From assembly GCA_964568715.1 (NCBI GenBank), contig CAZMQU010000001.1, positions 23,932-87,931 of the forward strand: a DNA stretch of 64,000 nucleotides, read 5' to 3'. Both the position numbers and the translations under genes were made by a program. Source of the stretch: an uncultured Halanaerobiales bacterium. Lineage in GTDB: Bacteria; Bacillota; Halanaerobiia; B1SED10-174. This document shows, one piece after another, positions 1-64,000 of the stretch. Under the pieces are notes generated by a model. That model made no database searches. It was not told the origin of the DNA and saw only the letters and a list, made by a program, of their open reading frames with translations. The first letter of the stretch is position 1. Each line of letters starts with the position of its first letter.

Positions 1-1
1 C

Positions 2-961
2 CATCCTGTTTTACAGACCCTTCTTTTTATGGGTTTTTATTGGGTGGTGAAAAATATTTTGGCCTTGCCCTGGCAAGCCTACAAAATCTTTTCCATTGAA
101 GAGCGGCACGGTTTTAACCGCACTTCCGCAAAAACCTTTTGGAAGGACAGGCTGATAAATTTTCTCGTGCTCATCCTTTTGGAAGGCCTCATTGTTTTTG
201 CCAGTCACAGCCTCTTTCTGCGCTTTGGGGCCAATGTTTGGCAGTTTATTATCCTGGTCTGGCTGTCAATTTCCTTTCTCTTGTTTGTCTTCGTAGCCTT
301 TTTAAATAGAATCTTTTTCCGCCTATTCAATAAATTTACGCCATTGCCCCCGGGCACCTTGCGGGACCGGATTGAGGATTTGGCCCGGAAGGTGGGCTAC
401 AGCGTCAAAGCCATCAATGTCATGGATGCCTCCCGCCGCTCGAGCAAATTAAATGCATTTTGTACCGGTATCGGCCGAACCAAGGAAATAGCACTTTATG
501 ATACACTCTTGGAAAAGGCGGGGGAGGATGAAATTTTGGCTGTCTTGGGCCATGAGTTGGGACACGCAATCTATCATGACATGTGGGCTAATTTACTTCT
601 GCAGAGCGCTATGTTTTTAATTTACGCTGTCTTTGTTGCTTTCCTGGTAAGCAAGCCGGTCCTTTTTCAAGCCTTCGGTTTGAGCGGAGTTCACTTCGGT
701 TTTGCCTTGTTTTTGTTTTTTTATTTCTTTGAGCCCATTCTGGATTTGTTCCTTGGTATTATCTACAATTACTTCTCCCGCCGCATGGAATATCGGGCCG
801 ATGAATTCGCAGCTGACCACACCCGGCCCCAAGATATAATTGGCGCCCTCAAGATATTGGGTCGGGAAAATTTGACCAATCTAAATCCCCATCCTTGGAC
901 AATCCTATTTCGGTACAGCCATCCTCCTTTGAACGATCGCATCAAAGCTTTGGAAATATGA
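2..961 (+). CDS. M48 family (Ste24/HtpX-like) membrane zinc metallopeptidase, 5'-truncated by window edge
   Basis: HELGH zinc motif, EYRADEFA third-ligand motif, C-terminal YSHPPLxxRI, several TM helices; frame open back to base 2. Confidence 0.9.
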   Translation, partial: HPVLQTLLFMGFYWVVKNILALPWQAYKIFSIEERHGFNRTSAKTFWKDRLINFLVLILLEGLIVFASHSLFLRFGANVWQFIILVWLSISFLLFVFVAFLNRIFFRLFNKFTPLPPGTLRDRIEDLARKVGYSVKAINVMDASRRSSKLNAFCTGIGRTKEIALYDTLLEKAGEDEILAVLGHELGHAIYHDMWANLLLQSAMFLIYAVFVAFLVSKPVLFQAFGLSGVHFGFALFLFFYFFEPILDLFLGIIYNYFSRRMEYRADEFAADHTRPQDIIGALKILGRENLTNLNPHPWTILFRYSHPPLNDRIKALEI

Positions 962-1171
962 ATATTTACTTAAAAGGATGATTATATAGGGGAAAAGTGA
1001 TAAAAGAATCCAAAGAAACTTAAAGAGGGGAAAGCCTTGAAAAAGGTTTTTCCTTCTTTTGTGGAATATTGGCAGTACTTATATGCTTGATATCTTCCAA
1101 GATATGGCTAAACATTATTGAACAAGTTGCCGACTTGTTGAGCAAGTGCTTGTCCATTAAGGGGTGATGTA

Positions 1172-2251
1172 ATGAGAAGGATTGGTGTCTTGACCGGTGG
1201 CGGTGATTGTCCGGGTTTGAATGCGGTAATCAGGGCCATTGTAAAGACCGCCCATGATTTAAATTTGGAGGTGATCGGCTTTCGGGATGGTTTTCGCGGT
1301 ATGGTGGTCAATGAATATGTATCATTGGCTCCTCGCGATGTTGTGGGGATTTTAATTAAAGGGGGAACGATTTTAGGTTCCTCCAATCGGGATGATCCCT
1401 TTAATTTTCGAATTTCGAGTAGCGACGGTTTTGAATACAAGGACATGTCCGATCAGGTGATGGAAAATGCCCGCAAGCTCGATTTGGAAAGTATCATTGT
1501 TATAGGCGGTGACGGCACTTTATCTTGTGCCTATGATTTCATGCAAAAAGGACTTAAGATTATCGGAGTTCCCAAAACCATCGACAACGATTTGAACGGT
1601 ACCGACATGACCTTCGGCTTTATGACGGCCATCGATACAGCTACCGATGCCTTGGAAAAATTACATACGACCGCTGAATCTCACCATCGTATTATGGTAT
1701 TGGAAGTAATGGGCAGAGAAGCCGGTTGGATTGCTTTGCAGGCTGGTATTGCCGGCGGCGCCGACATCGTTTTGATTCCGGAGATTCCATTTTCCTTAGA
1801 GAAAGCGGCGGCAAAGATCTTGGCTCGCAAAGACCGGGGGCGGACTTTCAGTATAGTCATCGTTGCCGAAGGAGCAAGGCCCCTTGGCGGTAAACAGATT
1901 ATAAAAAGGAAGGTGGAAGGTAGCCCTATAGGCCATCGCCTGGGCGGTATAGGTGCCTATGTAGCAGCGGGTTTGGAGGAGATTACCGGCTTTGAAACGA
2001 GGGTCACGGTATTGGGGCACTTGCAAAGAGGTGGGAAACCCTCGGCCTTTGATCGCATTCTGGCCAGTCGCTACGGGGTGGCAGCCGCAAAACTGGCTTA
2101 CAGGAAAAGCTTTGGACGGATGGTCAGCCTGGCGGGAACTAACATAATGTCCCGGCCCATCGATGAATCGGTGAAAGAAATTAGGGCAGTGCCCTCTCAA
2201 GGAGAAATGGTTATGACCGCAAAAAATATTGGTATAAGTTTCGGTGATTAA
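1172..2251 (+). CDS. pfkA: 6-phosphofructokinase
   Basis: GVLTGGGDCPGLN, IGGDGT, PKTIDND, EVMGR, LGHLQRGG motifs. Confidence 0.95.
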   Translation: MRRIGVLTGGGDCPGLNAVIRAIVKTAHDLNLEVIGFRDGFRGMVVNEYVSLAPRDVVGILIKGGTILGSSNRDDPFNFRISSSDGFEYKDMSDQVMENARKLDLESIIVIGGDGTLSCAYDFMQKGLKIIGVPKTIDNDLNGTDMTFGFMTAIDTATDALEKLHTTAESHHRIMVLEVMGREAGWIALQAGIAGGADIVLIPEIPFSLEKAAAKILARKDRGRTFSIVIVAEGARPLGGKQIIKRKVEGSPIGHRLGGIGAYVAAGLEEITGFETRVTVLGHLQRGGKPSAFDRILASRYGVAAAKLAYRKSFGRMVSLAGTNIMSRPIDESVKEIRAVPSQGEMVMTAKNIGISFGD

Positions 2252-2409
2252 AGATTACTAATTTTTCAATTATCGGTCAAAGAAAGGCAGGCTGTTTTCA
2301 GCAACAACAGTTAAATATATTATTATTCCCAGCAAATTGGCGATATTTGCAGGTGAATTTAGATGTATGTGGAAATATATGAAACAATATCCAAAGATCC
2401 ATAATAATT

Positions 2410-2520
2410 AGCCGGTTTGCACCTTGTTGTCCTTCGGTCACACCGGAATGCATGGAAAAAGATCTGCCCCTCAAAGAAATCTCGCCCGATCATTTTGTGG
2501 CTTGTACCTTATTTGCCTAG
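2410..2520 (+). pseudogene. Remnant of the C-terminus of an oligopeptide ABC transporter ATPase (OppD/OppF-type)
   Basis: Translates as SRFAPCCPSVTPECMEKDLPLKEISPDHFVACTLFA*, matching the CRFxPRCP...C....P.L....gH.vAC tail; in-frame stop at 2380-2382, no start and no ATPase domain. Confidence 0.7.
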
Positions 2521-2601
2521 AATTGTTTGGGACATTTGACGGGGTTTTTAAAAGGAAGCCGGTTAGCCGAAATATAATGATAAAGAATAAGAAATCAGCT
2601 G

Positions 2602-2634
2602 AAAGCCTCCCGTTTGTTTTCGGGAGGACTTTTA
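2602..2634 (+). terminator. Probable intrinsic terminator
   Basis: CCTCCCG-loop-CGGGAGG followed by ACTTTT. Confidence 0.5.
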
Positions 2635-2676
2635 CTTGATAAAGCCGAATGAATTAAAGTGGTTATTTGAAAATTT

Positions 2677-3618
2677 ATGGTAGGGGGAATAAAAAAATTG
2701 CGTATCAAGATTCAGCGATATTTAGGGATTAAAGAAGCTTATGAAGGACCTGACTATAGGATTGTAAAGCAAGAGCAAAAGGATGGATATAAGAGCGTAT
2801 TGATTTGCTATCAAGGCAGTGAAGGTGACGAAGTTCCTGCTTATTTGTTATTACCTGATAGTTTGGCAACAAAAAGCGGGTTTTACCCTGCAATTGTAAT
2901 CCACCACCAACATAATGGTGAGCGGCACTTGGGTAAAAGTGAAGTTTGCGGATTGCTCGGGGATCCTTGGCAAGCTTTCGGGCCCACCCTTGCCCGACGA
3001 GGTTTTATTGTTTTAGCCCCTGATTCGATATGTTTTGAAGATAGAAGGGCTAATCAAAAAGGTACTGTTGCCGATGATTACGGCGATTTTTTACAACATT
3101 ATAACCAGATGTGTTACCGAATCTTGCAAGGCAGTTCTTTGATGAAAAAAGTTATCGATGATGCCAACCTGGGTTTTGCTTTACTATTTAATCATCCCCG
3201 GGTCGATAAAAAGAGAATAGGTTTGTTGGGTCATTCCTACGGAGGCAATACGGTTATATTTCAAATGGCCCTTAACGAAGGTTTTGCCTTTGGTTGTTCC
3301 AGCGGGGCGGTCTGTACATACCGACAAAAAATGCAAGCAGGAACAGGCATTGAGATGGCGGAAGTAATTCCTGCTTTTATCAATAATTTTGATATTGATG
3401 ATTTGCTGGAGTGTATTGCGCCGCGCAACTTCTTGGTTCTTTCGGCGACTGAGGATAAATATTCGATGGATGCCGATGCCATTGTGCAAAGAGTAAAAGC
3501 CAAGTACATAAAGCAGGGTGTCGGCAATAAGTTGATCCATAAAAGGTTTAACGGCGGCCATGCCTTGAACGAAGAAAGGTTTAATTATGTAATCGAATGG
3601 TTGGCAGATTGGCTTTAG
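2677..3618 (+). CDS. Dienelactone hydrolase-like alpha/beta hydrolase
   Basis: GHSYGG nucleophile elbow, C-terminal GGH catalytic His, PAIVIHH strand. Confidence 0.85.
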   Translation: MVGGIKKLRIKIQRYLGIKEAYEGPDYRIVKQEQKDGYKSVLICYQGSEGDEVPAYLLLPDSLATKSGFYPAIVIHHQHNGERHLGKSEVCGLLGDPWQAFGPTLARRGFIVLAPDSICFEDRRANQKGTVADDYGDFLQHYNQMCYRILQGSSLMKKVIDDANLGFALLFNHPRVDKKRIGLLGHSYGGNTVIFQMALNEGFAFGCSSGAVCTYRQKMQAGTGIEMAEVIPAFINNFDIDDLLECIAPRNFLVLSATEDKYSMDADAIVQRVKAKYIKQGVGNKLIHKRFNGGHALNEERFNYVIEWLADWL

Positions 3619-3774
3619 ATTAATTGGCAAACAATTTAGTATTCCGGCGGGGACACTTTAACGATATATAATATATTTAAAATTTAATAGTGCCGGATTA
3701 TGAATTTGCCGATGATACCAAATTCTTTTTGCCTAGACCTAAAAAAGGCAAAGCCAAGTAAAAAAGATAAGAAT

Positions 3775-3812
3775 AACAAAAAGCCCCGTGACAGGTAAGG
3801 GCTTTTTTGTTT
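3775..3812. terminator. Bidirectional terminator-like hairpin
   Basis: AACAAAAAGCCC...GGGCTTTTTTGTT. Confidence 0.6.
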
Positions 3813-3918
3813 ATCGATGGTGTGTCAATATCATTGTTTGTGCAGTTTATCGGCCGGATCAAAAGATGATGGATTGAAGTGAATGTCTTTCAGCTATTAG
3901 TCAGAATCAGGGAACGGA

Positions 3919-4343
3919 CTAATTGGTGCCAAAGATGTGGTTCCCGGCCGGTTGTTTGCAATGAGTCGGGAAAGAATTAAAAACGGTATCAATTTCCACC
4001 CAAAGGGGTTCGGCATCTCTATGGGTTTGAGGGTCACTGTATTGGATATCAGGGACACCGGTAATGGAACTGAAAAGTAATTCCGGGGAGAAATCGGTAT
4101 CGACTTGCTTTAGATTGTCAATCTCGATGATTAAAGGCAGATCGACTATCCTTCTTTCCACAATTTAATTAAATCAATCTTATTATAAGGGTTGAGATAG
4201 GGAGAAAAAGTGCGGGGGTGATGCTTGATGTATATTATCTCATTTTCTGTCCCTGAGTTAATCTGATTGACCGGGGGTGAAGGAGGAGAAGAAATAAGGG
4301 AGAAAATAATTAGAACAAGAATGATGCCGGTAACAGGAAGCAA
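3919..4343 (-). pseudogene. Two short overlapping ORFs, possibly one frameshifted membrane-anchored protein
   Basis: 4146-4343 has an N-terminal hydrophobic helix; 3919-4161 continues in another frame with a 16-bp overlap; no family recognised. Confidence 0.3.
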
Positions 4344-4452
4344 ATAGAAAAGATGTTTTTTTGCCTTCCTTTCTTCTCCTATAATTATATACCATCATTT
4401 TGAAGAAACTGTTCGCTATTTTTGAAAATATTTTACGATTTTTCGATATTTT

Positions 4453-4478
4453 TCAGACCTTTTCCTATTATAACCGTT
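4453..4478 (+). promoter_or_regulatory. Candidate ECF-sigma autoregulatory promoter
   Basis: TCAGAC-N16-CGTT, resembling SigW-type TGAAAC-N16-CGTA, just upstream of the ECF gene. Confidence 0.45.
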
Positions 4479-4526
4479 TATACTATGTAAGCCCTTTTGC
4501 AAGAAGGCTGGTTCCGGAGGTGCAAA

Positions 4527-5069
4527 TTGCAGGATAATGAATTGGTGGCCCTTTGCCGGGGCGGACAAATAAATGTATATGCCTCTTTAGTTGAACGCTA
4601 CCAAGGGCCGATTTTTGGTTTGGCTTTGCAATTTCTGCATTCTAGGGCGGAGGCGGAAGAAGTAGCCCAAGAGTCTTTTTTGCGGGTTTACCAGCAAATT
4701 ATCAAGGGGAAAAATTTCACGTTTTTTCCCTATCTCAAGCGGGTTACGGTCAATCTTTGTTTCGACCGCTTGCGGCAAAGGGGCCGGGAGAGGGAATATA
4801 TCACAACTCTCTGCAACGATGAGGCGCTGATGGGGAATACACCGGAAGAGTCGGTTTTGCAGCAAGACGAAAAAAACAGTTTGCAGCATGCTCTGGCTTC
4901 TCTACCAAAGATGTATCAAGAGGTATTGCTACTGTTTTACGCCGCTGAATTGTCGCAAAAAGAGATTGCTGCCCATCTTGAAGTCCCCTTGTCTATTGTG
5001 AAAAACAGAATATTTCGAGCCAGGCGTTTATTAAAAGATGCCCATCAAAAAAGGAAAGGAGAATTATAA
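4527..5069 (+). CDS. ECF RNA polymerase sigma factor (SigW-like)
   Basis: Region 2 (AEEVAQESFLRVY, NLCFDRLR) and region 4.2 HTH (SQKEIAAHLEVPLSIVKNRIFRARRLL); TTG start at 4527 follows GGAGGTG. Confidence 0.92.
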   Translation: MQDNELVALCRGGQINVYASLVERYQGPIFGLALQFLHSRAEAEEVAQESFLRVYQQIIKGKNFTFFPYLKRVTVNLCFDRLRQRGREREYITTLCNDEALMGNTPEESVLQQDEKNSLQHALASLPKMYQEVLLLFYAAELSQKEIAAHLEVPLSIVKNRIFRARRLLKDAHQKRKGEL

Positions 5070-5564
5070 ATGGATTGCCAAAATGTTAAAAACAATATAG
5101 AGAAGTACTTGGCCAACGGCCTGTCCCGACGGAAAGCCCAAGCCTTGGAGAAACATTTGGAAACTTGTTCCTTTTGTCAGGCCTTCTTTTTAAAAGAAGA
5201 TGAAGAGATGGATGGACTCCTGGCAAGCCATTGGTATGCAAAAGGGGCCCCGGCAGGTCTTAGGGCAGGGGTAATGGAGCGTATCTCGGTCCAAAAGGGG
5301 CGGGACTGTCAGTTCAACCGATCGAAGGCCGTTGTATGCTTTGTTAGTGTCTTAGTCTATTGTTTCTTGTGGTTGGGCGGGTTTGCCGGTTACTTATTGG
5401 TTAAATCAATCCACCCGCAGGTTTTACAGGCAATAGGCGCAGCCATTGGCGGCCTACTGGAACATTACTCTATAACACCTTTGGGTACGGTAATTTTCCT
5501 GACAGTCTTGGTATCGATCAATTGGAGTTTTTATTATTTGGATAGAAAGGAAAGGATGGCATGA
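5070..5564 (+). CDS. Zinc-binding (zf-HC2) membrane anti-sigma factor
   Basis: HLETCSFC (HxxxCxxC) motif plus C-terminal TM helices, directly after the sigma factor. Confidence 0.85.
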   Translation: MDCQNVKNNIEKYLANGLSRRKAQALEKHLETCSFCQAFFLKEDEEMDGLLASHWYAKGAPAGLRAGVMERISVQKGRDCQFNRSKAVVCFVSVLVYCFLWLGGFAGYLLVKSIHPQVLQAIGAAIGGLLEHYSITPLGTVIFLTVLVSINWSFYYLDRKERMA

Positions 5565-6460
5565 GGAAAAAGACTTTTAAGTTTAGTTTGTTATTGGCAA
5601 TAACACTTGTGGCTACAGCGGTTTTTACATGTGGAGCAACCGGCTCCCTACCGGTCCTTTTGGAGAGTGGGCGGACATTTTCCGACTCCAATAGAATCGT
5701 TTCCACCGGACGGGATGTCTTTGTGGCTCAGGGCGATGTGGCCGAAACAGTAGTTGTTATCGCGGCCAATGCTCGCATTGATGGGCGGGTTCGCGGTGAA
5801 GTTGTTGCCATTGGCGGTACCATCCATGTAGGACCCGAAGGTGTCATAGAAGGCACTGCCGTTGCCATCGGTGGTGGTTTGAAGATGGAACCGGGGGCCC
5901 AAGTTTACGGCGAGCAAGTCAATCTAGGCATTTTCAGGAACTCCCTGCCTTTTGTTGGAAAGTTTTTTCCTTTGACTTTAGGTTTTGCCTGGTGGCGCGC
6001 TTTGGCCGGCATCTTTTTGGCAATGATAATTTATTGGCTATTTCCCAAGCCGATTGGAAGGGTTGCTCTAACCATCAAGCAAGATCCTTTCAAGGTGACC
6101 CTTTTCGGCCTTTTGGGTTACCTGGCTTTGGTTCCTTCCATTATCCTTTTGATAATTACAATCTTGGGAATACCCTTGGTGCCCGTCCTTTTATTACTTT
6201 TTCTAGTCGGCAGAATACTGGGTAAGGTCGCTTTGGGTCTTTTGTTGGGGCAATATTTAGACGGCCAATTCAATTGGAAATGGCAGGAGGCTTTGTTAGT
6301 TTTAGCAGGGCTTGTCTTGCTAGCTTTGGTCGGCTTGATTCCCTTTGCCGGTAAGTTTGTTTCTTTTTTCTGCGGAATGGTCAGCATCGGCGCTGTTCTC
6401 TGGTCGCGAATGGGAACGCAGGTGCCAATATTAGAAGGAGGTAAGGAAGATGAAGAATAA
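5561..6460 (+). CDS. Membrane protein with exported beta-helix/bactofilin-like repeat domain
   Basis: Signal peptide, repeats VVAIGGTIHV/AVAIGGGLKM, then about 5 TM helices. Confidence 0.65.
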   Translation: MRKKTFKFSLLLAITLVATAVFTCGATGSLPVLLESGRTFSDSNRIVSTGRDVFVAQGDVAETVVVIAANARIDGRVRGEVVAIGGTIHVGPEGVIEGTAVAIGGGLKMEPGAQVYGEQVNLGIFRNSLPFVGKFFPLTLGFAWWRALAGIFLAMIIYWLFPKPIGRVALTIKQDPFKVTLFGLLGYLALVPSIILLIITILGIPLVPVLLLLFLVGRILGKVALGLLLGQYLDGQFNWKWQEALLVLAGLVLLALVGLIPFAGKFVSFFCGMVSIGAVLWSRMGTQVPILEGGKEDEE

Positions 6461-7271
6461 ATGGCTTAAGGCCGTTATTTTGGCCGGTATTATTTGGTTT
6501 TTCTTTATGGGCGTTGGTTATGCTTTTCCCTGCTTCAAAAATATATTACCCTGGATTGTTAATCAAAATGTAAGTGCGGAAAAAAATGAAACATTAAGCT
6601 ATCCCAGCCGGGGGCTTAATAAAGTGACCGTATCCACTTTCAACGGTCCCATCATTTTGGTCGGCCAAGAGGATGCGACAGAAATTACTGTTCAGGCAAA
6701 TTATCGGGTATGGGGTGGTAGCCAGAATGATGCCGAGGCAAAACTTGCAACCCTTAGTACGAAAATTGTTGAAAGCACCAGGGGAAGTTTGACCATTGAA
6801 GGTGTTTTTGAGGGCTCGAAGACCAATAACTCCATCAGTTATGTCATTAGCTTGCCCCCCCATATACTGGTGGAAGCCAATACTTCCAACGGCAGGATTG
6901 AAGTTTCTGATTTGTATGGCGACTTACAGCTAATAACCAGCAACGGCCGCATCAATGTGGAGACCGAAAAAGGTCCCGGCCAACTGGTGGCCCGTACCAG
7001 CAACGGTCGTATCTTCGTTAAGGCCCGGCCCGTCGGCAACTCTATTGATCTTCATACCTCTAACGGCAGAATTGACATTGTTCTGCCTGCCGATTTGGGT
7101 ATCACTCTGTCAGCCCGCACCAGTAACGGCAAGATTAATTTGGGGGAGAGTCTATGGGCAATTCAAGGCGGAGAATTGAGTAAAAAAACAGTGGATGCTC
7201 GTCGAGGTAACGGCAGGCTGCGCTTGACGGCGATGACCAGCAACGGTAATATCAGTTTGAGCGAATTATAA
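6450..7271 (+). CDS. DUF4097-type beta-strand repeat protein
   Basis: Signal/anchor followed by repeated xxTSNGRI motifs. Confidence 0.8.
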   Translation: MKNKWLKAVILAGIIWFFFMGVGYAFPCFKNILPWIVNQNVSAEKNETLSYPSRGLNKVTVSTFNGPIILVGQEDATEITVQANYRVWGGSQNDAEAKLATLSTKIVESTRGSLTIEGVFEGSKTNNSISYVISLPPHILVEANTSNGRIEVSDLYGDLQLITSNGRINVETEKGPGQLVARTSNGRIFVKARPVGNSIDLHTSNGRIDIVLPADLGITLSARTSNGKINLGESLWAIQGGELSKKTVDARRGNGRLRLTAMTSNGNISLSEL

Positions 7272-7384
7272 AGATAAATGATTAAAGAGAACATTTGAGC
7301 TGCCAAATATAAAAGATTATTTTATTTTCGTTTTGCTGAGCAAAATGAATGAATTGATGAAGTACTATTGATCTCTTAAGCAAA

Positions 7385-7420
7385 AAGAAAATGCCTCCTT
7401 CGGGAGGTATTTTTCTTCTT
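7385..7420 (+). terminator. Intrinsic terminator of the ECF operon
   Basis: AAGAAAATGCCTCC-TTCG-GGAGGTATTTTTCTT. Confidence 0.75.
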
Positions 7421-7533
7421 AAGAGGAATAGAGTCAATAGGTAATATTTGCCGTATAATTGGGAGATAAATAGGGGCTTAATTGAATCCAAAGGAAAAGG
7501 AGGCTGATTGTTCTGGCTATCGGCAGAAGAAAG

Positions 7534-8535
7534 GTGGCAGTTGTTTTAAGCGGCGGCGGTGCCAAGGGGGCTTACGAAGCAGGGGCCTTGGTTTCTTTGG
7601 CCCAAACAATTGACAAGATCGATGTGATTACCGGGGCTTCCATTGGTGCCATCAACGCGGCATTGTTTGCTTGGGAGTATGAAAAAAGCGGCGACATGCT
7701 TTGGGCTGCCAAGGCGGTTAAAGCAACATGGTCCGAGTTGGGGCGGCTTTTTAAGTTTAGTTTTTGGCACCTGGTTAAGGGGATGTTATTTGCTTTTTTA
7801 CAGACCTGTTCTCCTTTTAATTTTACTTCTTTGGTAGATACGGCCTTGATCAAAGAAAAGTTGCAGCGATTGATACCGCCTCGTTTGTATATCAGCGACA
7901 TTACCCGTTTGGAGTTGGCCATCAATGCCACCTGTTTAAGCACGGGTAAGACAGTTACTTTTAACCGCAATAACGATATCCCTTTATGGGAGGCAGCCTT
8001 GGCCTCCAGTTCCATACCTATTCTTTTTGCCTCCCGTTACATCGGCGGCGCCTATTATGTCGATGGGGGGATCTTTAATAATACGCCCCTTAAAGATGCT
8101 ATCGCTGCCCAAGCCAGTGATATTTTTGTTGTTGAACTTAAACCCAAAAGCAAAGACCTATATATGGAGACCATCGGAGAAAAAAGTGATTTCAAAGGGG
8201 CCTATCGGGTTGGGGCTCGCTTAATGGAATTGATCTTTGATAAGATAATGTATGAAGATTTAAAGAAGGCTAAAAAGACAAATGAGATTATCGAAGTCAT
8301 TAAGGCATTGGAGGCAAGCGGGCCCAATAGAGAGCTGCTAGAGCAACTTAAAACCTCCATCGGTTATGAAAAGGATGGCCAGGTTAAACGGTATATCAAT
8401 TTTTATGAAATAGCTCCCTCGCAGCGCTTGGAGCCCCCCGGGACTTTGGGTTTTAGGAATAAAAAGGCCATTGAAAATATAATAAAACTGGGTGAAAAAG
8501 ATGCCCGCCAACAGCTGGCAAGTTTTTCTTGTTGA
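7534..8535 (+). CDS. Patatin-like phospholipase (true start probably slightly upstream)
   Basis: VLSGGGAKG, GASIG nucleophile, DGG motif. Confidence 0.9.
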   Translation: MAVVLSGGGAKGAYEAGALVSLAQTIDKIDVITGASIGAINAALFAWEYEKSGDMLWAAKAVKATWSELGRLFKFSFWHLVKGMLFAFLQTCSPFNFTSLVDTALIKEKLQRLIPPRLYISDITRLELAINATCLSTGKTVTFNRNNDIPLWEAALASSSIPILFASRYIGGAYYVDGGIFNNTPLKDAIAAQASDIFVVELKPKSKDLYMETIGEKSDFKGAYRVGARLMELIFDKIMYEDLKKAKKTNEIIEVIKALEASGPNRELLEQLKTSIGYEKDGQVKRYINFYEIAPSQRLEPPGTLGFRNKKAIENIIKLGEKDARQQLASFSC

Positions 8536-8656
8536 CTATAAAATTAAAAGCGGAATTAAAGATAATTACAGGCTGACCAATAAACGTGTAAGTTGGGAAT
8601 ATTTATTTTGCTAAAAATTTAGGATTAGTTATTTTTGTGGGAAAGCCCTTTTTATG

Positions 8657-8685
8657 TTGACAAGGCATGTAATTTAGGATACAAT
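8657..8685 (+). promoter_or_regulatory. sigma-A promoter upstream of SAM riboswitch
   Basis: TTGACA-N17-TACAAT. Confidence 0.8.
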
Positions 8686-8712
8686 TGTTAAGTAAATAGA
8701 ATAAAAGCTTTA

Positions 8713-8818
8713 GGCTCTTATCAAGAGAGGTGGAGGGACTGGCCCTAGGAAACCTCGGCAACCACGAATTATTTCGATGGTGCCAATTCCAGCAACACGA
8801 AGTGTTGAAAGATGAGGG
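8713..8818 (+). ncRNA. SAM-I (S-box) riboswitch
   Basis: CTCTTATCAAGAGAGGTGGAGGGACTGGCCC...GGCAACC...GGTGCCAATTCCAGC...GAAAGATGAG consensus core. Confidence 0.95.
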
Positions 8819-8839
8819 AAATAGGTAGCTAGTAAAAAC

Positions 8840-8871
8840 AAGCCTCTTTCTCTCAAGGGAAAGGGGCTTTT
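8840..8871 (+). terminator. SAM riboswitch expression-platform terminator
   Basis: AAGCCTCTTTCTC/GGGAAAGGGGCTT stem followed by T run. Confidence 0.8.
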
Positions 8872-9097
8872 AAAATTGGTGAGTCCGATGTAGCGGTAAA
8901 CAGCTTATCGCAAAGAAATTTAAAATAACTGAATATGGGGATTGTAAATTAGTTTTACAACCGAATTTAAAACAAACTACTAATAGACGTTGATATAATA
9001 TGGTCCCGTTTGCAAATTGTTTTTTGCTCGGCTTGATTGGCAGCGATCGATAAATGGTGAAGCAAAAAAACTATTGGTCAAATTATGGCAAACAATG

Positions 9098-9126
9098 TTG
9101 ACAGGGCCATTTCCATATGTTAGAAT
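9098..9126 (+). promoter_or_regulatory. sigma-A promoter upstream of lysine riboswitch
   Basis: TTGACA-N17-TAGAAT. Confidence 0.8.
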
Positions 9127-9160
9127 CATAGTTAATTGCATAGATTGCCCTCTGGAAACG

Positions 9161-9329
9161 GATAGAGGCGCGGTTAAGAGGTAGAGATGATGAGGAACAG
9201 GTCCGATGATTCATTCTGAGGGCTTAACCGCCGAAGTTGTAAGCCGACCTGTTGAAGGTTTACTACTGGGCTTGCGTTTGATAGGCGTAAGACTGTCACT
9301 GCTTGAATTCCTGCAGTGGAGAGCTATTC
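9161..9329 (+). ncRNA. Lysine riboswitch (L-box)
   Basis: ATAGAGGCGCGG...AGAGGTAG...GCCGAAG...TGGGCTT...AAGACTGTCAC...GTGGAGAGCTAT architecture, upstream of dap genes. Confidence 0.9.
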
Positions 9330-9348
9330 TACAATGATAATTTATTTG

Positions 9349-9376
9349 ATACGGTTGTAGATGGCCGTATTTTTTT
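9349..9376 (+). terminator. Lysine riboswitch terminator
   Basis: ATACGGTT/GGCCGTAT stem followed by 6 T. Confidence 0.7.
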
Positions 9377-9499
9377 ACTTTTGCGGTTGGTAAATGTAAC
9401 CATTTAAGGCGCAGTTTTGTGTAATGGTCGGTCGTTAATAGAAAATTGCTTGTAAAGATGTGTCAATATTGTCGTTAAAAATAGCCGTTCAACTTTTTC

Positions 9500-9527
9500 A
9501 CTTGGCAGGATTATTTGACATATATTA
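9500..9527 (+). promoter_or_regulatory. Candidate sigma-K promoter for dpaA
   Basis: AC-N17-CATATATTA matching AC-N17-CATAnnnTA; spoVF is sigma-K dependent in B. subtilis. Confidence 0.55.
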
Positions 9528-9549
9528 TAGCGGTAATGGGGTGATATGA

Positions 9550-10440
9550 GTGATAGGATTAAAGAATTTAAAGGTAGGCTTTATTGGCGGTGATAAACGA
9601 GAGACCATATTGATGCAATACTTGCAAAGGCAGGGGGCAAAAATAAGCATACTGGGGCTCCCGCCCGCCGCTGTCGATGCTGAAGCATTTCATCGGCCGG
9701 AGGATTTTTTTGCTGCCGTTGAAATTGTTATTGGGCCCTTACCTGGTACCGATGCAGAGGGTTACATAAGAGGAGCTTACTTGCCGGGCGGTTTGCGGCT
9801 CGATGAGGAATTTTTCAAAAAACTTGGTTCAAATAAACCAATGATTATTGGTATGATGCCGGCAAACTTGGTCGATAAAGGCCTTGCCATGGGTGCAAAC
9901 ATCATCCTCAGTGCCGATTTGGATGAGATCGCCGTATTAAATGCAATCCCCACTGCCGAGGGAGCTATTCAAATAGCTTTGGCGGAAAGTGAAAGGACTT
10001 TATTCGGCAATACATCTGTTGTTCTGGGTTTGGGGAGAGTAGGGCGTGTTATGGGGCATCGTTTAGCCCTTTTAGGTTCAAAGGTATACGGTGTTACCAG
10101 AAGTCCGGCTGCCCACGCCTGGGGGCTTGACCTGGGCATAAAACCGGCCGGCTATGCTGACTTGGATTCAATATTGCCCCAAGCCCATTTTATATTTAAT
10201 ACGGTGCCGGCCATGGTTATGCCTGAAAAGGTTTTAAAGCTTTGCAACAGCGAAACAATTATTATTGATTTGGCTTCCGCTCCGGGTGGGGTCGATTTTG
10301 ACAGTGCAAAAAGGTTGGGCATTAAGGCCTTATTGTGTTTGGGCTTGCCTGGCAAGCTTTTCCCCTGCTCAGCGGGAGAAATATTGTGCCAAACATATCC
10401 GCGCTTGCTTCTGAAAGCGTTGGCAAAAAGTGAAGAGTAA
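9550..10440 (+). CDS. dpaA: Dipicolinate synthase subunit A (SpoVFA)
   Basis: IGGDKRE, NAIPTAEGAI, IIDLASAPGGVDF, GLPGK motifs; operon position. Confidence 0.93.
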   Translation: MIGLKNLKVGFIGGDKRETILMQYLQRQGAKISILGLPPAAVDAEAFHRPEDFFAAVEIVIGPLPGTDAEGYIRGAYLPGGLRLDEEFFKKLGSNKPMIIGMMPANLVDKGLAMGANIILSADLDEIAVLNAIPTAEGAIQIALAESERTLFGNTSVVLGLGRVGRVMGHRLALLGSKVYGVTRSPAAHAWGLDLGIKPAGYADLDSILPQAHFIFNTVPAMVMPEKVLKLCNSETIIIDLASAPGGVDFDSAKRLGIKALLCLGLPGKLFPCSAGEILCQTYPRLLLKALAKSEE

Positions 10441-10459
10441 ATTTATTCAAGGAGGATGA

Positions 10460-11056
10460 ATGGCAGTGTTAAAGGGTTTGCGTGTTGGCTTTGCTTTTAC
10501 CGGTTCCTTTTGTACTTTTGAAAATGTGTTGCCGGCCTTGGAGGAAATGGTCGAGAACGGAGCTATTGTGACCCCCATATTTTCCCCGGCAGCGGCATCA
10601 ACTGACACACGCTTTGGAACGGCCTCCCATTGGCGGCAAAGCGTCGAACAAATAACCGGTCAGGAAATTATATTTGAATGTGTCGACGCTGAACCCATTG
10701 GGCCGCGGGGTTTGCTGGATTTGATGGTGATTGCCCCTTGTACGGGTAATACCTTAGCCAAACTTGCCCATGGCATTTCCGACGGGCCGGTCTTGCTTGG
10801 TACAAAGGCCCATTTGCGTAATGGCAGGCCGGTTTTGTTGGCTATAGCCACCAATGACGGTTTAGGTAATAATGCAGCGAATATAGGACGTTTGTTGAAT
10901 ACCAAAAACATCTATTTTGTGCCTTTCGGCCAAGATGATCCTTTTAATAAAGGAAATTCTCTGATTGCCCATATGGAATATATATGTCAGGCGGCAGAGG
11001 CGGCGATGAACGGAGAACAAATACAGCCGGTTCTCCTATCTTATGAGTCGAGGTGA
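10460..11056 (+). CDS. dpaB: Dipicolinate synthase subunit B (SpoVFB)
   Basis: TGSFCT, APCTGNTLAKLA, KAHLRNGRP, TNDGL, FGQDDP, QIQP motifs. Confidence 0.95.
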   Translation: MAVLKGLRVGFAFTGSFCTFENVLPALEEMVENGAIVTPIFSPAAASTDTRFGTASHWRQSVEQITGQEIIFECVDAEPIGPRGLLDLMVIAPCTGNTLAKLAHGISDGPVLLGTKAHLRNGRPVLLAIATNDGLGNNAANIGRLLNTKNIYFVPFGQDDPFNKGNSLIAHMEYICQAAEAAMNGEQIQPVLLSYESR

Positions 11057-12084
11057 GGAAGTTGAAAGTAGGAATTGTTGGAGCAACGGGTTTAGTCGGC
11101 AGAAAATTTATTGAATTGCTGGAAGAAAGAGAGTTCCCCATCGAAGAGTTGCATTTGTTTGCTTCGGAAAGATCGAAGGGAAAATTGATGCAATTCAAAG
11201 AGGATAATATAGAGGTGGAAAGTTTGGCGGCAGCAAAAAACATGCTACTCGATGTCGTTTTTGTTGCCACCGGTTCCGACATCAGTCGCCAATGGGTTCC
11301 CCTGTTTTTGGCGAATGGTGCCACAGTTATCGATAACAGCAGTTGTTGGCGGATGGAGGAAGACGTGCCTTTGGTCGTACCGGAGGTAAACTATGAATCT
11401 ATCAAAGCAGATAACAAGCTAATTGCCAATCCAAATTGTGTCGTAAGTCAATTGGTCGTTGCCTTAAAACCGATTTTTGATAATTTCACCGTAGAGGAAA
11501 TATTTTTGACCAGTCTGCAGTCTGTTTCCGGAGCCGGAACAAAGGGTATAGCTGACCTGACCATCGGCAGCAATAATTATCATGGTAGGAAAAGTTATAA
11601 TGAAACGGAAGGATTCTTTATCCGACCAATCGCCCACAACCTGATACCGCAAATAGGTTCCATGAATTCTGACGGGGTGACCGGTGAAGAGGAAAAAGTG
11701 ATTGAGGAAACGAGGAAAATATTTTCCTGCCCAGATTTGAAAATGGCGGTTACTTGTGTAAGGGTCCCTGTCTATTACGGCCACAGCATATCGATTACCG
11801 TCAAAGTGGCCGAGAGGTGTACTTTGCAGGAATTTGTCGCTTCTTTTAGAGGTGCAAAAGGGATTGCCGAGTTCGGCCTGCCCAGCGAATATATTACCCC
11901 TCGTGATTTAACGGCGGAAGGTGCCGTCCATGTAGGTCGAATAAGACAAGGAGCAGGTATGGAGGGTTGCTTCTCCCTGTGGGTCGTTGCCGATAACCTT
12001 TTAAAGGGTGCTGCTTTGAATGCTATCCAGATAGCTGAATCTTTGTTTGCGGAGAAGAATGCTGCTGTTAGGGGTGTGTATTAA
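11053..12084 (+). CDS. asd: Aspartate-semialdehyde dehydrogenase
   Basis: VGATGLVG, IANPNC, QSVSGAG, CVRVPV, DNLLKGAALNAIQIAE. Confidence 0.95.
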   Translation: MRKLKVGIVGATGLVGRKFIELLEEREFPIEELHLFASERSKGKLMQFKEDNIEVESLAAAKNMLLDVVFVATGSDISRQWVPLFLANGATVIDNSSCWRMEEDVPLVVPEVNYESIKADNKLIANPNCVVSQLVVALKPIFDNFTVEEIFLTSLQSVSGAGTKGIADLTIGSNNYHGRKSYNETEGFFIRPIAHNLIPQIGSMNSDGVTGEEEKVIEETRKIFSCPDLKMAVTCVRVPVYYGHSISITVKVAERCTLQEFVASFRGAKGIAEFGLPSEYITPRDLTAEGAVHVGRIRQGAGMEGCFSLWVVADNLLKGAALNAIQIAESLFAEKNAAVRGVY

Positions 12085-13316
12085 TGGGGGTGGCAGGATA
12101 CAATGATATTATTGTCCAAAAATTCGGCGGAACTTCTTTGTCTTCACTGGAAAATATTGATAGGGCCGTTACCAAAATTATCGCTGCCTTGGAAAAAGGC
12201 TTTCGCCCCGTGGCAATCGTATCAGCCATGGGCAGAGCCGGTAGCCCTTATGCAACCGATACTCTTTTAAATGCACTGCGTGAAGCCAGCCCCGGCGCAG
12301 CTGCCCGGGAAAAAGATCTTTTGATGTCATGCGGCGAAATAATAAGTACGGTTTTCATTACATCAATTCTCCGGGAGAGAGGTTTTCCGGCGGTTGCCAT
12401 GACCGGCGGCCAAGCAGGAATTATTACCAACAACAACTATGGTGAAGCCAAGATTCTGCGTGTCAAACCCGATAAGGTGCGGGAGGCTTTGGCTGAAGGT
12501 ATAATTCCTGTTGTAGCGGGTTTTCAAGGCCGGACCCCGGAAGGAGATGTAACTACTTTAGGTCGCGGTGGCAGCGATATAACGGCTTCTGTCATTGCAG
12601 TCGCCTTGAATGCTTCTCTTTTGGAGATATATACTGATGTCGACGGGGTGCTAACGGCTGATCCTCAAAAAGTGCCTGATGCCCAGGTTCTGCCGGAAGT
12701 ATCTTACGAAGAGATATTGGAATTGGCCGCCCAAGGGGCTAAGGTGATTCATCCGCAGGCGGTAAAGATTGCCGGTAAAAGGAATATGCCTATTAAAATA
12801 TTACCTACGTTTAGTGATAAGCCCGGAACCCTCATTAAAGCCAAAAGCAAATATAGCAGTTCACCCGAGAGGATAGTTACGGGAATAACCAGCAAAAACA
12901 ATAAGGTTTATGTGGAAGTTCAAAGTAAAGAAGGCTACAAGGGTCATTGCAATTTGCAAACCCTCAAGTCTTTATACGAAAATAATATCGGCGTTGATTT
13001 TTTAAGTTTACAGCCATCATCTTTATCGTTTATAGTCGGCAAAAAATTTATAGGTAAGATGGAAGAAATTTTTGCAGAAAAATATATATATAATTACGAA
13101 AACGGCTTCTGTAAAGTTACGATTATCGGCAGTGAATTTTTCTGTGGATACAGGATTCTAAGTGACGCATTGGCGGCACTGCAGAAGGAGAATATAGCCA
13201 TACAACAGGTTAGGGATAGCCAATCTACGGTCTCATTGCTCTTAAGAGAGAGCGACGAAGAGGATGCTTTGAAGACCCTGCATAAAAAATTCAGGCTTGA
13301 GGAGGTTGTTTTATGA
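12084..13316 (+). CDS. dapG: Aspartate kinase (DapG-like)
   Basis: VQKFGGTS, SAMGR, TLGRGGSD, YTDVDGVLTADP; position between asd and dapA. Confidence 0.88.
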   Translation: MGVAGYNDIIVQKFGGTSLSSLENIDRAVTKIIAALEKGFRPVAIVSAMGRAGSPYATDTLLNALREASPGAAAREKDLLMSCGEIISTVFITSILRERGFPAVAMTGGQAGIITNNNYGEAKILRVKPDKVREALAEGIIPVVAGFQGRTPEGDVTTLGRGGSDITASVIAVALNASLLEIYTDVDGVLTADPQKVPDAQVLPEVSYEEILELAAQGAKVIHPQAVKIAGKRNMPIKILPTFSDKPGTLIKAKSKYSSSPERIVTGITSKNNKVYVEVQSKEGYKGHCNLQTLKSLYENNIGVDFLSLQPSSLSFIVGKKFIGKMEEIFAEKYIYNYENGFCKVTIIGSEFFCGYRILSDALAALQKENIAIQQVRDSQSTVSLLLRESDEEDALKTLHKKFRLEEVVL

Positions 13317-14203
13317 CTTACTTTGGCAGGTTAATCACTGCCATGGTTACACCATTTGGTGATGATCTTTCGATTGACGGAAGTAAAGTTCAACTACTGA
13401 CGAGGTACTTAATTGAAGAACAAAAAACCGATGCTATTGTTGTTGCAGGAACAACCGGAGAAGCCCCTACGTTGACAGGGGAAGAACGATTGGAACTGTT
13501 TCGCCTTGTAGTTGATGCGGCAAACGGAGATTGCCAGGTATTGGGGGGAACCGGAACGAACAGTACGGCCACTACGGTAGATCTTTCTCAAAGAACCAAA
13601 GGTATTGGTCTTGATGGAATAATGGTTGTCGTCCCTTACTATAACAAACCCACTCAGGAGGGTGTCTATGCCCACTTTGCAACTGTGGCGGCAAAGGTTG
13701 ATTTACCGATGATGGTATACAATGTGCCCGGTCGTACCGGGATGAATGTCGGTCTGGAAACTTTGTGCCGGCTGGCCGATATTGAACAGATAAAAGCATT
13801 GAAAGAAGCAACCTTGGATTTTGATAAGATTGCATTGCTAAGGAAAGAAGTCGGCAACGATTTTGCTATTTACAGCGGTGATGATAATTTAACTTTGCCC
13901 CATTTAGCAGTTGGTTGTGACGGTGTTGTCAGCGTAGCTTCTCATGTTGCCGGAACCCGGATTAAAAGGATGATTGAATTATTTAAAGACGAGGTATCCA
14001 ATGAAAGGGCTTTGGAGCTTCATATGGAACTGTTGCCCGTATTTCAAAGTGTTTTCCAAACTACCAATCCGATACCCATTAAGGCTGCTTTGGCCATGGT
14101 GGGGCAAGATGTCGGCGGTTTGCGCCCTCCTTTACAAAGAGCTGGGGAAGATGATAAAGAAGCGATAAGAAAACTATTGGTAGAAGGTAAGGTTCTGAAT
14201 TAA
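13313..14203 (+). CDS. dapA: 4-hydroxy-tetrahydrodipicolinate synthase
   Basis: ITAMVTPF, GTTGE, PYYNKP, YNVPGRTG, catalytic KEA, YSGDD, NPIPIK. Confidence 0.95.
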   Translation: MTYFGRLITAMVTPFGDDLSIDGSKVQLLTRYLIEEQKTDAIVVAGTTGEAPTLTGEERLELFRLVVDAANGDCQVLGGTGTNSTATTVDLSQRTKGIGLDGIMVVVPYYNKPTQEGVYAHFATVAAKVDLPMMVYNVPGRTGMNVGLETLCRLADIEQIKALKEATLDFDKIALLRKEVGNDFAIYSGDDNLTLPHLAVGCDGVVSVASHVAGTRIKRMIELFKDEVSNERALELHMELLPVFQSVFQTTNPIPIKAALAMVGQDVGGLRPPLQRAGEDDKEAIRKLLVEGKVLN

Positions 14204-14216
14204 AGAAAATTAAGTG

Positions 14217-14462
14217 AAAGGTACTGAAAACCAAGCTTTAAGGGAATTGATGTGCTTGGTTTTCTTGTACTTTTTTTATGTATACTGCAGTAAGCAGTAT
14301 ACAGGTAAGGTTAAAAGTACTGAAAACCAAGCTTTGGGGGAATTGATGGTGCTTGGTTTTCTTGTACCTTTTTTTGTGTATACCGTAATAAACGGTATAC
14401 CGGTAAGGTAAAAGGTACTGAAAACCAAGCTTTAAGGGAATTGATGGTGCTTGGTTTTCTTG
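14217..14462. repeat. Structured tandem repeat, period 96-98 bp, about 2.5 copies
   Basis: Copies start at 14217, 14313 and 14411; arms GTACTGAAAACCAAGC and GCTTGGTTTTCTTGTAC alternate in orientation; inner palindromes GTATACTGC/GCAGTATAC and GTATACCGT/ACGGTATAC. Confidence 0.95.
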
Positions 14463-14488
14463 TTTTATTTGGGTTTTTGGGGTATAAT
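14460..14488 (+). promoter_or_regulatory. Candidate sigma-A promoter for rnj
   Basis: TTGTTT-N17-TATAAT; RBS AGGAGGT at 14519. Confidence 0.55.
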
Positions 14489-14537
14489 AAGTTTAGTTTT
14501 TTTTGCCTGTTACCAATTAGGAGGTGTCTTATATTTT

Positions 14538-16190
14538 ATGTCAGTAGTACGCGCTATCCCCTTGGGTGGGGTTGGCGAAATTGGAAAGAATATGATGTTG
14601 ATTGAGATTGACGGTCGCATTTTAATTATTGATGCGGGAGTCATGTTTCCCGAAGAAGATCATTTGGGTATAGACTTGGTTATTCCGGATATTTCTTATC
14701 TTTTGGATAATAAAGAGATGATTGACGGTATAGTTCTTACCCATGGGCACGAGGATCATATTGGAGCTTTACCTTATGTGTTGAAAGAAATAAACGTGCC
14801 GGTTTACGGAACAAGGCTTACCTTAGGTTTAGTCGATGCAAAGTTAAAGGAGCATACGTTCTGCCAAGAAATAATTTTAAATGAAATTGCCCCGGGTGAG
14901 CCGATTAAAATTGGTTCTTTTGAAATTGAACTTATCAGAGTAAATCATAGTATCGCTGATACTTGTGCTCTGGCTGTGGAAACACCCAAAGGACCGATAA
15001 TTTATGCCAGTGATTTTAAATTTGACCAAACGCCGATTGATGGAATTGTAGCTGATTTTCATAAGTTGGGCGGCTACGGTGACAGAGGGGTTTTAGCCCT
15101 TTTTTCTGACAGTACCAATGCCGAACGGGAGGGGCTTTCCCTTAGCGAGAAGGTTGTCGGTGACAAAATCGATTCGGTTTTTTCTACCACAAGAGGTCGC
15201 ATAATAATTGCCACTTTTGCTTCCAATGTTCACAGAGTCCAGCAGGTGGTTGATGCTGCTTATGCTTACAAGCGGAAAGTAGCAATTATCGGGCGTAGTA
15301 TGATCAACAACTGCCAGATTGCCGCTGAGTTGGGATATTTACATATTCCTGCCGACATGATTGTTGATATTGACCAAATTCAGAATATGGATCCCGACCG
15401 AATTACAATATTGACGACGGGGAGTCAGGGAGAGCCCATGGCGGCACTGACCCGCATCGCCCGTGGTGAACACCGACAAATCCGTATTATACCAGGTGAC
15501 ACGGTCATGGTTTCCGCTTCGCCAATACCCGGCAACGAGCGTTTGGTCGGTGAAACCATCAATAAATTATTTCGCCTCGGTGCCAATGTCATTTATCAGG
15601 CTATAACGGGTGTGCATGTTTCAGGCCATGCCAATAGGGAAGAACTCAAGTTGATGTTTAATTTGGTCCGTCCCCAATACTTTGTTCCAGTGCATGGAGA
15701 ATACCGCCATCTGTACCATCATGCCCAATTGGTGGAAACGCTGGGACTCAATAAGGAAAATATCTTTATTTTGGATCCCGGCAGTATCTTGGAATTCAAG
15801 GAAGACGGTGCGGAGGTTGTCGATACTTTCAATGCCGAAAATATTTTAATTGACGGTTTGGGTATCGGGGATGTGGGCAATGTAGTCTTGCGGGAAAGGC
15901 GTTTGCTTAGCGAAGACGGAATCTTGGTTGTGGTTATGTCCATCGATAAAGATGGGAACGTCGTTGCCGGTCCGGATATTATAACCAGAGGTTTTGTCTA
16001 TATTAAAGAGTCGGAAGATTTGATAAAGGATGCCGTCGTGGTTGTGGAAGAAGTCTTAAAAAATAATGATTATGGAAAAAACATGCCTTGGTCGCGGTTG
16101 AAAAGCAGGATCCGTTCTGCCCTTTCGAACTTCGTTATTCATAGGTTGAGAAGGCGGCCCATGATACTACCCATAATAATGGAAGTATAA
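14538..16190 (+). CDS. rnj: Ribonuclease J
   Basis: PLGGVGEIGKN, THGHEDHIG, DSTNA, TGSQGEPMAAL, HVSGHA, PVHGEYRH; ATG at 14538 after RBS. Confidence 0.96.
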   Translation: MSVVRAIPLGGVGEIGKNMMLIEIDGRILIIDAGVMFPEEDHLGIDLVIPDISYLLDNKEMIDGIVLTHGHEDHIGALPYVLKEINVPVYGTRLTLGLVDAKLKEHTFCQEIILNEIAPGEPIKIGSFEIELIRVNHSIADTCALAVETPKGPIIYASDFKFDQTPIDGIVADFHKLGGYGDRGVLALFSDSTNAEREGLSLSEKVVGDKIDSVFSTTRGRIIIATFASNVHRVQQVVDAAYAYKRKVAIIGRSMINNCQIAAELGYLHIPADMIVDIDQIQNMDPDRITILTTGSQGEPMAALTRIARGEHRQIRIIPGDTVMVSASPIPGNERLVGETINKLFRLGANVIYQAITGVHVSGHANREELKLMFNLVRPQYFVPVHGEYRHLYHHAQLVETLGLNKENIFILDPGSILEFKEDGAEVVDTFNAENILIDGLGIGDVGNVVLRERRLLSEDGILVVVMSIDKDGNVVAGPDIITRGFVYIKESEDLIKDAVVVVEEVLKNNDYGKNMPWSRLKSRIRSALSNFVIHRLRRRPMILPIIMEV

Positions 16191-16412
16191 TTACCAACTA
16201 AGATCTTTTGGGTGAAGAATTGCCGGTTGCATTGATTAAACGGTTGCAATGATTAACTTGTGTTTACAAGAATAACATCTATTTATATTGTATTGCGTTC
16301 CTTACAGATAGCTTGCGACAATTAAACAAAGTCAACGGATATTTGTGCCTTTGAAAGGTATAAAAAACCTACCTCCCGGCAAAATACTAAAGAAAGACGG
16401 GAGGGACTTAAT

Positions 16413-17150
16413 TTGCTGAATATATATACCAATTGCAACGAAGAAGATGATAGTAACAAGGAAGAAGCCGGCAAGGATGAATGTGCAGATAACGTTGCGG
16501 AAAATATCGAGGCCTTAGGCCAGGTTGAACCACCGCCATCGCCCAATTCTGATATCCACTGTTTGACCATTATCGGCCAGATTGAGGGGCATATGGTTTT
16601 GCCGCCCAAGAATAAAACAACTAAATATGAGCATTTGATACCCCAATTGGTGGCCATAGAACAAAATAATGATATAAAGGGTTTGCTGGTTATTCTCAAT
16701 ACCGTCGGCGGCGACATCGAAGCCGGGTTGGCCATAGCGGAAATTATTGCTTCTTTGACCAAGCCTTCTGTTTCACTGGTATTGGGTGGGGGCCATAGCA
16801 TAGGTGTGCCAATAGCTGTGGCAACCTCAAAATCTTTCATTGCCCAAACTGCATCGATGACTATTCATCCTATCAGGCTGACGGGATTATTGATTGGTAT
16901 TCCCCAAACTTTTGAGTACATGGAAAAAATGCAAGATAGGGTTGTCAGATTTGTTGCCGAACATTCCCAGATTTCTCCGGACAGGTTTCGCACGCTAATG
17001 TTTCATACCGGGGAGCTGGTCAGGGATGTCGGCACCGTGTTGATCGGTGAAAGTGCCGTTAAGGAGGGAATCATCGATTCCGTTGGCGGCTTGAGTGACG
17101 CCTTGGCCTGTTTGCACGATTTAATTGAAGAAAGAGGCGAAGGCGAATGA
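16413..17150 (+). CDS. tepA: ClpP-like protease TepA (YmfB)
   Basis: [36 protein letters not shown]; followed by ylzJ-like gene. Confidence 0.9.
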
Positions 17151-17371
17151 TGCACTATTCAATCATTCCTTGGGAAAACATTTCGGTAGATTATGACGGT
17201 TTTAATCCAAAGTATAAAACAATTTATATGGACGGAGTGGAGGTGCAAATTCTTTGCAAAGGGGGGGACTGCTACGAAATTGTGCGCATCCATTCAAGTG
17301 ATCCGCAGGTATATCTCAATCCCAATTTACAACCGGGTTTGAATATTGAGCTAAAATTTCTTGTTAAGTAA
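17147..17371 (+). CDS. YlzJ-like protein
   Basis: Small ORF after tepA with [18 protein letters not shown] (STDPxDYLxPxxQPG-like). Confidence 0.8.
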
Positions 17372-17382
17372 TATAATGGTAG

Positions 17383-18186
17383 ATGGGGAGGGATGGATTG
17401 TTGTCGACGATTAAAGCAATTATTCTTGGTATAATACAAGGTTTGACAGAGTTTTTACCGGTAAGCAGTTCCGGCCACTTGGTTTTATTCAGAGGTCTTT
17501 TGGATTTTCAGGCAGGGCTGCTGACTTTTGAAATATTGCTCCATTTGGCAACCGCTTTGTCGGTTATCATCGTTTTTTGGTCTGATATAAAGGGCTTGTT
17601 TAGATTCAGAGATCCGGTTCAACGCAGATTTTTATTGCTTTTAACCGCAAGCGTTATTCCCACAGGTATTATGGGTGTTTTGTTCGAAGATTATGTGGAA
17701 TCCTTATTCAGTTCTCCTTTTTTGGTAGGTCTGATGCTTTTGATAACCGGACTTATTCTTTTTCTGTCTGCGCGACTTTATAAGGGAAATAAAAATATTA
17801 CTGATATCAGCTTTTTAGATGCAGTCTTAATCGGTATCGGTCAGGGCATTGCTATCATTCCGGGGATATCCCGTTCGGGAATGACGATTGTTACGGCTTT
17901 AGCACGGCGCATGGATCGTGAATTGGCTGCCAAGTACTCCTTTATATTATCCTTGCCCGTTATTTTAGGAGCGGGCATCTTGCGGAGCAAAGATTTAATT
18001 CGGATGGGCAACGGCGTCAACCTTGCACCGATGTTTATCGGTGCTTTGGCGGCCCTTTTGGTCGGCTATTTTGCCATAAAGTTTTTAACAAAACAGATTG
18101 CCAAGGGACGACTCCATTACTTTTCCTATTATTGTTGGTCCGTAGGCCTTATAGTCATTTTCCAGCATTTATTTTCAAACAACTAA
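17383..18186 (+). CDS. uppP: Undecaprenyl-diphosphate phosphatase
   Basis: GIIQGLTEFLPVSSSGHL and PGISRSG motifs. Confidence 0.95.
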   Translation: MGRDGLLSTIKAIILGIIQGLTEFLPVSSSGHLVLFRGLLDFQAGLLTFEILLHLATALSVIIVFWSDIKGLFRFRDPVQRRFLLLLTASVIPTGIMGVLFEDYVESLFSSPFLVGLMLLITGLILFLSARLYKGNKNITDISFLDAVLIGIGQGIAIIPGISRSGMTIVTALARRMDRELAAKYSFILSLPVILGAGILRSKDLIRMGNGVNLAPMFIGALAALLVGYFAIKFLTKQIAKGRLHYFSYYCWSVGLIVIFQHLFSNN

Positions 18187-18204
18187 AGTTGAGGAGGCCA
18201 AAAG

Positions 18205-19851
18205 ATGTCTCTGTCAATGATATTGCAATTATTAGGTGGATTAGGACTTTTGGTTTTTGGTGTACATCAAATGGGCGAGGGTCTGCAAAAGGCGGCCGGT
18301 AAAAAATTTCACAGGCTAATTGAACTCCTTACGACCAACCGGTTTGCCGGGGTGGCTGTAGGTGCCTTGGTGACCGCTTTGGTACAAAGCAGCAGCGTTA
18401 CTACCGTTATGACCGTCGGCTTTGTTAATGCCGGCATCATGACCTTACAACAAGCGATCGGCGTTATTATGGGGGCCAATATAGGTACTACCGTGACTGC
18501 CCAGTTGATTGCTTTCAACTTGACCGATTTGGCTTTACCCGCTTTGGCCTTAGGGGCCTTTTTGGTTTTCTTTACCCGCAAAAAAAAGCTTGGCAATATT
18601 GGCCAGGTTATTATGGGTTTTGGTTTGATGTTTTTAGGTTTAAGCGTGATGAAAGAATCGATGAACCCCTTGGCTCATAATCCTGCCTTCCTGGAATTTT
18701 TTAAGGTCTTTGGTAAAAATCCTATTTTGGGGGTTCTGATTGGTATCTTTGCCACTGCCCTAGTCCAGAGTAGTTTTGCAATAATCGGTATCATTATTAG
18801 CCTTGCTTCCATTGGATTGATTGATTATCAAATTGCCCTACCCATTTTGTTGGGCAGTAACATCGGCACGACCATAGCAGCCCTCCTGTCGAGTATAGGA
18901 ACAAAAATTGCCGCCCGACGGGCTGCGGTTGTTCACTTGCTCTTTAATGTGTTGGGGACGACCATATTTATCTTGCTTTTTTACCTTATACCGGGGCTGC
19001 CCCAATATTTACAAATCTTCTTTACTTGGGTTTCGACTTCACTGGGAACGACGCTGAACATCCAAAGATTAATAGCCAATACCCACTCTCTTTTCAACTT
19101 GATTAATACTTTATTATGGTTGCCTTTTACCGGTTTTTTGGCTCGCTTAGTTATCCGTATTGTCCCCGGCAGCGATGAGATCATCAAGAGGGGACCGATA
19201 TATATTGACGATCGAATGCTAAAAAGCCCGGCCGTAGCTTTGGAACAAATTCATAAGGAAATCTTGCGGATGGCAGACTTGGCCTACCTGAATGTGGGTG
19301 ATTCGCGACGGGCCTTCATCGAAGAAAACGTTAAATTAATCGAAAACGTTTATGAAAGGGAAGAGGTTGTCGATGCTTTGGAAACGCATATCACCGAATA
19401 TTTGATTAAATTGTTGCGCCAACCTCAGACGGAAAGCAACTCGGTGCGACTCAACAACTTCTTCCATTTGATAAACGATATCGAGCGTATAGGGGATCAT
19501 GCTGAAAATATTATTGAATTGGCGGAGTATAAGATTCAAGAGAGACTGCCCTTCAGCAAGGAGGCGATTGATGAACTCAATACAATGTTTGATCGAGTGA
19601 TGCAAGCTTTTGAGGGAGCTATAAATACCATTACAAGTGATAACTTGGAAAAGGCAATCGAAGTCCTTCGTTTCGAGGACGAAGTGGATCAAATGGAAAG
19701 GGCTTTTCGTGGTCACCATATCAAGCGGCTCAATGAGGGTTCTTGTTTCCCTGCTTCGGGTATTATCTTTTTGGATGTCATCAGTAATCTGGAAAGAATA
19801 GGCGACCATGCGGCCGGAATGGCCAGGATAATCCTTACCAGTCGCAAATAA
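18205..19851 (+). CDS. Na+/phosphate cotransporter with C-terminal PhoU domains
   Basis: QSSS repeats, GANIGTT/GSNIGTT, two D(I/L)ERIGDHA PhoU motifs. Confidence 0.92.
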   Translation: MSLSMILQLLGGLGLLVFGVHQMGEGLQKAAGKKFHRLIELLTTNRFAGVAVGALVTALVQSSSVTTVMTVGFVNAGIMTLQQAIGVIMGANIGTTVTAQLIAFNLTDLALPALALGAFLVFFTRKKKLGNIGQVIMGFGLMFLGLSVMKESMNPLAHNPAFLEFFKVFGKNPILGVLIGIFATALVQSSFAIIGIIISLASIGLIDYQIALPILLGSNIGTTIAALLSSIGTKIAARRAAVVHLLFNVLGTTIFILLFYLIPGLPQYLQIFFTWVSTSLGTTLNIQRLIANTHSLFNLINTLLWLPFTGFLARLVIRIVPGSDEIIKRGPIYIDDRMLKSPAVALEQIHKEILRMADLAYLNVGDSRRAFIEENVKLIENVYEREEVVDALETHITEYLIKLLRQPQTESNSVRLNNFFHLINDIERIGDHAENIIELAEYKIQERLPFSKEAIDELNTMFDRVMQAFEGAINTITSDNLEKAIEVLRFEDEVDQMERAFRGHHIKRLNEGSCFPASGIIFLDVISNLERIGDHAAGMARIILTSRK

Positions 19852-19864
19852 AAGGGAATTTATA

Positions 19865-19891
19865 GCAGGACAATAATCTTTGTAAGCGAAT
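19865..19891 (+). promoter_or_regulatory. Candidate sigma-H promoter upstream of ftsK
   Basis: GCAGGACAA-N14-GAAT, same spacing as B. subtilis spoVG P1. Confidence 0.5.
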
Positions 19892-19903
19892 ATATTTCAT
19901 GAG

Positions 19904-21961
19904 GTGAAGGCAGTGAAAAGGATTTCCGAAGAGAAAAAAAACGAAATAATCGGTATTATATTTATAGTTCTGGGCATTATCAATCTAATAAGTTTGTATA
20001 AAGAGACCGGCTATCCCGGTGACTTTATGAGAGATTTTTTTGCTTTACTCTTCGGTAAGGGTTCCCTTTTTGTTCCTTTGGCTTTCTTTTATTTGGGTTA
20101 TCGCTTGATTCGCTACAAAGAGTTGGTCACCAATATCGCTTATTTGGGTTTTTTTATTGTATTGCTTGTTCTTTTGACTTTCATCCATATGGCTGTGCCC
20201 GGTGGGGAAGAAATCGATGTAGCGATACGGGGTGCAGGGGGAGGATTGTTGGGAGGAGGCCTATTGTGGCTTTTGCGAAGTCTTTTTACCCAAAATATTT
20301 TGGTGATTGTTATTTTGTTGGCCATTGCTTTAAGCGGTCTTTTGCTGATGTCGGAATGGGACATGTCGGTCATGTTCAAGAGGTTGGCAGATTTTTTTGC
20401 CAAGAAACCGAAAAAGGTGAAGGAAGTAACCGCGGCCGTAAAAAAGAAACCGGTTTATGCTGTTAAAAAGACACCAATAAGTAAAGCCAAGGTAAGGCCG
20501 ATACCGGAACCGCCTACTAACGGTGAATATATGTTACCCCCAACCGATCTTTTGCAGGAATACCGGGATCCGAAAGGTTTGGTACCGGAAGACCAAAGTG
20601 ATTTGCTGGAAAATACCCTGGCCAATTTTGGTATCGAGGCGACGGTAATCAATATTACCCACGGGCCGCGAATCTCCCGTTATGAATTGCAACCGGCCCC
20701 TGGCATAAAGGTGAGCCGTATCGTCAACTTGGCCGATGATATTGCCTTGGCTTTGGCAGCTCCTGATATCAGAATTGAAGCACCCATACCGGGTAAGGCC
20801 GCTTTGGGCATCGAGGTGCCCCACAAAGCACAAAAACTGGTCGGTCTGCGGGAACTGGTGGAGTCTGCTAACTATACTGAATCCCCTTCCAAGTTGTCCA
20901 TTACTTTGGGCAAAGATATCAGTGGCGAAGTCATTGTTGAGCATTTAAATAAAATGCCCCACTTGTTGATAGCCGGGGCAACCGGTACCGGCAAGAGCAT
21001 GTTTATCAACAGTTTGATTTTGAGTATATTGTTCAAGGCCACCCCGGAGCAGGTAAAGATGGTGTTGATTGATCCTAAGCAGGTTGAACTGACTACCTTT
21101 AAGGATTTACCCCACCTTATTTTGCCCTTGGTCAACAAGCCCAAGAATGCAGCGGCAGCCTTACAGTTGATGGTAGAAGAAATGGAAAGGCGTTATGATC
21201 TATTTGCTCGGGAGGGTATGGGCGTCAGAAGCGTTGAAGAATATAACAAGCTTATTGAGCTTTCCGCCGATGAAGAAGAGCCAAAGAAGCCTTTGCCTTT
21301 AATTGTTATCATTATCGATGAATTGGCAGACCTGATGATGATCTCACCCCGGGAGGTCGAAGATTCAATTTGTCGTTTAGCTCAGATGGCAAGGGCGGCG
21401 GGCATCTATTTGGTTATTGCCACCCAAAGGCCCTCAGTCGATGTTATTACCGGACTAATCAAGGTCAATATACCTACCCGCATATCTTTTTATGTAACTT
21501 CACAAATTGATTCCCGCACTATAATTGATATGGGCGGAGCGGAAAAATTAATGGGTGAGGGTGACATGCTGTTTTCACCGGTTGGGGTGATGAAACCGAT
21601 TCGTATCCAAGCACCTTTTGTCACGACCGCTGAATTGAAAAAGGTGGTCGGTTTTGTAAAAAAACAAATTAAACCAGATTATCAGCTGGATTTAAAGAAG
21701 ATTGAAGCCCAAAGTAAAGATCGCCTTGCCCGGGAAAGGGATGAATTGTACGAGGAAGCCGTGGCTTTGATTGTGGAAAATGAACAGGCTTCCATATCGG
21801 TTTTGCAAAGACGTTTTAATATAGGCTATAACAGAGCCGGGCGCATGATCGACATGATGGAACGGGATGGAATTATCGGTCCTTTTGCCGGTAGCAAAAG
21901 CAGGAAGGTATTTCTGCAAAAAAAGGATTTGCCCGGCTATTTGGAAGAAATCTCCGAATAG
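19904..21961 (+). CDS. ftsK: DNA translocase FtsK/SpoIIIE
   Basis: 4-TM N-terminus, RIEAPIPGK, GATGTGKS, IIDELADLM, ATQRPSVDV, gamma domain SVLQRRFNIGYNRAGR. Confidence 0.96.
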   Translation: MKAVKRISEEKKNEIIGIIFIVLGIINLISLYKETGYPGDFMRDFFALLFGKGSLFVPLAFFYLGYRLIRYKELVTNIAYLGFFIVLLVLLTFIHMAVPGGEEIDVAIRGAGGGLLGGGLLWLLRSLFTQNILVIVILLAIALSGLLLMSEWDMSVMFKRLADFFAKKPKKVKEVTAAVKKKPVYAVKKTPISKAKVRPIPEPPTNGEYMLPPTDLLQEYRDPKGLVPEDQSDLLENTLANFGIEATVINITHGPRISRYELQPAPGIKVSRIVNLADDIALALAAPDIRIEAPIPGKAALGIEVPHKAQKLVGLRELVESANYTESPSKLSITLGKDISGEVIVEHLNKMPHLLIAGATGTGKSMFINSLILSILFKATPEQVKMVLIDPKQVELTTFKDLPHLILPLVNKPKNAAAALQLMVEEMERRYDLFAREGMGVRSVEEYNKLIELSADEEEPKKPLPLIVIIIDELADLMMISPREVEDSICRLAQMARAAGIYLVIATQRPSVDVITGLIKVNIPTRISFYVTSQIDSRTIIDMGGAEKLMGEGDMLFSPVGVMKPIRIQAPFVTTAELKKVVGFVKKQIKPDYQLDLKKIEAQSKDRLARERDELYEEAVALIVENEQASISVLQRRFNIGYNRAGRMIDMMERDGIIGPFAGSKSRKVFLQKKDLPGYLEEISE

Positions 21962-22097
21962 TAAAAAGAAGCTGCTTTTTTCTGATGACTTGCCAGATTA
22001 TTTTTACCGATATTGTATAGAATACTGATTGCCGGCTTCTATTTTGAAAGTTTGCCTGATTAGATTTAATACCGAATAATGAAGAAGGTGGTTATAG

Positions 22098-22460
22098 GTG
22101 AAAGAAATCGGTGCAAAATACCGTCAGGCCAGGGAAGAGAAAAATTTTACAATTGAATCTATTGCCGAGCAAACAAAAATTCAAAAAAGGTTCCTGCGGG
22201 CTATCGAAGAGGGTGCATGGGATATCATTCCCGGCGAAGTTTATTTGCGAGGATTCTTGCGGACCTATGCGGATATCCTTGATTTGGATGCCGAAGAAAT
22301 TTTGAGTATTTATGATCATCAGAGGGAAGAAGAGGCGAGGCTTGACGAAGAGCCGATTGAACCTCCGCAACCCAAGAATCATTTATTATGGGGAGGCTTG
22401 ATCGCCTTAATTATTTTAGTGGGCGTATTGGTTTATTTTTTCTTCTTATTACCTTCTTAG
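22098..22460 (+). CDS. Short RodZ-like HTH membrane protein
   Basis: XRE HTH with PGEVYLRGFLRTYADILDLD, then one TM helix; no C-terminal domain. Confidence 0.75.
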   Translation: MKEIGAKYRQAREEKNFTIESIAEQTKIQKRFLRAIEEGAWDIIPGEVYLRGFLRTYADILDLDAEEILSIYDHQREEEARLDEEPIEPPQPKNHLLWGGLIALIILVGVLVYFFFLLPS

Positions 22461-22473
22461 GGTGGGCTAACTA

Positions 22474-23253
22474 TTGGCATGGTATGACCTTTTGCTCTTA
22501 TTACTTATAATTGTATCTTTTCTTAGCGGTCTGAGACGAGGATTTGGCCATTCCTTGCTTTATTTCGGTCATTATATAGTAGCGCTGCCCTTAATTTATC
22601 ACAGCTCCCGACCTCTGGGCCTAAAGATCTTTATAAAATTTAATTTAGGATCGATAATATCGCAAGCCATAAGGGATGTATATTATCAACCTTGTTTGCC
22701 GGCGGACAAGATAATAATTGATCCGCATTTTATTACCAATAATTGGCAACTTATCCAAAAGGAAGCCGGTCAATTCATTGCTGCTTTAGATTTTCCCCCT
22801 TTTGTTAAAAATATGTTTATCTCCTTATTTAATTCGCATTCTTTCCGGGTTGCCTTGACAAGGCATGGCAGCACACCGGTTGATTTGCAGGAGGCACTGA
22901 TTTATTATGTCGGTGATATTTTTGCCTCATTTCTGGCTCTTACTTTGGCAATAACTATTATTTATCTTGGCATATTTATTATTTTTCGGCTTATAATTTT
23001 ATTAGTGCCTTTGAATTCCATCGAGAAGAGAAAACTTTTTTGGACCGACAGGGTTATGGGGGCTTTATTGTCCTGCGTTAGCAGAGTATTTTTCGTTTGC
23101 TTGGCCTTGGTCTTGTTGCAACCGGCACTACTGTTTTTAGCCGTAAATATTCAAGCAACAAAGTTTTTGAACTTTTTCTGGTCATTGATGAGCAAATTCC
23201 AGCCTTGGTTGGAAGAAGCGGTTTTAAATATAATTACGGGAGCCGGGTGTTGA
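22474..23253 (+). CDS. CvpA-family membrane protein
   Basis: N-terminal DLLLLLLIIVSFLSGLRRGF and later DRVMGALL motifs. Confidence 0.7.
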   Translation: MAWYDLLLLLLIIVSFLSGLRRGFGHSLLYFGHYIVALPLIYHSSRPLGLKIFIKFNLGSIISQAIRDVYYQPCLPADKIIIDPHFITNNWQLIQKEAGQFIAALDFPPFVKNMFISLFNSHSFRVALTRHGSTPVDLQEALIYYVGDIFASFLALTLAITIIYLGIFIIFRLIILLVPLNSIEKRKLFWTDRVMGALLSCVSRVFFVCLALVLLQPALLFLAVNIQATKFLNFFWSLMSKFQPWLEEAVLNIITGAGC

Positions 23254-23255
23254 CC

Positions 23256-23972
23256 ATGCTAAAGGTACATGAGCCTTTTTATTCAAAATGGAAGCTTAGC
23301 GATATATTTTTGTTGTTTATTTTGGCCAATGTAATAATTATTCCCCTTGAATTTTTATTTGTGGTGCTGAATGTCCCGCGGGGCTTTTTGACTATTTTCT
23401 TTTCAGCCCTGCAACCTCTGAGTATCTTACTATTCACCTTTTTAATTATTTCCATAAGGTATGAATACAATTTTTTTCGGGAGAAATTTATAGCTTTCGA
23501 AGACAATAAATATGTTCTGCGAATTATCTTTATCAGCATTGCTATTTGGGGAGTTGCTACTTATGCCAATGTTTTGTTTCAAGGCCTTTTAAAGAATCTT
23601 TTTAATGTTGTTCCTAAACAGCAAAACGTGGCTTCATTTATTTTGGATCAAGTGCGGGGGGCGTCATTGATATTTTATGCAGCCATTATTATTTTCCTGG
23701 TTCCTCTGGCAGAAGAAGTTTTTTTTCGCGGTGTTTTGTATCCTTTTTTTAGAAAGTCTTTGGGTATTGCACTGGGTACTTTTCTGGCCAGTTCCTTCTT
23801 TGCTTTGGCCCATTTTGAGGTCTGGGTGTTTTTCCCTACCTTCTTGGCAGGACTTGGATTCACCGGTCTTTTCGAGCGGTTCAAAAGCTTATGGGCACCG
23901 GTACTGGCCCATATGATTTGGAACGGGATGGGCTTTACCTTGCTATTGATAAAGATCCTGTCCATGTCTTGA
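23256..23972 (+). CDS. CPBP (CAAX/Abi) intramembrane metalloprotease
   Basis: PLAEEVFFRG, FALAH, AHMIWN motifs; ATG at 23256. Confidence 0.88.
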   Translation: MLKVHEPFYSKWKLSDIFLLFILANVIIIPLEFLFVVLNVPRGFLTIFFSALQPLSILLFTFLIISIRYEYNFFREKFIAFEDNKYVLRIIFISIAIWGVATYANVLFQGLLKNLFNVVPKQQNVASFILDQVRGASLIFYAAIIIFLVPLAEEVFFRGVLYPFFRKSLGIALGTFLASSFFALAHFEVWVFFPTFLAGLGFTGLFERFKSLWAPVLAHMIWNGMGFTLLLIKILSMS

Positions 23973-24067
23973 ATAAACCAATGTTTAAGGTGCCGGCCGT
24001 TCAAGAGTTAAATCATAGGCGATAAAAGCTTTTGATTGGGTAATAATATAACTCGGGAGGTGTACCT

Positions 24068-24820
24068 TTGCTGATACTTTTAACCAATGATGACGGTGTC
24101 TATGCGGAAGGTTTAAAAGTTTTACAAAAGGAATTGCGACCTTTCCATGAAGTATATGTCGTGGCACCGGAGCGGGAGATGAGTGCCACCGGCCATGCTA
24201 TTACCTTGCATAAGCCCTTACGGGTTGCCGAAGTGAAGATGAGGGACGGCACTACTTCCTGGGCGGTAAACGGGACGCCTTCCGATTGTGTGAAGTTGGC
24301 CGTTAAAACAATTTTGCCCCAAATGCCCGATATCGTTATATCCGGCATCAACGACGGTTCCAATATGGGTACCGATGTTTTTTATTCAGGCACCGTGTCA
24401 GCGGCCGTTGAAGGCCATTTTATGGGTTTCCCGGCCATTGCAGTTTCCTTGGTAGTCGATTCGCGGGAACCTACTTACGCCTGTGCAGCTTTATATATCA
24501 GAGAATTGCTCAATTCATTGGGCGATAAAATTTTGGCGGACAAGCTTCTACTCAATATAAATATTCCTTATCTAGGAGCGGAAGATATAAAAGGAACCAA
24601 AATTACAAAACTGGGACAACGCACTTATATCAATGTTTTCGATCAAAGGGTTGACCCCCGCGGTCGAAAATATTACTGGATGGCCGGTGATTTAGCGGAA
24701 GAATTGGCTGATGATGAGTTAGATACGGGAGCAACCAAAAAGGGCTTTGTATCCATTACCCCTCTCAATCTTGATTTGACTAACTTTGCCCAAATTGAGG
24801 AACTTAAAAAAATGATTTAA
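24068..24820 (+). CDS. surE: 5'/3'-nucleotidase SurE
   Basis: ILLTNDDG, GTPSDCV, SGINDGSNMG, YSGTVSAA, SITPL. Confidence 0.95.
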   Translation: MLILLTNDDGVYAEGLKVLQKELRPFHEVYVVAPEREMSATGHAITLHKPLRVAEVKMRDGTTSWAVNGTPSDCVKLAVKTILPQMPDIVISGINDGSNMGTDVFYSGTVSAAVEGHFMGFPAIAVSLVVDSREPTYACAALYIRELLNSLGDKILADKLLLNINIPYLGAEDIKGTKITKLGQRTYINVFDQRVDPRGRKYYWMAGDLAEELADDELDTGATKKGFVSITPLNLDLTNFAQIEELKKMI

Positions 24821-24822
24821 AG

Positions 24823-24851
24823 TTATACAACCTCCCCCCAGGGCATATATT
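24823..24851 (+). promoter_or_regulatory. Candidate sigma-E promoter
   Basis: TTATACA-N14-CATATATT; overlaps an inverted repeat ATACAACCTCCC/GGGGGGTTGTAT. Confidence 0.45.
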
Positions 24852-24870
24852 TTTTTAGGGGGGTTGTATT

Positions 24871-25245
24871 ATGGGTATCATTGATGTTCTGCCGAGGATG
24901 TTAAAGGGTTTGTTGGTTGCATTGATTATTTTTTTGGTGGCTTGCTTGATCACGACTTTTATTTATGCGATTAGCGGTTCTTTAAAACGATCTGTTTTGG
25001 CCAAAGTTCTGATGGTGGGTCATTATACGGCAATTTTATTGGGTGGTTTTCAAGCCGGCAGGGCTGCCTTGAGCCGCGGTTGGTTGCAAGGTTTGCTAGT
25101 CGGTTTTGTCTATTCAACAATTATTTTAATATGGGCCTTGCTAATTATGAATATAAGTATTACGATGCAGTTAATGCTTCGATATTGCATAACGATAATC
25201 GCCGGCACACTGGGGGGCATGTTGGGGGTCAATGTAAAAGCTTAA
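24871..25245 (+). CDS. YrzE/TIGR04086-type small membrane protein
   Basis: Four TM helices, SRGWLQGLLVG and AGTLGGMLGVN motifs. Confidence 0.75.
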   Translation: MGIIDVLPRMLKGLLVALIIFLVACLITTFIYAISGSLKRSVLAKVLMVGHYTAILLGGFQAGRAALSRGWLQGLLVGFVYSTIILIWALLIMNISITMQLMLRYCITIIAGTLGGMLGVNVKA

Positions 25246-25442
25246 ATTTAGGTTAGGTGACCAAAGTCTTTGGGTAAAGTCGGCCTACAGCAGGTCGCTT
25301 TATTTTTTAAAATGGCAAAAAAATAATAGTAAATCAATTAGGAGATTTAAAACAGGAAAAACTGGCGATGGAATAGGGTTACAGAAGAATAATAGTACTA
25401 TAATAAAAAAACCGCCAAGCATAATGACGGTTAAAGGTTAAA

Positions 25443-25518
25443 TGGAGCTGGCGGCCGGAATTGAACCGGCGACCTGGGCATTACAAGTGCCCCGCTCTGC
25501 CTGCTGAGCTACGCCAGC
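25443..25518 (-). tRNA. tRNA-Thr(TGT)
   Basis: Cloverleaf GCTGGCGTAGCTCAG...GGGCA-CTTGTAA-TGCCC...GGTTCAATTCC...CCA. Confidence 0.95.
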
Positions 25519-25971
25519 GTATGAAAGCCAAATGGTATTGGCTATGATAAAGAAAATAATCTTGGTCAAAAAAACATTAACGAAAAACGCAACAGCGGAT
25601 AAGACAAAAATCATTAAGCGACAAAAAGGGAACGGTTGATAAGTCTAAAAGCATTTTGCAACAAAAAGAGACTACTGAATGAGTCTAAAAAACATTATAC
25701 AGCAAAGGGAGAATACCGTCAATAGTTTACATCGTCCAGCAGGATATTTTTTTGAAAAAGTAGCATGGCTGGATTGACTTTGCTTTTAAAATTATCGGTG
25801 GCTCCGACAGCATATAATTTGCCAATAATATTTATCTGTGGTAATTACCAATCTTTGCAGGGTTTAAGCTTTATTTGCCGAAAAATAAATTAGACAATTG
25901 ATAGATTTACCGGTGTACCGGCCAGAAGCTACAAGCTACTATTAGCTTAAATTAAAGAGAGGGGTTTTATA

Positions 25972-26841
25972 ATGAAGACAAACATTGATAGACTCGTTAA
26001 GGTTTCCGTCCAAGGACAGGTGTCACCCCCGACTAAGCGATACCAGTACATTGTTTCCCACGACGGGGATCCGTTAATCTTACCGGGAACGGGTGGTATA
26101 ACTTACAATGTAAAGGTCGGAGATCCGGCTTTTGGCTGGGTAGGCGATCATGTGGAACCCGGTGTCAGTATGAAGGTTTTGGGCGGTAATGAAAAGGTGG
26201 CTGAAAACGGGGCTTTGAATATTCTTTCCTGCATCGGCAATAAAGTAAAAGTTATAAGCGGCGATGCCAAAGGAGCTGAAGGGGTAGTAACCGGAAAACA
26301 CGGCGGGATTGAGCATGTCTTGGTTTATTTCCCTAAAAACACTTTGGAAAAGCTAAATTTAGAAGATAAAATCCTGGTGAAAAGCTGGGGACAGGGTTTG
26401 AAATTATTGGAGGCACCCGATGTAGCGGTAATGAATTTAGATCCTGATTTGTTGAAAAAGATTCCTTTGAAATTGAATGACGGCTTCTTGGAAGTGCCGG
26501 TTGCCGGTGTGATTCCACCTGAACTGATGGGCTCAGGCATCGGGGCTTCTTCGGTTTACAGCGGAGACTACGATTTGACATCGGCCGACAAAGATAAATT
26601 GGCGGAGCTGGGCCTTTTGGATCTGCGTTTTGGAGATTTGGTGGTCCTGACGGATACAGATAATACCTACGGCCGTTGTTATAGGCAGGGAGCCGTTACC
26701 ATCGGTGTGGTCGTTCACAGTGACTGCGTTTTGGCCGGCCACGGTCCGGGTGTAACCACTATATTTACATCGGCCAAAGGTAAAATAAAGGCCCAAGTTA
26801 CCAAAGGAGCTAATATTGCCGATTACTTGGGTTTGAAATAA
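25972..26841 (+). CDS. DUF4438-like conserved protein
   Basis: PGTGGITYNVKVGD, GDHVEPGVS, GSGIG, AGHGPGVTTI; strong RBS; family name from memory. Confidence 0.7.
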   Translation: MKTNIDRLVKVSVQGQVSPPTKRYQYIVSHDGDPLILPGTGGITYNVKVGDPAFGWVGDHVEPGVSMKVLGGNEKVAENGALNILSCIGNKVKVISGDAKGAEGVVTGKHGGIEHVLVYFPKNTLEKLNLEDKILVKSWGQGLKLLEAPDVAVMNLDPDLLKKIPLKLNDGFLEVPVAGVIPPELMGSGIGASSVYSGDYDLTSADKDKLAELGLLDLRFGDLVVLTDTDNTYGRCYRQGAVTIGVVVHSDCVLAGHGPGVTTIFTSAKGKIKAQVTKGANIADYLGLK

Positions 26842-27062
26842 GCAGCGCTAAGGATACGATTGAAGTTGTAAAACTTTTAAAACTGTTTTGCCTTTACAAT
26901 TTCTCAGGCTGTGCTTTGTTTTTGGTTTTTAAAATATCAATGAGGCTTTCCGGTATGATAGCCGATGGGAACAGTGTCGCTACCGGGTTCGGTATATGAA
27001 ACCGGCCGGCTCTTCTTGGCAGGATTACGGCAAATTTAGCCATCCCGTGGTGGGAGTTATCG

Positions 27063-27091
27063 TTGACTTTAGAAAAAGCCTATGATACAAT
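27063..27091 (+). promoter_or_regulatory. sigma-A promoter of tRNA-Pro
   Basis: TTGACT-N17-TACAAT. Confidence 0.7.
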
Positions 27092-27104
27092 AGCAATAGT
27101 AAAT

Positions 27105-27181
27105 CGGGATGTGGCGCAGCCTGGTAGCGCGCACGTCTGGGGGGCGTGAAGCCGGGAGTTCAAATCTCCCCATCCCGACCA
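27105..27181 (+). tRNA. tRNA-Pro(GGG)
   Basis: CGGGATGTGGCGCAGCCTGGTAGC...CACGT-CTGGGGG-GCGTG...TTCAAAT...CCA. Confidence 0.95.
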
Positions 27182-27186
27182 TTTTA

Positions 27187-27212
27187 AAGCCTCACAGTTG
27201 AGGCTTTTTTTA
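27187..27212 (+). terminator. Terminator after tRNA-Pro
   Basis: AAAGCCTCA-CAGT-TGAGGCTTT followed by T run. Confidence 0.8.
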
Positions 27213-27416
27213 TTGCCAATTATTTTGCCCGTTGAAATTGGCGTTTTGACAATTCAAAAAGAGTTCTTCTAAGCGCTAATATATTACATAAATTCTTAAT
27301 ATTCGCTGGAAAATGCTAAACTAGTGTAAAAATAAGTATTCGGCTATAAAAATACTTTTTAAAGAAGGAAGAATACAAATTTAAGTTGAATTATATCGAT
27401 ATAAGGAGGGAATTAA

Positions 27417-28025
27417 ATGCGTAAAAATAGAGCTTTCATTTTTATATTATTAACCTCGTTATTATTTGGTTTTTCGGCGGGCGCCTTTGCCGCGCCAAAT
27501 GCATATGTGGAAAAAGGAAGAGGATCGGCCGGCCTTAATTTTACATACCTTATGAAGCTCAAGTCCGAAGGCGGCACAAGCGATAATGTTCCGGCCTACG
27601 GGCTATCTTTAAGATACGCCCCTTTCAACAGGCTTGCATTAGGGTTTAATATTGCCAAACACGGTTTTGTTGATGAATTTCTTCGGACCAATGTTCAATT
27701 GCAGTATATGTTTGAAAAACCTTTTTTCGGTGATACCTGGACTTCCGTAAAGGCCGGCTACAGTGAACGCAGATATTTGACTGCCGATCTGTCTATGCTT
27801 GGCGGCTGTGCCGGTATTTTGCTTTCCCGTAATTTTAAAGATTTTTGGTGGGCTCATACAAGCATTGAAGTTGAGATTTATAAGGCTTTAATTGCTCCTG
27901 CTTACAGTATCGGTTTTGAATATTTTGTAAAGCCAAAAGTCAGCTTGGGTATTTCTTTTGATGGCATATTTGATGTGGACGGCCATCAACACGGACCATC
28001 GCTTACGGCAAAATTTCACTTTTAA
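27417..28025 (+). CDS. Probable outer-membrane beta-barrel protein
   Basis: Sec signal peptide (AFA), alternating hydrophobic strands rich in Y/F/G, C-terminal LTAKFHF ending in Phe. Confidence 0.7.
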   Translation: MRKNRAFIFILLTSLLFGFSAGAFAAPNAYVEKGRGSAGLNFTYLMKLKSEGGTSDNVPAYGLSLRYAPFNRLALGFNIAKHGFVDEFLRTNVQLQYMFEKPFFGDTWTSVKAGYSERRYLTADLSMLGGCAGILLSRNFKDFWWAHTSIEVEIYKALIAPAYSIGFEYFVKPKVSLGISFDGIFDVDGHQHGPSLTAKFHF

Positions 28026-28074
28026 ATAATTTAAGGTTCCTGGTCGGAACCATAATTAGAAGAGGAGGAGTAGT

Positions 28075-28389
28075 ATGCGTATTAAGGATCATCCCATTTT
28101 GACATTTGAAGAAAAGAAAACTGTAAATTTCATGTTCAATGGGAAGCAATTGCAAGGCTATGAGGGTGAACCGATAGCTGCTGCCTTACACAATGCCGGT
28201 GTCAAGGTATATAGGCTCAGCGATCGGCATGAGCGCCCGCGGGGTTTTTATTGCGCGATCGGTAACTGTTCTTCTTGTTTGATGGTCGTCAATGGTGAAC
28301 CCAATGTTCGTATCTGTGTTACACCGCTTCAAGAAGGAATGCGTGTCGAATATCAAGAAGGTAAGGGGGATTTGGATGTCAGCGTTTGA
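28075..28389 (+). CDS. 2Fe-2S protein like the N-terminus of sarcosine oxidase alpha / HcnA
   Basis: GEPIAAAL, RPRGFYCAIGNCSSCLMVVNGEPNVRIC. Confidence 0.88.
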   Translation: MRIKDHPILTFEEKKTVNFMFNGKQLQGYEGEPIAAALHNAGVKVYRLSDRHERPRGFYCAIGNCSSCLMVVNGEPNVRICVTPLQEGMRVEYQEGKGDLDVSV

Positions 28390-29446
28390 TATTGCAATTA
28401 TCGGTGCAGGCCCCGCCGGTATGGCAGCTGCTAAACAGGCTGCTTCTTATGGGGCAAAAATACTCCTTATCGAAAGGGACAACTGGTTGGGGGGGCAGCT
28501 GGTCAAGCAAACCCACCGTTTTTTTGGGTCAAAAAGTGAGTTTGCCGGGACCCGCGGCATTGCAATTACCCAACTATTATGCGATGAGATCGAAAAAAAT
28601 GACAAGATTACGGTTTTGAAAGACGCAACTGCCTTGGGGTACTATGATGACGGTGTTTTGACAATTTCCCACGACGGGAAGATGTTGCGCGTATCGCCGA
28701 AGCTGCTGATAGTGGCAACGGGTGCTATGGAAAAGATGATTCCTTTCCGCAATAACGATTTGCCCGGTGTTTACGGTGCCGGCGGAGTGCAAACTTTGAT
28801 GAACTTATACGGTGTAAAGCCGGGACATAAGGTTTTGATGATTGGTGCCGGCAATATCGGTTTGATTGTCAGTTATCAATTGATGCAAGCCGGTGTAGAA
28901 GTGAGTGCGGTAATAGAAGGTATGCCCACCATCGGCGGTTATCTGGTCCATGCTTCCAAGATACGTCGTTTGGGTATTCCCATAATGACGAGCCACACAA
29001 TTACCCGCGCTATCGGCAAGGAATATGTTGAAGGTGCTGAAATTGTCCAAATAGATAAAAACTGGCAACCCATTCAGGGAACAAGCAAAATTCTTGATGT
29101 CGACGTAATTTGCTTGGCTGTCGGTTTGGCCCCTTTGATTGAAATCTTGGGACAGGCAAACTGCCAAATGAAATATTGCGGTGCTCTGGGCGGATTGGTA
29201 CCTTTGCGGGATGAATTGCTGGAGACGACAATCGAAGGAGTATATGTTGCCGGAGATGCTGCAGGAGTGGAGGAGGCAACGGCTGCCATTTTGGAAGGAC
29301 AATTGGCCGGTTGTGCTGCCGCCCAAAAACTCGGTTTTGCTGTACCGGCTGAAGATATCAGTAAAGTTCGTAAATCTTTGGATGCCCTGAGATCAGGTCC
29401 TGTCTGTGAACATATAGTCGAGGGCCTGGCAATGGTTCGGAGGTGA
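28376..29446 (+). CDS. FAD/NAD(P)-dependent oxidoreductase (alpha-subunit core)
   Basis: IIGAGPAG, LGGQL, VATGAME, IGAGNIG, YVAGDA; ATG at 28376. Confidence 0.88.
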   Translation: MSAFDIAIIGAGPAGMAAAKQAASYGAKILLIERDNWLGGQLVKQTHRFFGSKSEFAGTRGIAITQLLCDEIEKNDKITVLKDATALGYYDDGVLTISHDGKMLRVSPKLLIVATGAMEKMIPFRNNDLPGVYGAGGVQTLMNLYGVKPGHKVLMIGAGNIGLIVSYQLMQAGVEVSAVIEGMPTIGGYLVHASKIRRLGIPIMTSHTITRAIGKEYVEGAEIVQIDKNWQPIQGTSKILDVDVICLAVGLAPLIEILGQANCQMKYCGALGGLVPLRDELLETTIEGVYVAGDAAGVEEATAAILEGQLAGCAAAQKLGFAVPAEDISKVRKSLDALRSGPVCEHIVEGLAMVRR

Positions 29447-29450
29447 TGTA

Positions 29451-29954
29451 ATGCTGGAAAATACAGGTGTACCAACAAGAGAAGATATTGAAAAGGTTCT
29501 GCCTTCAGAAGAGAGACTTAAAAAGGGCCCTGTCGCCGTAATTGAGTGTTTTCAAAAAATACCTTGCGACCCCTGCTACCACAGTTGTCTGCGGGGTGCA
29601 ATCAACCCTTTGATTGATATCAACGATTTGCCTATAGTAGACCATGAAAGATGTAACGGATGTAGTTTATGCATTACTAACTGTCCCGGACTGGCAATCT
29701 TTATCATCGATGCCACCTATAGCGAAGATGAAGCTTTAATTAAAATGCCTTACGAAATGAGACCGTTACCTGAAGAAGGAGAGATTGTTACTTCTCTTAA
29801 CCGGGAAGGTGAAGCAGTGGGAGAAGGTAGAATTGTTAAGGTCGAACTGAGAAAAAGGCATGACAAGACGGCAATAGTATCTATGGCTGTTCCAAAAAAA
29901 GATTTACATGAAGTCCGTAATTTTCAACTAAGGGGGGCTACCGGTGAAAGATAA
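29451..29954 (+). CDS. 4Fe-4S ferredoxin-domain subunit
   Basis: ECFQKIPCDPCYHSC and CNGCSLCITNCPG clusters. Confidence 0.88.
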   Translation: MLENTGVPTREDIEKVLPSEERLKKGPVAVIECFQKIPCDPCYHSCLRGAINPLIDINDLPIVDHERCNGCSLCITNCPGLAIFIIDATYSEDEALIKMPYEMRPLPEEGEIVTSLNREGEAVGEGRIVKVELRKRHDKTAIVSMAVPKKDLHEVRNFQLRGATGER

Positions 29955-30228
29955 TGACGATATCATCCTATGTTTCTGCGAAGACATCACGCGGGGAGAA
30001 GTTCGCCAGGCGGTGAAGGAAGGTATTACCACCTTGGAAGCTTTGAAAAGACTGCTTCGCTGCGGAATGGGGCGTTGCCAGGGTAAAACTTGTGAAAACC
30101 TCATTGTCAATGAAATTATGGCTTTGACCGGCAAAAGCAGGGAGGAAGTCTTGCGGCCCAAAAAGCGACCCATGACTGTTGGGATACCCATAGAAGATGT
30201 TGCTAGGAGTGTAGAATATGAGGAATAA
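29944..30228 (+). CDS. BFD-like (2Fe-2S) subunit
   Basis: CFCEDIT, KRLLRCGMGRCQGKTC, RP.TV. Confidence 0.85.
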   Translation: MKDNDDIILCFCEDITRGEVRQAVKEGITTLEALKRLLRCGMGRCQGKTCENLIVNEIMALTGKSREEVLRPKKRPMTVGIPIEDVARSVEYEE

Positions 30229-31363
30229 AGCTGATGTTGTAATTATTGGTGGCGGAGTTGTTGGTTGTTCCATTGCTTACAATTTGGCTAAGCTTGGTTG
30301 TACAGATGTGGTTATATTGGAAAAAGAATATCTGACATCCGGTTCAACCGGTCGATGTGGTGCCGGAATCAGACAGCAATGGGGTACTGAAATGAACTGC
30401 ATGTTGGCTAAGACCAGCATGGATATTTTTGAAAAAATGAACGAAATGCTCGATTATAAAAGGGATGTTGAAATCAGGCAAAGCGGTTATCTGATTTTGG
30501 CCTATTCTGAAAAAGAAGTCGAGCAGTTTAAGAAAAATATAGAATTACAAAAGAAAATGGGTATAATATCGCATCTTTTGACTCCCGCAGAGGCAAAAGA
30601 AATCGTTCCTCATCTAAATACAGAAGGTCTTTTGGCAGCTACCTATTGTGATAGGGACGGCCATGCCAACCCCTTTCATGTAACCCAGGCTTATGCGGAG
30701 GCAGCGGAACGTTTGGGTGTAGAGATCAACACCTACACGGAGTGTACGGAAATATTAAGGGAGGGCGGAAAAATTGTCGGAGTGAATACCAATCGGGGCA
30801 AAATAGCAACTGACACTGTTATTAATGCTGCCGGTGGGTATTCTGCTGAAGTTGCTGCTATGGTAGGAGTTGAATTGCCCATATATTCCGAACGACATCA
30901 AATTCTCGTTACGGAACCGGTAAATCCAATCCAAGAACCGATGGTAATGTCTTTTTCTCGCAACATATACTGTCAGCAGGTTCCCCACGGTTCCTTTGTA
31001 ATGGGTTATGGCGATCCGACCGAACTGAAGGGTCATGATATCGGTCACAGCTGGCAATTTTTAATGAGAATGACCAAAGTAATAACCGATATTTTACCTC
31101 TTTTGGGGAAGATTCGTATCGTTCGTCAATGGTCAGGTTCTTACAATATTACGCCCGATGCCCAGCCGGTTATTTGCGAGGCTGAAGATGTGCCCGGTTT
31201 CTTTATGGCTGTGGGTTTTAGCGGCCACGGCTTCATGATTGCCCCTGTTACCGGAATTCTTGTAGCGGAAATGGTACTAGGCAAAGAACTAACCATTCCG
31301 ATTAAGCTGGATTATGGCAGATTTGCCCGCGGCGAGTTGATTTTGGAACCCTCCGTCGTTTAA
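30218..31363 (+). CDS. FAD-dependent amine/imino-acid oxidase (sarcosine oxidase beta / proline dehydrogenase beta-like)
   Basis: IIGGGVVG, GSTGRCGAGIRQQW, WSGSYNITPDAQPVI, GFSGHGFM. Confidence 0.88.
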   Translation: MRNKADVVIIGGGVVGCSIAYNLAKLGCTDVVILEKEYLTSGSTGRCGAGIRQQWGTEMNCMLAKTSMDIFEKMNEMLDYKRDVEIRQSGYLILAYSEKEVEQFKKNIELQKKMGIISHLLTPAEAKEIVPHLNTEGLLAATYCDRDGHANPFHVTQAYAEAAERLGVEINTYTECTEILREGGKIVGVNTNRGKIATDTVINAAGGYSAEVAAMVGVELPIYSERHQILVTEPVNPIQEPMVMSFSRNIYCQQVPHGSFVMGYGDPTELKGHDIGHSWQFLMRMTKVITDILPLLGKIRIVRQWSGSYNITPDAQPVICEAEDVPGFFMAVGFSGHGFMIAPVTGILVAEMVLGKELTIPIKLDYGRFARGELILEPSVV

Positions 31364-31562
31364 ATCAAAACAGTTTGCCTCATTTCCGGCTTGAGAAATT
31401 ATAAGGCTTGGTAGTTCTATGGCTTCAAGACTTTTTGATCGGTAAAAGCCGGAGCGACGTTTCAGTTTATTAAAGCGGGCCCACCTGATATAATATATTT
31501 GGTGGGCTCGTTTTATTGGCAAACCACCATTCTTATTAAAATATTGTCGGGGAGGTTTATTA

Positions 31563-32318
31563 ATGGGTAATCATTTGGAAATTTCGGAGGAGAAGGGATA
31601 TTTTCTGGTGACGATTGACCGACCGAAGCAGCTAAATGCACTTAATCGGCAGTTATTGGAAGAACTCCATAGCTGGTTGACAGAACATCGGAATTCCCGG
31701 AAAACGTTGATTATTACCGGCAGCGGTAATAAATCCTTTGTTGCCGGGGCAGATATTGCGGCCATGAAGGATATGACACCCCAAGAGGCAGCGGAATTTT
31801 CTCATTTGGGTCAAGGCGTCTTTGCCAAAATTTATGAATGGCCGCTACCGACCATTGCCGCTATCAATGGTTATGCTTTGGGCGGCGGTTGTGAATTGGC
31901 TTTGGCTTGTGATTTGCGCTACATGAAGAAGACGACAAGAATCGGCCAACCGGAAATTGGTTTGGGAATCATTCCCGGCTTCGGCGGTACTTACTTTTTA
32001 AAGAAGGTTGTCGGGGAGGCCTTAGCCAAGGAACTGATTTTTACCGGCCGCCAAGTTGACGGGGTGGAAGCTGAACGCATCGGCTTGGTCAGTAAAGCCC
32101 TAAGTGAGGAGGGTTTTTTGGAAAATGTTATTGAGCTGGCCAGGCCTTTGATTGAAGGATCCAGGTCGGCTTTGGCGACTGCTAAGGAAGCAATAAATGA
32201 AGCTGATATCCTCAAAGAGCTAGGGCGGGAACGCCGTCTGTTTGCTGATTTATTTACCGGTCGCGACCAAAAAGAGGGTATGGAAGCCTTCTTGACTAAA
32301 AGGAAACCTTGCTTTTAA
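31563..32318 (+). CDS. Enoyl-CoA hydratase (crotonase family)
   Basis: RPKQLNAL, FVAGADI, NGYALGGGCELALACD, GQPEIGLGIIPGFGGT. Confidence 0.92.
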   Translation: MGNHLEISEEKGYFLVTIDRPKQLNALNRQLLEELHSWLTEHRNSRKTLIITGSGNKSFVAGADIAAMKDMTPQEAAEFSHLGQGVFAKIYEWPLPTIAAINGYALGGGCELALACDLRYMKKTTRIGQPEIGLGIIPGFGGTYFLKKVVGEALAKELIFTGRQVDGVEAERIGLVSKALSEEGFLENVIELARPLIEGSRSALATAKEAINEADILKELGRERRLFADLFTGRDQKEGMEAFLTKRKPCF

Positions 32319-32467
32319 TTTTTCTTTCGTAGGATAATCCTTGTCGACTTATACATTTTCATAAATAAGTGCCCCGCAACAGACTTTAGAAAAAATTATA
32401 CTTTTAAATATTTATTGCCATGTTAATATTTTCAGACGGTTATTATCACTATTATCAATATTAGTTG

Positions 32468-32496
32468 TTGTCAAAATCATCTTTCCCATATATAAT
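32468..32496 (+). promoter_or_regulatory. sigma-A promoter of tRNA cluster
   Basis: TTGTCA-N17-TATAAT. Confidence 0.7.
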
Positions 32497-32513
32497 AGTT
32501 TACGGAGTCAGTT

Positions 32514-32599
<86 letters not shown>

Positions 32600-32607
32600 T
32601 TTATTAC

Positions 32608-32685
32608 GGTGGGTGTAGCTCAGGTGGTTAGAGCGCAGGATTGTGGATCCTGAGGCCGTGGGTTCAAATCCCATCACTCACCCCA
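32608..32685 (+). tRNA. tRNA-His(GTG)
   Basis: CAGGA-TTGTGGA-TCCTG, G-1 and C73. Confidence 0.96.
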
Positions 32686-32686
32686 A

Positions 32687-32773
32687 GCGAAGGTGGTGGA
32701 ATTGGCAGACACGCTAGACTTAGGATCTAGTGGGCTTATACCCTTGGGGGTTCAAATCCCCCCCTTCGCACCA
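32687..32773 (+). tRNA. tRNA-Leu(TAG)
   Basis: CTAGA-CTTAGGA-TCTAG, variable arm, CCA. Confidence 0.95.
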
Positions 32774-32776
32774 TAC

Positions 32777-32853
<77 letters not shown>

Positions 32854-33023
32854 AATCGGTATCTTTTTACAAGCATCCTCTTCTTTCCATGAAAGATATG
32901 GATGCTGTTTTTTTAGCAATTTTGACAAGCAAATAGATAGTAAACAAGTTTATTTCAATTCTGCAATATTAAAAGGAATAGCGGGCTAAATGGGGAAATT
33001 ATTATATTTAGAAAGGTGAAAAT

Positions 33024-34349
33024 ATGTATTCATATTACTTGCACAGTTTGGGTTGCCCTAAAAATGATATAGACAGTGAAGCCTTGGAGGGTATCTTACG
33101 GGAGGAAGGTTTTAACCACGTCAAAGATCCGGCTGAGGCTGATTTTATAATTATCAATACTTGCGGTTTTATAGAGACGGCAAAGCGGGAATCTATCGAT
33201 GCTATTCTTTCTGCTGCTCAATATGATGCTCAATTGATTGTTGTCGGTTGCCTCAGCCAACGTTACGGTGATGAACTATTTGCGGCCATACCGGAAATCG
33301 ACATCATGCTCGGCGTAGGAGTGGGCAAAGAATTTCGCTCCGTCTTAGCGGAGATTAAAAAAGGTTCTTTACCGAAGCGATATTTTGCTCTTGCTGAACC
33401 TTATAGCGAAGGAGATTATCAATATTTAAAGCGCTCCGGTGCAATCAAGCATTTTCGTTATTTGAAGATAGCTGAGGGTTGTAGTAACCATTGTTCTTAC
33501 TGCACAATACCTCAACTGCGCGGGCCTTTTCAAAGTCGTCCCATGGATGAAATTTTAAGGGAAGCCGAATTGCTTTGTCAGCAAGGAGCCAAGGAATTGA
33601 TTGTCGTTGCTCAAGATACATCTTTGTACGGTAAAGATATATATGGTGAGATCCGTTTGGTTGAATTGTTGCAAGAATTGGCTGCGATTGAAAAATTGGC
33701 TTGGTTGCGGCTGATGTATTTGCAGCCCATCGGTCTGAACGCCGATCTTATTGATCTATTCAGACGGGAGAAAAAGATCTGCCGTTATTTGGATATGCCC
33801 CTCCAGCATGTGGATAGGCAAATATTAAAGCGAATGAACAGGTGGGGTAGTGGGACTGATTTTCGCAAATCCATCAGTGCATTACGCTCTGCCGTTCCTG
33901 ATCTTGCCTTACGAACAACATTTATGGTCGGCTATCCCGGTGAAAGCGAAGCTGATTTTGAGCAACTGTACAATTTCGCCCGGGACATTAATTTTGAAAG
34001 AGCCGGGATTTTTAAGTATTCTAAAGAAGAAGGTACCGTTGCTGCCCTGGCCGATGATCAAATTGCTGAGAAAATAAAGGAGAAAAGATTGTTGCAATTG
34101 AATAAGGTTCTTAGGGATGCAGAATGGTCTTTCAATCAAAATTTTCTTGACCGGGTTGTAGATGTCCTGATCGACCAAAAAGAGGGGTCAACTGCTTGGG
34201 GAAGGACTCAGTGGGATGCTCCCGACATTGATGGGGTCGTTATAGTAGAAAATGCAAATGGAATCAAGATTGGGGAAATATATCCTGTGAGAATTGATAC
34301 AACGTTAGAACAGGAAATTGTAGGAGAGGTTGTCAGTGAATCTACCTAA
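33024..34349 (+). CDS. rimO: Ribosomal protein S12 methylthiotransferase
   Basis: SLGCPKN, NTCGFI, YLKIAEGCSNHCSYCTIP, TRAM domain with GRTQWDAPDIDG. Confidence 0.93.
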   Translation: MYSYYLHSLGCPKNDIDSEALEGILREEGFNHVKDPAEADFIIINTCGFIETAKRESIDAILSAAQYDAQLIVVGCLSQRYGDELFAAIPEIDIMLGVGVGKEFRSVLAEIKKGSLPKRYFALAEPYSEGDYQYLKRSGAIKHFRYLKIAEGCSNHCSYCTIPQLRGPFQSRPMDEILREAELLCQQGAKELIVVAQDTSLYGKDIYGEIRLVELLQELAAIEKLAWLRLMYLQPIGLNADLIDLFRREKKICRYLDMPLQHVDRQILKRMNRWGSGTDFRKSISALRSAVPDLALRTTFMVGYPGESEADFEQLYNFARDINFERAGIFKYSKEEGTVAALADDQIAEKIKEKRLLQLNKVLRDAEWSFNQNFLDRVVDVLIDQKEGSTAWGRTQWDAPDIDGVVIVENANGIKIGEIYPVRIDTTLEQEIVGEVVSEST

Positions 34350-34890
34350 TTGGCTTACTACCATAAGAATTGTTTTGATACCGCTCATATTGTTTTTTCT
34401 GCTTACCGATTTTTCGCCTGATTTTGCCGGGCTTGCAGAAATATTGGCTTTTGCTGTTTTTGTCGTTGCTGCAGTAACCGATGCCTTGGATGGTCATTTG
34501 GCTCGCAAAGGCAAGGCAGTAACGGTAACAGGCAAAATTTTGGATCCTTTGGCCGATAAATTATTGGTTTCCGGTGTCCTTATTGCCCTTTTGGATTTGG
34601 GCCGCATAACCGCCTGGCCTGTTTTTTTAATTATCAGCCGGGAATTTGCTGTAACCGGCCTGCGTTTGATTGCCTTGATCGACGGCAAAACTATTGCTTC
34701 CAGCATTTTGGGTAAGATAAAGACAATTTTGCAAACCTTGACGATTGTCGCTTTCTTAATCCCCTCCGGCATTGTTAGTATCCCGGCAAACGTTACGAAT
34801 ACCTTGCTATGGGTCAGCGTATTGTTTACCCTTTATTCAGGTTTGGATTATTATATAAGGGGAAAGGCTGGTAAGGGTGTTAATGTTTAG
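34330..34890 (+). CDS. pgsA: CDP-diacylglycerol--glycerol-3-phosphate 3-phosphatidyltransferase
   Basis: NLPNWLT, TDALDGHLARK...GKILDPLADK. Confidence 0.95.
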   Translation: MSVNLPNWLTTIRIVLIPLILFFLLTDFSPDFAGLAEILAFAVFVVAAVTDALDGHLARKGKAVTVTGKILDPLADKLLVSGVLIALLDLGRITAWPVFLIISREFAVTGLRLIALIDGKTIASSILGKIKTILQTLTIVAFLIPSGIVSIPANVTNTLLWVSVLFTLYSGLDYYIRGKAGKGVNV

Positions 34891-35027
34891 CAAACGACAT
34901 TAATCAGCTTGTAAGTATAGCTATATTTCTGTTTCCATAGATTACATGCCTACAACCCTCCATGGGTTGTATTTTTCATGTTATAATATAGACAAATTTG
35001 TAGCCGTATAATTCAGGAGGATTGGCG

Positions 35028-35573
35028 ATGCTAAAAAATTTGAACTGGCATTTTCTAATAATGGTTGTTTTAGCCTCTTTATTGGTTTTTGGCGGGACGG
35101 CTTATTATTACAAACAAAAAAAAGTTGAAAGAGTGAATGCCTATTTGGCCGCCATGCCCGGTATCGAAAATTGGCAATTAGATAAAAAAGGCAATCATTT
35201 GGTAGTTGCTTTCAAGCCAATGGATGCTGAAAATTGGCCGGCCCTTTGGCGGGAAATTGATGTGGAATTGAAGGATTTATGGGGGGAGGAACATTCCTTG
35301 CAAATCCTTGCTGAACCTAACGCCAAGCTCTACCAAGCTTTGGAAGATATGAAATTTCCCCTATACGAAGGTGTTGAGCGGGGTAACTTGGTTGAAATGA
35401 AAAAAACTATTGAAAGCTTGGCAATGGAACTGGGAATTGATGATATGAATTTGGCGGTAGATGAAAAGAACGTTTACTTGGTCTTAAAACTCGGAGATAG
35501 AGAACTTTATGAAGTTACGGAGCGCAAATGCAGCCGCTTGCCGCAAAGCAGGGAGGTGGAGGGGCAATGGTGA
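35028..35573 (+). CDS. Membrane-anchored hypothetical protein
   Basis: RBS AGGAGG, N-terminal TM helix, overlaps next gene. Confidence 0.75.
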   Translation: MLKNLNWHFLIMVVLASLLVFGGTAYYYKQKKVERVNAYLAAMPGIENWQLDKKGNHLVVAFKPMDAENWPALWREIDVELKDLWGEEHSLQILAEPNAKLYQALEDMKFPLYEGVERGNLVEMKKTIESLAMELGIDDMNLAVDEKNVYLVLKLGDRELYEVTERKCSRLPQSREVEGQW

Positions 35574-37057
35574 AGGAAGCCGGTATAGGGGTATCGTTAG
35601 CTTTAATAATATTTTTGCTTTGGCAGGGAGTTAATATATTGCCCTTAGTTTTTTTGTTGGGCTTGGGTTATTTTCTCGTGTACATGATTGAAGGGCGGGG
35701 ATTGGGCAATAATGTCGGTAAAATAAAAAACCAAAGAAGCGATAAAACTATTTCTTTTGAGGAAATTGGCGGGCAGGAAAGAGCTAAAAACGAATTGCTG
35801 GAATCACTGAATTTTATTTTGCAGGAAAGAGAAATCAAGGGCCTTGGTATAAGACCCATCAAGGGGATTTTGTTAAGTGGTCCGCCGGGAACGGGTAAGA
35901 CCCTTTTGGCCCGTGCCGCGGCCGGTTATGCCGACTCGATCTTTCTTGCTGCTTCCGGAGGGGAATTTGTAGAAATGTATGCCGGTGTCGGTGCCAAACG
36001 AATTCGCGGTCTCTTTAAGGAAGCCAAAGAGAGAATCAAAACATCGCCGACCAAAAGCGGTATTATTTTCATCGATGAGATCGATGTTTTGGGTTCAAAA
36101 CGTGGCCAGGTAGCCAGCCACATGGAGTATGACCAGACATTAAATCAGCTCTTGGTGGAGATGGATGGCTTGGATAACGAAATGGAAGGCAAAATTTTGG
36201 TTTTGGCGGCAACAAACCGTATCGAAGCTTTGGATGATGCCCTTTTACGGCCGGGGCGGTTCGATCGGATTGTCCGGGTGGATCTGCCTTGCCGGCAGGG
36301 GCGCTTGCATATTTTAAAGATTCATACGAAAGGAAAACCTTTGGCGGAATCGGTGTCCTTGGAGAAGGTGGCCCGGGAAACCTTTGGTTTTTCAGGTGCT
36401 CATCTGGAGAGCTTGGCTAACGAAGCGGCCATTCTGGCTTTGCGGGAAGAAAAAAATGAAATTGAACAAGGTCATTTTCTGGAGGCCATTGAAAAGGTTA
36501 TGTTGGGAGAGAAGACAGAAACAGTTCCCTCCCGGCAGGAAAAGAAGAGAATCAGCATCCATGAGACGGGCCATGCCTTTTTAAGCGAAATTCTTTTTCC
36601 GGGTTCGGTGGCTAACATTACTGTTTCACCGCGGGGTGGTGCTTTGGGTTATGTAAGGCAAAGGCCGCCGGCCGACAATTATTTACAAACCCAAGAAGAT
36701 ATCTTAAAGGCCATCTCGGTAAAGATCGCCGGTACACTTGCCGAAGAGGAATTTTTGGGCAGCAAAAGTACGGGGGCTATGCAGGACTTGAAAGAGGTTC
36801 ATGACTTGGCCAGATTGCTGGTCAAGGCGGGGATGTCTTCTTTGGGCTATGTAGATTGGGAAAATCTGCCGCAAGGCTTGTGGCATCAAGCCATCTCGGA
36901 GATTGTAACAAACTGTCAGAAAAATGTCCGTGAAACCTTGCAGGGCAATAAAGATATATTCCAAAATATTGCTGACGAGCTTTTACGGGAGGAGAGCATG
37001 ACCGGCAGTCAACTTCGAGAATTAATGGCGGACAGCGTTGAAGCGGTACAAATTTAA
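35567..37057 (+). CDS. FtsH-like AAA+ ATPase with M41-type protease domain
   Basis: N-terminal TM, GPPGTGKT, IDEID, LRPGRFDR, HETGH, GGALG. Confidence 0.88.
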   Translation: MVKEAGIGVSLALIIFLLWQGVNILPLVFLLGLGYFLVYMIEGRGLGNNVGKIKNQRSDKTISFEEIGGQERAKNELLESLNFILQEREIKGLGIRPIKGILLSGPPGTGKTLLARAAAGYADSIFLAASGGEFVEMYAGVGAKRIRGLFKEAKERIKTSPTKSGIIFIDEIDVLGSKRGQVASHMEYDQTLNQLLVEMDGLDNEMEGKILVLAATNRIEALDDALLRPGRFDRIVRVDLPCRQGRLHILKIHTKGKPLAESVSLEKVARETFGFSGAHLESLANEAAILALREEKNEIEQGHFLEAIEKVMLGEKTETVPSRQEKKRISIHETGHAFLSEILFPGSVANITVSPRGGALGYVRQRPPADNYLQTQEDILKAISVKIAGTLAEEEFLGSKSTGAMQDLKEVHDLARLLVKAGMSSLGYVDWENLPQGLWHQAISEIVTNCQKNVRETLQGNKDIFQNIADELLREESMTGSQLRELMADSVEAVQI

Positions 37058-37309
37058 GGATATAATGGATGTAAATGATGCCAACCTTTGGGAAATATCC
37101 ATACCATCGGCAATATACCGGTGGTGCACAAAAACAGGTTACAGGAATGCTTGAGGCAATTATTTAACCTACCCCAATAAAATATTAACGGCCAATAAAA
37201 ATTCGGCATTTTCTCCAATGGTTGCTGCGAATAGTAATAATCGAAAATGAACCGGTTGCGGGATCAAAACCAGACCTTCCGAAATTTACGCCGGGGGCAA
37301 GGAGATGAA

Positions 37310-38560
37310 ATGAGTATGAAGGCAGAGATAATTTCTATAGGCACCGAATTGCTTTTGGGAGACATCGTCAATACCAATGCCGGCACCATTGCCAAAACTT
37401 TAGCGAAGTTGGGAATTGACTTGTATTATATTACTACGGTGGGCGATAATCCGGACCGCATGTTGGCGGCTATAAAGCAGGCTCGGGGCAGGTCCGATCT
37501 GATTATCACTACCGGCGGTCTGGGGCCGACCAGCGATGATATTACGCGCCAAGTCGTAGCCAAAGCCTTCAATCGCCCTCTCTTGACCGATGAGCGGGGC
37601 AAAAAAATGATTGAGACTTATTATGAAAAGAGTGGTCGGGCCGTACCGGCCGGGGCTTTTTCTCAAGCCCTCTATCCGGAGGGCGGTCATTTGATTTTCA
37701 ATGCCCAAGGTACCGCACCTGGTATCTTTGTTGAAGATGAAAATGTTGCTCTGATAGCCATGCCGGGTGTGTCAGAGGAAATGAAGACCATGCTTGCCGG
37801 ACCTGTAACCTCTTTGCTCCAAAAGAAAACAGACGGTTTTATCATCCGGTCGAAAATTTTACGCGTATACGGTAAAGGTGAATCAGAGGTAGAAAATATA
37901 TTGCATGATTTGATTCTTGCTCAAACCAACCCGACCATTGCACCTTTGGCTCAAACCGGCGAAGTCTTGATTCGTTTGACTTGTAAAGCCGAATCAGAGG
38001 AAAAGGCTTTTGATTGCATGGCACCGATTGTTGCCGAGATTGAAAGTCGATTGGGTAAGCATATTTATGGCAGCGATGAAAAAACGATGCCCGCGGCAGT
38101 TGCCGACTTGTTGACCGATAAAGGCTTGACACTTGCTGTGGCAGAATCTTGTACCGGCGGCTTGATTGCTGATCGCTTGACCGATATTCCCGGGGCGTCA
38201 AAATTTCTGAAGGGGGCAATAGTTGCTTACAGCAATGAATTTAAACAAAAGGCTTTAGGAGTTTTACCGGCGACATTGGAAAAATATGGTGCTGTTAGCC
38301 GGGAGGTTGCCCTCGAAATGGTGCGGGGTTTGGAAAAATTGTATAAGGCCGATATTTCTTTGGCGGTAACGGGAATTGCCGGTCCGGACGGGGGCAGTCC
38401 GAAAAAACCCTTGGGGACCGTATGTTTTGCTTATCTTGCCCAAGGCAGCGAGGCCAGCGAAGTTAAACATATATCCTATAAAGATAGGCTGAATACTAAA
38501 ATGATCGCCTCGACCCATGGTTTAGACATTATCCGTCGCTATATAGAAAACAATTTTTAA
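37310..38560 (+). CDS. cinA: Competence/damage-inducible protein CinA
   Basis: IGTELLLG, TGGLGPTSDDIT, AESCTGG, VTGIAGPDGG. Confidence 0.95.
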   Translation: MSMKAEIISIGTELLLGDIVNTNAGTIAKTLAKLGIDLYYITTVGDNPDRMLAAIKQARGRSDLIITTGGLGPTSDDITRQVVAKAFNRPLLTDERGKKMIETYYEKSGRAVPAGAFSQALYPEGGHLIFNAQGTAPGIFVEDENVALIAMPGVSEEMKTMLAGPVTSLLQKKTDGFIIRSKILRVYGKGESEVENILHDLILAQTNPTIAPLAQTGEVLIRLTCKAESEEKAFDCMAPIVAEIESRLGKHIYGSDEKTMPAAVADLLTDKGLTLAVAESCTGGLIADRLTDIPGASKFLKGAIVAYSNEFKQKALGVLPATLEKYGAVSREVALEMVRGLEKLYKADISLAVTGIAGPDGGSPKKPLGTVCFAYLAQGSEASEVKHISYKDRLNTKMIASTHGLDIIRRYIENNF

Positions 38561-38580
38561 ATGTGGAAAAGGATGCCGCA

Positions 38581-39927
38581 ATGAACAAAAAACTCGTGAT
38601 TATAATACTTTTATCATTAATATCTTCCTGGGCGGCTTGTAATTTTTTAAGTCGAGCCAACTACGATGTCGGACCTTTTACGGTTAATTTGGAGATAAAA
38701 GGGCCCACCGGCGGTGAAACGGTAGTGGTAATTCCTCCCCTTGGCGAAATAAGGGGAGCAACCCATTCTTTCCCGCTGAAGTTGCTTGTCAAAGTAAAAA
38801 ACATTGACTTGGCAGGATTGGAATCTTTTTTAACGGACCAAACAAAGGAGAGCCTGCTGGAAGTCTTTCAAGGGACGGGGAAGCAAATTCTCTACAGATA
38901 TATTGGCCGCTTATTGGCATTAGCATCGTTGATTGCTGCCTTGGCAGCTTTTTTGTGGGATAAAACATTTGCTGCCGCTTGGCAGGGCGCTGTTGTATCG
39001 CTTGTCTTTTTAACAATTATTCTTTTTTTTGTTGTCTTGCCTTTCAATCCCGCCGCTTTTGGTGAGCCTCAATTTACTGGGATTTTGGCTGATACACCTT
39101 GGTTTCTACGGATTTTGGAGGAGGGATTGACCGGCTACCATAATTGGCAGTCGAACATTGTTACCTTGACTGATAATTTAAGCAAATATTATTCTTCTTT
39201 GGAAGAGCTTAAGGATTTGGCTGATACGGAGGCAACTTTAAGAATATTGCATGTCTCCGATATCCACAACAATCCTTTGGCTATTTCCTTGATTAGCAGT
39301 TTGGCCGAAAACTTACCAATTGACTTTATCATTGACACCGGCGATTTGACCGATTTTGGGACAGCATTGGAATTGAATCTTACCGGCGACATAGCAAGCT
39401 TGCCGCTACCGTATGTTTTTATTCCCGGTAACCATGATTCTCCGGAAGTAATAGATTCGCTTGCAGGTATTAAAAACGTTGTTGTCTTAAAAGATGAGAT
39501 TTTTTCATATCATGGCATAAATATAATGGGTTTGGCGGATCCACTCAGTTTTGCTAAGGAGTTTGTCCCTTCTCGGGATATAAAAGAATATCAAAATGAG
39601 TACATTGAGCAGGTATTAAATCAAAAAGCAAGTATTGATATATTAGCTGTCCATAATTTGGCTCATGCAGATTTGCTGATTGGTAAGGTGCCGATAATTT
39701 TGTATGGCCACAACCATCAACAAAGCTATTCTTTTAAGGATGGGACACATTTGATAGGGGCCGGCAGTACCGGCGCGGAAGGTTTACGGGGTTGGCAACT
39801 GGCGGAAGATGCACCCTATACCGCTATGGTTTTAAATTTTGACGGCGACAAAAAATTAATTGCCGTTGATTTGTTGCAGTTTTCACAAAGAAGTTTCGGT
39901 TTTAGCTTACAAAGAATTTTTCTATAA
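38581..39927 (+). CDS. Membrane-associated metallophosphoesterase
   Basis: HVSDIHNN, DTGDLTD, PGNHD, YGHNH motifs after TM region. Confidence 0.85.
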   Translation: MNKKLVIIILLSLISSWAACNFLSRANYDVGPFTVNLEIKGPTGGETVVVIPPLGEIRGATHSFPLKLLVKVKNIDLAGLESFLTDQTKESLLEVFQGTGKQILYRYIGRLLALASLIAALAAFLWDKTFAAAWQGAVVSLVFLTIILFFVVLPFNPAAFGEPQFTGILADTPWFLRILEEGLTGYHNWQSNIVTLTDNLSKYYSSLEELKDLADTEATLRILHVSDIHNNPLAISLISSLAENLPIDFIIDTGDLTDFGTALELNLTGDIASLPLPYVFIPGNHDSPEVIDSLAGIKNVVVLKDEIFSYHGINIMGLADPLSFAKEFVPSRDIKEYQNEYIEQVLNQKASIDILAVHNLAHADLLIGKVPIILYGHNHQQSYSFKDGTHLIGAGSTGAEGLRGWQLAEDAPYTAMVLNFDGDKKLIAVDLLQFSQRSFGFSLQRIFL

Positions 39928-39943
39928 ATGTTAGGAGGAGATT

Positions 39944-40510
39944 TTGGCTGTAATGAGATCTTTTATAGCAATTAAGATACCCGATTTGATTGTAAGCCCC
40001 ATAGTCAGTCTACAAAAAGAATTGCAAGAAACGGCTGTCCCGGTCCGCTGGGTCAAGCCCCAGAATCTACATGTAACACTCTTGTTTTTAGGTAATATCA
40101 ATCCGGCAGCTGCCAAAAAGGTAGCGGTTAATTTGGAAGCTAAGGCTCGAAAATTCAAACCTTTTTCTCTAAACTTTAATGGAACAGGCACTTTTCCGCC
40201 GCGAGGGAAAATACGGGTTGTTTGGGTCGGTATCGGGCGGGGTGCCCGGGAGATGCAAAGTTTGCATTCTATGGTTAAGACAAGTTTGGCTTGGGGGAAT
40301 TTCGGCGACGGCAAAAACTTTTCTCCCCATTTAACCATTGGTCGAGTCAAGGATTTTACCAAGATGAGGGATTTACGACTTTTGCTGGAGGAAAAGCGAG
40401 GCTTTGCTACCCCTGATTTTTCAGTAAATTCAATGTTCTTGTTTAAAAGTGAGTTGACACCTTGTGGGCCGCTCTATACTGAACTGCAGGAATTTAAATT
40501 TATGCCTTGA
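39944..40510 (+). CDS. thpR: RNA 2',3'-cyclic phosphodiesterase (2H family)
   Basis: HVTL and PHLT 2H motifs, LFKSEL...Y. Confidence 0.9.
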   Translation: MAVMRSFIAIKIPDLIVSPIVSLQKELQETAVPVRWVKPQNLHVTLLFLGNINPAAAKKVAVNLEAKARKFKPFSLNFNGTGTFPPRGKIRVVWVGIGRGAREMQSLHSMVKTSLAWGNFGDGKNFSPHLTIGRVKDFTKMRDLRLLLEEKRGFATPDFSVNSMFLFKSELTPCGPLYTELQEFKFMP

Positions 40511-40665
40511 ACAGTCCACCCATCGAAAGCCGGCCGGGTAGATAATTTCCGCATTATGCTCGGATGGTAAATGTTTGCCGGTTGAAAGTAGTATGTTGCC
40601 GGGAGATGGCAGCCTGAAATGTTTTTTGGATTGGGTCCGCGGTCGTATAAAGAGGAGGGAGTTTT

Positions 40666-41730
40666 GTGACCAACGAAAAAGAGAAGGCTTTGGATATGGC
40701 CATTGGCCAAATAAAAAGAAGTTTTGGACAAGGTTCGATAATGAAGCTGGGGGAAGTAGCAGGAACACTGGATATTGAAGTTATACCGACGGGTTCTCTT
40801 TCCCTTGATGTGGCACTTGGGATTGGAGGAATACCCCGAGGCAGGATTATTGAGGTTTTCGGGCCGGAAAGTTCCGGTAAAACAACTTTGGCGCTACATA
40901 TGATTGCTGAAGCACAGAAATTAGATGGCATTGCCGCTTTCATCGACGCTGAGCATGCCTTGGATCCTAAGTATGCGCAAAATTTAGGTGTAAACATAGA
41001 TAACCTTTTAATCTCACAGCCGGATACCGGGGAGCAGGCTTTGGAAATCTGTGAAGCCTTGGTTCGTAGCAATGCTTTGGACATTATTGTTATTGACTCA
41101 GTGGCTGCCTTGGTTCCCAAGGCAGAGATCGAAGGTGAAATGGGCGATGTCCACATGGGTTTGCAAGCACGCTTGATGTCTCAGGCCATGAGAAAATTAT
41201 CGGGATCGATCAGCAAATCCAACAGTGTCGTCGTCTTTATCAACCAAATACGGGAAAAGGTCGGTGTCATGTTTGGTAGCTCCGAGACCACACCGGGTGG
41301 AAGAGCTTTGAAATTTTATTCATCGGTGCGGATTGACATTCGACGTGTGCAAACTCTGAAAGACGGTGATAGAAATATTGGGAACCGCACCCGGGCAAGG
41401 GTGGTGAAGAACAAAGTTGCGCCGCCCTTCCGGCAGGCCGAATTTGATATTATGTATGGAACGGGCATCTCCGCTGTAGGCAGCATCCTCGATGAAGCAG
41501 TAAATAATGAGATCATCGAGCGATCGGGTTCCTGGTATTCTTACGGTGAAGAAAGACTCGGCCAAGGTAGGGAAAATGTTAAGGCTTTTTTGGAGGAAAA
41601 CCTTGAGCTCTTAAAAGAAATCGAACTGAAGGTGAAAGAAAAACTCGGCTTTGTTGCAAAAAGAGAAACAGGGAAAGAGGCTAAGGATGCTAGAGGCAAC
41701 AAGGCTACGGCCAAAGAGAAGAATACTTGA
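40666..41730 (+). CDS. recA: Recombinase A
   Basis: [38 protein letters not shown]. Confidence 0.99.
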
Positions 41731-41766
41731 ACCCTTGGCTTAATCGATAATAAATCGGAAAATACT

Positions 41767-41795
41767 AACCGGCCGTTTTCACAAGGCCGGTTTTG
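41767..41795 (+). terminator. Terminator after recA
   Basis: AACCGGCC/GGCCGGTT stem followed by TTT. Confidence 0.6.
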
Positions 41796-41967
41796 CGGGG
41801 TAAATATAAATTATTGTTGTCCCGCCTCTACACCAGCGATATTTAAAGTTTTTTCTGGTGTTTTATTGGTTTTTCTGTTTTTTATATTAAAGGCGGGAGT
41901 ATCCATTATATTTTCTCGCCATATCTGATAAATAATAGTCTATACTCTCCCTTGCTATTTGTTTTTC

Positions 41968-41996
41968 TTGACACTGTTTTCAAAAAGATATAAAAT
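41968..41996 (+). promoter_or_regulatory. sigma-A promoter for rny
   Basis: TTGACA-N17-TAAAAT. Confidence 0.7.
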
Positions 41997-42066
41997 ATAA
42001 ACAAAGTTAATATATATAACCCCCGTTAGCTATATTCTTTTAAATAAAAACTGAATAAGGAGGGAG

Positions 42067-43614
42067 GTGGAAAAGATCAATCTGATGACTTGGATTTTTG
42101 TATTTTTCTCCCTGGTTTTAGGGTTTATTATAGGTTATGGCATAAGAAAGTATCTCATCGAAATGCGAGTCCAATCAGCCAAAAATGAAGCCAACAGTAT
42201 ATTGGAAAATGCGCAAAGGGATGCTGAATCTATTAAAAGAGAGTCGATAATTGAAGCCAGAGAAGAAGCCCATCAAATTAAAGAAAAAGTTGATCAAGAG
42301 TCTAAAGAACGACGGTCGGAGCTACAACGTTTAGAACGGCGCTTATTGCAAAAAGAAGAGAACATCGATAAAAAGACAGATGCACTGGAGAAGAAGGAAG
42401 AAAACCTAAAGCAGCGGGATAATAAAATTACCCGCCTGAAAGAAGAAATCAATGAGATAAAAGTACAGCAACTAAATATGCTTGAGAGTATCACCGGTCT
42501 GACAAAAGAAAAAGCTCAGCAAATTCTTTTATCAAGGGTGGAGCAGGAAATAGAGAAAGAAATCGCCCTAATGATCAAAGAAAAAGAATCGGATGCAAAA
42601 GAAAATGCCGAGAAGAAAGCCCGCGAAATCATATCTTTGGCTATCCAAAGGTGCGCTGCGGATCACGTTGCCGAGTCTACCGTTTCCGTTGTAACCCTAC
42701 CCAATGATGAGATGAAGGGCCGTATTATAGGCCGGGAGGGTCGCAACATTCGGACTTTGGAGAATTTGACGGGTATTGATTTGATTATTGACGATACGCC
42801 GGAGGCAGTTATTTTATCCGGATTTGACCCCATCAGAAGAGAAATTGCCCGGGTTGCTTTGGAGAAACTGATTGCCGATGGTCGCATTCATCCGGGTCGA
42901 ATCGAAGAAATGGTAGAAAAAGCCCGCAAGGAAATTGATGCCAAAATACGCGAAGAAGGTGAGCAAGCTGCGTTGGATACGGGGGTTCATGGAATACATG
43001 GGGAAATAATAAAACTGCTTGGCCGTTTGAAATATAGGACGAGCTATGGGCAGAACGTTTTGAACCATTCCATTGAAGTCTCGCATCTTGCCGGTATTAT
43101 GGCTCAAGAATTAGGTGCCGATGTTAAAGTGGCTAAACGAGCCGGCTTGCTTCATGATATAGGTAAGGCACTCGATCATGAGATTGAAGGGCCTCACGTC
43201 ACCATAGGCAGTGAGGTTGCCCGTAAATACGGAGAAAATGATGCTGTAATCCATGCAATTGCAGCCCACCATGAAGACATAGAATTCAACAGTATTGAAG
43301 CAATTTTGGTTGCAGCCGCTGATGCACTTTCGGCTGCCAGGCCCGGAGCACGGCGGGAGACATTGGAATCATATATTAAACGATTGGAAAACCTTGAAAA
43401 AATTGCCGATTCCTTTGATGGTGTGGAAAAGACATTTGCCATCCAAGCCGGTAGGGAAATAAGGATAATCGTTAAGCCTGATAAGGTAAAGGATGAATCT
43501 GCACCAAAATTAGCACGGGATGTTGCGAAAGCAATCGAAGAAGACTTGGAATATCCCGGCCAAATAAAGGTTACCGTTATCAGAGAAACAAGGGTAGTTG
43601 ACTATGCCAAGTAA
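42067..43614 (+). CDS. rny: Ribonuclease Y
   Basis: N-terminal TM, coiled coil, KH ([12 protein letters not shown]), HD (LLHDIGK), PGARRE. Confidence 0.97.
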
Positions 43615-43639
43615 ACATTTTTAACAAGTGAAATATAAA

Positions 43640-43673
43640 AAAAACAGGACTTGCAAAAAGGTCCTGTTTTTCT
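43640..43673 (+). terminator. Terminator after rny
   Basis: AAAAACAGGAC/GTCCTGTTTTT. Confidence 0.75.
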
Positions 43674-43766
43674 ATTAGTTACCAGAACGATAAAGCAGGA
43701 ACAGAGGTAGCTTAGATAGAAATTGAAGTCATGGTAACGGATGCAGAACGGGTAGGTGGAAATAAT

Positions 43767-44267
43767 ATGACCGGATCGGCTACAGTTGACTTTTTGGTAT
43801 CGTTGTTGGTGTGTTATCCGCAAATAAACCAAGCCAAGATCGAATCCTCTGCGAAATTTCTCCAGCTGACATTTTTAACAAGACCGGGTTACTCGCAAGA
43901 TGATTTTCGGGAGCTTGAATGTCGCATGTCAGCAGGTATTTCATTTTACAGGCAAATATCCGACGGGCAAAATCTGAATGTTAATTTGCAGTGGCGACCC
44001 GGCTATTGGGAGAAAGATTTTAATTTGAGTAAGATTGTTTTAGAGGTACCTTTGCCGGAGTTGGATACAGGAACAATCGGTATGTTAATCGGTCTTTTTG
44101 AAGTTTGTTCCTTGCAACCTATTATCAGTGAGAATATACAAACGGAAGATTCTTTTTTGCACTCTGGCCCCGGATTAAGCATATCGCCGCAAAAACTCAT
44201 GGAATCGTCGGCCAGCTTTTTCGGATTTAGGGAAGATGGCAAAGTTCTTGTCTTTAAAAGCAGGTAA
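43767..44267 (+). CDS. Conserved hypothetical protein
   Basis: RBS AGGTGG then ATG at 43767; ends FFGFREDGKVLVF; no family recognised. Confidence 0.7.
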   Translation: MTGSATVDFLVSLLVCYPQINQAKIESSAKFLQLTFLTRPGYSQDDFRELECRMSAGISFYRQISDGQNLNVNLQWRPGYWEKDFNLSKIVLEVPLPELDTGTIGMLIGLFEVCSLQPIISENIQTEDSFLHSGPGLSISPQKLMESSASFFGFREDGKVLVFKSR

Positions 44268-44373
44268 AAGCGATATTTTTAGCGTATACTATTTTTTAGT
44301 ATACTTTTTTTATTTTTACATAATTGACCCGCTAAGGTGAAAATGGTTGATTGGGAAAGGAATGGTTTAAATA

Positions 44374-45141
44374 ATGAAGGTTTTATTTATAGGGGATATC
44401 GTTGGCCGCCCCGGCAGAAAGATTGTCAGGGAGCAAGTTTCTCTTTTAAAAAAGGAGTACTCCATTGACGTTGTAATCGCCAACGGTGAAAATGCCGCCG
44501 GCGGTTTCGGTATTACCGGCAAAGTTTTCGATGAAATTATGTCCGCCGGTGTCGATATTGTTACATCGGGAAACCATATTTGGGATAAAAAAGAGATTTA
44601 TAATATAATAGATCAGCAACAAAAATTATTGCGGCCTTTGAATTATCCGCCGAAAGTGCCGGGTCGGGGCTACAATATCTACCCTTTACAAAAGGGCGAT
44701 AATATTGCCGTGATAAATCTTCTGGGCAGGGCGTTTATGGGGAATGTCGATTGTCCTTTCAGGGCTTTTACGAAGCACATCGATAGTATTCGCAAGATTA
44801 CCAAGTACATTATTGTCGATTTTCATGCGGAAGCAACAGCGGAGAAAAAGGCCTTCCTTTTCCATGCCGATGGAATGGTAAGTGCTGTACTGGGAACCCA
44901 TACACATGTGCAAACCAATGATGCCATGATAACTGAAAATGGTACCGTCTACATGACCGATGTAGGCATGACCGGCGTCCATAATTCGGTTATTGGTATG
45001 GAGGCCAAGGGAGTCGTAAAAAGCTTTGTGTCAGGCCTTCCTCAGAGATTTACCGTTGCTTCAGGTGAAGCGCGAATAAATGGTATATTGATGGAAATTG
45101 ATGAAGATGGGAAAACAGAGAGGTTTAAGGTTCTAAGCTGA
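44374..45141 (+). CDS. ymdB: YmdB-like metallophosphoesterase (TIGR00282)
   Basis: IGDIVG, NGENAAGG, TSGNHIWD, DFHAEATAEK, GTHTHVQT. Confidence 0.93.
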   Translation: MKVLFIGDIVGRPGRKIVREQVSLLKKEYSIDVVIANGENAAGGFGITGKVFDEIMSAGVDIVTSGNHIWDKKEIYNIIDQQQKLLRPLNYPPKVPGRGYNIYPLQKGDNIAVINLLGRAFMGNVDCPFRAFTKHIDSIRKITKYIIVDFHAEATAEKKAFLFHADGMVSAVLGTHTHVQTNDAMITENGTVYMTDVGMTGVHNSVIGMEAKGVVKSFVSGLPQRFTVASGEARINGILMEIDEDGKTERFKVLS

Positions 45142-45261
45142 GATTAATAATTCTTTAAAAATGATTTTTAAAAAAGAAGGAATTTAAACCCAAATATATA
45201 ATAATATAGAATACAAGGTCCTGGCAAATAAAAAAGATTTAAACAAGGAGGGTTCGCAAAT

Positions 45262-45522
45262 ATGGAGGTATTAAAAGTATCATCAAAATCCAGTCCTAAT
45301 TCCGTTGCCGGAGCTCTGGCAGGAGTCCTTAGAGAAAAAGGTACTGCCGAGTTACAGGCAATTGGTGCCGGCGCTTTAAATCAAGGAATTAAAGCAGTGG
45401 CGATTGCAAGAGGATTCGTAGCTCCAAGTGGAATCGACTTAATTTGTATACCGGCGTTTACCGATATCCAAATTGATGGTGAAGAACGAACTGCAATTAA
45501 GTTGATTGTTGAACCTAGGTAA
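45262..45522 (+). CDS. spoVS: Stage V sporulation protein S
   Basis: MEVLKVSSKSSPNSVAGALAG...GAGALNQ..KAVAIARGFVAPSG. Confidence 0.97.
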   Translation: MEVLKVSSKSSPNSVAGALAGVLREKGTAELQAIGAGALNQGIKAVAIARGFVAPSGIDLICIPAFTDIQIDGEERTAIKLIVEPR

Positions 45523-45601
45523 GGTATTTTGGTAATTGCCTGTTTGGCTAAACAGACAGGCAATCTTTTTTTTAAAAATATTACCGGGAGGCGTTTTTTT
45601 A

Positions 45602-46555
45602 ATGTTTACAATCGATGGTCATTCCGATACACTTCTTTGGGTAAAGAATGATCCGAACTACAGTTTTTTTCAGGAAAACGAGAGAAGCCATATGGATTTA
45701 CCCCGCCTAAAAAAAGGAAAAGTCAATCTGCAAATAATGGCCATGTTCATTGAATCCCAATACAAACCTTATCAGTCGACAGCGAGGACCTTCGAGCTCT
45801 GTGGCTGTTTCCACCGTTTGCTCCGGGCAGGCAAGGATGAATTGGTCTTTGTAAAAGATGCGGCGACTTTGGAATATGTTGAAAAAAACAGGGACAAGGT
45901 AGGCTTGCTGATGGCCTTGGAGGGCGGTGAAGCCATTACCTGTGTTGATATGCTCCACTGCCTTTATGCTTTGGGCCTGCGGTTGGTCACTTTGACATGG
46001 AATCAAAGAAATTTGTTGGCAGACGGTGTCGGTGAGAGTGCCACCGGCGGTGGCTTGACCAAATTGGGCAAGGAAATTGTCGGCGAAATGAATAAATTGG
46101 GCATGGTCGTTGATGTTTCCCATTTATCAGAACGTGGTTTTTGGGATGTTGTAGGTACCTGTGAGGGGCCTTTTGTTGCTTCCCATTCCAACGCTTACGG
46201 TTTGACTCCCCACCCAAGAAACCTGAAGGATGATCAGATAACCGCTTTGGTTAAAAAAGGCGGAATTCTGGGTATCAATTTTGCTACAAGCTTCTTAACC
46301 GATAAACCTAGGGCAAGCCTGCAGGATGTCTTGGCCCATATTGAATATATTACATCTCGCTGGGGGTTTGATTGTGTGGCCCTTGGAACCGATTACGACG
46401 GTATTCATCCGACGCCGGAAGGCTTGGAGGATGTAAGCCGGTTGCCTAATCTGACCGATGCCTTACTGAACCGTTATAAACCTGAAAATGTTGAGAAAAT
46501 TATGGGTGGTAACTGGAAACGTGTTCTCTTAGAAATATTTGCTAGGGGTAGCTAA
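45602..46555 (+). CDS. Membrane dipeptidase (M19) family protein
   Basis: DGHSD, ALEGG, TLTWN, DVSHL, ASHSN, HPRNLKD, GTDYDG; ATG at 45602. Confidence 0.92.
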   Translation: MFTIDGHSDTLLWVKNDPNYSFFQENERSHMDLPRLKKGKVNLQIMAMFIESQYKPYQSTARTFELCGCFHRLLRAGKDELVFVKDAATLEYVEKNRDKVGLLMALEGGEAITCVDMLHCLYALGLRLVTLTWNQRNLLADGVGESATGGGLTKLGKEIVGEMNKLGMVVDVSHLSERGFWDVVGTCEGPFVASHSNAYGLTPHPRNLKDDQITALVKKGGILGINFATSFLTDKPRASLQDVLAHIEYITSRWGFDCVALGTDYDGIHPTPEGLEDVSRLPNLTDALLNRYKPENVEKIMGGNWKRVLLEIFARGS

Positions 46556-46564
46556 AAGTATCCT

Positions 46565-46592
46565 TTGACAGATTTACTCTTAATGATATAAT
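46565..46592 (+). promoter_or_regulatory. sigma-A promoter for PHP gene
   Basis: TTGACA-N16-TATAAT. Confidence 0.6.
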
Positions 46593-46627
46593 TAAGCATA
46601 GCCTTATTGTCGAAGGAGATTTTTCTT

Positions 46628-47455
46628 GTGGCTATTGATTTGCACCTCCATACAACGGCTTCAGATGGAAGTTATACACCTTTTGAGCTCGTTGCCATGG
46701 CTCGGAAAATAAAATTACAGGCCATTGCTATTACCGATCATGATACAGTCGATGGTTTGCTTGAAATCTTAGATTTTGAAACAGGCAATCTTGAGATTAT
46801 TCCCGGTATCGAGTTGAGTACTGAAATAGATGATACCGACATTCATATTCTCGGCTATTTCATTGATCTTAAAAAACCCGGTTTAAATGATTACCTCAAC
46901 ACATTGCAAGAAAAACGTCGGCAGAGGTGTGCAATGATTATAGATGCCCTTGATTCCTTGGGCATTTATTTAAGTAATGGATCTAAAAAGCATATTCTGC
47001 AGCAAAAAGCTCCCGGCAGAATGCTTATTTCCCGAGCGCTTTGCGATGAAGGATATGTAAATGATTCCAATCAAGCTTTTGATTTATATTTAAGCCGGGG
47101 GCGGCCTGCCTTCGTGCCTCGCATTTCAATCAGTCCTTATGAGGCTATTGATTTTATAATTGAATCCGGTGGTATCAGTGTATTGGCTCATCCCCGCAGC
47201 AGTTTTACTGCCGAATTTATTGGCCGGCTCAAGGAACATGGCCTGGAAGGCTTGGAAGTAATTCATTCCAGCCATACACCGCAAGAAACGAAACTGTTGC
47301 TTGACATTGCCGCAAGATTGGACCTGGCACCTAGTGGCGGTTCCGATTGCCATGGACCCGGACATGGTGTAAAACCACTATTAGGAACGGTGGACGTGCC
47401 TTTGGCATGGTTAGCGGGACTTAAGTATAGATGGGAAAAAATAAGAAGATTTTAA
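46628..47455 (+). CDS. PHP-domain phosphoesterase (YciV/TrpH-like)
   Basis: DLHLHTTASDG, ITDHDT, HILGY, LAHP, GGSDCHG; GTG start at 46628. Confidence 0.9.
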   Translation: MAIDLHLHTTASDGSYTPFELVAMARKIKLQAIAITDHDTVDGLLEILDFETGNLEIIPGIELSTEIDDTDIHILGYFIDLKKPGLNDYLNTLQEKRRQRCAMIIDALDSLGIYLSNGSKKHILQQKAPGRMLISRALCDEGYVNDSNQAFDLYLSRGRPAFVPRISISPYEAIDFIIESGGISVLAHPRSSFTAEFIGRLKEHGLEGLEVIHSSHTPQETKLLLDIAARLDLAPSGGSDCHGPGHGVKPLLGTVDVPLAWLAGLKYRWEKIRRF

Positions 47456-47463
47456 GGGGGCAA

Positions 47464-48453
47464 ATGGAGTATATGAAAAAAAACCTGGCCTTATTGCTAA
47501 TTCTTTTTTTGGCAGTAGGAATAATGGTAAGTTGCAGCTCCGATAAAAAGGATGCTGAAGATGTGACGGGTGATGCTGAAAGTCAGGAAGTAATTGCTGT
47601 CGTCAACGATGAAAAAATATTTTCGGGCAAACTGGAAAGGAATCTTGAACTTTTTAAGAAAAATTTAATGGATGTTTACAACATTGATATTGAGGAGGAA
47701 GGAAACGAAGCTTTGTTGGCATCTGTAGAGTCAAATCTCATGCAAGACATTATTTATGAAGTCCTGCTATGCCAGGAAGCTGCTAACCAAGGTATCGTAG
47801 TTCCTTCGGAGTCCATAGAAGAATACTATGAGGACATTAAAGCCTCTTATCCTTCCGAGGAAGATTTTGCTGATTTTTTAAAGGATCTGGATATGAAACC
47901 GGAAGATTTTAAGGAAATGATCCACAACCAATTTATCATTGAGGCACTACTGGGAAGCCTCCAGTTGGATATAAATGTAACTTCGGAGGAAATCGAGGCG
48001 CATTATGCCAAATTCAGCAACCAGTATGATATGCCTGAACAGATTGCTGCCAAACACCTTCTTTTCGAAACCGAAGAAGAGGCACTTAATGTTTTGGCAG
48101 AGATTAAGGGCGGGGTTCCTTTCAACGACTTTATGGAGCATGGAGATGATTTGGGCTATTTCCAGCGGGGTATGATGGTACCTGAATTTGAAGCAGCCGC
48201 TTTCGCCTTGCCGGTCGGCGGTTTGGGCGGTCCGGTCGAAACAATGTTCGGATTTCATCTTATAACAGTCTACGATAAAGTCGAAAGCAGAAAGGCAAGT
48301 TTGGATGACGTGGCCTTTGAAATTCGAGAACAATTGATTGGAGAAAAGCAAAACAAGGCCTACGAAGATTATCTCAATGACATCTACAACAAAAGTGATA
48401 TCGAAATTCTCTATCAACCTGCGGAGCTAGAGGATACAATGATACCGTATTAG
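47464..48453 (+). CDS. PrsA/SurA-type peptidyl-prolyl isomerase lipoprotein
   Basis: Lipobox MVSC, AKHLL, GDDLGYF, MVPEFEAAAFAL, ETMFGFHLI. Confidence 0.88.
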   Translation: MEYMKKNLALLLILFLAVGIMVSCSSDKKDAEDVTGDAESQEVIAVVNDEKIFSGKLERNLELFKKNLMDVYNIDIEEEGNEALLASVESNLMQDIIYEVLLCQEAANQGIVVPSESIEEYYEDIKASYPSEEDFADFLKDLDMKPEDFKEMIHNQFIIEALLGSLQLDINVTSEEIEAHYAKFSNQYDMPEQIAAKHLLFETEEEALNVLAEIKGGVPFNDFMEHGDDLGYFQRGMMVPEFEAAAFALPVGGLGGPVETMFGFHLITVYDKVESRKASLDDVAFEIREQLIGEKQNKAYEDYLNDIYNKSDIEILYQPAELEDTMIPY

Positions 48454-48498
48454 AATCTTCATGTTGGTTACAATAATCAACATGAAGGAGGATGTAAA

Positions 48499-48666
48499 TT
48501 GACAAACGAATTGTTTGACAGACTCGAGAGACAGTTTTATCGTTATACGGAAATGTATGATGCCAATATCATCAACTTGTTTAAACAAAGAAACACCGGC
48601 CCGGAAGAAACTGTTCTTCGCCAAATTCTCGATGAAGCAAAGCATTTACCAATAACCCCCAATTAG
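48499..48666 (+). CDS. Small hypothetical protein (55 aa), absent from ORF track
   Basis: RBS GAAGGAGG, TTG start, MTNELFDRLERQFYRYTEMYDANIINLFKQRNTGPEETVLRQILDEAKHLPITPN*. Confidence 0.65.
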   Translation: MTNELFDRLERQFYRYTEMYDANIINLFKQRNTGPEETVLRQILDEAKHLPITPN

Positions 48667-48676
48667 GGGGTTATTG
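48650..48676 (+). terminator. Terminator-like hairpin ending the small ORF
   Basis: AATAACCCCC-AATTA-GGGGGTTATT. Confidence 0.6.
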
Positions 48677-48859
48677 TAAATGTAAAAAGGATTTGTTCTT
48701 CAGCCTGTCGAATAATGCAAGAAAGACAAGCCTGATTAAAGACTTTTACCTCATTGCTTACGTTGAACCCGGCGCTAAAATCTATACTTATTCAAAGTGT
48801 TTTTAAAGAAGGAAAGGCCGAGAATTACTAAACAATTGCGATAAAAAGGAGAGATTCGG

Positions 48860-49477
48860 ATGTGGGATATCATTGTCAAAGGCGGCCCAATTATGGTTCC
48901 ACTCGTCTTATGTTCCATAGTCAGCTTGGCTGTAATAATCGAACGCTTTATTTACTTTAAAAGGACGAGCAATAATAATTACAGGTTGTTTCAAAAGTAT
49001 TCCCGCTATATCGTAGACAACAATTTAACCAAAGCAATCAAAGAATTGAAAGACGAGCGTGGACCCATTGCGGGAATAATCGCTTCCGCTCTTACTTATA
49101 GCAGCGGTTCAAAAAATAATCTCAAAGAATTTCTGCAAACAACCGGCGAGCAAGAGATTGAAAAAATGGAAAAAAACCTGATAATTCTCGATGTTATTGC
49201 AACAATTGCCCCCTTGTTGGGTCTTTTGGGTACCGTCTTAGGTATAATTGACAGCTTCGATATTCTTTCTGCAACCGGCGGTGTGGCCTCACCTGTTCAA
49301 TTAAGTTCCGGTATAGCCCGGGCCTTACTGACAACAGCCGCAGGTTTGTTTATTGCTATCCCGGCATTAATTTTTTACACCCACTTTGTCCGAATTGTCA
49401 ACACCAGGATTCGGGAAATCACCCGGTGGACAAGGGAATTATATGCCTTGTTGGAGGGTGGAGAAGATGGAATTTAA
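48860..49477 (+). CDS. exbB: ExbB/TolQ/MotA proton channel protein
   Basis: GGPIMVPL, IAPLLGLLGTVLGII, IARALLTTAAGLFIAIPA. Confidence 0.9.
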   Translation: MWDIIVKGGPIMVPLVLCSIVSLAVIIERFIYFKRTSNNNYRLFQKYSRYIVDNNLTKAIKELKDERGPIAGIIASALTYSSGSKNNLKEFLQTTGEQEIEKMEKNLIILDVIATIAPLLGLLGTVLGIIDSFDILSATGGVASPVQLSSGIARALLTTAAGLFIAIPALIFYTHFVRIVNTRIREITRWTRELYALLEGGEDGI

Positions 49478-49889
49478 GTCTAAATTAAGGGAGAAACCCC
49501 GCATAGATATAATTTCCATGATCGATGTGATATTTTTTCTCTTGGTATTTTTCATGTTGTTTACTACCTTCAAAACCACCCCGTACGGACTGGAAATTAA
49601 GTTGCCTCAATCTACAACGGCTGCTAAAAATGAAGATCAAAGTATCAGTATAAACATAGACAAAAACGGCAGCTTTATATTTGAAGATAAGTTGGTTTCG
49701 GAATCGGAACTTTTGGCAAGCATTAAGAAAAAACAAAGTTCGGTTCCTCATGTAGTTGCCATCATCAATGCCGATAAGGATACCCCGTACAGCTATGTGG
49801 TAAAAGCCATAGACATTATAAGGGAAGGCGGGGTATTTAGAATTACTTTTGGCGTAGAACCCAAAAGGAGTCCTGCCCATGGCCCATAA
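49467..49889 (+). CDS. exbD: ExbD/TolR protein
   Basis: SMIDVIFFLLVFFML TM with conserved Asp, INADKDTPYSYVVKAID. Confidence 0.9.
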   Translation: MEFKSKLREKPRIDIISMIDVIFFLLVFFMLFTTFKTTPYGLEIKLPQSTTAAKNEDQSISINIDKNGSFIFEDKLVSESELLASIKKKQSSVPHVVAIINADKDTPYSYVVKAIDIIREGGVFRITFGVEPKRSPAHGP

Positions 49890-50832
49890 AAGTTTTGACT
49901 TAAAAACCTTTATTGTTATATCGGTGATTTTTCATATTTTTATATTTGTTTTTTTTCCTATGTCAGTTTTCTTTTGGAAAGGTTCATCCCTACCTGAAGA
50001 GCCTGAACAATTAACTTTTTATCTGGTTGATTATTATGATTTTATTGAAATCGCCCAAGAAGGGGAGGACCGGGAGGAGTCGGAGCTGGAAACTGTTGCC
50101 GAGTTGGACGGTAATTATGAAGATTTATCTATCGAACTGGAGGAAGAACCGGTCAACGAGGTTCAGCCTTCGGCAGAAATTGTTGATGAACCGCAAAGCT
50201 TAGCCGAGGAGTCGGTCCAAGAAATAAATGATGAAGTAAGCACGGAAGAAGCTAATGCAAATGATCCTTTAATTACCGATGCAACAGCGATTTCTCCTGC
50301 GGAAGATGCGGTAGTTTTCGTAGATACCGGAGAAAACCAGATTATTGACAGCGATTTAAGCGATGAATTCATTGATTTACCGGCTTTAACCGTTCCCGGC
50401 GTCGAGGATATTTTGGAAGCTTTTGCCGAAGAATCTTTACCGGAACCCCATGAAGAAGATATCCTCCCAAAGGAAAAGGAAGAAGCAGCAACGGAATATC
50501 AAAACATGGAACCGGAGTTGCCCGGTGAACCGTCTTTGATGGTCTTGCAAAGGGTAACGCCGGTTTATCCAAAAGATGCAGCCAATGAAGGGATTGAAGG
50601 TAAGGTTGAATTCTATATCAACGTCTCTGAGAGCGGCCACATCGATAATATAGTAAAATTGACTTCATCGGGTGATCAGCGAATAGATAATGTGGCCGAA
50701 AGGACCGTCTTGCACGGTTGGCAATTCTTGGAGATGCCCAAAGCCTATACCATTCATTTGGAAATTATTTTTTCAGTTCAGCAGGTCTACCTTAATTTCG
50801 TTGACATCTTTTTTACAGGAGATGGTTTGTAA
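49879..50832 (+). CDS. tonB: TonB-family energy transducer
   Basis: TM with SxxxH (SVIFH), long acidic linker, TonB_C-like PVYPKDAANEGIEGKV...SSGDQRID. Confidence 0.85.
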   Translation: MAHKSFDLKTFIVISVIFHIFIFVFFPMSVFFWKGSSLPEEPEQLTFYLVDYYDFIEIAQEGEDREESELETVAELDGNYEDLSIELEEEPVNEVQPSAEIVDEPQSLAEESVQEINDEVSTEEANANDPLITDATAISPAEDAVVFVDTGENQIIDSDLSDEFIDLPALTVPGVEDILEAFAEESLPEPHEEDILPKEKEEAATEYQNMEPELPGEPSLMVLQRVTPVYPKDAANEGIEGKVEFYINVSESGHIDNIVKLTSSGDQRIDNVAERTVLHGWQFLEMPKAYTIHLEIIFSVQQVYLNFVDIFFTGDGL

Positions 50833-52835
50833 TGAATCGACCTCGTTATATTTTTGTAGGAATCTTGTTTTTACTTTTGGTTGGCCGACCGGCCAATGCA
50901 CAAGAAAAATACTATACCGATTATCAAGGCAATTTACGGATTGAAAATGATTATATTGCAATCTTCGTTAACCAAGGAGGAACAAACCTTGGTCGTTTTG
51001 CCCTTGATGTTACCGGAGGTAATCCTTTGATACCCGGTGACAGTAATAAGCCGCTTATCTATGGGCATCCCCAGCCTTGGAGCTCTTTTACGACCATCCG
51101 CATTGATGGTGAAGATTACATATTTGGCGGGGCCACTAATAAAAGAGCCGGGCGGGAAGGTAAATACGGTAAAATATTGATACCACCCCAGATAGTCGGC
51201 GGGGAAAAAATTGTCACAAAGGTTTCTTGCGGCGATATCGAAGTATTACAAGATCTTTCCTTTATGACCAGTACTACAACCGGTTTTCCTGATACGGCTA
51301 AAATTAAATATACGGTTACAAATGTTGGTAATGCCAGCTCTACGGTGGGCTTGCGAATTATGCTCGATACGATGTTGGGTGCTAATGACGGCGCACCTTT
51401 TCGGGTTTTCGATGAGGTCGTGACTACAGATACGGTTTTAATTCGTTCTGAAATACCTGATTTCTGGCAAGCTTTTGATTCTTTGAGCAATCCAATGGTG
51501 ATGGCCCAAGGCGGCCTGAAAGAAGACGGCTTGACACCGCCCGATAAGATTTACTTTACCAACTGGGGAAGTCTGGCCGACGGTATCTGGGATTTTAACT
51601 TTAGGCCGGGCCAGGAATTCGTCAGGGAAGGGGAGTTTGAACTCGATAGTGCCATTGCTCTTTTTTGGGCACCGGAAGTATTAAAACCGGGTGAAAGTAA
51701 AACTTTTGTTACCAGCTATGGACTGGGCGGCATTACTATTGTACCGGGGCTTTTGGCCTTGGGGGTTACATCACCTGCAACGGTTGTTTTTGATGAGATT
51801 CGGTCTTCTTTTCCTATTGTAGCCTATATTGAAAACACATCGAAGGTGGTAGCAAAGGATGTTCAAGTGGCTTTGAATTTGCCCGGCCAATTTACAGTAG
51901 GTAATCAAACAGCGGCGAAAAAATTCATCGGAGATTTGCAACCGGCGGAAAGCGTGCAAATGGCTTGGCAAGTATATCCCCGGCAAGCTGATGCTTGCCC
52001 GGAAAGTATAACCTATGAGGTCCTGATCGAAGCCGGTAATACTGACAGCAATTTGGCCAAGAGAAAGGTTATGTTTACTTCACCACCTCAGTTGTCCATA
52101 GATTTGACAGGACCGCAAAGCCTCGATCTGAAAGGTTATTTGCTCCAACCTAATCCTTTTGACGTAGTCGGAACGATCAAAAATATCGGTGGAGCACCTT
52201 CCTATAATAGCAGTGCCCGATTAGTACTTCCGCCCGGCTTGTCTACGGCATTCAATGACCTTTCTTCAGTATCTTTGGGAACTGTGGAACCCGGTGAAGA
52301 GATAACAATTCAATGGAAAATACAAGCATTGGGTATTGATGGCGACATTCCCTACGGTATGGAGGTTTATTCCCTAAATGCGCCGACCGGCAATTCTCTG
52401 CAGACCGTTTTTATACCGATCGTCGATGAAAAGATTTATATGAGAACAGTTAAAGAGACAATTAAAGAGGGGGATATATTTTCCGTCGATATAATACTGG
52501 CTAATGTTCAAGACTTTGCTGATTTCAGTTTGGATATTAATTATTTGCCTAAATATGCCGATCCCTTATTTGTTTCCCGAGGGGGTATTTTTATCCAAGA
52601 GAGCGAGCTGTTGCCCTTTAGTTTCCCTCTAATTGATAAAAACAGGCATAAAATTACCAATATCGGCGGGACGGTACCCAATGGACAGGTAAGTTCCGGA
52701 GTTCTTGCCCGCATCCATTTTTATGCTCGTGAAAAGGGAAACTTCAGGTTACAAATTGATAATTTGCAAATCCGTGATATTAAGGGCAAGGAATTGAAAA
52801 TTTTAACGGAAGACTTGTTAATTAAAATCGAATAA
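50832..52835 (+). CDS. Exported multidomain beta-sandwich protein with CARDB/Ig-like and C-terminal cohesin-like domains
   Basis: Signal peptide; GDLQPAESVQMAW and GTVEPGEEITIQW Ig-like repeats; C-terminal GDIFSVDI...GVLARIHF cohesin-like pattern. Confidence 0.65.
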   Translation: MNRPRYIFVGILFLLLVGRPANAQEKYYTDYQGNLRIENDYIAIFVNQGGTNLGRFALDVTGGNPLIPGDSNKPLIYGHPQPWSSFTTIRIDGEDYIFGGATNKRAGREGKYGKILIPPQIVGGEKIVTKVSCGDIEVLQDLSFMTSTTTGFPDTAKIKYTVTNVGNASSTVGLRIMLDTMLGANDGAPFRVFDEVVTTDTVLIRSEIPDFWQAFDSLSNPMVMAQGGLKEDGLTPPDKIYFTNWGSLADGIWDFNFRPGQEFVREGEFELDSAIALFWAPEVLKPGESKTFVTSYGLGGITIVPGLLALGVTSPATVVFDEIRSSFPIVAYIENTSKVVAKDVQVALNLPGQFTVGNQTAAKKFIGDLQPAESVQMAWQVYPRQADACPESITYEVLIEAGNTDSNLAKRKVMFTSPPQLSIDLTGPQSLDLKGYLLQPNPFDVVGTIKNIGGAPSYNSSARLVLPPGLSTAFNDLSSVSLGTVEPGEEITIQWKIQALGIDGDIPYGMEVYSLNAPTGNSLQTVFIPIVDEKIYMRTVKETIKEGDIFSVDIILANVQDFADFSLDINYLPKYADPLFVSRGGIFIQESELLPFSFPLIDKNRHKITNIGGTVPNGQVSSGVLARIHFYAREKGNFRLQIDNLQIRDIKGKELKILTEDLLIKIE

Positions 52836-52848
52836 AGGAGGTAAGTCG

Positions 52849-53556
52849 ATGAAAAAAATACTTGTATTTTCTTTAATAGTGAGTCTCAGCCTTATGGCAC
52901 CATTAACTGTAAAGGCACAACAGATAAAAGATATTCCGCCGGACCATTGGGCCTATAAAATTGTTGCCGAATTAATCGATCGCGGCTTTTTATCGCTATA
53001 TGACGATGGGAGTTTTTTGGGGCAAAAAGAAGTAACCCGCTTTCAACTGGCTGAAGCCCTGGCCCACATATTGGTCTATCTGGAATCGGCTGAGGTTGGG
53101 TTGACGGGCCATGATATTCAGAATATCCGATTGCTGACAGTGGAATTTCGTAAAGAGCTGGTCGATATGGCGGAAGATATAGAAGGTTTCCGCAAAAGGA
53201 TTGTTGATTTGGAAAATTACACGGTCATCAATTACGAAGATATGGGTCATGTATACAAAAAGATGGACACCATTGAGATGGCCATCAGTGAAATTATCAA
53301 TGAAATTGTTCTATTATATGCCCTCCAAAAACAAGTTGATCAATTGACCGGTGACCTAGAAAAAAACGAACAGGATTTGAGTTATTTAAAGACTACCGTA
53401 AATTCCGGACGAGAAAATCTTGAAGAAATTTCAACCACTTTGGAAAATGCCCAAAAGGAGCTGGCCCGTTTAGGAAAAGATAACCGCAACATGAAACTTT
53501 ATATAGGCGGCTTGGCCGGTGTGATGGTTGTTATTATCATCTTATCTCTGAAATAG
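52849..53556 (+). CDS. SLH-domain, coiled-coil, C-terminally anchored envelope protein
   Basis: Signal peptide, KDIPPDHWAY...GSFLGQKEVTRFQLA SLH, heptad region, C-terminal hydrophobic helix. Confidence 0.85.
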   Translation: MKKILVFSLIVSLSLMAPLTVKAQQIKDIPPDHWAYKIVAELIDRGFLSLYDDGSFLGQKEVTRFQLAEALAHILVYLESAEVGLTGHDIQNIRLLTVEFRKELVDMAEDIEGFRKRIVDLENYTVINYEDMGHVYKKMDTIEMAISEIINEIVLLYALQKQVDQLTGDLEKNEQDLSYLKTTVNSGRENLEEISTTLENAQKELARLGKDNRNMKLYIGGLAGVMVVIIILSLK

Positions 53557-53567
53557 GAGAGTGGAGA

Positions 53568-54029
53568 ATGGAAAATACTTTTGTGTTGTTGAAGCCAGAT
53601 AGCGTCCAAAGGGGTATGGTTGGCCGGATAATCAGCAAATTGGAAGGAAAGGGTTTTAAAATAGTCGCCGGCAAATTTCTCTTATTAACCCCCGAGTTGG
53701 TGAGGAAACTTTATTCCCATCATACCGATAAACCTTTTTTTAATCGTTTGGCTAATTTTATGACTGCCGGTCCGGTCTTCGCTTTTGTCTTCAGCGGGGA
53801 AAACGCTGTCAAAGAAATGAGAAGAGTTTGCGGTGCGACGGATCCGACCGAAGCAGCAATTGGTACTGTTAGGGGCGATTGGGCTTTATCGGTAGGTTGC
53901 AATCTGATCCACTGCTCCGATTCAGCAGGCTCGGCTCAAAGGGAAATATCTTTGTTTTTCCAGCCGGATGAACTTGTTTCTTATGAAAAGGATTTGACAA
54001 ATTGGTTACGGGAGGATTGCTGGCAATGA
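53568..54029 (+). CDS. ndk: Nucleoside-diphosphate kinase
   Basis: TFVLLKPDSVQR, GTVRGD, NLIHCSDS. Confidence 0.95.
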   Translation: MENTFVLLKPDSVQRGMVGRIISKLEGKGFKIVAGKFLLLTPELVRKLYSHHTDKPFFNRLANFMTAGPVFAFVFSGENAVKEMRRVCGATDPTEAAIGTVRGDWALSVGCNLIHCSDSAGSAQREISLFFQPDELVSYEKDLTNWLREDCWQ

Positions 54030-54625
54030 AATTCAAAGGTGGATATCTAACGGTACCAGTAGTATTTTTAGTCGCCGTTTTATTTTCATACCAAGTCATG
54101 TTGCCTACTGTTTGTTATGCCGCCGCAGCAAGTGAGGATAGAGATACTCTAATTAAGGGTGCCTCCGTTGCTATACTCGTTTTTATAATTGCCCGAATCG
54201 GTAAGAGCTTTTTGTCCTCATCTAAAACTCTTGATGGACTATTACCCTCTAAGGGCCGTAATTACCCGGATACGGACTTGGACTGGTTGGCCCATATAAT
54301 TTACAGCGAAGCACGGGGCGAACCCCTGGAAGGGCAAATTGCCGTCGGTGCGGTAGTTTTAAACCGAATGAGGGATTCCCGTTTTCCTAATACCATACGG
54401 GAAATTATTTTAGCTGAAAATCAATTTACAGCCGTTGAAGACGGTCAATTTTTCTTGACTCCCAATGAAGCGGCCTACAAGGCGGCACAAAGGGCTTTGG
54501 CCGGCGAAGATCCTACCGGTGGGGCTTTGTACTTTTATAATCCCGCCAAGGCGCGAAATTTAAAATGGTTTCAAAGTTTGACTATGTTGATTACCATCGG
54601 TAACCATGTCTTCCTCATTGACTGA
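54026..54625 (+). CDS. SleB/CwlJ-type cell wall hydrolase (Hydrolase_2)
   Basis: IYSEARGEPLEGQIAVGAVVLNR, FPNTI, QFTAV, DPTGGALYFYNP, IGNHVF. Confidence 0.92.
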   Translation: MKFKGGYLTVPVVFLVAVLFSYQVMLPTVCYAAAASEDRDTLIKGASVAILVFIIARIGKSFLSSSKTLDGLLPSKGRNYPDTDLDWLAHIIYSEARGEPLEGQIAVGAVVLNRMRDSRFPNTIREIILAENQFTAVEDGQFFLTPNEAAYKAAQRALAGEDPTGGALYFYNPAKARNLKWFQSLTMLITIGNHVFLID

Positions 54626-54784
54626 CTGAAGCTGAAAATTACTCGACTCATTATCATAGTTGGCAATAATAATCCGAGTTGCTTTTCTATTGGATAAACG
54701 AATTCGACCCCCGGAGGCGGGTGTACCGGATCCATCGCCGACATGAATGTAGGTTATGGGTGTGTTGCGCCTGTCAATTGGCAT
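54560..54784 (-). CDS. Small hypothetical protein (74 aa) overlapping the hydrolase 3' end
   Basis: AAGGAGGT five nt before ATG on the minus strand. Confidence 0.5.
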   Translation of the reverse strand: MPIDRRNTPITYIHVGDGSGTPASGGRIRLSNRKATRIIIANYDNESSNFQLQSVNEEDMVTDGNQHSQTLKPF

Positions 54785-54829
54785 TTAAATACCTCCTTCA
54801 ATGAATACTATTTCTAATATTTTAAAATC

Positions 54830-54862
54830 AAGGCCGTTTAAGGTTTTAACGGCTTTTTTTTT
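54830..54862 (+). terminator. Intrinsic terminator on + strand
   Basis: GCCGTTTA/TAACGGC stem followed by 9 T. Confidence 0.7.
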
Positions 54863-54920
54863 GATCAATTTGCTTTAATTATCCGGCGGGGAAAAATAAA
54901 GCCGACAACCTGATAAAGAC

Positions 54921-55904
54921 TTAGCGAATCAAATGCCAGCGTTGTTCGTGCATGTTGATATTGAACTTGCCTTTGTTGTTTTTGTGAATATTGCCTTTGA
55001 AAACAAAGGCGTCCAAATATGCTTTCGACTCAATTAACCCCCCATATACCTCAAAATCGCTTTCCGTTGTCATGCCGGGCAAATAGTCAGCTGCATTGAA
55101 AGGTTCCAACAGTTTAAGTTCTTTTTCATATTCACAGTATAGTTGCCACATTAACATTTCCAAATTATTATCGGGAAACAATACATTAAGGCCGATTTTA
55201 TTGCTGGCTTCCCGGCGGGGTATCATATAGTTGTGAGCATACAGTCTTTGGGTCAAATAATCGATTATGTCCGGAATCCGCTCTTTATCGCTATTGGCAT
55301 AATGCAATTCCAACAAACGGCGGGCCAGAAATCTAATCAAAGAATAATTGCGGTGAACATTACCCAAGGCCAAAGGGTGCACTTTTTCTGTCAAAAAGGA
55401 AAAAATGCTGATCAAGTGTTGAGGATCGGTGAGATGGGCTCGTTCGATGGCTAACTCGATAAATGATACGACATCTTCGACGCTTACGGGTACCTTGGCA
55501 TGAGGATTGTTGGGGTCATCGGGGTTGAAGGCATTGGCAACGCTAGGGTCAATCGGTCCTAATTCTCCCATCTTACCCATAACGATCTCATTGGCCCCCA
55601 AACAAATTAAAGTGCCGGCGCTGTAAGCCCGGAAGGGTATTAATACAGAAAAGTTAGCGGTATATTCTCGGATCAGATTGACCAAACGCCAAGGGGTTAG
55701 GACATCGCCACCGCGGGTATATAGAAATAGGTCGATTTTCTTCTGTAAACCAAATTGTTCCAAATGACGGAAAAAGATTCTGATAATGTCGGGAGCTACC
55801 CTTGTACTTACATTTTCCCGGTCACCGGTAATGTAGCAAATTACAGACGAATCTCTGATATTTTCAATTTCAGCCAATAAATCCAATCTTTTTTGGCGGT
55901 TCAT
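54921..55904 (-). CDS. SDH/ClpP-fold serine protease (S49-like)
   Basis: IDLFLYTRGG, AYSAGTLICLGA, ELGPIDP, LYAHNYMI; RBS AAGGAG. Confidence 0.85.
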   Translation of the reverse strand: MNRQKRLDLLAEIENIRDSSVICYITGDRENVSTRVAPDIIRIFFRHLEQFGLQKKIDLFLYTRGGDVLTPWRLVNLIREYTANFSVLIPFRAYSAGTLICLGANEIVMGKMGELGPIDPSVANAFNPDDPNNPHAKVPVSVEDVVSFIELAIERAHLTDPQHLISIFSFLTEKVHPLALGNVHRNYSLIRFLARRLLELHYANSDKERIPDIIDYLTQRLYAHNYMIPRREASNKIGLNVLFPDNNLEMLMWQLYCEYEKELKLLEPFNAADYLPGMTTESDFEVYGGLIESKAYLDAFVFKGNIHKNNKGKFNINMHEQRWHLIR

Positions 55905-55961
55905 AGCAGCACTCCTTATTTGTTCTGTTAATAGTATTCACCTTCTGAAATAAAAAAAACT

Positions 55962-55991
55962 GAATAATAATAATATTTTGCAGGAATAATA
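55962..55991 (+). promoter_or_regulatory. Candidate sigma-G promoter for the sHsp genes
   Basis: GAATA-N18-AATAATA vs consensus GHATA-N17/18-CATAHTA; AT-rich context lowers specificity. Confidence 0.4.
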
Positions 55992-56002
55992 AACAATGTA
56001 AC

Positions 56003-56780
56003 GGAGGGAGCAATTAAGCGGATATTTGAAAATAACAATCAAGTAAAAATACAAGGAGGAAATTCATGATGTACGCTTCAGGATTTAGTCATACACCATC
56101 TTCTTTAAGTCCTATTTACACCACTCCCCACACTACACATTCCGGACGGGGCATCTCCTATGGATATCCGATTGCTTCTAGCATTTCGCCGGGCTCTTGG
56201 TCAAGCCATCCCAGCTTGCATAGCGGATTGCATAGTGGACTTCATAGCGGTTTGAGTAGTCATAGCTATTCACCCTATGCCCACGGAGTACAGAATTTTG
56301 TCGACCCCTTCAGAACTGCAACAACCTACGGCTTTAATCCGATGGGATGGTCCCATGGTCACTTCAGCACCATGTCAACAAGCCCCATATCGTCACATTC
56401 ACCCTATTCAACAACCAGCGGTTGGAGCGGTAGCGCATTTTCATCTTCGGGTCTGACACAGCCGCGGGTGGATATTGCAGAAACCAACAATGAAATTGTT
56501 GTAACCGCTGAATTGCCAAATATTAATTCCGACGATCTGTATCTGACAGTTACCGACGATTCTTTGAGCATTTCATGCAACTCTTTCGCCGGAGGCGGCC
56601 ATACCAGCATTCACAGAACCGTTGCACTGCCTACCAGCGTTCGCTCTGAAAGAACAGAAGCTTCCTATACCAACGGTATTTTGGAAGCCCGTTTGCCCAA
56701 ATCCGATGTAACCACCAGACGACGTATCAGAGTTAGCCCAACGGTTAGCGGCTAAATTCGTTTAATTAATTGCTCCCTCC
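56003..56780. repeat. Perfect 15-bp inverted repeat flanking first sHsp gene
   Basis: GGAGGGAGCAATTAA at 56003-56017 and TTAATTGCTCCCTCC at 56766-56780. Confidence 0.9.
56066..56755 (+). CDS. Hsp20/alpha-crystallin protein with S/G/H/Y-rich low-complexity N-terminus
   Basis: PRVDIAETNNEIVVTAELPN...ASYTNGILEARLPK; about 130-aa low-complexity leader with LHSG x3. Confidence 0.88.
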   Translation: MMYASGFSHTPSSLSPIYTTPHTTHSGRGISYGYPIASSISPGSWSSHPSLHSGLHSGLHSGLSSHSYSPYAHGVQNFVDPFRTATTYGFNPMGWSHGHFSTMSTSPISSHSPYSTTSGWSGSAFSSSGLTQPRVDIAETNNEIVVTAELPNINSDDLYLTVTDDSLSISCNSFAGGGHTSIHRTVALPTSVRSERTEASYTNGILEARLPKSDVTTRRRIRVSPTVSG

Positions 56781-56805
56781 CAAATTTATTTAAGGAGAAT
56801 CAGCT

Positions 56806-57432
56806 ATGTATCAAAACCAACCCCATCAACAAAGGTCCCAATTCCGCTCTGAAAATTCATCGCAAGAAATTCAGCAAACCCATTCTCAGCAAGAACTACA
56901 GTCACAACAAAATAATTCCCAATATCAATCACAGAAAATGCATTCTCAAGATGAATCGCACCAAGCCCATTCTCAGCAAGAATCCCAATCGCAACAAATC
57001 CATTCTCCCCAGCAAGCTCAACAACCCCAAGCCGGGCAAATGCATTCTCAACAACATCACCGGCAGGCCCAACATTATTCACCGAATCATTCTCAACATA
57101 CAATAAAGGCTACGAACCTTAGTATGCCGCAATACATTCCTTTCATGGACGTTGTAGAATCAAATCAAGATGTCAGATATCTATTTGCTTTGCCTGGTTT
57201 ACGCCCCGAACAGGTGGAAGTTTGTATAACCGACAATTATTTGCAGGTTCAAGCCCACATGCCTCCAAAAGGTGATGACTCCTGTTACCTGCACAAAGAA
57301 ATCTTGGAAGGCAACTTTACCAGGGAGGCAATGATACCACCTTATATCAATTCCAGTAACCCGAACATCAATTTCCAGGACGGCATCTTAACCGTGGCTT
57401 TTAACAAAACTGCCAACCAGTGTATACCCTAA
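56806..57432 (+). CDS. Hsp20/alpha-crystallin protein with Q/H/S-rich repetitive N-terminus
   Basis: PFMDVVE...LPGLRPEQVEV...GNFTRE...FQDGILTVAFNK; HSQQE-type repeats. Confidence 0.85.
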   Translation: MYQNQPHQQRSQFRSENSSQEIQQTHSQQELQSQQNNSQYQSQKMHSQDESHQAHSQQESQSQQIHSPQQAQQPQAGQMHSQQHHRQAQHYSPNHSQHTIKATNLSMPQYIPFMDVVESNQDVRYLFALPGLRPEQVEVCITDNYLQVQAHMPPKGDDSCYLHKEILEGNFTREAMIPPYINSSNPNINFQDGILTVAFNKTANQCIP

Positions 57433-57462
57433 AAAAGAGGCAGTGGCATTTAATTCAAAAGT

Positions 57463-57491
57463 TTGATTTATCAAAAAATGTTTATTATAAT
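57463..57491 (+). promoter_or_regulatory. sigma-A promoter ahead of long leader
   Basis: TTGATT-N17-TATAAT. Confidence 0.6.
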
Positions 57492-57635
57492 TAGGTAAGC
57501 ACAAATAAAGGGAAAAGATGTAGATAATAAGATGCAAGCATTGCTCAGCGATAAAGAAGATTTAAGGCGCTTCTGTCGTGAAAAGAGGGCAGGAACTACT
57601 GACTTTATCCCGGTAATTTCAGTATGTCCGGCTGG

Positions 57636-57782
57636 GAGTATCCCTAGAAAGCGGGGGAGAAGTTATGTTTGGCAACAAAGTTGCTGAAATATTTCAGAGT
57701 ATTCCCGGCAAGCGGGGGAGAAGTGCATAAGGGTAATAAGGTCAGAAAATTCACCCGGCAAGTAAGAGAGCGAAGGAGAAGC
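57636..57782 (+). repeat. Degenerate direct repeat, 28 nt, period 61
   Basis: GAGTATCCCTAGAAAGCGGGGGAGAAGT (57636-57663) and GAGTATTCCCGGCAAGCGGGGGAGAAGT (57697-57724), 24/28 identical; weaker third copy around 57750-57782. Confidence 0.7.
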
Positions 57783-57906
57783 AATCTTCAAAACCGGTAT
57801 AAATGAGTCCCGCTTATTTAATCAACCTGCTCCTAAAAAGAGGACAAGACGATTTTTGTTTTCGCCATAACTGTTGTAAGTGGCTTGATTGAAAGGAAGG
57901 TAATTT

Positions 57907-58611
57907 ATGGATATGAAAGCAATATTATTTGATCTTGACGGTACTTTGGTTAACATGGATGTGGACACTTTTTTCCCTGTATATGTCAAGTTGTTGGCCG
58001 AAAAAGTCAGTCACATTATGCCCGAAAAAGAATTTGTTTCTCTTTTGATGAAATCAACTGAAGCAATGATTAAAGATATAGATTCTTCTTACACCAACGA
58101 AGAGGTGTTTACAAAAGCTTTTTTTAAAGATGACAAGTACGATCAGGAACTAATGTTTAATTTGTTTATGGATTTTTACGAGAATGAATATCGCGGTATG
58201 GCTAACATGTTCGGCCCCATCGACGATTGTCACGCTGTATTGGATTTAGTTTTGGAAAAAGGTTTAAGGGTTATCTTGGCTACTAATCCATTATTTCCTA
58301 AAGTGGCAATTGTTGAACGATTGCGTTGGGCGGGAGTTAATAATTACCCTTTTGAATTGATTACTACATACGATAATATGCACGCGTGCAAACCACAAAT
58401 CCAGTATTATAAGGAAATTTTGGCTAAGACAAATCTTGCTGCAGAGGATTGTATGATGATCGGCAATGATCCATTGGAGGACTTGATTGCAGGTCAGCTG
58501 GGACTTAAAACATTTTTGGTCGAGGATATGATGATTGAGCGGCAGGAAGGTTTTCGACCCGATCACAAAGGTTCGATGAAAGATTTGTTGGCCCTTCTTG
58601 GTAATTTGTAA
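57907..58611 (+). CDS. HAD-superfamily hydrolase
   Basis: FDLDGTL, ATNP, CKP, IGND...D. Confidence 0.9.
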   Translation: MDMKAILFDLDGTLVNMDVDTFFPVYVKLLAEKVSHIMPEKEFVSLLMKSTEAMIKDIDSSYTNEEVFTKAFFKDDKYDQELMFNLFMDFYENEYRGMANMFGPIDDCHAVLDLVLEKGLRVILATNPLFPKVAIVERLRWAGVNNYPFELITTYDNMHACKPQIQYYKEILAKTNLAAEDCMMIGNDPLEDLIAGQLGLKTFLVEDMMIERQEGFRPDHKGSMKDLLALLGNL

Positions 58612-58761
58612 AATAAATCAAACCGACAATATCAGGTTTATTCGGATTTTTATTTGGGTTTGCAATTAGTCTGGACCATTTTGCACACAGTAACCATGGG
58701 TACAATTAATAATTAGAATATTGAACAAGAAATAACAACACTGAAAGCAAGGATTGATTAA

Positions 58762-60078
58762 ATGCCCACCAAAAAAGAAATGAAATATTATATTTTAACA
58801 TACGGCTGTCAGATGAACGAGCACGATTCTGAAAAGATTGCCGGTCAGTTGGAAGAAATCGGTTTTAGTTCTGCCGCTAACCTCGAATCTGCTGATTTGA
58901 TTATACTTAATACCTGTTGTGTGAGGGAAAAAGCTGAAGATAAGGTTCGTGGCAAATTGGGAGAAATAAAACTTTTAAAAGAAAAGAAGCCGCACCTCCT
59001 TGTGGGAATCGGCGGTTGTATGATGCAACAAAAGGGTTACGGTAGTAAATTTATTCGGACTTATCCTTATATTAATTTTGTCTTCGGAACTCACACTTTG
59101 GATGAAATCCCAAACATTGTGGAGCGAATTATCGGCCAAGAAAGATTAATTTGTCTGCGGGATGACCGAACCGACATCCCATTTTTACCCGGCAAGCGTA
59201 GCAGCTCTTTTCGGGCTTGGGTTTCTATTATTAAAGGCTGTCAAAATTTTTGCACCTATTGTATCGTACCTTTTGTCAGAGGTAAAGAAGTAAGCAGGGG
59301 CATTGAAGAGATAAAGGAAGAAGTGGAAGGACTTAGTAGGGAGGGTGTAAAGGAGATTGTTTTGTTAGGGCAAAATGTCAATGCTTACGGTAAAGATCTT
59401 GCCGGGGTCAATTTTGCTGATTTGCTCATAGAACTCGATAAAATCGACGGACTGGAGCGTATTAGATATTTGACCAGCCACCCGAGAGATTTTACAAGGG
59501 AGCTGGTGGATACAATCAATAGCTTGCCAAAAGTTTGTGAGCATTTTCATCTCCCTATCCAGTCCGGCAGCAATAAGATACTCAAGGCCATGAATAGGGG
59601 TTATGATCGGGCCCATTATTTAAACTTGATCAATTATATCAAGAGAACCAATCCGAATTGTAGCATAACCACGGATTTCATTGTCGGTTTCCCCGGTGAA
59701 ACCGATGAAGATTTTCAGGCGACCTTAGCTCTGGTAAATGAAGTAGGTTATGATGCGGCTTTTATCTTCAACTATTCACCGCGTAGCGGAACGCCGGCGG
59801 CCAATATTAAGTTTCAGGTAGCGGAAAAGGTCAAGCGAGAGCGATTGCAAGCACTGATGACTTTACAGCAGGCGATAAGTTTAGAGAAAAATCTAAAGTT
59901 GGTTGGTCAAACCGTTGAAGTCCTTTGCGAAGGGGCCAGCAAAAAAAATACGGAATGTGCCATGGGTCGCACCAGGACCAATAAACCGGTCATTATTCCC
60001 CATAGTTGCCCGGCGGGTAGCCTATTAAACATTGAAATTGTTCAAGCCAATGCTTTTACCTTATATGGCAAAGCATGA
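58762..60078 (+). CDS. miaB: tRNA-2-methylthio-N6-dimethylallyladenosine synthase
   Basis: TYGCQMNEHDSE, NTCCVRE, GCQNFCTYCIVP, GQNVNAY, HLPIQSGS, TRAM domain. Confidence 0.95.
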   Translation: MPTKKEMKYYILTYGCQMNEHDSEKIAGQLEEIGFSSAANLESADLIILNTCCVREKAEDKVRGKLGEIKLLKEKKPHLLVGIGGCMMQQKGYGSKFIRTYPYINFVFGTHTLDEIPNIVERIIGQERLICLRDDRTDIPFLPGKRSSSFRAWVSIIKGCQNFCTYCIVPFVRGKEVSRGIEEIKEEVEGLSREGVKEIVLLGQNVNAYGKDLAGVNFADLLIELDKIDGLERIRYLTSHPRDFTRELVDTINSLPKVCEHFHLPIQSGSNKILKAMNRGYDRAHYLNLINYIKRTNPNCSITTDFIVGFPGETDEDFQATLALVNEVGYDAAFIFNYSPRSGTPAANIKFQVAEKVKRERLQALMTLQQAISLEKNLKLVGQTVEVLCEGASKKNTECAMGRTRTNKPVIIPHSCPAGSLLNIEIVQANAFTLYGKA

Positions 60079-60112
60079 AGCAATAACGAAGGAGATTAAG
60101 CTGTAAAGGGGT

Positions 60113-62731
60113 TTGGTTATGTCGACGCCAATGATAAGACAATATCGCAGTATAAAAGCAGAATATGCTGATTGCATATTATTTTTCCGTATGGGTGATT
60201 TTTATGAGATGTTTTTTGAAGATGCAACCATAGCAGCCAAAGAGTTAGGGCTGACCCTTACCTCCCGTACAAAGGGAGAGGGGAAAAAAGCACCCATGGC
60301 GGGGGTTCCTCATCATGCCGCTCAACAATATATTGGGCAGCTCATTGAAAAAGGTTATCGCGTTGCGATTTGCGAGCAAACGGAAGATCCTAAAGAGGCT
60401 AAGGGACTTGTAACCCGTGAAGTCGTCAGAGTGATCAGTCCCGGTACCTTAGTGGAAGAAAACATGCTACAGCGGGGCCAAAATAATTATATTATTGCTA
60501 TAAACCGAGTCGATGGCAAATGGGGTTTGGCCTATGCGGACATCTCTACCGGTGACCTTGGAGCTACAGAAATTATGGAATTGGAACTAAGCACACTTTT
60601 GGGGGAAGTAAACAGACTTCAACCCCGAGAAATGCTTGTAAGTTGTGATTTGGCAGACAACCCCGTTTATATTGATTTTTACAAGAGTTTGGATCAACAA
60701 CCCTTGGAAAAGATACACAAAACTGCAATGAGCCAAAAGGAGTCGGAAGAAGTAATAAAGAAGCTTTTCAGCGTCGCCAACCTCGATGGTTTCGGCTTGG
60801 AAGGAAAAAAAGCGGCACTTTTAGCTTCAGCTAACTTATGCAAGTACCTTTTGGATTCTCAAAAGAAGTCCTTAGATTATTTGCGAAATTGTCGCTATTA
60901 CAGTCTGGAAGATTATATGGTCTTGGATGCCCATACCCGTCGCAATTTAGAACTCAACAAGCGGATAATTAAAGGCTCCCAGCAAGGTAGTTTGGTCGAC
61001 ATTCTCGATAAAACCGAAACAGCAATGGGGAGCCGACTTTTAAAGAAATGGGTCAACCAACCTCTTTTAAATATCGACGAAATTAATCAGCGTTTGGATC
61101 TGGTGGAAGAATTAATTAATGAGGACTTCCGGAGAGAATCACTGCGAAAGCATATTAAAAATATTTATGACTTGGAACGTTTGATCGGTCGGGTTGGTTA
61201 TGGCAACGCCAATGCCCGGGATTTATTGGCTTTGAAAGAATCCTGCCGGTATTTACCTCAAATAAAGGAAATATTGGAATCCTTGCAAAAGACGGAATAC
61301 CTAAGCAGGGACGGCGAACTGGAGGATTTGCAAGATATTTTTAAGCTCCTGGAGGCTGCAATCGTTGATAACCCGCCTATTTTAATAACGGAGGGTGGCA
61401 TCATTAAACCCGACTATCAGACCGAGCTACAAGAATTATCAAAAATAGTCGAAGAAAATAAAGAATGGATTGCCCACTTGGAGAACAGGGAAAAGGAAAG
61501 AACGGGTATCAAATCTCTAAAGGTTGGTTTCAATCGGGTTTTCGGCTATTACATTGAGGTTACCCGTACAAACTTGGACATGGTTCCTGCTGAATACATA
61601 CGGAAACAAACTTTGGCCAATGCGGAAAGATTTTTTATCAGTGAGCTGAAAGAAAAAGAAGATAGCATCTTGAAAGCTGAAGAAAAAATATACAATTTGG
61701 AATATAAAATATTTAGCGAAATCAGAAGCAAGGTATTTGCCGAAGCCCAACGTATTCAAAAGGTAGCGGCCATAATAGCTGAAATTGATGTTTTTCTGGC
61801 CTTGAGTTTGGTTGCCCGGGAAAAAAATTATAGCCGCCCTTTGGTGAATTCAACAGATCAAATATATATAAACAACGGTCGTCATCCGGTTGTGGAGAAC
61901 GGGCTGGCAGAGGGGGAATTTGTGCCCAATAGTACGCTGATGGACTGCACGGCGAACCGCTTCCATATCATAACCGGGCCCAATATGGCCGGTAAGTCCA
62001 CTTACTTACGGCAGGTGGCCCTTATAGTTTTGATGGCTCAGATGGGATCCTTTGTTCCGGCTCGGGAGGCTAAAATCGGTTTGGTCGATCGAATCTTTAC
62101 CCGAATCGGTGCCACCGATGATTTAGCCCGCGGTAAAAGTACCTTCCTGGTCGAAATGAACGAAGTTGCCCAGATTCTCAATACGGCGACGGACCGCTCA
62201 TTAATTTTACTGGATGAAGTAGGGCGAGGTACTTCCACTTTTGACGGTTTGAGTATCGCCTGGGCGGTGGCCGAATATATAAATAATCCCAGTAAACTAG
62301 GGGCTCGCACACTGTTTGCCACCCATTACCACGAGCTGATCACCTTGGAAGAAAGAGCTGCCGGTTTTGTTAATTTTAATGTGGCCGTCGATAGAAAAGA
62401 GGAAGAAATAATATTTTTGCATGTAATTAGGCCCGGTGGCTCCGATGAAAGTTACGGTATAAATGTTGCCCGTTTAGCGGGAATACCTCTGGACGTAATT
62501 TACCGGGCAGGTGAGATTCTCGTTGAATTGGAAGAGAAGGGGCAGAAAGGAAAGCAAGCCCCCGTCCGTGTCCCTTTATTTCCCGTCTACGATAAAGCAG
62601 AAGCGGAAACTCTCCTCAAATCGATGGCTGAATATGATTTATTCAACAATACTCCCTTGGAGACTTTGGATTTTGTTGCCAACTTGCAAAAACAGATTAA
62701 ATATTATTTTAAGAAGGGAAAGACCCCATGA
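60113..62731 (+). CDS. mutS: DNA mismatch repair protein MutS
   Basis: FFRMGDFYEMF, TGPNMAGKSTYLRQ, STFLVEM, DEVGRGTST, FATHYHEL. Confidence 0.98.
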   Translation: MVMSTPMIRQYRSIKAEYADCILFFRMGDFYEMFFEDATIAAKELGLTLTSRTKGEGKKAPMAGVPHHAAQQYIGQLIEKGYRVAICEQTEDPKEAKGLVTREVVRVISPGTLVEENMLQRGQNNYIIAINRVDGKWGLAYADISTGDLGATEIMELELSTLLGEVNRLQPREMLVSCDLADNPVYIDFYKSLDQQPLEKIHKTAMSQKESEEVIKKLFSVANLDGFGLEGKKAALLASANLCKYLLDSQKKSLDYLRNCRYYSLEDYMVLDAHTRRNLELNKRIIKGSQQGSLVDILDKTETAMGSRLLKKWVNQPLLNIDEINQRLDLVEELINEDFRRESLRKHIKNIYDLERLIGRVGYGNANARDLLALKESCRYLPQIKEILESLQKTEYLSRDGELEDLQDIFKLLEAAIVDNPPILITEGGIIKPDYQTELQELSKIVEENKEWIAHLENREKERTGIKSLKVGFNRVFGYYIEVTRTNLDMVPAEYIRKQTLANAERFFISELKEKEDSILKAEEKIYNLEYKIFSEIRSKVFAEAQRIQKVAAIIAEIDVFLALSLVAREKNYSRPLVNSTDQIYINNGRHPVVENGLAEGEFVPNSTLMDCTANRFHIITGPNMAGKSTYLRQVALIVLMAQMGSFVPAREAKIGLVDRIFTRIGATDDLARGKSTFLVEMNEVAQILNTATDRSLILLDEVGRGTSTFDGLSIAWAVAEYINNPSKLGARTLFATHYHELITLEERAAGFVNFNVAVDRKEEEIIFLHVIRPGGSDESYGINVARLAGIPLDVIYRAGEILVELEEKGQKGKQAPVRVPLFPVYDKAEAETLLKSMAEYDLFNNTPLETLDFVANLQKQIKYYFKKGKTP

Positions 62732-64000
62732 ATATAATTAAAGTACTTGCCTCGAATATTACCGACAAAATTGCCGCCGGTGAAGTAATCCAGCGGCCTG
62801 CTTCGGTCGTCAAAGAATTGGTGGAAAACAGTATTGATGCAGGCTCCACCCAGATACATGTTTTATTTAAAGACGGCGGTAAAGAGTATATAGCCGTAAC
62901 TGATGATGGCCACGGTATAGGCGCCGATGATCTGAAGATTGCTTTAAAGAGCCATGCTACCAGTAAAATCGAAAATGTCGATGATTTGTTTCGGTTGTCT
63001 TCCCTTGGTTTTCGTGGCGAAGCCCTGGCCAGTATCGCCGCCGTTTCCAAAATAAAGGTGAGCAGTCGACAAAAAAATGCTGTTGCCGGTATGATGATTG
63101 AAAGCCATGGTGGGCAGGAAATCGATTATTCTCCGGTCGGCACGTCGCCCGGGACAAAGGTCGAAGTCAGCGACCTTTTTTACAATATACCCGCCCGCAA
63201 AAAATATTTGAAGAATACAAATCGGGAAGCCGCTTTTATTGTTGAGCAGATTTTTCCCTTGGCTTTGGCCTATCCCCATATTAAATTCCAAGTTGTCCAC
63301 AAACGGGAAATCGTCAACACAGCCGGTACGGGCAAAGTACTGCGGGCTTGGGGCGATCTATTCGGTCATGAAAAAGCTCAAAATTTTATAGTTCTGCCTC
63401 CGACAAAGATTGGCCATATCACCATGGAAATGTATTTGGGTACACCCGCCCTAGCCCAAGCTTCCAGCAAAGGAATCTTTCTCTTTGTTAATAAACGCCC
63501 CTTCTACAACAGGGCAATCTTAAGTGCATTTTTCGACCTTTATAAAGAGTATATACCCCATCGACGCTTGCCGCAGGTTCTGCTGTTTCTTGAAATCAAT
63601 CCGGTTCACATTGATGTCAATGTCCATCCGACCAAAAAGGAAATCAGTTTAAGCAATCTGGGCTTCATTTTGGAGCAAATCAAAGCCGTTGGCAGCTCTC
63701 TTTTGCAACAATATCTGGGAGGGCGTCTTCATCAAATGCAGACATTTTCCGATATACGTTCTTTTGCCAAGCCGCCTGGAAAAGATGAGGAATCCAAACC
63801 TCAAAAAGAAAAGCCTTTTGTGAATTCCGGCGAGCCTCAAGATCCGCCGAAAACCGGATCTTTGTTTGTTCAAACGCCGGAGAGTGGGGGGGCCGCCATG
63901 AATGGAAGGCCCGCCGGGGTAGAGGAAACGCTTGCTTATGATTTCTCGGGGGAAGTGCCGAAGCCTACTAGAGCTGGCACACCCCATCAAGTAGTGATGC
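62728..64000 (+). CDS. mutL: DNA mismatch repair protein MutL, 3'-truncated by window edge
   Basis: KIAAGEVIQRPASVVKELVENSIDAG, HATSKI, LGFRGEALASI, DVNVHPTKKE. Confidence 0.96.
   Translation, partial: MNIIKVLASNITDKIAAGEVIQRPASVVKELVENSIDAGSTQIHVLFKDGGKEYIAVTDDGHGIGADDLKIALKSHATSKIENVDDLFRLSSLGFRGEALASIAAVSKIKVSSRQKNAVAGMMIESHGGQEIDYSPVGTSPGTKVEVSDLFYNIPARKKYLKNTNREAAFIVEQIFPLALAYPHIKFQVVHKREIVNTAGTGKVLRAWGDLFGHEKAQNFIVLPPTKIGHITMEMYLGTPALAQASSKGIFLFVNKRPFYNRAILSAFFDLYKEYIPHRRLPQVLLFLEINPVHIDVNVHPTKKEISLSNLGFILEQIKAVGSSLLQQYLGGRLHQMQTFSDIRSFAKPPGKDEESKPQKEKPFVNSGEPQDPPKTGSLFVQTPESGGAAMNGRPAGVEETLAYDFSGEVPKPTRAGTPHQVVM

Follow-up and report, generated by a model that had tools for sequence, protein, structure and literature searches.

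The aspartate pathway opens with two enzymes that serve the synthesis of lysine, diaminopimelate, dipicolinate, methionine and threonine, and balancing such shared enzymes between the branches is a classic regulatory problem, to which isoenzymes and allosteric feedback are the usual answer. [quoted passage not shown] In this study, we analysed a 64,000-nt stretch of DNA (the window) in which an operon carrying both genes is preceded by a SAM-I riboswitch without a gene of its own and, further downstream, by a lysine riboswitch, and asked what a SAM-sensing element is doing at such a position. With moderate confidence, we propose that three control units are stacked at this locus: transcripts from a first promoter (P1) would be gated by both riboswitches in series, with NOR logic, those from a second promoter (P2) by lysine only, and those from a third promoter (P3) by neither ligand.

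The source sequence was found only in metagenomes of bioreactors, anaerobic digesters and landfills, at a depth of about 3-7, and a search for RNA runs containing it was negative. Relatives of its DpaA protein at 56-82% identity numbered only four among 5.8 billion proteins, and the nearest named organisms for this protein were Anoxybacter, Fuchsiella and Syntrophomonas, at about 42-45%; the source lineage is a poorly sampled member of the spore-forming Bacillota. An assembly chimera was ruled out by Logan contigs of two runs, which span 8718-9890 and 8716-9608 with zero differences, and another independent Logan contig covers 8300-8744.

Profile searches returned matches for all five genes of the operon downstream of the riboswitches (Table 1), in agreement with the order dpaAB-asd-dapG-dapA given in a preliminary description of this DNA. 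The starts and stops of these genes overlap or nearly touch, so that a separate promoter before asd would find no intergenic space. A gene for RNase J comes after dapA. Neither the operon nor the rest of the 64-kb window contains dapB, and tblastn, with E values of 10 or below, detected no remnant of this gene in the leader. Upstream of P1, the neighbouring gene of the window is co-directional and patatin-like.

Table 1 Features of the leader region and operon, with identity to the related locus L001
Feature	Position	Strand	Evidence and description	Identity to L001
A+T-rich block before P1, possible UP element	8605-8656	+	Putative function	83%
P1, sigma-A type	8657-8685	+	TTGACA-17-TACAAT; 11/12 consensus positions; predicted	83% (P1 block); both hexamers identical, five spacer changes
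SAM-I (S-box) aptamer	8715-8818	+	RF00162, 99.6 bits, full length	95%
SAM antiterminator	8813-8855	+	8813-8826 pairing with 8842-8855; duplex dG -17.1 kcal/mol	
SAM terminator	8840-8877	+	13-bp hairpin 8840-8869, dG -18.7, then short U tract UUUUAAAAUU	100%
Conserved non-coding segment after SAM terminator	8878-8975	+		78% (neutral 59%)
Unconstrained spacer	8976-9080	+	No conserved ORF	64% with indels, near neutral
P2, sigma-A type with TG extension	9098-9126	+	TTGACA-17-TAGAAT; 11/12 consensus positions; predicted	87% (P2 block); hexamers identical, spacer varies
Lysine (L-box) aptamer	9155-9334	+	RF00168, 103.5 bits, full length	93% (aptamer and platform)
Lysine terminator	9348-9377	+	Hairpin 9348-9371 and seven T	93%
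Leader stretch	9378-9445			38%
P3, sigma-K type	9500-9527	+	AC-N17-CATATATTA; predicted; downstream of both riboswitches, ahead of dpaA	
dpaA, dipicolinate synthase subunit A	9550-10440	+	NF006162, 281.7 bits; GTG start	
dpaB, dipicolinate synthase subunit B	10460-11056	+	NF006161, 294.7 bits	
asd, aspartate-semialdehyde dehydrogenase	11053-12084	+	NF011456, 371.4 bits; listed ORF start overlaps dpaB stop	
Aspartokinase, monofunctional, DapG-like	12084-13316	+	NF006068, 455.8 bits (cutoff 474); TIGR00657, 344.7 bits (cutoff 208.7)	
dapA, 4-hydroxy-tetrahydrodipicolinate synthase	13313-14203	+	TIGR00674, 314.3 bits	

Exactly one SAM-I and one lysine aptamer were detected in the window at the Rfam gathering threshold, each of them beginning about 30 nt past a near-consensus sigma-A promoter. 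The SAM-I match to the four-helix aptamer model scored 99.6 bits (gathering score 44.4) and covered model positions 1-108 of 108, and the alignment to the RF00162 model flagged no non-canonical pairs. The predicted antiterminator shares the 3' strand of aptamer helix P1 and competes both with that helix and with the terminator; such a strand, which either closes the aptamer or joins an antiterminator incompatible with an intrinsic terminator, is the expression platform of an S box. Only four U lie behind the terminator stem. With so short a T run the hairpin was missed by a consensus terminator scan, and termination at this site may be leaky. No sulfur, methionine or SAM gene stands directly behind the SAM-I element, as no ORF follows it. 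The first gene to follow, dpaA, lies 680 nt away beyond the second leader, and the asd and aspartokinase genes of its operon feed the methionine branch only indirectly. Taken at the level of sequence, P1, the SAM-I aptamer and the terminator form a complete S-box leader that is under selection and has no coding gene of its own.

The second leader matched RF00168 with 103.5 bits (gathering score 30) over model positions 1-182 of 182. Besides this full-model match with its five helices, an L-box type of platform was recognised, in which an antiterminator formed by 9324-9335 with 9352-9363 uses the 3' strand of the aptamer closing stem, and the genes downstream (asd, aspartokinase and dapA) are those expected in the context of an L box. 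The predicted P2 promoter, the lysine aptamer and its terminator compose a complete L-box leader, as is present before this operon in many Clostridia. In an equilibrium model, the lysine aptamer folded in the same way with or without the 5' extension that a transcript from P1 would carry (pair probability 0.78 for P1 and 0.77 for P2 transcripts), and no disruption of the aptamer by this extension is predicted.

The two aptamers are 336 nt apart, a separation much larger than in typical tandems, and the SAM terminator is separated from P2 by about 226 nt. A hidden gene in this gap was ruled out: no plus-strand ORF of at least 20 aa starts in 8873-9016, that is, before 9017, and no ORF in it is conserved, the only small ORF common to the window and L001 being a 12-codon frame that coincides in part with P2 and lacks a Shine-Dalgarno sequence. 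From the SAM terminator to the lysine leader, a terminator scan found no further plus-strand site resembling a terminator, and a permissive Rfam scan of the gap for known RNA families returned noise only, with E values above 1. The arrangement in the preliminary description, namely P1 at 8657 with a complete SAM-I aptamer and terminator, an ORF-less gap of about 220 nt, and P2 at 9098 with a lysine riboswitch and terminator, is therefore upheld by the full-length matches to RF00162 and RF00168, both above the gathering score, and by the ORF analysis. The layout is that of a candidate tandem gate: two complete riboswitches with different ligands point the same way within one intergenic region, and no ORF separates them.

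Locus L001, whose DpaA is 82% identical, was found to carry the same SAM-I and lysine aptamers at equal spacing. Synteny in relatives had been suggested as a check, and the whole block recurs here without a conserved gene in the gap, although the upstream neighbour is a divergent gene for an ABC-transporter ATPase, unlike the patatin-like gene of the window. As the neutral yardstick between the two loci we used the 4-fold sites of dpaA, which were 59% identical (115 sites), and unconstrained parts of the leader were 38-64% identical. Against these values, the SAM unit retained 95% of its aptamer, 100% of its terminator and 100% of its promoter hexamers, and the five substitutions within the aptamer fell, according to the alignments, in the loops of aptamer helices P2 and P3, the P3 bulge and the P4 loop. 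Since the identity is far above neutral and the changes are confined to unpaired positions, purifying selection rather than decay is indicated, and on this comparison the gene-less SAM unit, with its predicted promoter and terminator, is under such selection. An orphan left after the loss of its gene had been put forward earlier as an alternative; if a dead relic is meant by this, these figures argue against it.

The conserved part does not stop at the terminator. The first 13 nt or so behind it (8878-8890) are identical in L001, so that an identical run extends over 8840-8890, and in the conserved segment that continues from there a hairpin at 8893-8911 keeps its stem, with one change from G-U to G-C, and has a variable loop.

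To place the arrangement in a wider context, it was compared with 80 other dpaA loci; 71 GTDB loci and 9 further ones were scanned with Rfam, and all were searched with loose SAM-I patterns. None of the 80 had a SAM element near dpaA, and the SAM and lysine arrangement was seen in only two species, those of the window and of L001. A lysine riboswitch was located about 1 kb upstream of dpaA in 11 of the 71 GTDB loci, as well as in L087, and the gene in between was dapB in all three loci checked. Among the closer relatives, L091 (56% DpaA identity), whose contig breaks off inside the aptamer, resembles the window in that no gene separates its lysine riboswitch from dpaA; L092 and L093 (47% and 45%) have the operon and no riboswitch. 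Searches for a wider occurrence of the tandem gave zero matches, both in a single-protein scan of GTDB and with the N-terminal third of DpaA, which was aimed at cut contigs, and a scan of JGI metagenomes yielded six loci, none of them informative. The order lysine riboswitch-dapB-dpaA-dpaB-asd-aspartokinase is common in other Clostridia, which argues that an L box does control this operon type. Across the loci compared, the predicted lysine leader is an ordinary feature of such operons, and the possession of a SAM unit and the lack of dapB set apart the small clade of the window.

A homologue of the SAM unit was recognised in contigs of runs X1 (1926 nt) and X4 (1202 nt): a SAM leader that shares about 88% identity with 8725-8871, a range that takes in the terminator, and that is immediately followed by TGATTGGGAGGGGTTTATTGTGATTGAATT, comprising a Shine-Dalgarno sequence and a GTG start (GGGAGGGG-N6-GTG). 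In the 1.8 kb past this leader, no stretch matched the gap, the lysine leader or the dpaA of the window with an identity of at least 80%. The leader was not seen in X2 and X3, where the window organism has similar depth, and it probably comes from another organism. As this homologue is linked to a gene, the SAM unit of the window descends from a conventional S-box leader; its gene-less state may have arisen by duplication or by loss of the gene, both routes being compatible with the data. A gene-linked ancestral state, together with the restriction of the gene-less form to two closely related species, is also what would be expected if the unit were a roleless leftover of a deleted gene or a duplicated leader whose decay is pending. 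We consider this very unlikely, because the pattern of aptamer changes, all unpaired, is the purifying-selection signature of a working riboswitch and promoter.

A further putative promoter, absent from the preliminary description, was noticed between the lysine terminator and dpaA. Its motif, AC-N17-CATATATTA, is what we take to be the sigma-K consensus as in B. subtilis, and the block just before dpaA that contains it (9491-9549) is 95% identical in L001. This motif was present within 150 nt upstream of dpaA in 21 of 78 other lineages, as against 3 of 1485 windows drawn at random from these loci, a more than 100-fold enrichment. Because P3 lies downstream of both terminators, transcription of the operon at the time of sporulation would bypass both riboswitches.

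In the stacked arrangement that we favour, transcripts from P1 would end at about 8871 when SAM is high; when SAM is low, they would continue across the gap and P2, enter the lysine leader and meet there the same lysine checkpoint as the transcripts from P2. If read-through from P1 does reach the lysine leader, NOR logic follows for P1 RNA and lysine-only control for P2 RNA, and because the P2 promoter lies between the sensors, only P1 transcripts could carry both. Vegetative output would then be approximately (P1 x 'SAM low' + P2) x 'lysine low', that is, a P1 NOR gate on top of a lysine-only control, and during sporulation initiation at P3, past both terminators, would allow dipicolinate synthesis to ignore both ligands. 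Promoter activity, read-through into the lysine leader and the ligand responses are here inferred from sequence features, and the physiological purpose would presumably be a greater supply of aspartate semialdehyde for the synthesis of methionine and SAM. The NOR reading of the preliminary description thus keeps its architecture, which is real and conserved as a block in L001, but its rationale, extra transcription of the shared steps when both ligands are low, is incomplete: the NOR gate shuts the shared enzymes at high lysine even if SAM is low, so that the benefit is not obvious, and P3 bypasses both sensors. Moreover, P2 is near-consensus, and the contribution of P1 could therefore be small.

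Alternatively, the SAM unit may be a non-coding RNA gene in its own right which merely adjoins the operon. In one version, the SAM-terminated RNA of about 180 nt would act in trans, like SreA/SreB of Listeria or the SAM-I sRNA of Desulfovibrio; in the other, SAM would set the synthesis of a longer RNA containing 8878-8975, comparable to the role of the B12 riboswitch for Rli55/EutX. Promoter, aptamer and terminator are complete without an ORF, a strong P2 would render the input in cis partly redundant, and the full conservation of 8840-8890 and the above-neutral identity of 8878-8975 (78% against 59%), with its stem-conserved hairpin, is not required by simple read-through and has no explanation in it. 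Precedents for functional RNAs derived from riboswitches are SreA/SreB for SAM and Rli55/EutX for B12 (PMC8079631), and a SAM-I sRNA has been described in Desulfovibrio (DvH; bioRxiv 10.1101/803072). As in these cases, the product of the SAM unit could be an RNA rather than a message, its terminated form being a discrete small RNA. SreA, however, keeps its own downstream operon, unlike the SAM unit of the window, and Rli55 has recognisable ANTAR sites, whereas no target or protein-binding motif was found in the window, where read-through enters another leader. The conserved segment 8878-8975 had no Rfam match and has no known target, and the gap is complementary to the lysine leader only at chance level. 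In addition, read-through RNA would enter the operon unhindered and have an effect in cis anyway, and the metabolic link of SAM to Asd and aspartokinase suggests that the position is not accidental. A separate RNA gene is accordingly regarded here as possible, if somewhat unlikely.

A second way in which the gap could matter is by altering the lysine switch. The lysine terminator contains CGGUUGUAGA at 9352-9361, to which the gap segment UUUACAACCG at 8954-8963 is complementary; both arms are identical in L001, and RNA reading through from P1 could sequester the 5' arm of that terminator and leave the operon on if either ligand is low. Such NAND logic would fit enzymes common to two branches better than NOR does. 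Nevertheless, among 1000 dinucleotide shuffles of the gap, an equally good duplex formed in 16% for the window and in 12.5% for L001, and the terminator arm was not the best target within the leader. The upstream arm can enter a local hairpin on a reading of the sequence, although the two-sequence consensus fold lacks that hairpin, and there is no covariation between the arms by which the pairing could be tested. The duplex energy of the whole gap segment with the lysine leader was likewise no better than that of shuffles. A lysine-independent antiterminator on P1 RNA was rejected as a candidate, its 10-bp complementarity being at chance level (12-16% of shuffles as good), and NAND logic is highly improbable in our judgement. 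More generally, that the SAM unit does anything beyond adding a promoter input, either as a SAM-controlled non-coding RNA acting elsewhere or by re-programming the lysine switch to NAND, seems unlikely, and serial gating of P1 transcripts remains the reading that we prefer.

Tandem riboswitches for different ligands had been presented as rare, but both a two-input NOR gate and a two-promoter tandem have already been described. SAM-I/AdoCbl tandems upstream of metE in Bacillus clausii and others act as two-input NOR gates (PMC9481103, citing Sudarsan et al. 2006), and the NOR gates of that census, from the Breaker laboratory, are only SAM-I/AdoCbl (8 cases) and AdoCbl/SAM-I (3), with 14 double-lysine arrangements. 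The arrangement in the window resembles SAM-I/AdoCbl in having two complete, predicted OFF riboswitches in series in one leader, each with its own intrinsic terminator, SAM-I first and NOR as the predicted logic. It differs in its second ligand, lysine, in the wide separation of the aptamers, with a conserved promoter between them, and in its target, which is an aspartate common-pathway/dipicolinate operon and not methionine synthase. An adenine/T-box(Tyr) tandem before tyrZ in Clostridium botulinum has canonical promoters ahead of both elements, from which the same conclusion was drawn, namely that RNA from the first promoter sees both sensors and RNA from the second the downstream one only (PMC9481103). 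The window shares with it -35/-10 promoters before the first element and between the two; unlike the window, that tandem has one ON element, the logic NOT A AND B and no third promoter of the sporulation type. In a 2025 survey, SAM, T-box and cobalamin elements were reported to stand in tandem upstream of hom (PMC12452182). The SAM-I/lysine pair is absent from the 2022 census as far as available to us, its table included (PMC9481103), and from the accessible text and supplements of the 2025 survey (PMC12452182). The predicted SAM-I/lysine arrangement is a new ligand pair in a known class of tandem riboswitches, with a putative sporulation bypass promoter in addition.

Should the two switches act in series, the locus would integrate SAM and lysine signals on one operon by RNA alone, with a developmental promoter overriding both. 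SAM-I/lysine would then be one of the few two-input riboswitch gates found in nature, and the leader could provide a compact template for how nested promoters weight two inputs; the value of the case is limited, as the arrangement has so far been seen in two uncultured species only and at the level of sequence.

In gene content, the closest counterparts of the locus are operons of Moorella, Orenia, Fuchsiella, Halanaerobacter and several MAGs, in which, as in the window, a lysine riboswitch and terminator stand before the same dipicolinate and aspartate genes. These operons of other Clostridia begin with dapB and have no SAM element, whereas the window lineage has gained a SAM unit upstream and is without dapB in the operon. 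A sigma-K-type motif directly upstream of dpaA and downstream of the riboswitch is common to both.

The sigma-K-type motif in front of dpaA (P3 in the table below) recurred upstream of dpaA in 21 of the 78 other Bacillota loci, as compared with 0.2% of background windows. Comparison with L001, a second species carrying the same block of two riboswitches, revealed that the stretch between the lysine terminator and P3 (9446-9490) is 73% identical, the immediately preceding positions 9378-9445 being only 38% identical. Block 9446-9490 is a candidate binding site for a sporulation co-regulator.

Examination of the ORF list for the operon (10460-14203) showed an overlap between the stop of one gene and the start of the next at three junctions: dpaB to asd, asd to aspartokinase, and aspartokinase to dapA. 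In B. subtilis, a separate vegetative promoter lies in front of asd; the operon described here, in contrast, offers no intergenic space for a vegetative asd promoter of its own. No dapB was found in the entire 64-kb window. Moorella, Orenia, Fuchsiella, Halanaerobacter and several MAGs likewise have a lysine riboswitch, placed some 1 kb before dpaA (loci L005, L006, L014, L024, L037, L043, L051, L053, L054, L074 and L075), and the intervening gene was dapB in all three loci checked (L006, L024 and L054), giving the gene order dapB-dpaA-dpaB-asd-aspartokinase. The main text of a survey of lysine riboswitches (PMC5584792) does not mention dipicolinate genes.

Contigs of two metagenome runs, X1 and X4, contain a closely homologous SAM leader with about 88% identity to 8725-8871 and the same terminator; directly 3' of it come a ribosome-binding site and then a GTG start codon. 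Judged by this arrangement, the homologue is a normal gene-linked S-box leader, probably from another organism of the same communities as the window organism.

The non-coding segment 3' of the SAM terminator (8878-8975) was conserved with L001 above the neutral level, and no match for it was found in Rfam. Its first 13 nt or so (8878-8890) are identical in the two species and extend the likewise identical terminator, and in a hairpin at 8893-8911 the stem is preserved, the loop being variable. Further downstream, an ORF of 12 codons at 9085-9123 was conserved (MANNVDRAISIC in the window, MANNVDRAILIC in L001); it has no Shine-Dalgarno sequence and sits right on promoter P2, to which its conservation is most likely due.

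Location of P3 and of other features in the window
Feature	Position	Strand	Remarks
ECF-type sigma factor gene	4497-5069
Two ORFs without Pfam match	within 4497-8535		after the ECF-type sigma factor gene
Protein with weak LiaG/LiaX similarity	6450-7271		after the two ORFs without Pfam match
Patatin-like phospholipase	7534-8535		next after the LiaG/LiaX-like protein gene
P3, predicted sigma-K-type promoter motif, AC-N17-CATATATTA	9500-9527		adjoins dpaA on its upstream side, downstream of both riboswitch terminators
Single tRNA gene	25446-25518	-	nearly all ORFs of the surrounding region on +
One further tRNA gene	27105-27178	+
Four clustered tRNA genes	32514-32850	+

In NCBIfam, the patatin-like phospholipase best matched the CBASS cGAMP-activated lipase, with a score of 51.7 bits that falls a long way short of the 200-bit cutoff. 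The genes at 28292-31363 matched the soxA and soxB subfamilies with scores well under the respective cutoffs; they belong to the sarcosine-oxidase alpha-like and beta-like families, and are carried here by an organism from anaerobic digesters.

Follow-up and report, generated by a model that had tools for sequence, protein, structure and literature searches.

The dapA-rnj spacer and its genomic context

The stretch of DNA analysed here, which we call the window, is 64,000 nucleotides long and holds about 60 open reading frames, nearly all of them on the + strand. These are housekeeping genes, ftsK, pgsA, cinA, recA, rny, ymdB and mutS among them. The gene dapA (13313..14203, + strand; NCBIfam TIGR00674, 5e-94), whose stop codon TAA occupies 14201-14203, is the last gene of a dpaA-dpaB-asd-ask-dapA operon, upstream of which a lysine riboswitch is found at 9155-9334. 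After a spacer of 334 bp it is followed by rnj, encoding RNase J (14538..16190, + strand; NCBIfam TIGR00649, 4e-188), with an ATG at 14538 and a ribosome-binding site AGGAGGTG at 14519-26 (+ strand). The downstream neighbours of rnj are a ClpP-like tepA homologue, ylzJ and uppP, and the whole order dpaA-dpaB-asd-ask-dapA-rnj-tepA-ylzJ-uppP is the conserved Firmicute arrangement, as in Bacillus subtilis. The best match of the RNase J outside its own cluster is 71% identical, and the source organism is a deep-branching relative of the Halanaerobiales. Genes for ExbB/MotA, ExbD and TonB-C also occur in this Bacillota genome (48860-50832) and are in keeping with the outer-membrane-bearing (diderm), Halanaerobiales-like relationship to which the RNase J matches point.

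The region ahead of the operon has features of its own. A SAM riboswitch (8715-8818), preceded by a strong promoter of its own (8657-8685) and followed by a terminator-like hairpin at about 8836-8870, has no open reading frame after it, and some 230 nt later a second promoter (9098-9126) drives the lysine riboswitch ahead of dpaA. The segment 8649-9549 can be read either as an orphan SAM riboswitch or as a tandem of a SAM and then a lysine riboswitch before an operon with asd and aspartate kinase, two genes common to the methionine and lysine pathways.

Architecture of the tandem array

The array begins 13 nt past the dapA stop codon, on the coding strand, and TRF reports positions 14217-14463 as one tandem array with a period of 98, 2.5 copies and 89% matches. 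It is built from an X' core GAAAACCAAGC (14226-36, 14322-32 and 14420-30) and an X core GCTTGGTTTTC complementary to it (14254-64, 14351-61 and 14449-59), all read on the + strand, with short linkers (17-18 nt) and long ones (about 57 nt) between them in alternation. The order is X'-s-X-L-X'-s-X-L-X'-s-X, which has the alternating orientation and the two linker classes of BIME-type repeats. The 17-nt arm occurs three times, against 0.16 occurrences expected by chance.

Each unit of 96-98 nt consists of three parts. In the first, a terminator-like hairpin of 11+4(+4) bp, with 17-19 nt in its loop, stands between an A-tract and a U7 tract; the second is a mini-hairpin of 9-10 bp and the third a conserved GGUAAGGU motif. 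The first terminator-like hairpin, T1 (14217..14277, + strand, -24.8 kcal/mol), comprises the A-tract and outer stem AAAGGTAC (14217-24), the X' core (14226-36), a 17-nt loop (14237-53), the X core (14254-64), GTAC at 14267-70 and the U7 tract at 14271-77. It is followed by mini-hairpin 1 (14279..14303, + strand, -13.9 kcal/mol), which reads TGTATACTGC / AGTAA / GCAGTATACA and has 10 bp, and by the first copy of the GGTAAGGT motif (14304..14311, + strand), invariant in all four long linkers of the window and of a second species described below. The second hairpin, T2 (14313..14375, + strand, -19.3 kcal/mol), carries an A.C mismatch in its outer stem and is made up of AAAAGTAC, the X' core (14322-32), an 18-nt loop (14333-50), the X core (14351-61), GTAC at 14364-67, a C, and the U7 tract at 14369-75. 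Mini-hairpin 2 (14378..14400, + strand, -12.3 kcal/mol) reads GTATACCGT / AATAA / ACGGTATAC with 9 bp, and the second copy of the GGTAAGGT motif lies at 14402..14409 (+ strand). The third hairpin, T3 (14411..14472, + strand, -15.8 kcal/mol), consists of the X' core (14420-30), a loop (14431-48), the X core (14449-59) and the U-rich tail UUGUUUUAUUU.

The 301-nt region folds far more stably than shuffled sequences do, at z = -8.1 for the + strand and z = -17.4 for the - strand. No Rfam family matched: the whole window was searched at the gathering threshold, and the region at E<=10 gave noise only (miRNA and snoRNA models). Two further candidates were considered for the units and rejected. Tandem promoters or tandem sRNA genes were dismissed because scanning and inspection found no acceptable -35/-10 pair inside the units. 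Small hydrophobic peptides read from a loop ATG (14345-14411 and 14250-14411) were dismissed because their frames differ by a 1-nt indel and are truncated in the second species; the open reading frame from the loop ATG of copy 2 reads MVLGFLVPFFVYTVINGIPVR and is not a gene.

Two mutually exclusive pairing registers

Folding yields two registers, one made of X'-short linker-X hairpins followed by a U-run and the other of long hairpins. Long hairpin 1 (14254..14332, + strand, 79 nt, -36.5 kcal/mol) pairs X1 with X'2 across the long linker and has no U-tract after it, and long hairpin 2 (14351..14430, + strand, 80 nt, -37.9 kcal/mol) pairs X2 with X'3 in the same manner. The arms, linkers and 79/80-nt hairpins that an earlier note on this DNA had described are therefore present in the TRF and folding results, and the note was also correct that two folds compete: the registers share their arms, exclude each other and have similar energies, being nearly iso-energetic in the window and in the second species. 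T1 is the minimum free energy structure as soon as it is transcribed, and RNAalifold returns a nested mixture of the registers. The GCTTGGTTTTCTTGTAC arm has no internal complementarity and pairs only with a neighbouring X' arm. Since only four of the U residues of the invariant U7 runs pair in the long hairpin, these runs fit terminators better.

The array in related genomes

Exact-protein look-ups with the window DapA and RNase J gave no matches; two NCBI metagenome-assembled contigs, L126 and L127, were reached through cluster members of these two proteins. Look-ups with YlzJ led only to contigs that end short of the dapA-rnj spacer. L126 (GCA_040436515.1) is 99.86% identical to the window, and its dapA-rnj spacer measures 140 bp, that is 334 minus 194, or two units fewer. 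This spacer holds a single X'-loop-X hairpin identical to the third copy of the window (T3). Nucleotides 1-136 of this contig (JBEFFC010007951.1) repeat, in reverse complement, the part of dapA that comes next (window 13379-13514), an inverted-duplication assembly artefact. The loss of two units may be a real deletion or an assembly collapse, and it is because of the artefact at one contig end that a collapse has to be considered for the one-hairpin form.

L127 (GCA_040364275.1) belongs to a different species, with 87.4% DNA identity, is colinear with the window through the locus and carries the full 2.5-copy array at the orthologous position. All three hairpins show terminator anatomy in both species. 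The array is absent from the more distant relatives L001-L003 and L123-L125 (64-71% RNase J identity), and these are therefore uninformative on covariation. Other lineages have one terminator or none and then the same rnj promoter, with spacers of 77-183 bp as opposed to 334 bp. The array is an expansion specific to the source genus.

Compensatory changes in the stems

Between units 1 and 2 of the window there are 11 substitutions, of which 9 are transitions, and one indel; six of these substitutions make up three compensated pairs. In simulations of random mutation, at least three compensated pairs arose with P ~5e-4 to 2e-3. The outer C-G pair of unit 2 was scored by hand, as a MAFFT gap in the T-run blocked the automatic count, and an equally good alignment of the units treats the outer C as a 1-nt insertion. 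It had been claimed that every stem difference between the units is compensated. The three compensated pairs are there, but A14303 against C14401 is uncompensated, and here the inner stem loses its 10th pair. The outer T-A/C-G compensation, moreover, is valid in the long-hairpin register but not in the terminator register, where the same site is an A.C mismatch in copy 2 and a G.U pair in copy 1.

The GC/UA compensation at the loop-closing pair of the mini-hairpin changed its meaning once L127 was used as an outgroup: the position is indeed paired in both window units, but through two independent repairs and not through one double change. Both L127 mini-hairpins read GTATACCGC-AGTAA-ACGGTATAC, with a C.A mismatch at the loop-closing pair, which by majority rule is the ancestral state; in the window, unit 1 repaired it by a change of A to G and unit 2 by a change of C to U. 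Pair 7 of the mini-hairpin of unit 1 (C-G to U-A), on the other hand, is a true double change. An outgroup is thus needed to interpret compensatory differences among the copies of a repeat, as one of the three claimed compensations turned out to be two independent repairs.

Comparison with L127 also brought further covariation to light. In the 11-bp core stems of the window and L127, 66 of 66 cells are standard pairs despite nine substitutions, and two positions are changed on both sides. A core-stem A-U found in every window copy is G-C in every L127 copy; in copy 3 of L127 a C-G core pair has become U-A with both sides changed, and copy 1 of L127 has one G.U core pair. The chance of seeing no disruption is 0.007-0.05 if five independent substitutions are counted and 2e-4 to 7e-3 if nine are. 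Some peripheral pairs have been lost, as GTAC has become GCCC in unit 2 of L127, which breaks two pairs in either register. With respect to the registers, the compensated pairs are evenly divided, one for each: U-A in copy 3 of L127 is a Watson-Crick pair in the terminator register only and G.U in the long register, while the C14368-G14414 pair is Watson-Crick in the long-hairpin register only and an A.C mismatch in T2. All this covariation is drawn from two species, hence from few independent events. A palindromic operator for a DNA-binding protein was also considered and rejected, as the L127 change of C-G to T-A in both half-sites of a single copy fits pairing better.

Conservation of the array

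Between the window and L127 the array is identical at 215/249 positions (0.86), and the four-fold degenerate sites of ask, dapA and rnj at 265/389 (0.68; Fisher p = 1.1e-7). The 13-nt spacer between the stop codon and the array is identical at 7/13 positions (0.54), and the promoter and leader of rnj at 69/74 (0.93). The U7 tracts after hairpins 1 and 2 are invariant in all four internal units, with a U-rich tail after the third hairpin. The loops contain the conserved motifs UUUAAGG and GAUGGUGC, and GATGGTGC is invariant in all of them except for a 1-nt gap in copy 1 of the window. Judged from these comparisons the array is a selected structure, as the covariation in L127 and the identity of 0.86 against 0.68 at four-fold sites both indicate. 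The earlier proposal of a selected RNA or ssDNA structure is supported in this way: it had been open to refutation by homologues without extra covariation, and the double changes in the L127 core stems are such covariation, in an array conserved above synonymous sites.

These numbers bear directly on the alternative that the array is a functionless tandem duplication, whose stems are kept by template switching (quasipalindrome correction) and gene conversion rather than by selection on RNA. A single template-switching event can produce compensatory changes over several bases and mend a stem (PMC8794818). The compensations found in both registers are what one would expect if any nearby inverted repeat served as a template; the copies are partly homogenised within a genome, V_u1 and V_u2 being 96% identical, and L126 lacks two units. 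However, the identity of the array is far above that of four-fold sites and of the 13-nt spacer, and the unpaired U7, GGTAAGGT and GATGGTGC segments are invariant too, which templated repair leaves unexplained. The copy number is also equal in both species, although the divergence of the window linkers W_L1 and W_L2 dates back at least to the species split. We regard such a functionless duplication as unlikely.

Age and dynamics of the copies

The two L127 units are 96% identical with each other, the two window units 87%, and any cross-species pair about 86%. In comparisons across species, each third hairpin has the other as its closest counterpart (0.88). The long linkers of the window are 0.83 identical with each other, and either of them is 0.86-0.91 identical with those of L127. 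From these within- and cross-species identities it follows that the array predates the split of the two species and has been partly homogenised since. The final codons of dapA (14185-94) resemble the sequence in which the long linker ends, AGGTAAGGTT (P ~0.02), which is only a hint that the duplicated segment may have begun inside dapA. We also considered the long linker as a copy of the spacer and -10 element of the rnj promoter, and rejected this since the alignment was no better than with shuffled sequences (P = 0.2-0.65).

The rnj promoter lies downstream of the array

The rnj promoter (14460..14488, + strand) consists of a -35 element TTGTTT at 14460-65, a 17-nt spacer and a -10 element TATAAT at 14483-88. 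Its -35 element abuts the third X arm and overlaps the U-rich tail of T3. A generic promoter scan misses it, as TTGTTT fits TTGACA at 3/6 positions only; nevertheless L001, L002, L123 and L124 (Anoxybacter fermentans) also have TTGTTT-N17-TATAAT ahead of rnj, and the promoter is 100% identical in L126 and L127. Since the array is located upstream of this conserved promoter, it belongs to the 3' region of dapA and not to the leader of rnj, and it could affect rnj through read-through only. The suggestion of a cassette tuning RNase J is weakened accordingly, since the promoter downstream of the array, whose -35 element overlaps the last arm, is one that five lineages conserve.

A regulatory role may nevertheless be imagined, in which the array acts as an RNA switch or a processing cassette: either the choice between the terminator and the read-through register would set transcription from dap into rnj, or the conserved loops and GGUAAGGU would bind a protein or be RNase sites. 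The mutually exclusive pairings of similar energy fit such a role, as do the compensated pair specific to the long register, the conserved single-stranded motifs and the constraint on the whole array. Yet a tandem repeat of any hairpin yields alternative registers automatically, and rnj has its own conserved promoter further downstream. Among the features of an attenuator, mutually exclusive terminator and anti-terminator pairings are present, but no sensing element was found, either as an Rfam match or as a small ORF, the latter not being conserved in frame between copies or species. The dapA stop codon, 22 nt before the X' core in the window and 17 nt in L127, is probably too far away for a terminating ribosome to block T1. 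Taken together, a switch or processing cassette seems fairly unlikely to us.

One version of this idea is a bistable, register-shifting RNA element, which we hold to be decidedly improbable. If the first arm paired with its own partner, three terminators in series would result; otherwise the arms would re-pair downstream into two 79-80-nt hairpins without U-tracts, and in this re-paired state the riboswitch-controlled dap transcript would continue into rnj. The conserved loop and GGUAAGGU motifs could then be the handle for a register-setting protein or RNase. Were the alternative register used, the array would represent a new kind of read-through switch.

Searches for dispersed copies

Neither blastn-short, nor repeat finding over the whole window, nor covariance models of the long and the short hairpin (the latter built from six sequences) gave a second copy of the array in the 64-kb window. 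Beyond the array, the short-hairpin model made only weak matches to ordinary terminators, for instance at 43627-43681 and at the rnj 3' end in L124. The exact pattern of the 22-mer X arm and U-run had no match in 185,579 species genomes or in metagenome contigs. With the X' 17-mer as an exact pattern we obtained 95 single matches in species genomes, where a rough estimate of chance matches is about 70; none of the 95 had an X arm nearby, and eight came from an unrelated multicopy element of Melioribacteraceae. A two-arm pattern returned 24 unrelated hairpins in metagenomes and none in viral contigs, the mini-hairpin pattern had no match in viral contigs, and no plasmid or phage sequence matched the whole region in blastn.

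The Melioribacteraceae element is longer than 120 nt and is present as near-identical copies in two assemblies, OY782765.1 (L006, L024, L027 and L055) and CAXXGF01 (L023, L038, L044 and L078); it has no relation to the array, and its GTACTGAAAACCAAGCT 17-mer is a chance occurrence. Other repeats were seen within the window. The gene of a protein with an Hsp20/alpha-crystallin domain (56806-57432) has an N-terminal region made of three diverged 62-nt repeats (56872-57095), which are spaced 75-87 nt and in which codons for Gln, His and Ser abound. In the spacer upstream of a HAD-hydrolase gene at 57907, the 28-nt sequence GAGTATYCCNRGMAAGCGGGGGAGAAGT occurs twice in direct orientation, 61 nt apart (57636-57724); this pair may act as a site of regulation or form a small structured RNA. 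A terminator at 44279-44312, after a gene ending at 44267, reads GTATACTA-TTTTT-TAGTATAC followed by T7; its GTATAC stem and T-run recur in the part of the array around the mini-hairpin, where 26 nt match at 81% identity, and this likeness is probably a coincidence in AT-rich DNA.

The searches were particularly relevant to the proposal that the array is a REP/BIME-like or MITE-like cluster belonging to a dispersed mobile repeat family. As in BIME-2, its inverted arms are separated in turn by linkers of two classes, and its 79-nt units bear terminal inverted repeats of 16/17 nt, as a MITE would. However, there is no second copy in 63.7 kb, and no transposase or RAYT is found among the approximately 60 ORFs of the window. 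No arm is a palindrome by itself, and the units are not the imperfect palindromes that REP elements are. No target-site duplication is seen, as the units are flanked not by a short duplication but by the repeated short linker of 17-18 nt. A MITE would be expected in many copies at non-orthologous positions, whereas the array occupies an orthologous position in two species, being colinear in L127, and only the number of units varies, in L126. A REP/BIME or MITE identity is thus not supported by the window or the collections searched, and we consider it very improbable.

A proposed stack of terminators at the end of the dap operon

From the repeat and its two folds, their conservation and covariation and the position of the promoter, we infer termination, insulation and an origin of the array by duplication. 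We give about even chances to a reading in which three hairpins resembling intrinsic terminators form a stack, specific to this lineage and maintained by selection, that ends the riboswitch-controlled dap operon and insulates rnj. RNA polymerase coming from dapA would meet T1, T2 and T3 in turn, so that read-through into rnj would be minimised, and rnj would be transcribed separately from TTGTTT-N17-TATAAT. The hairpins at the 3' end would probably also shield the dap mRNA from 3' exonucleases. The array may have arisen by tandem duplication of a terminator region before the split of the two species, and would since have evolved under a base-pairing constraint combined with partial homogenisation among its copies.

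A stable hairpin is followed by a U-rich tract in T1 (U7), in T2 (CU7) and in T3 (UUGUUUUAUUU), and likewise in L127. The loops of intrinsic terminators are typically 3-8 nt, however, and those of the array, at 17-19 nt, are far larger than usual; a scan with a consensus terminator (loops of 3-8 nt) found no terminator in 13800-14800. Termination by stacked hairpins also leaves the mini-hairpin, the invariant GGUAAGGU and the loop motifs UUUAAGG and GAUGGUGC unexplained. The C14368-G14414 pair specific to the long-hairpin register and the near-equal energies of the registers speak against the stack as well.

The array is a real, selected, lineage-specific structured repeat without an Rfam family, most simply explained as duplicated terminators. 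It is a natural non-coding tandem repeat under demonstrable selection for base pairing, and it borders a metabolite-controlled biosynthetic/sporulation operon on one side and the gene for a central RNA-decay enzyme on the other. If it is a terminator stack, it would be a case in which strict insulation between transcription units was built by duplicating a terminator.

Comparison with known systems

The hairpins formed by template switching (Monttinen and Loytynoja 2022, PMC8794818) resemble the array in their multi-base compensatory differences between near-perfect inverted arms and in the repair of mismatches. What that work describes, however, is a mutational mechanism and not a function, and the conserved unpaired segments of the array are left unaccounted for.

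In the attenuators of trp leaders (1:2 / 2:3 / 3:4), as in the array, each arm may pair with either neighbour and only one register makes terminators. Unlike these attenuators, the array is situated at the 3' end of an operon and not in a leader, and it showed no recognisable leader peptide, aptamer, or binding signature for a tRNA or a protein.

REP elements of enterobacteria and pseudomonads are known as stabilisers of mRNA 3' ends. The array shares with REP/BIME sequences an extragenic location between co-directional genes, alternating inverted arms, two linker types and local variation in the number of units, but it differs from them in that a single arm does not form a stem-loop, the locus is orthologous, the searches returned no dispersed copies and the window contains no RAYT.

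Intrinsic (Rho-independent) terminators also occur in tandem at the ends of operons, the classic case being the double terminators after rRNA operons. The hairpins of the array differ from these in being homologous copies within a 98-bp tandem repeat, with loops of 17-19 nt; they alternate with a conserved mini-hairpin and GGUAAGGU, and they can re-pair into long hairpins devoid of a U-tract. Like tandem terminators, the array presents successive hairpins, each with an A-tract before it and a U-tract after it, directly behind the final stop codon on the coding strand, and like them it would insulate the next transcription unit.

Follow-up and report, generated by a model that had tools for sequence, protein, structure and literature searches.

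Genes at the locus and their products

The window analysed here, a stretch of 64,000 nucleotides, carries a gene for an SDH/ClpP-fold serine protease (PF01972; 54921-55904, reverse strand, 327 aa) which is separated by a divergent gap of 161 bp (55905-56065) from two genes of small heat-shock proteins on the forward strand, namely sHspA (56066-56755, 229 aa, HSP20 Pfam match at residues 136-223) and sHspB (56806-57432, 208 aa, HSP20 Pfam match at residues 116-204). A preliminary description of this DNA had reported a ClpP-fold protease and two Hsp20 genes on either side of such a gap, and the ORFs and coordinates are exactly as it gave them.

The protease scored 59.1 bits against SDH_protease (PF01972; cut-off 31.3), with residues 4-125 being the only aligned part, and 66.2 bits against the NCBIfam equivalog NF047768, which is below the cut-off of 250 bits; these matches place it as a divergent subfamily of the SDH-type family. 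Several of its orthologs are named SDH-type ClpP-fold serine proteinase by NCBI. S95 (YSAGT), D119 (GPIDP), and H224 (YAHNY) are invariant in 22 homologs with identity down to 42%, and the Ser, Asp, and His lie in the SDH order along the chain, with D119 or D144 as the putative catalytic Asp. No solved structure in the PDB was matched by sequence. In the AlphaFold2 model (pLDDT 87.4), the protein is predicted to have a ClpP/crotonase-like fold, followed by a C-terminal helical and beta domain of ∼200 aa; the nearest solved folds in a Foldseek search of the PDB were SppA, the 1510-N NfeD protease, and ClpP, each with a probability of 1.00 and a query TM-score of only 0.35-0.41. The preliminary description had cited TepA as a known ClpP-like spore-outgrowth protease, which our analysis reduces to a functional analogue: the protease is not a TepA ortholog, its best match being PF01972, with no match to CLP_protease (PF00574) returned at E ≤ 0.01. 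Homologs of the protease with 36-45% identity were seen in one archaeon and in phyla that do not sporulate, in no case near an sHsp gene, and the neighbours of the non-Firmicute homologs resemble R-M or toxin genes. Judged by their titles, the papers naming the SDH/PF01972 family deal with unrelated topics.

Both sHsps exceed the cut-off of HSP20/alpha-crystallin (PF00011; 20.8 bits), sHspA with 30.3 and sHspB with 41.2 bits, and both match solved sHsps (e.g., Hsp16.5). The N-terminal ∼130 aa of sHspA is a low-complexity region which is predicted to be disordered (residues 1-130 have pLDDT <50 and no secondary structure in the AlphaFold2 model), while the alpha-crystallin domain is modelled as a beta-sandwich with pLDDT of 82-93. 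Across the sHspA orthologs the N-terminal MYVSS.NP is kept, the middle is variable, and the domain is conserved; an internal [ST]Y[GS]FNP motif is also kept inside the otherwise drifting low-complexity region. The C-terminal tail is RRRIRV in the window and RRR[IV][KR]V in the orthologs. sHspB has an unusual Q/S/H-rich N-terminal extension of ∼105 aa, its orthologs are 120-150 aa long, and a clear I/V-x-I/V anchoring motif is missing from the copy in the window and from the Halanaerobiia copies, in which the chain ends soon after the last strand. Weak NCBIfam matches to IbpA/IbpB were found for sHspB. The sHspA orthologs form one clade of 26 (support 99/99) and sHspB falls in a different clade, made up of 25 module partners (support 95/99), on a long branch, each distinct from housekeeping Hsp20s. 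PADLOC defence models returned no match to any of the three proteins.

Linkage of the three genes across genomes

We then estimated how often the genes occur together in a phylum survey (a sample of 401 genomes) and a class survey (61 genomes of the class to which the window belongs). The protease ortholog was found in 24 and the sHspA ortholog in 21 of the 401 genomes, with both in 13 where 1.3 would be expected, and the protease and sHsp genes are adjacent in 12 of these 13, which display five different gene arrangements. In the class survey, the protease was present in nine of the 61 genomes and both sHsps adjoin it in all nine. The arrangements include divergent, convergent, swapped sHsp order, and one sHsp on each side, and the sHsps are the sole neighbour conserved across lineages. 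The closest relative is a Halanaerobiales MAG; the divergent protease/sHspA pair also occurs in Tepidibacillus (Bacilli) and in an Oscillospiraceae MAG. The three genes are thus an evolutionarily linked unit, and their grouping is not due to chance; the co-occurrence that the preliminary description had proposed looking for is borne out.

Conceivably, the genes could be co-regulated in the forespore and functionally independent, a general spore/germination protease and a separate core chaperone that are clustered and share a back-to-back promoter region. Either partner does occur without the other: the protease was found without sHspA in 11 sampled genomes, including four of the six species of one genus, and the sHsp pair without the protease in eight genomes, all of one family, where the pair adjoins gerAB/gerAC-like and hisZ/hisG genes instead. 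Members of one genus either have or lack the sHsp pair at the same locus, with the protease and its promoter retained in both cases. Nevertheless, adjacency has survived in 12 of the 13 co-occurring genomes through at least five rearrangements with distant classes included, no other neighbour is conserved, and the linkage persists in convergent loci, which share no promoter region. We regard functional independence as possible, though less likely than not. The same 11 and eight genomes weaken the idea, put forward in the preliminary description, that the protease removes the sHsps or clips their tails.

This genome encodes SASP, GPR, SpoVAC, and SpoIVA. SpoIVA was present in 21 of 21 genomes with sHspA and 23 of 24 with the protease, which is weak and uninformative evidence because 81% of the phylum sample has SpoIVA.

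Promoters and long-range RNA pairing

Both strands of the gap had been described as holding sigma-G/F-like motifs, and these are not only present but more than chance, since they are found again at the equivalent position in orthologs of the locus from many lineages. The forespore-type promoter of the sHsp operon, GAATA (55962-55966)-N18-AATAATA (55985-55991) on the forward strand, matches GHATR-N17/18-MATXHTA. Allowing ≤1 mismatch, GHATR-N17/18-[C/A]ATxHTA was found upstream of the sHsp operon in 22 of 24 loci (4.4 expected from shuffles); a perfect copy, such as that of the window, was found in 10 of the 24 (0.24 expected). Only 1.0% of the upstream regions of this genome carry the perfect motif, and the 46 candidates with it are a mixed set (e.g., a CwlD-like amidase, an AbrB-like protein, ClpP, and many unrelated genes). 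As a positive control, the SASP genes of related genomes with the module bear the same motif as the sHsp operon. On the opposite strand, the forespore-type -10 element of the protease gene, GGTGAATACTA (55942-55932, reverse strand), lies 27 nt before the start codon. In 23 of 27 protease orthologs, the start codon is preceded at 16-39 nt by the heptamer [C/A]ATxHTA or by a variant differing from it at one position, and a GG just upstream of this -10 is found in ∼15 of those 23 loci, the window among them, while the protease -35 is poor (GTTTT). In both -10 elements of the window the first base is A, in contrast to the C of the B. subtilis consensus. Mapped sigma-F/G promoters of C. difficile, such as GGTAAATACTA and GTGAATAATA, resemble the -10 of the protease gene (PMC3789822 Table S6). 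Readings of the region upstream of the protease as sigma-B or sigma-H promoters were dropped, as by eye the spacing and the -35 do not fit. Taken together, the motifs support predicted promoters that are neither heat-shock nor sigma-A in type but belong to the forespore sigma-F/G type.

An ordinary vegetative stress module, pairing a degradative protease with sHsps induced by heat or salt, should also be considered, since sHsps are well known as stress proteins and the organism appears to be a halophile, the closest relative being a Halanaerobiales MAG. The regulatory signals speak against it. No CIRCE was found in the whole 64,000-nt window at ≤3 mismatches, no CtsR-like site was found in the 161-bp gap, and the gap has no good sigma-70 promoter, the sole match being weak (9/12) and overlapping the forespore-type motif; motif scans thus bear out the earlier remark on the lack of an obvious CIRCE or CtsR site there. 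An Rfam search over 3.2 kb in E-value mode returned no match, indicating no known RNA thermometer or leader. Furthermore, a separate ordinary Hsp20 of 141 aa is encoded in this genome, and the module is present in only nine of the 61 class genomes as compared with an Hsp20 of some kind in 56. We give this explanation very little credence. The preliminary description had set against its own proposal a picture of genes heat-induced from sigma-A promoters with a protease that does not co-occur with these sHsps; we found otherwise, because the genes are evolutionarily linked and their predicted promoters are of forespore type, not heat-shock or sigma-A.

The same motifs bear on where in the spore the products may act. 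Mother-cell coat sHsps resembling CotM/CotP, with a coat-processing protease resembling YabG, could be envisaged because HSP20-family proteins are known in the B. subtilis spore coat (Galperin et al. preprint) and the Q-rich tails could serve as cross-linking substrates. Sigma-K (AC-N16/17-CATANNNTA) or sigma-E patterns upstream of the sHsp operon are, however, sporadic and unconserved, as against the conserved GHATR-N17/18 forespore pattern that is common to SASP genes, and we consider a coat function quite improbable. Because the promoters match those of SASP genes, a location in the spore core is likelier than a coat or scaffold role. Hence, the earlier proposal of a sporulation-linked unit stands as far as the linkage and the forespore-type promoters are concerned, and loses its coat/scaffold part along with the analogy to the coat proteins CotM and CotP.

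The sHsp message carries a further signal, a long-range duplex that brackets sHspA. The 5' arm GGAGGGAGCAATTAA (56003-56017, forward strand) starts 11 nt after the -10, near where the mRNA is predicted to begin, and is 100% complementary to the 3' arm TTAATTGCTCCCTCC (56766-56780, forward strand) in the sHspA-sHspB intergenic region, which starts 11 nt after the stop codon of sHspA and lies ∼12 nt upstream of the ribosome-binding site of sHspB. Equivalent arms with different sequences were found in 13 of 17 loci with sHspA first, so that the arms stay complementary while the sequence changes between lineages; in the Halanaerobiia loci with sHspB first, the bracket gave no clear signal over the AT-rich background. 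Such covarying pairing of the 5' end with the intergenic region would close the sHsp mRNA as a panhandle and could stabilise the message or set the sHsp ratio. This RNA bracket is a clean and mutable example of long-range mRNA pairing in which compensatory changes have arisen naturally.

A proposed spore-core module and its known counterparts

The reading that we prefer, with a probability of roughly 45%, is that of a proteostasis module expressed in the forespore, in which the sHsps act as a holdase in the spore core and the linked protease clears it at germination or outgrowth. In compartment and timing, a sigma factor of the late forespore (sigma-G, perhaps with sigma-F as well) would transcribe the sHsp operon together with the SASP genes, and sHspA and its shorter partner sHspB would accumulate in the spore core. 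There they would probably assemble as a hetero-oligomeric holdase, so that core proteins remain soluble during dehydration, heat, and dormancy. The soluble SDH-type protease would likewise be a forespore product that is kept in the spore until germination or outgrowth, when it would clear the sHsps, perhaps with bound clients and other spore proteins, in a manner comparable to GPR acting on SASPs and TepA in outgrowth. The sHsps are candidate substrates by virtue of gene linkage. The protease could instead be a maturation enzyme, clipping the disordered N-terminus of sHspA (or that of sHspB) during spore formation and thereby activating or reassembling the chaperone. For this, the conserved MYVSS.NP and [ST]Y[GS]FNP could be recognition sites, and forespore-type promoters precede both the protease and the sHsp genes. 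The architecture of sHspA is, however, unchanged in the protease-less family, and the present data do not separate clipping from degradation; we consider maturation unlikely.

Protein protection in the spore core is usually credited to low water and Ca-DPA, and DNA protection to SASPs; to our knowledge, the standard picture has no dedicated spore-core chaperone. Our literature search for a forespore sHsp found no report; the HSP20 proteins that turned up were the coat proteins CotM and CotP and no others, and the module proteins go unmentioned in the main text of the Moorella spore proteome paper. A conserved sHsp pair with SASP-type promoters would add a protein-protection arm to spore resistance, including in the Moorella lineage, whose spores are very heat-resistant (PMC8745062), and the SDH/PF01972 protease family would gain its first biological context. 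A more far-reaching version, which we hold only tentatively, is a previously unrecognised shield against aggregation or for vitrification of the spore core, built as a hetero-oligomer of two sHsps of which one has a long disordered low-complexity region, dismantled by a dedicated SDH-type germination protease and encoded with an mRNA panhandle. Its carriers would be many anaerobic spore formers, namely Halanaerobiia, relatives of Moorella, Desulfotomaculum, and Pelotomaculum, as well as Dethiobacter and some members of the Bacilli and Oscillospiraceae.

Several known systems resemble parts of the proposed forespore module. The N-terminal domain of the protease is structurally closest to SppA and NfeD/1510-N, but these are membrane-anchored with a Ser/Lys dyad whereas the protein here is predicted to be soluble with Ser/Asp/His. 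CotM and CotP are made in the mother cell. They are likewise alpha-crystallin proteins recruited to the spore (Galperin et al. preprint), but as coat components, whereas the present sHsps have forespore-type promoters, two dedicated clades, and long N-termini predicted to be disordered. The IbpA/IbpB pair of Enterobacteria also consists of two different sHsps in tandem that are inherited together, and such an arrangement suggests a cooperating hetero-oligomer. IbpAB is regulated by heat shock (sigma-32) with RNA thermometers; heat-shock signals are absent here, and one partner has a predicted disordered N-terminus of 100-190 aa. Artemia p26 and the class I sHsps of plant seeds are stockpiled developmentally in desiccated dormancy and removed on revival, which may be taken as a likeness of logic, in unrelated lineages that have no linked protease.

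TepA (YmfB) resembles the protease here in having a ClpP fold and no adjoining ATPase gene, and it is forespore-expressed; in C. difficile, tepA is sigma-F dependent with a mapped promoter containing GGTAAAACTA (PMC3789822 Table S6), and TepA is treated as one of two major germination proteases (PMC11960778). The protease of the window differs in being of the SDH type (Ser-Asp-His order) with a C-terminal domain of ∼200 aa. SASPs are DNA-binding proteins and GPR belongs to peptidase family A25, and there is no homology to the present module, in which the cargo is two alpha-crystallin proteins, the protease has a predicted ClpP fold, and the substrate relation is putative. In essence, the GPR/SASP likeness lies in abundant protective proteins made from sigma-G forespore promoters, the motif here being that of the SASP genes of the same genomes, and in a dedicated protease which, as GPR is, may be made in the forespore (sigma-F/G), stored, and used at germination.

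Genes and predicted products

The three ORFs listed in a preliminary description of this region were all found at their assigned positions. They comprise a gene for an SDH-type ClpP-fold protease (54921-55904, minus strand; 327 aa; Pfam SDH_protease PF01972, 59.1 bits against a cut-off of 31.3) and, across a 161-bp divergent gap, two plus-strand genes, sHspA (56066-56755; 229 aa) and sHspB (56806-57432; 208 aa), each with a C-terminal Hsp20/alpha-crystallin domain. The protease family is large and tightly conserved: we found 6286 relatives, the best 120 of which share 55-81% identity; named sources among the relatives are Moorella, Pelotomaculum, Desulfotomaculaceae, Dethiobacter, Candidatus Contubernalis, Acetohalobium, Fuchsiella, Natroniella, and Sporohalobacter. 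Residues S95 (YSAGT), D119 (GPIDP), and H224 (YAHNY) are invariant in the alignment at identities down to 42%, and the Ser-Asp-His order so predicted is that expected of the SDH type. The AlphaFold2 model (pLDDT 87.4) has a ClpP-like domain in its N-terminal half; the nearest solved folds are SppA, the 1510-N NfeD protease, and ClpP (query TM-score 0.35-0.41), and in these structure matches the C-terminal helical and beta part finds no counterpart. Searching solved structures by sequence and the PADLOC defence models gave no match, the score against the NCBI SDH-family equivalog was 66 bits, far under its 250-bit cut-off, and we found no paper on the biological role of PF01972 proteases. At 36-45% identity, more distant homologs were seen in Ignavibacteriota, Syntrophales, Verrucomicrobiota, Spirochaetia, and one archaeon, none of them with an sHsp neighbour. 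Among Ignavibacteriota/Syntrophales MAGs, a homolog of ~45% identity adjoins an apparent MazF/PemK-type toxin gene at one locus (L008) and large methylase/helicase-like genes at another (L010), with no sHsp nearby in either.

The sHspA orthologs have a conserved N-terminal MYVSS.NP, followed by 100-190 aa of lineage-specific low-complexity sequence (S/H-rich in the window, Q-rich in other Halanaerobiia, G/M-rich in Moorella relatives) and a strongly conserved domain with RRR[IV][KR]V at its end. In the AlphaFold2 model of sHspA, residues 131-212 form a confidently predicted beta-sandwich, and no structure is predicted for residues 1-130, where pLDDT stays below 50. The usual length of sHspB is 120-150 aa, and the window copy carries an extra Q/S/H-rich N-terminus of ~105 aa; this extension (56806-57120), with repeats such as HSQQE-QSQQ, is without counterpart in the orthologs. 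In an alpha-crystallin-domain tree, every module sHspA falls in a single clade (n=26, 99/99 support) that takes in Tepidibacillus and an Oscillospiraceae MAG, and every second sHsp falls in another (n=25, 95/99 support), of which the long-branched window sHspB is the fastest-evolving member (end branch 1.45). Housekeeping Hsp20s from the same genomes were placed outside both clades; the window's genome encodes one ordinary 141-aa Hsp20 elsewhere.

Linkage and distribution

The preliminary description had named co-occurrence of the three genes as a check on its proposed unit, and the genomes bear this out. Within the same class, the protease is present in nine of 61 genomes, with both sHsps immediately adjoining in all nine. 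In a phylum sample of 401 genomes, orthologs were separated by clean gaps for both the protease (E <= 1e-111, next best 2.5e-71; 24 genomes) and sHspA (E <= 2e-26, next best 1e-16; 21 genomes), and the two occur together in 13 genomes against 1.3 expected under independence, a ratio overstated by the relatedness of the genomes. They are adjacent in 12 of these 13, and in the remaining genome lie 12 kb apart on the same contig. The arrangement itself varies: the protease is divergent from sHspA-sHspB in the window's genome and its closest relative, from sHspB-sHspA in other Halanaerobiia, and from sHspA alone in Tepidibacillus and Oscillospiraceae; in three other families sHspA-sHspB is convergent on the protease, and in one genome an sHsp lies on either side of it. 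When all neighbouring ORFs were clustered, only the sHsps proved to be kept across lineages. None of the genes flanking the window's module (upstream a SleB-like hydrolase and ndk; downstream a HAD hydrolase, miaB, and mutS) is kept beside it elsewhere. We have high confidence that this is a conserved module.

The main rival explanation is that the protease and the sHsps are independent forespore genes merely travelling together. That the linkage outlasts rearrangement speaks for a functional connection, though not for an obligatory one. The protease occurs without sHspA in 11 genomes of the 401-genome sample, including four species of one genus, probably Moorella-like. Six species of this genus share the same locus, the same flanking genes, and a protease with a forespore-type -10, with sHspA-sHspB present in two of them (L022, L023) and missing in four (L025, L026, L028, L034). 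Conversely, eight genomes of one family (L051-L057) carry sHspA-sHspB without any protease ortholog, adjoining gerAB/gerAC-like germinant-receptor genes and hisZ/hisG.

The window's genome (a 2.16-Mb assembly, 96% complete, with a Halanaerobiales MAG as its closest named relative) encodes SASP, GPR, SpoVAC/SpoVAEB, and SpoIVA, and thus has spore-former core genes. SpoIVA is present in 21 of 21 sHspA genomes and 23 of 24 protease genomes. As 325 of the 401 sampled genomes carry it, this co-occurrence shows only that spore formers are where the module occurs and is no evidence that sporulation needs it; the many SpoIVA-positive lineages without the module mark it as accessory to the spore programme.

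Predicted promoters of the two transcription units

The B. subtilis sigma-G consensus was the basis of our test pattern, GHATR-N17/18-MATXHTA. Its first -10 base was relaxed to C or A, as promoters mapped in C. difficile have either (PMC3789822 Table S6), and it was applied to the regions upstream of 24 sHsp operons, drawn from about eight families, with expectations taken from shuffles. Perfect matches were found in 10 of the 24 (0.24 expected) and matches with at most one mismatch in 22 (4.4 expected), one of the latter (locus L007) having masked N bases in its -35; among ORF upstream regions of the window genome, 1.0% match perfectly and 13% with at most one mismatch. The GAATA-N18-AATAATA reported earlier is present at 55962-55991, and its pattern recurs upstream of sHsp operons. 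As a positive control, the seven best SASP genes were taken from four of the sHsp-operon genomes; six carry the same motif (four perfect), including the AATACTA variant used by Halanaerobiia sHsp operons. The ssp gene of the window genome itself is preceded by GTATA-N18-CAAAATA.

Upstream of the protease, a [C/A]ATA[A/C]TA heptamer or one-off variant lies 16-39 nt 5' of the start codon at 23 of 27 loci (GGTGAATACTA, 27 nt 5' of the start, in the window), preceded by GG in about 15. This element resembles sigma-F/G promoters mapped in C. difficile, among them GGTAAATACTA and GTGAATAATA; that of the ClpP-like tepA there is GGTAAAACTA (PMC3789822). The protease -35 is less regular, being ACATA, GAATA, or GCATA at many loci and GTTTT in the window. 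The divergent promoters stand back to back at 55952-55966, where the weak protease -35 (GTTTT in a minus-strand T-run) directly adjoins the sHsp operon's GAATA -35; this would bring the binding sites of the two RNA polymerases to within about 60 bp of each other. In the same genome, outside the window, the ClpP gene (contig C11, 2661-3254) has a perfect GAATA-N17-AATAATA 18 nt 5' of its start, which may be a forespore promoter, mark a TepA-like paralog, or be due to chance.

Going by these motifs, forespore RNA polymerase is the most likely enzyme to transcribe both units, and we put the probability of forespore expression of the module at about 0.8. A vegetative heat-shock role fits this promoter evidence poorly: the gap yielded neither a CIRCE nor a CtsR site, in agreement with the preliminary description, its sole sigma-70-like match is weak, and an Rfam search over it returned no family. 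A coat role like that of the B. subtilis sHsps CotM and CotP is likewise a poor fit with forespore-type promoters.

A long-range inverted repeat around sHspA

A 15-nt inverted repeat pairs 56003-56017, beginning 11 nt past the -10 and about at the expected transcript start, with 56766-56780, beginning 11 nt past the sHspA stop codon. The equivalent two positions are complementary over 8-16 nt in 13 of 17 sHspA-first loci (the window, L016, L017, L018, L022, L023, L039, L051, L052, L055, L056, L057, and L059), whereas the longest complement in random 90-nt pairs averages 6.1 nt and never exceeds 10; the complementarity was not evident in sHspB-first loci. Arm sequences differ, for example GCGGGGGTGAA, GGGGTGAAGGTC, GGATGGAAGCAGG, TGTGGGGGTAAAATAG, and GTGAGGGC.GATCCC, and show natural compensatory variation, different in each lineage. 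The predicted duplex would close the entire sHspA cistron (600-870 nt) into a loop. Its 5' arm looks like a ribosome-binding site and its 3' arm like the complement of one. The 3' arm directly precedes the sHspB ribosome-binding site and could, in several loci, pair with that site instead. The duplex could protect the mRNA 5' end, giving a long-lived message, or control the sHspA:sHspB ratio. It matched no Rfam family and is possibly a new RNA element. The protease-less family retains this bracket along with a GCATA/GTATA-N17/18 sHsp promoter.

Of the readings considered, a forespore proteostasis module has the best support. The two-sHsp operon would be expressed alongside SASPs and its products deposited in the spore core, and the linked soluble ClpP-fold protease, predicted to be catalytically intact, would likewise be made in the forespore. 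The sHsps would be the preferred substrates of the protease, although we rate such a direct relation at slightly under even odds. By analogy with GPR and TepA, the protease would most likely act on revival, a timing at germination that we hold to be doubtful. We found no paper describing forespore sHsps. According to a recent paper (PMC11960778), GPR and TepA are the two major germination proteases. Spore-associated sHsps and spore-stored proteases are kinds already known, and the module is a variant of these.
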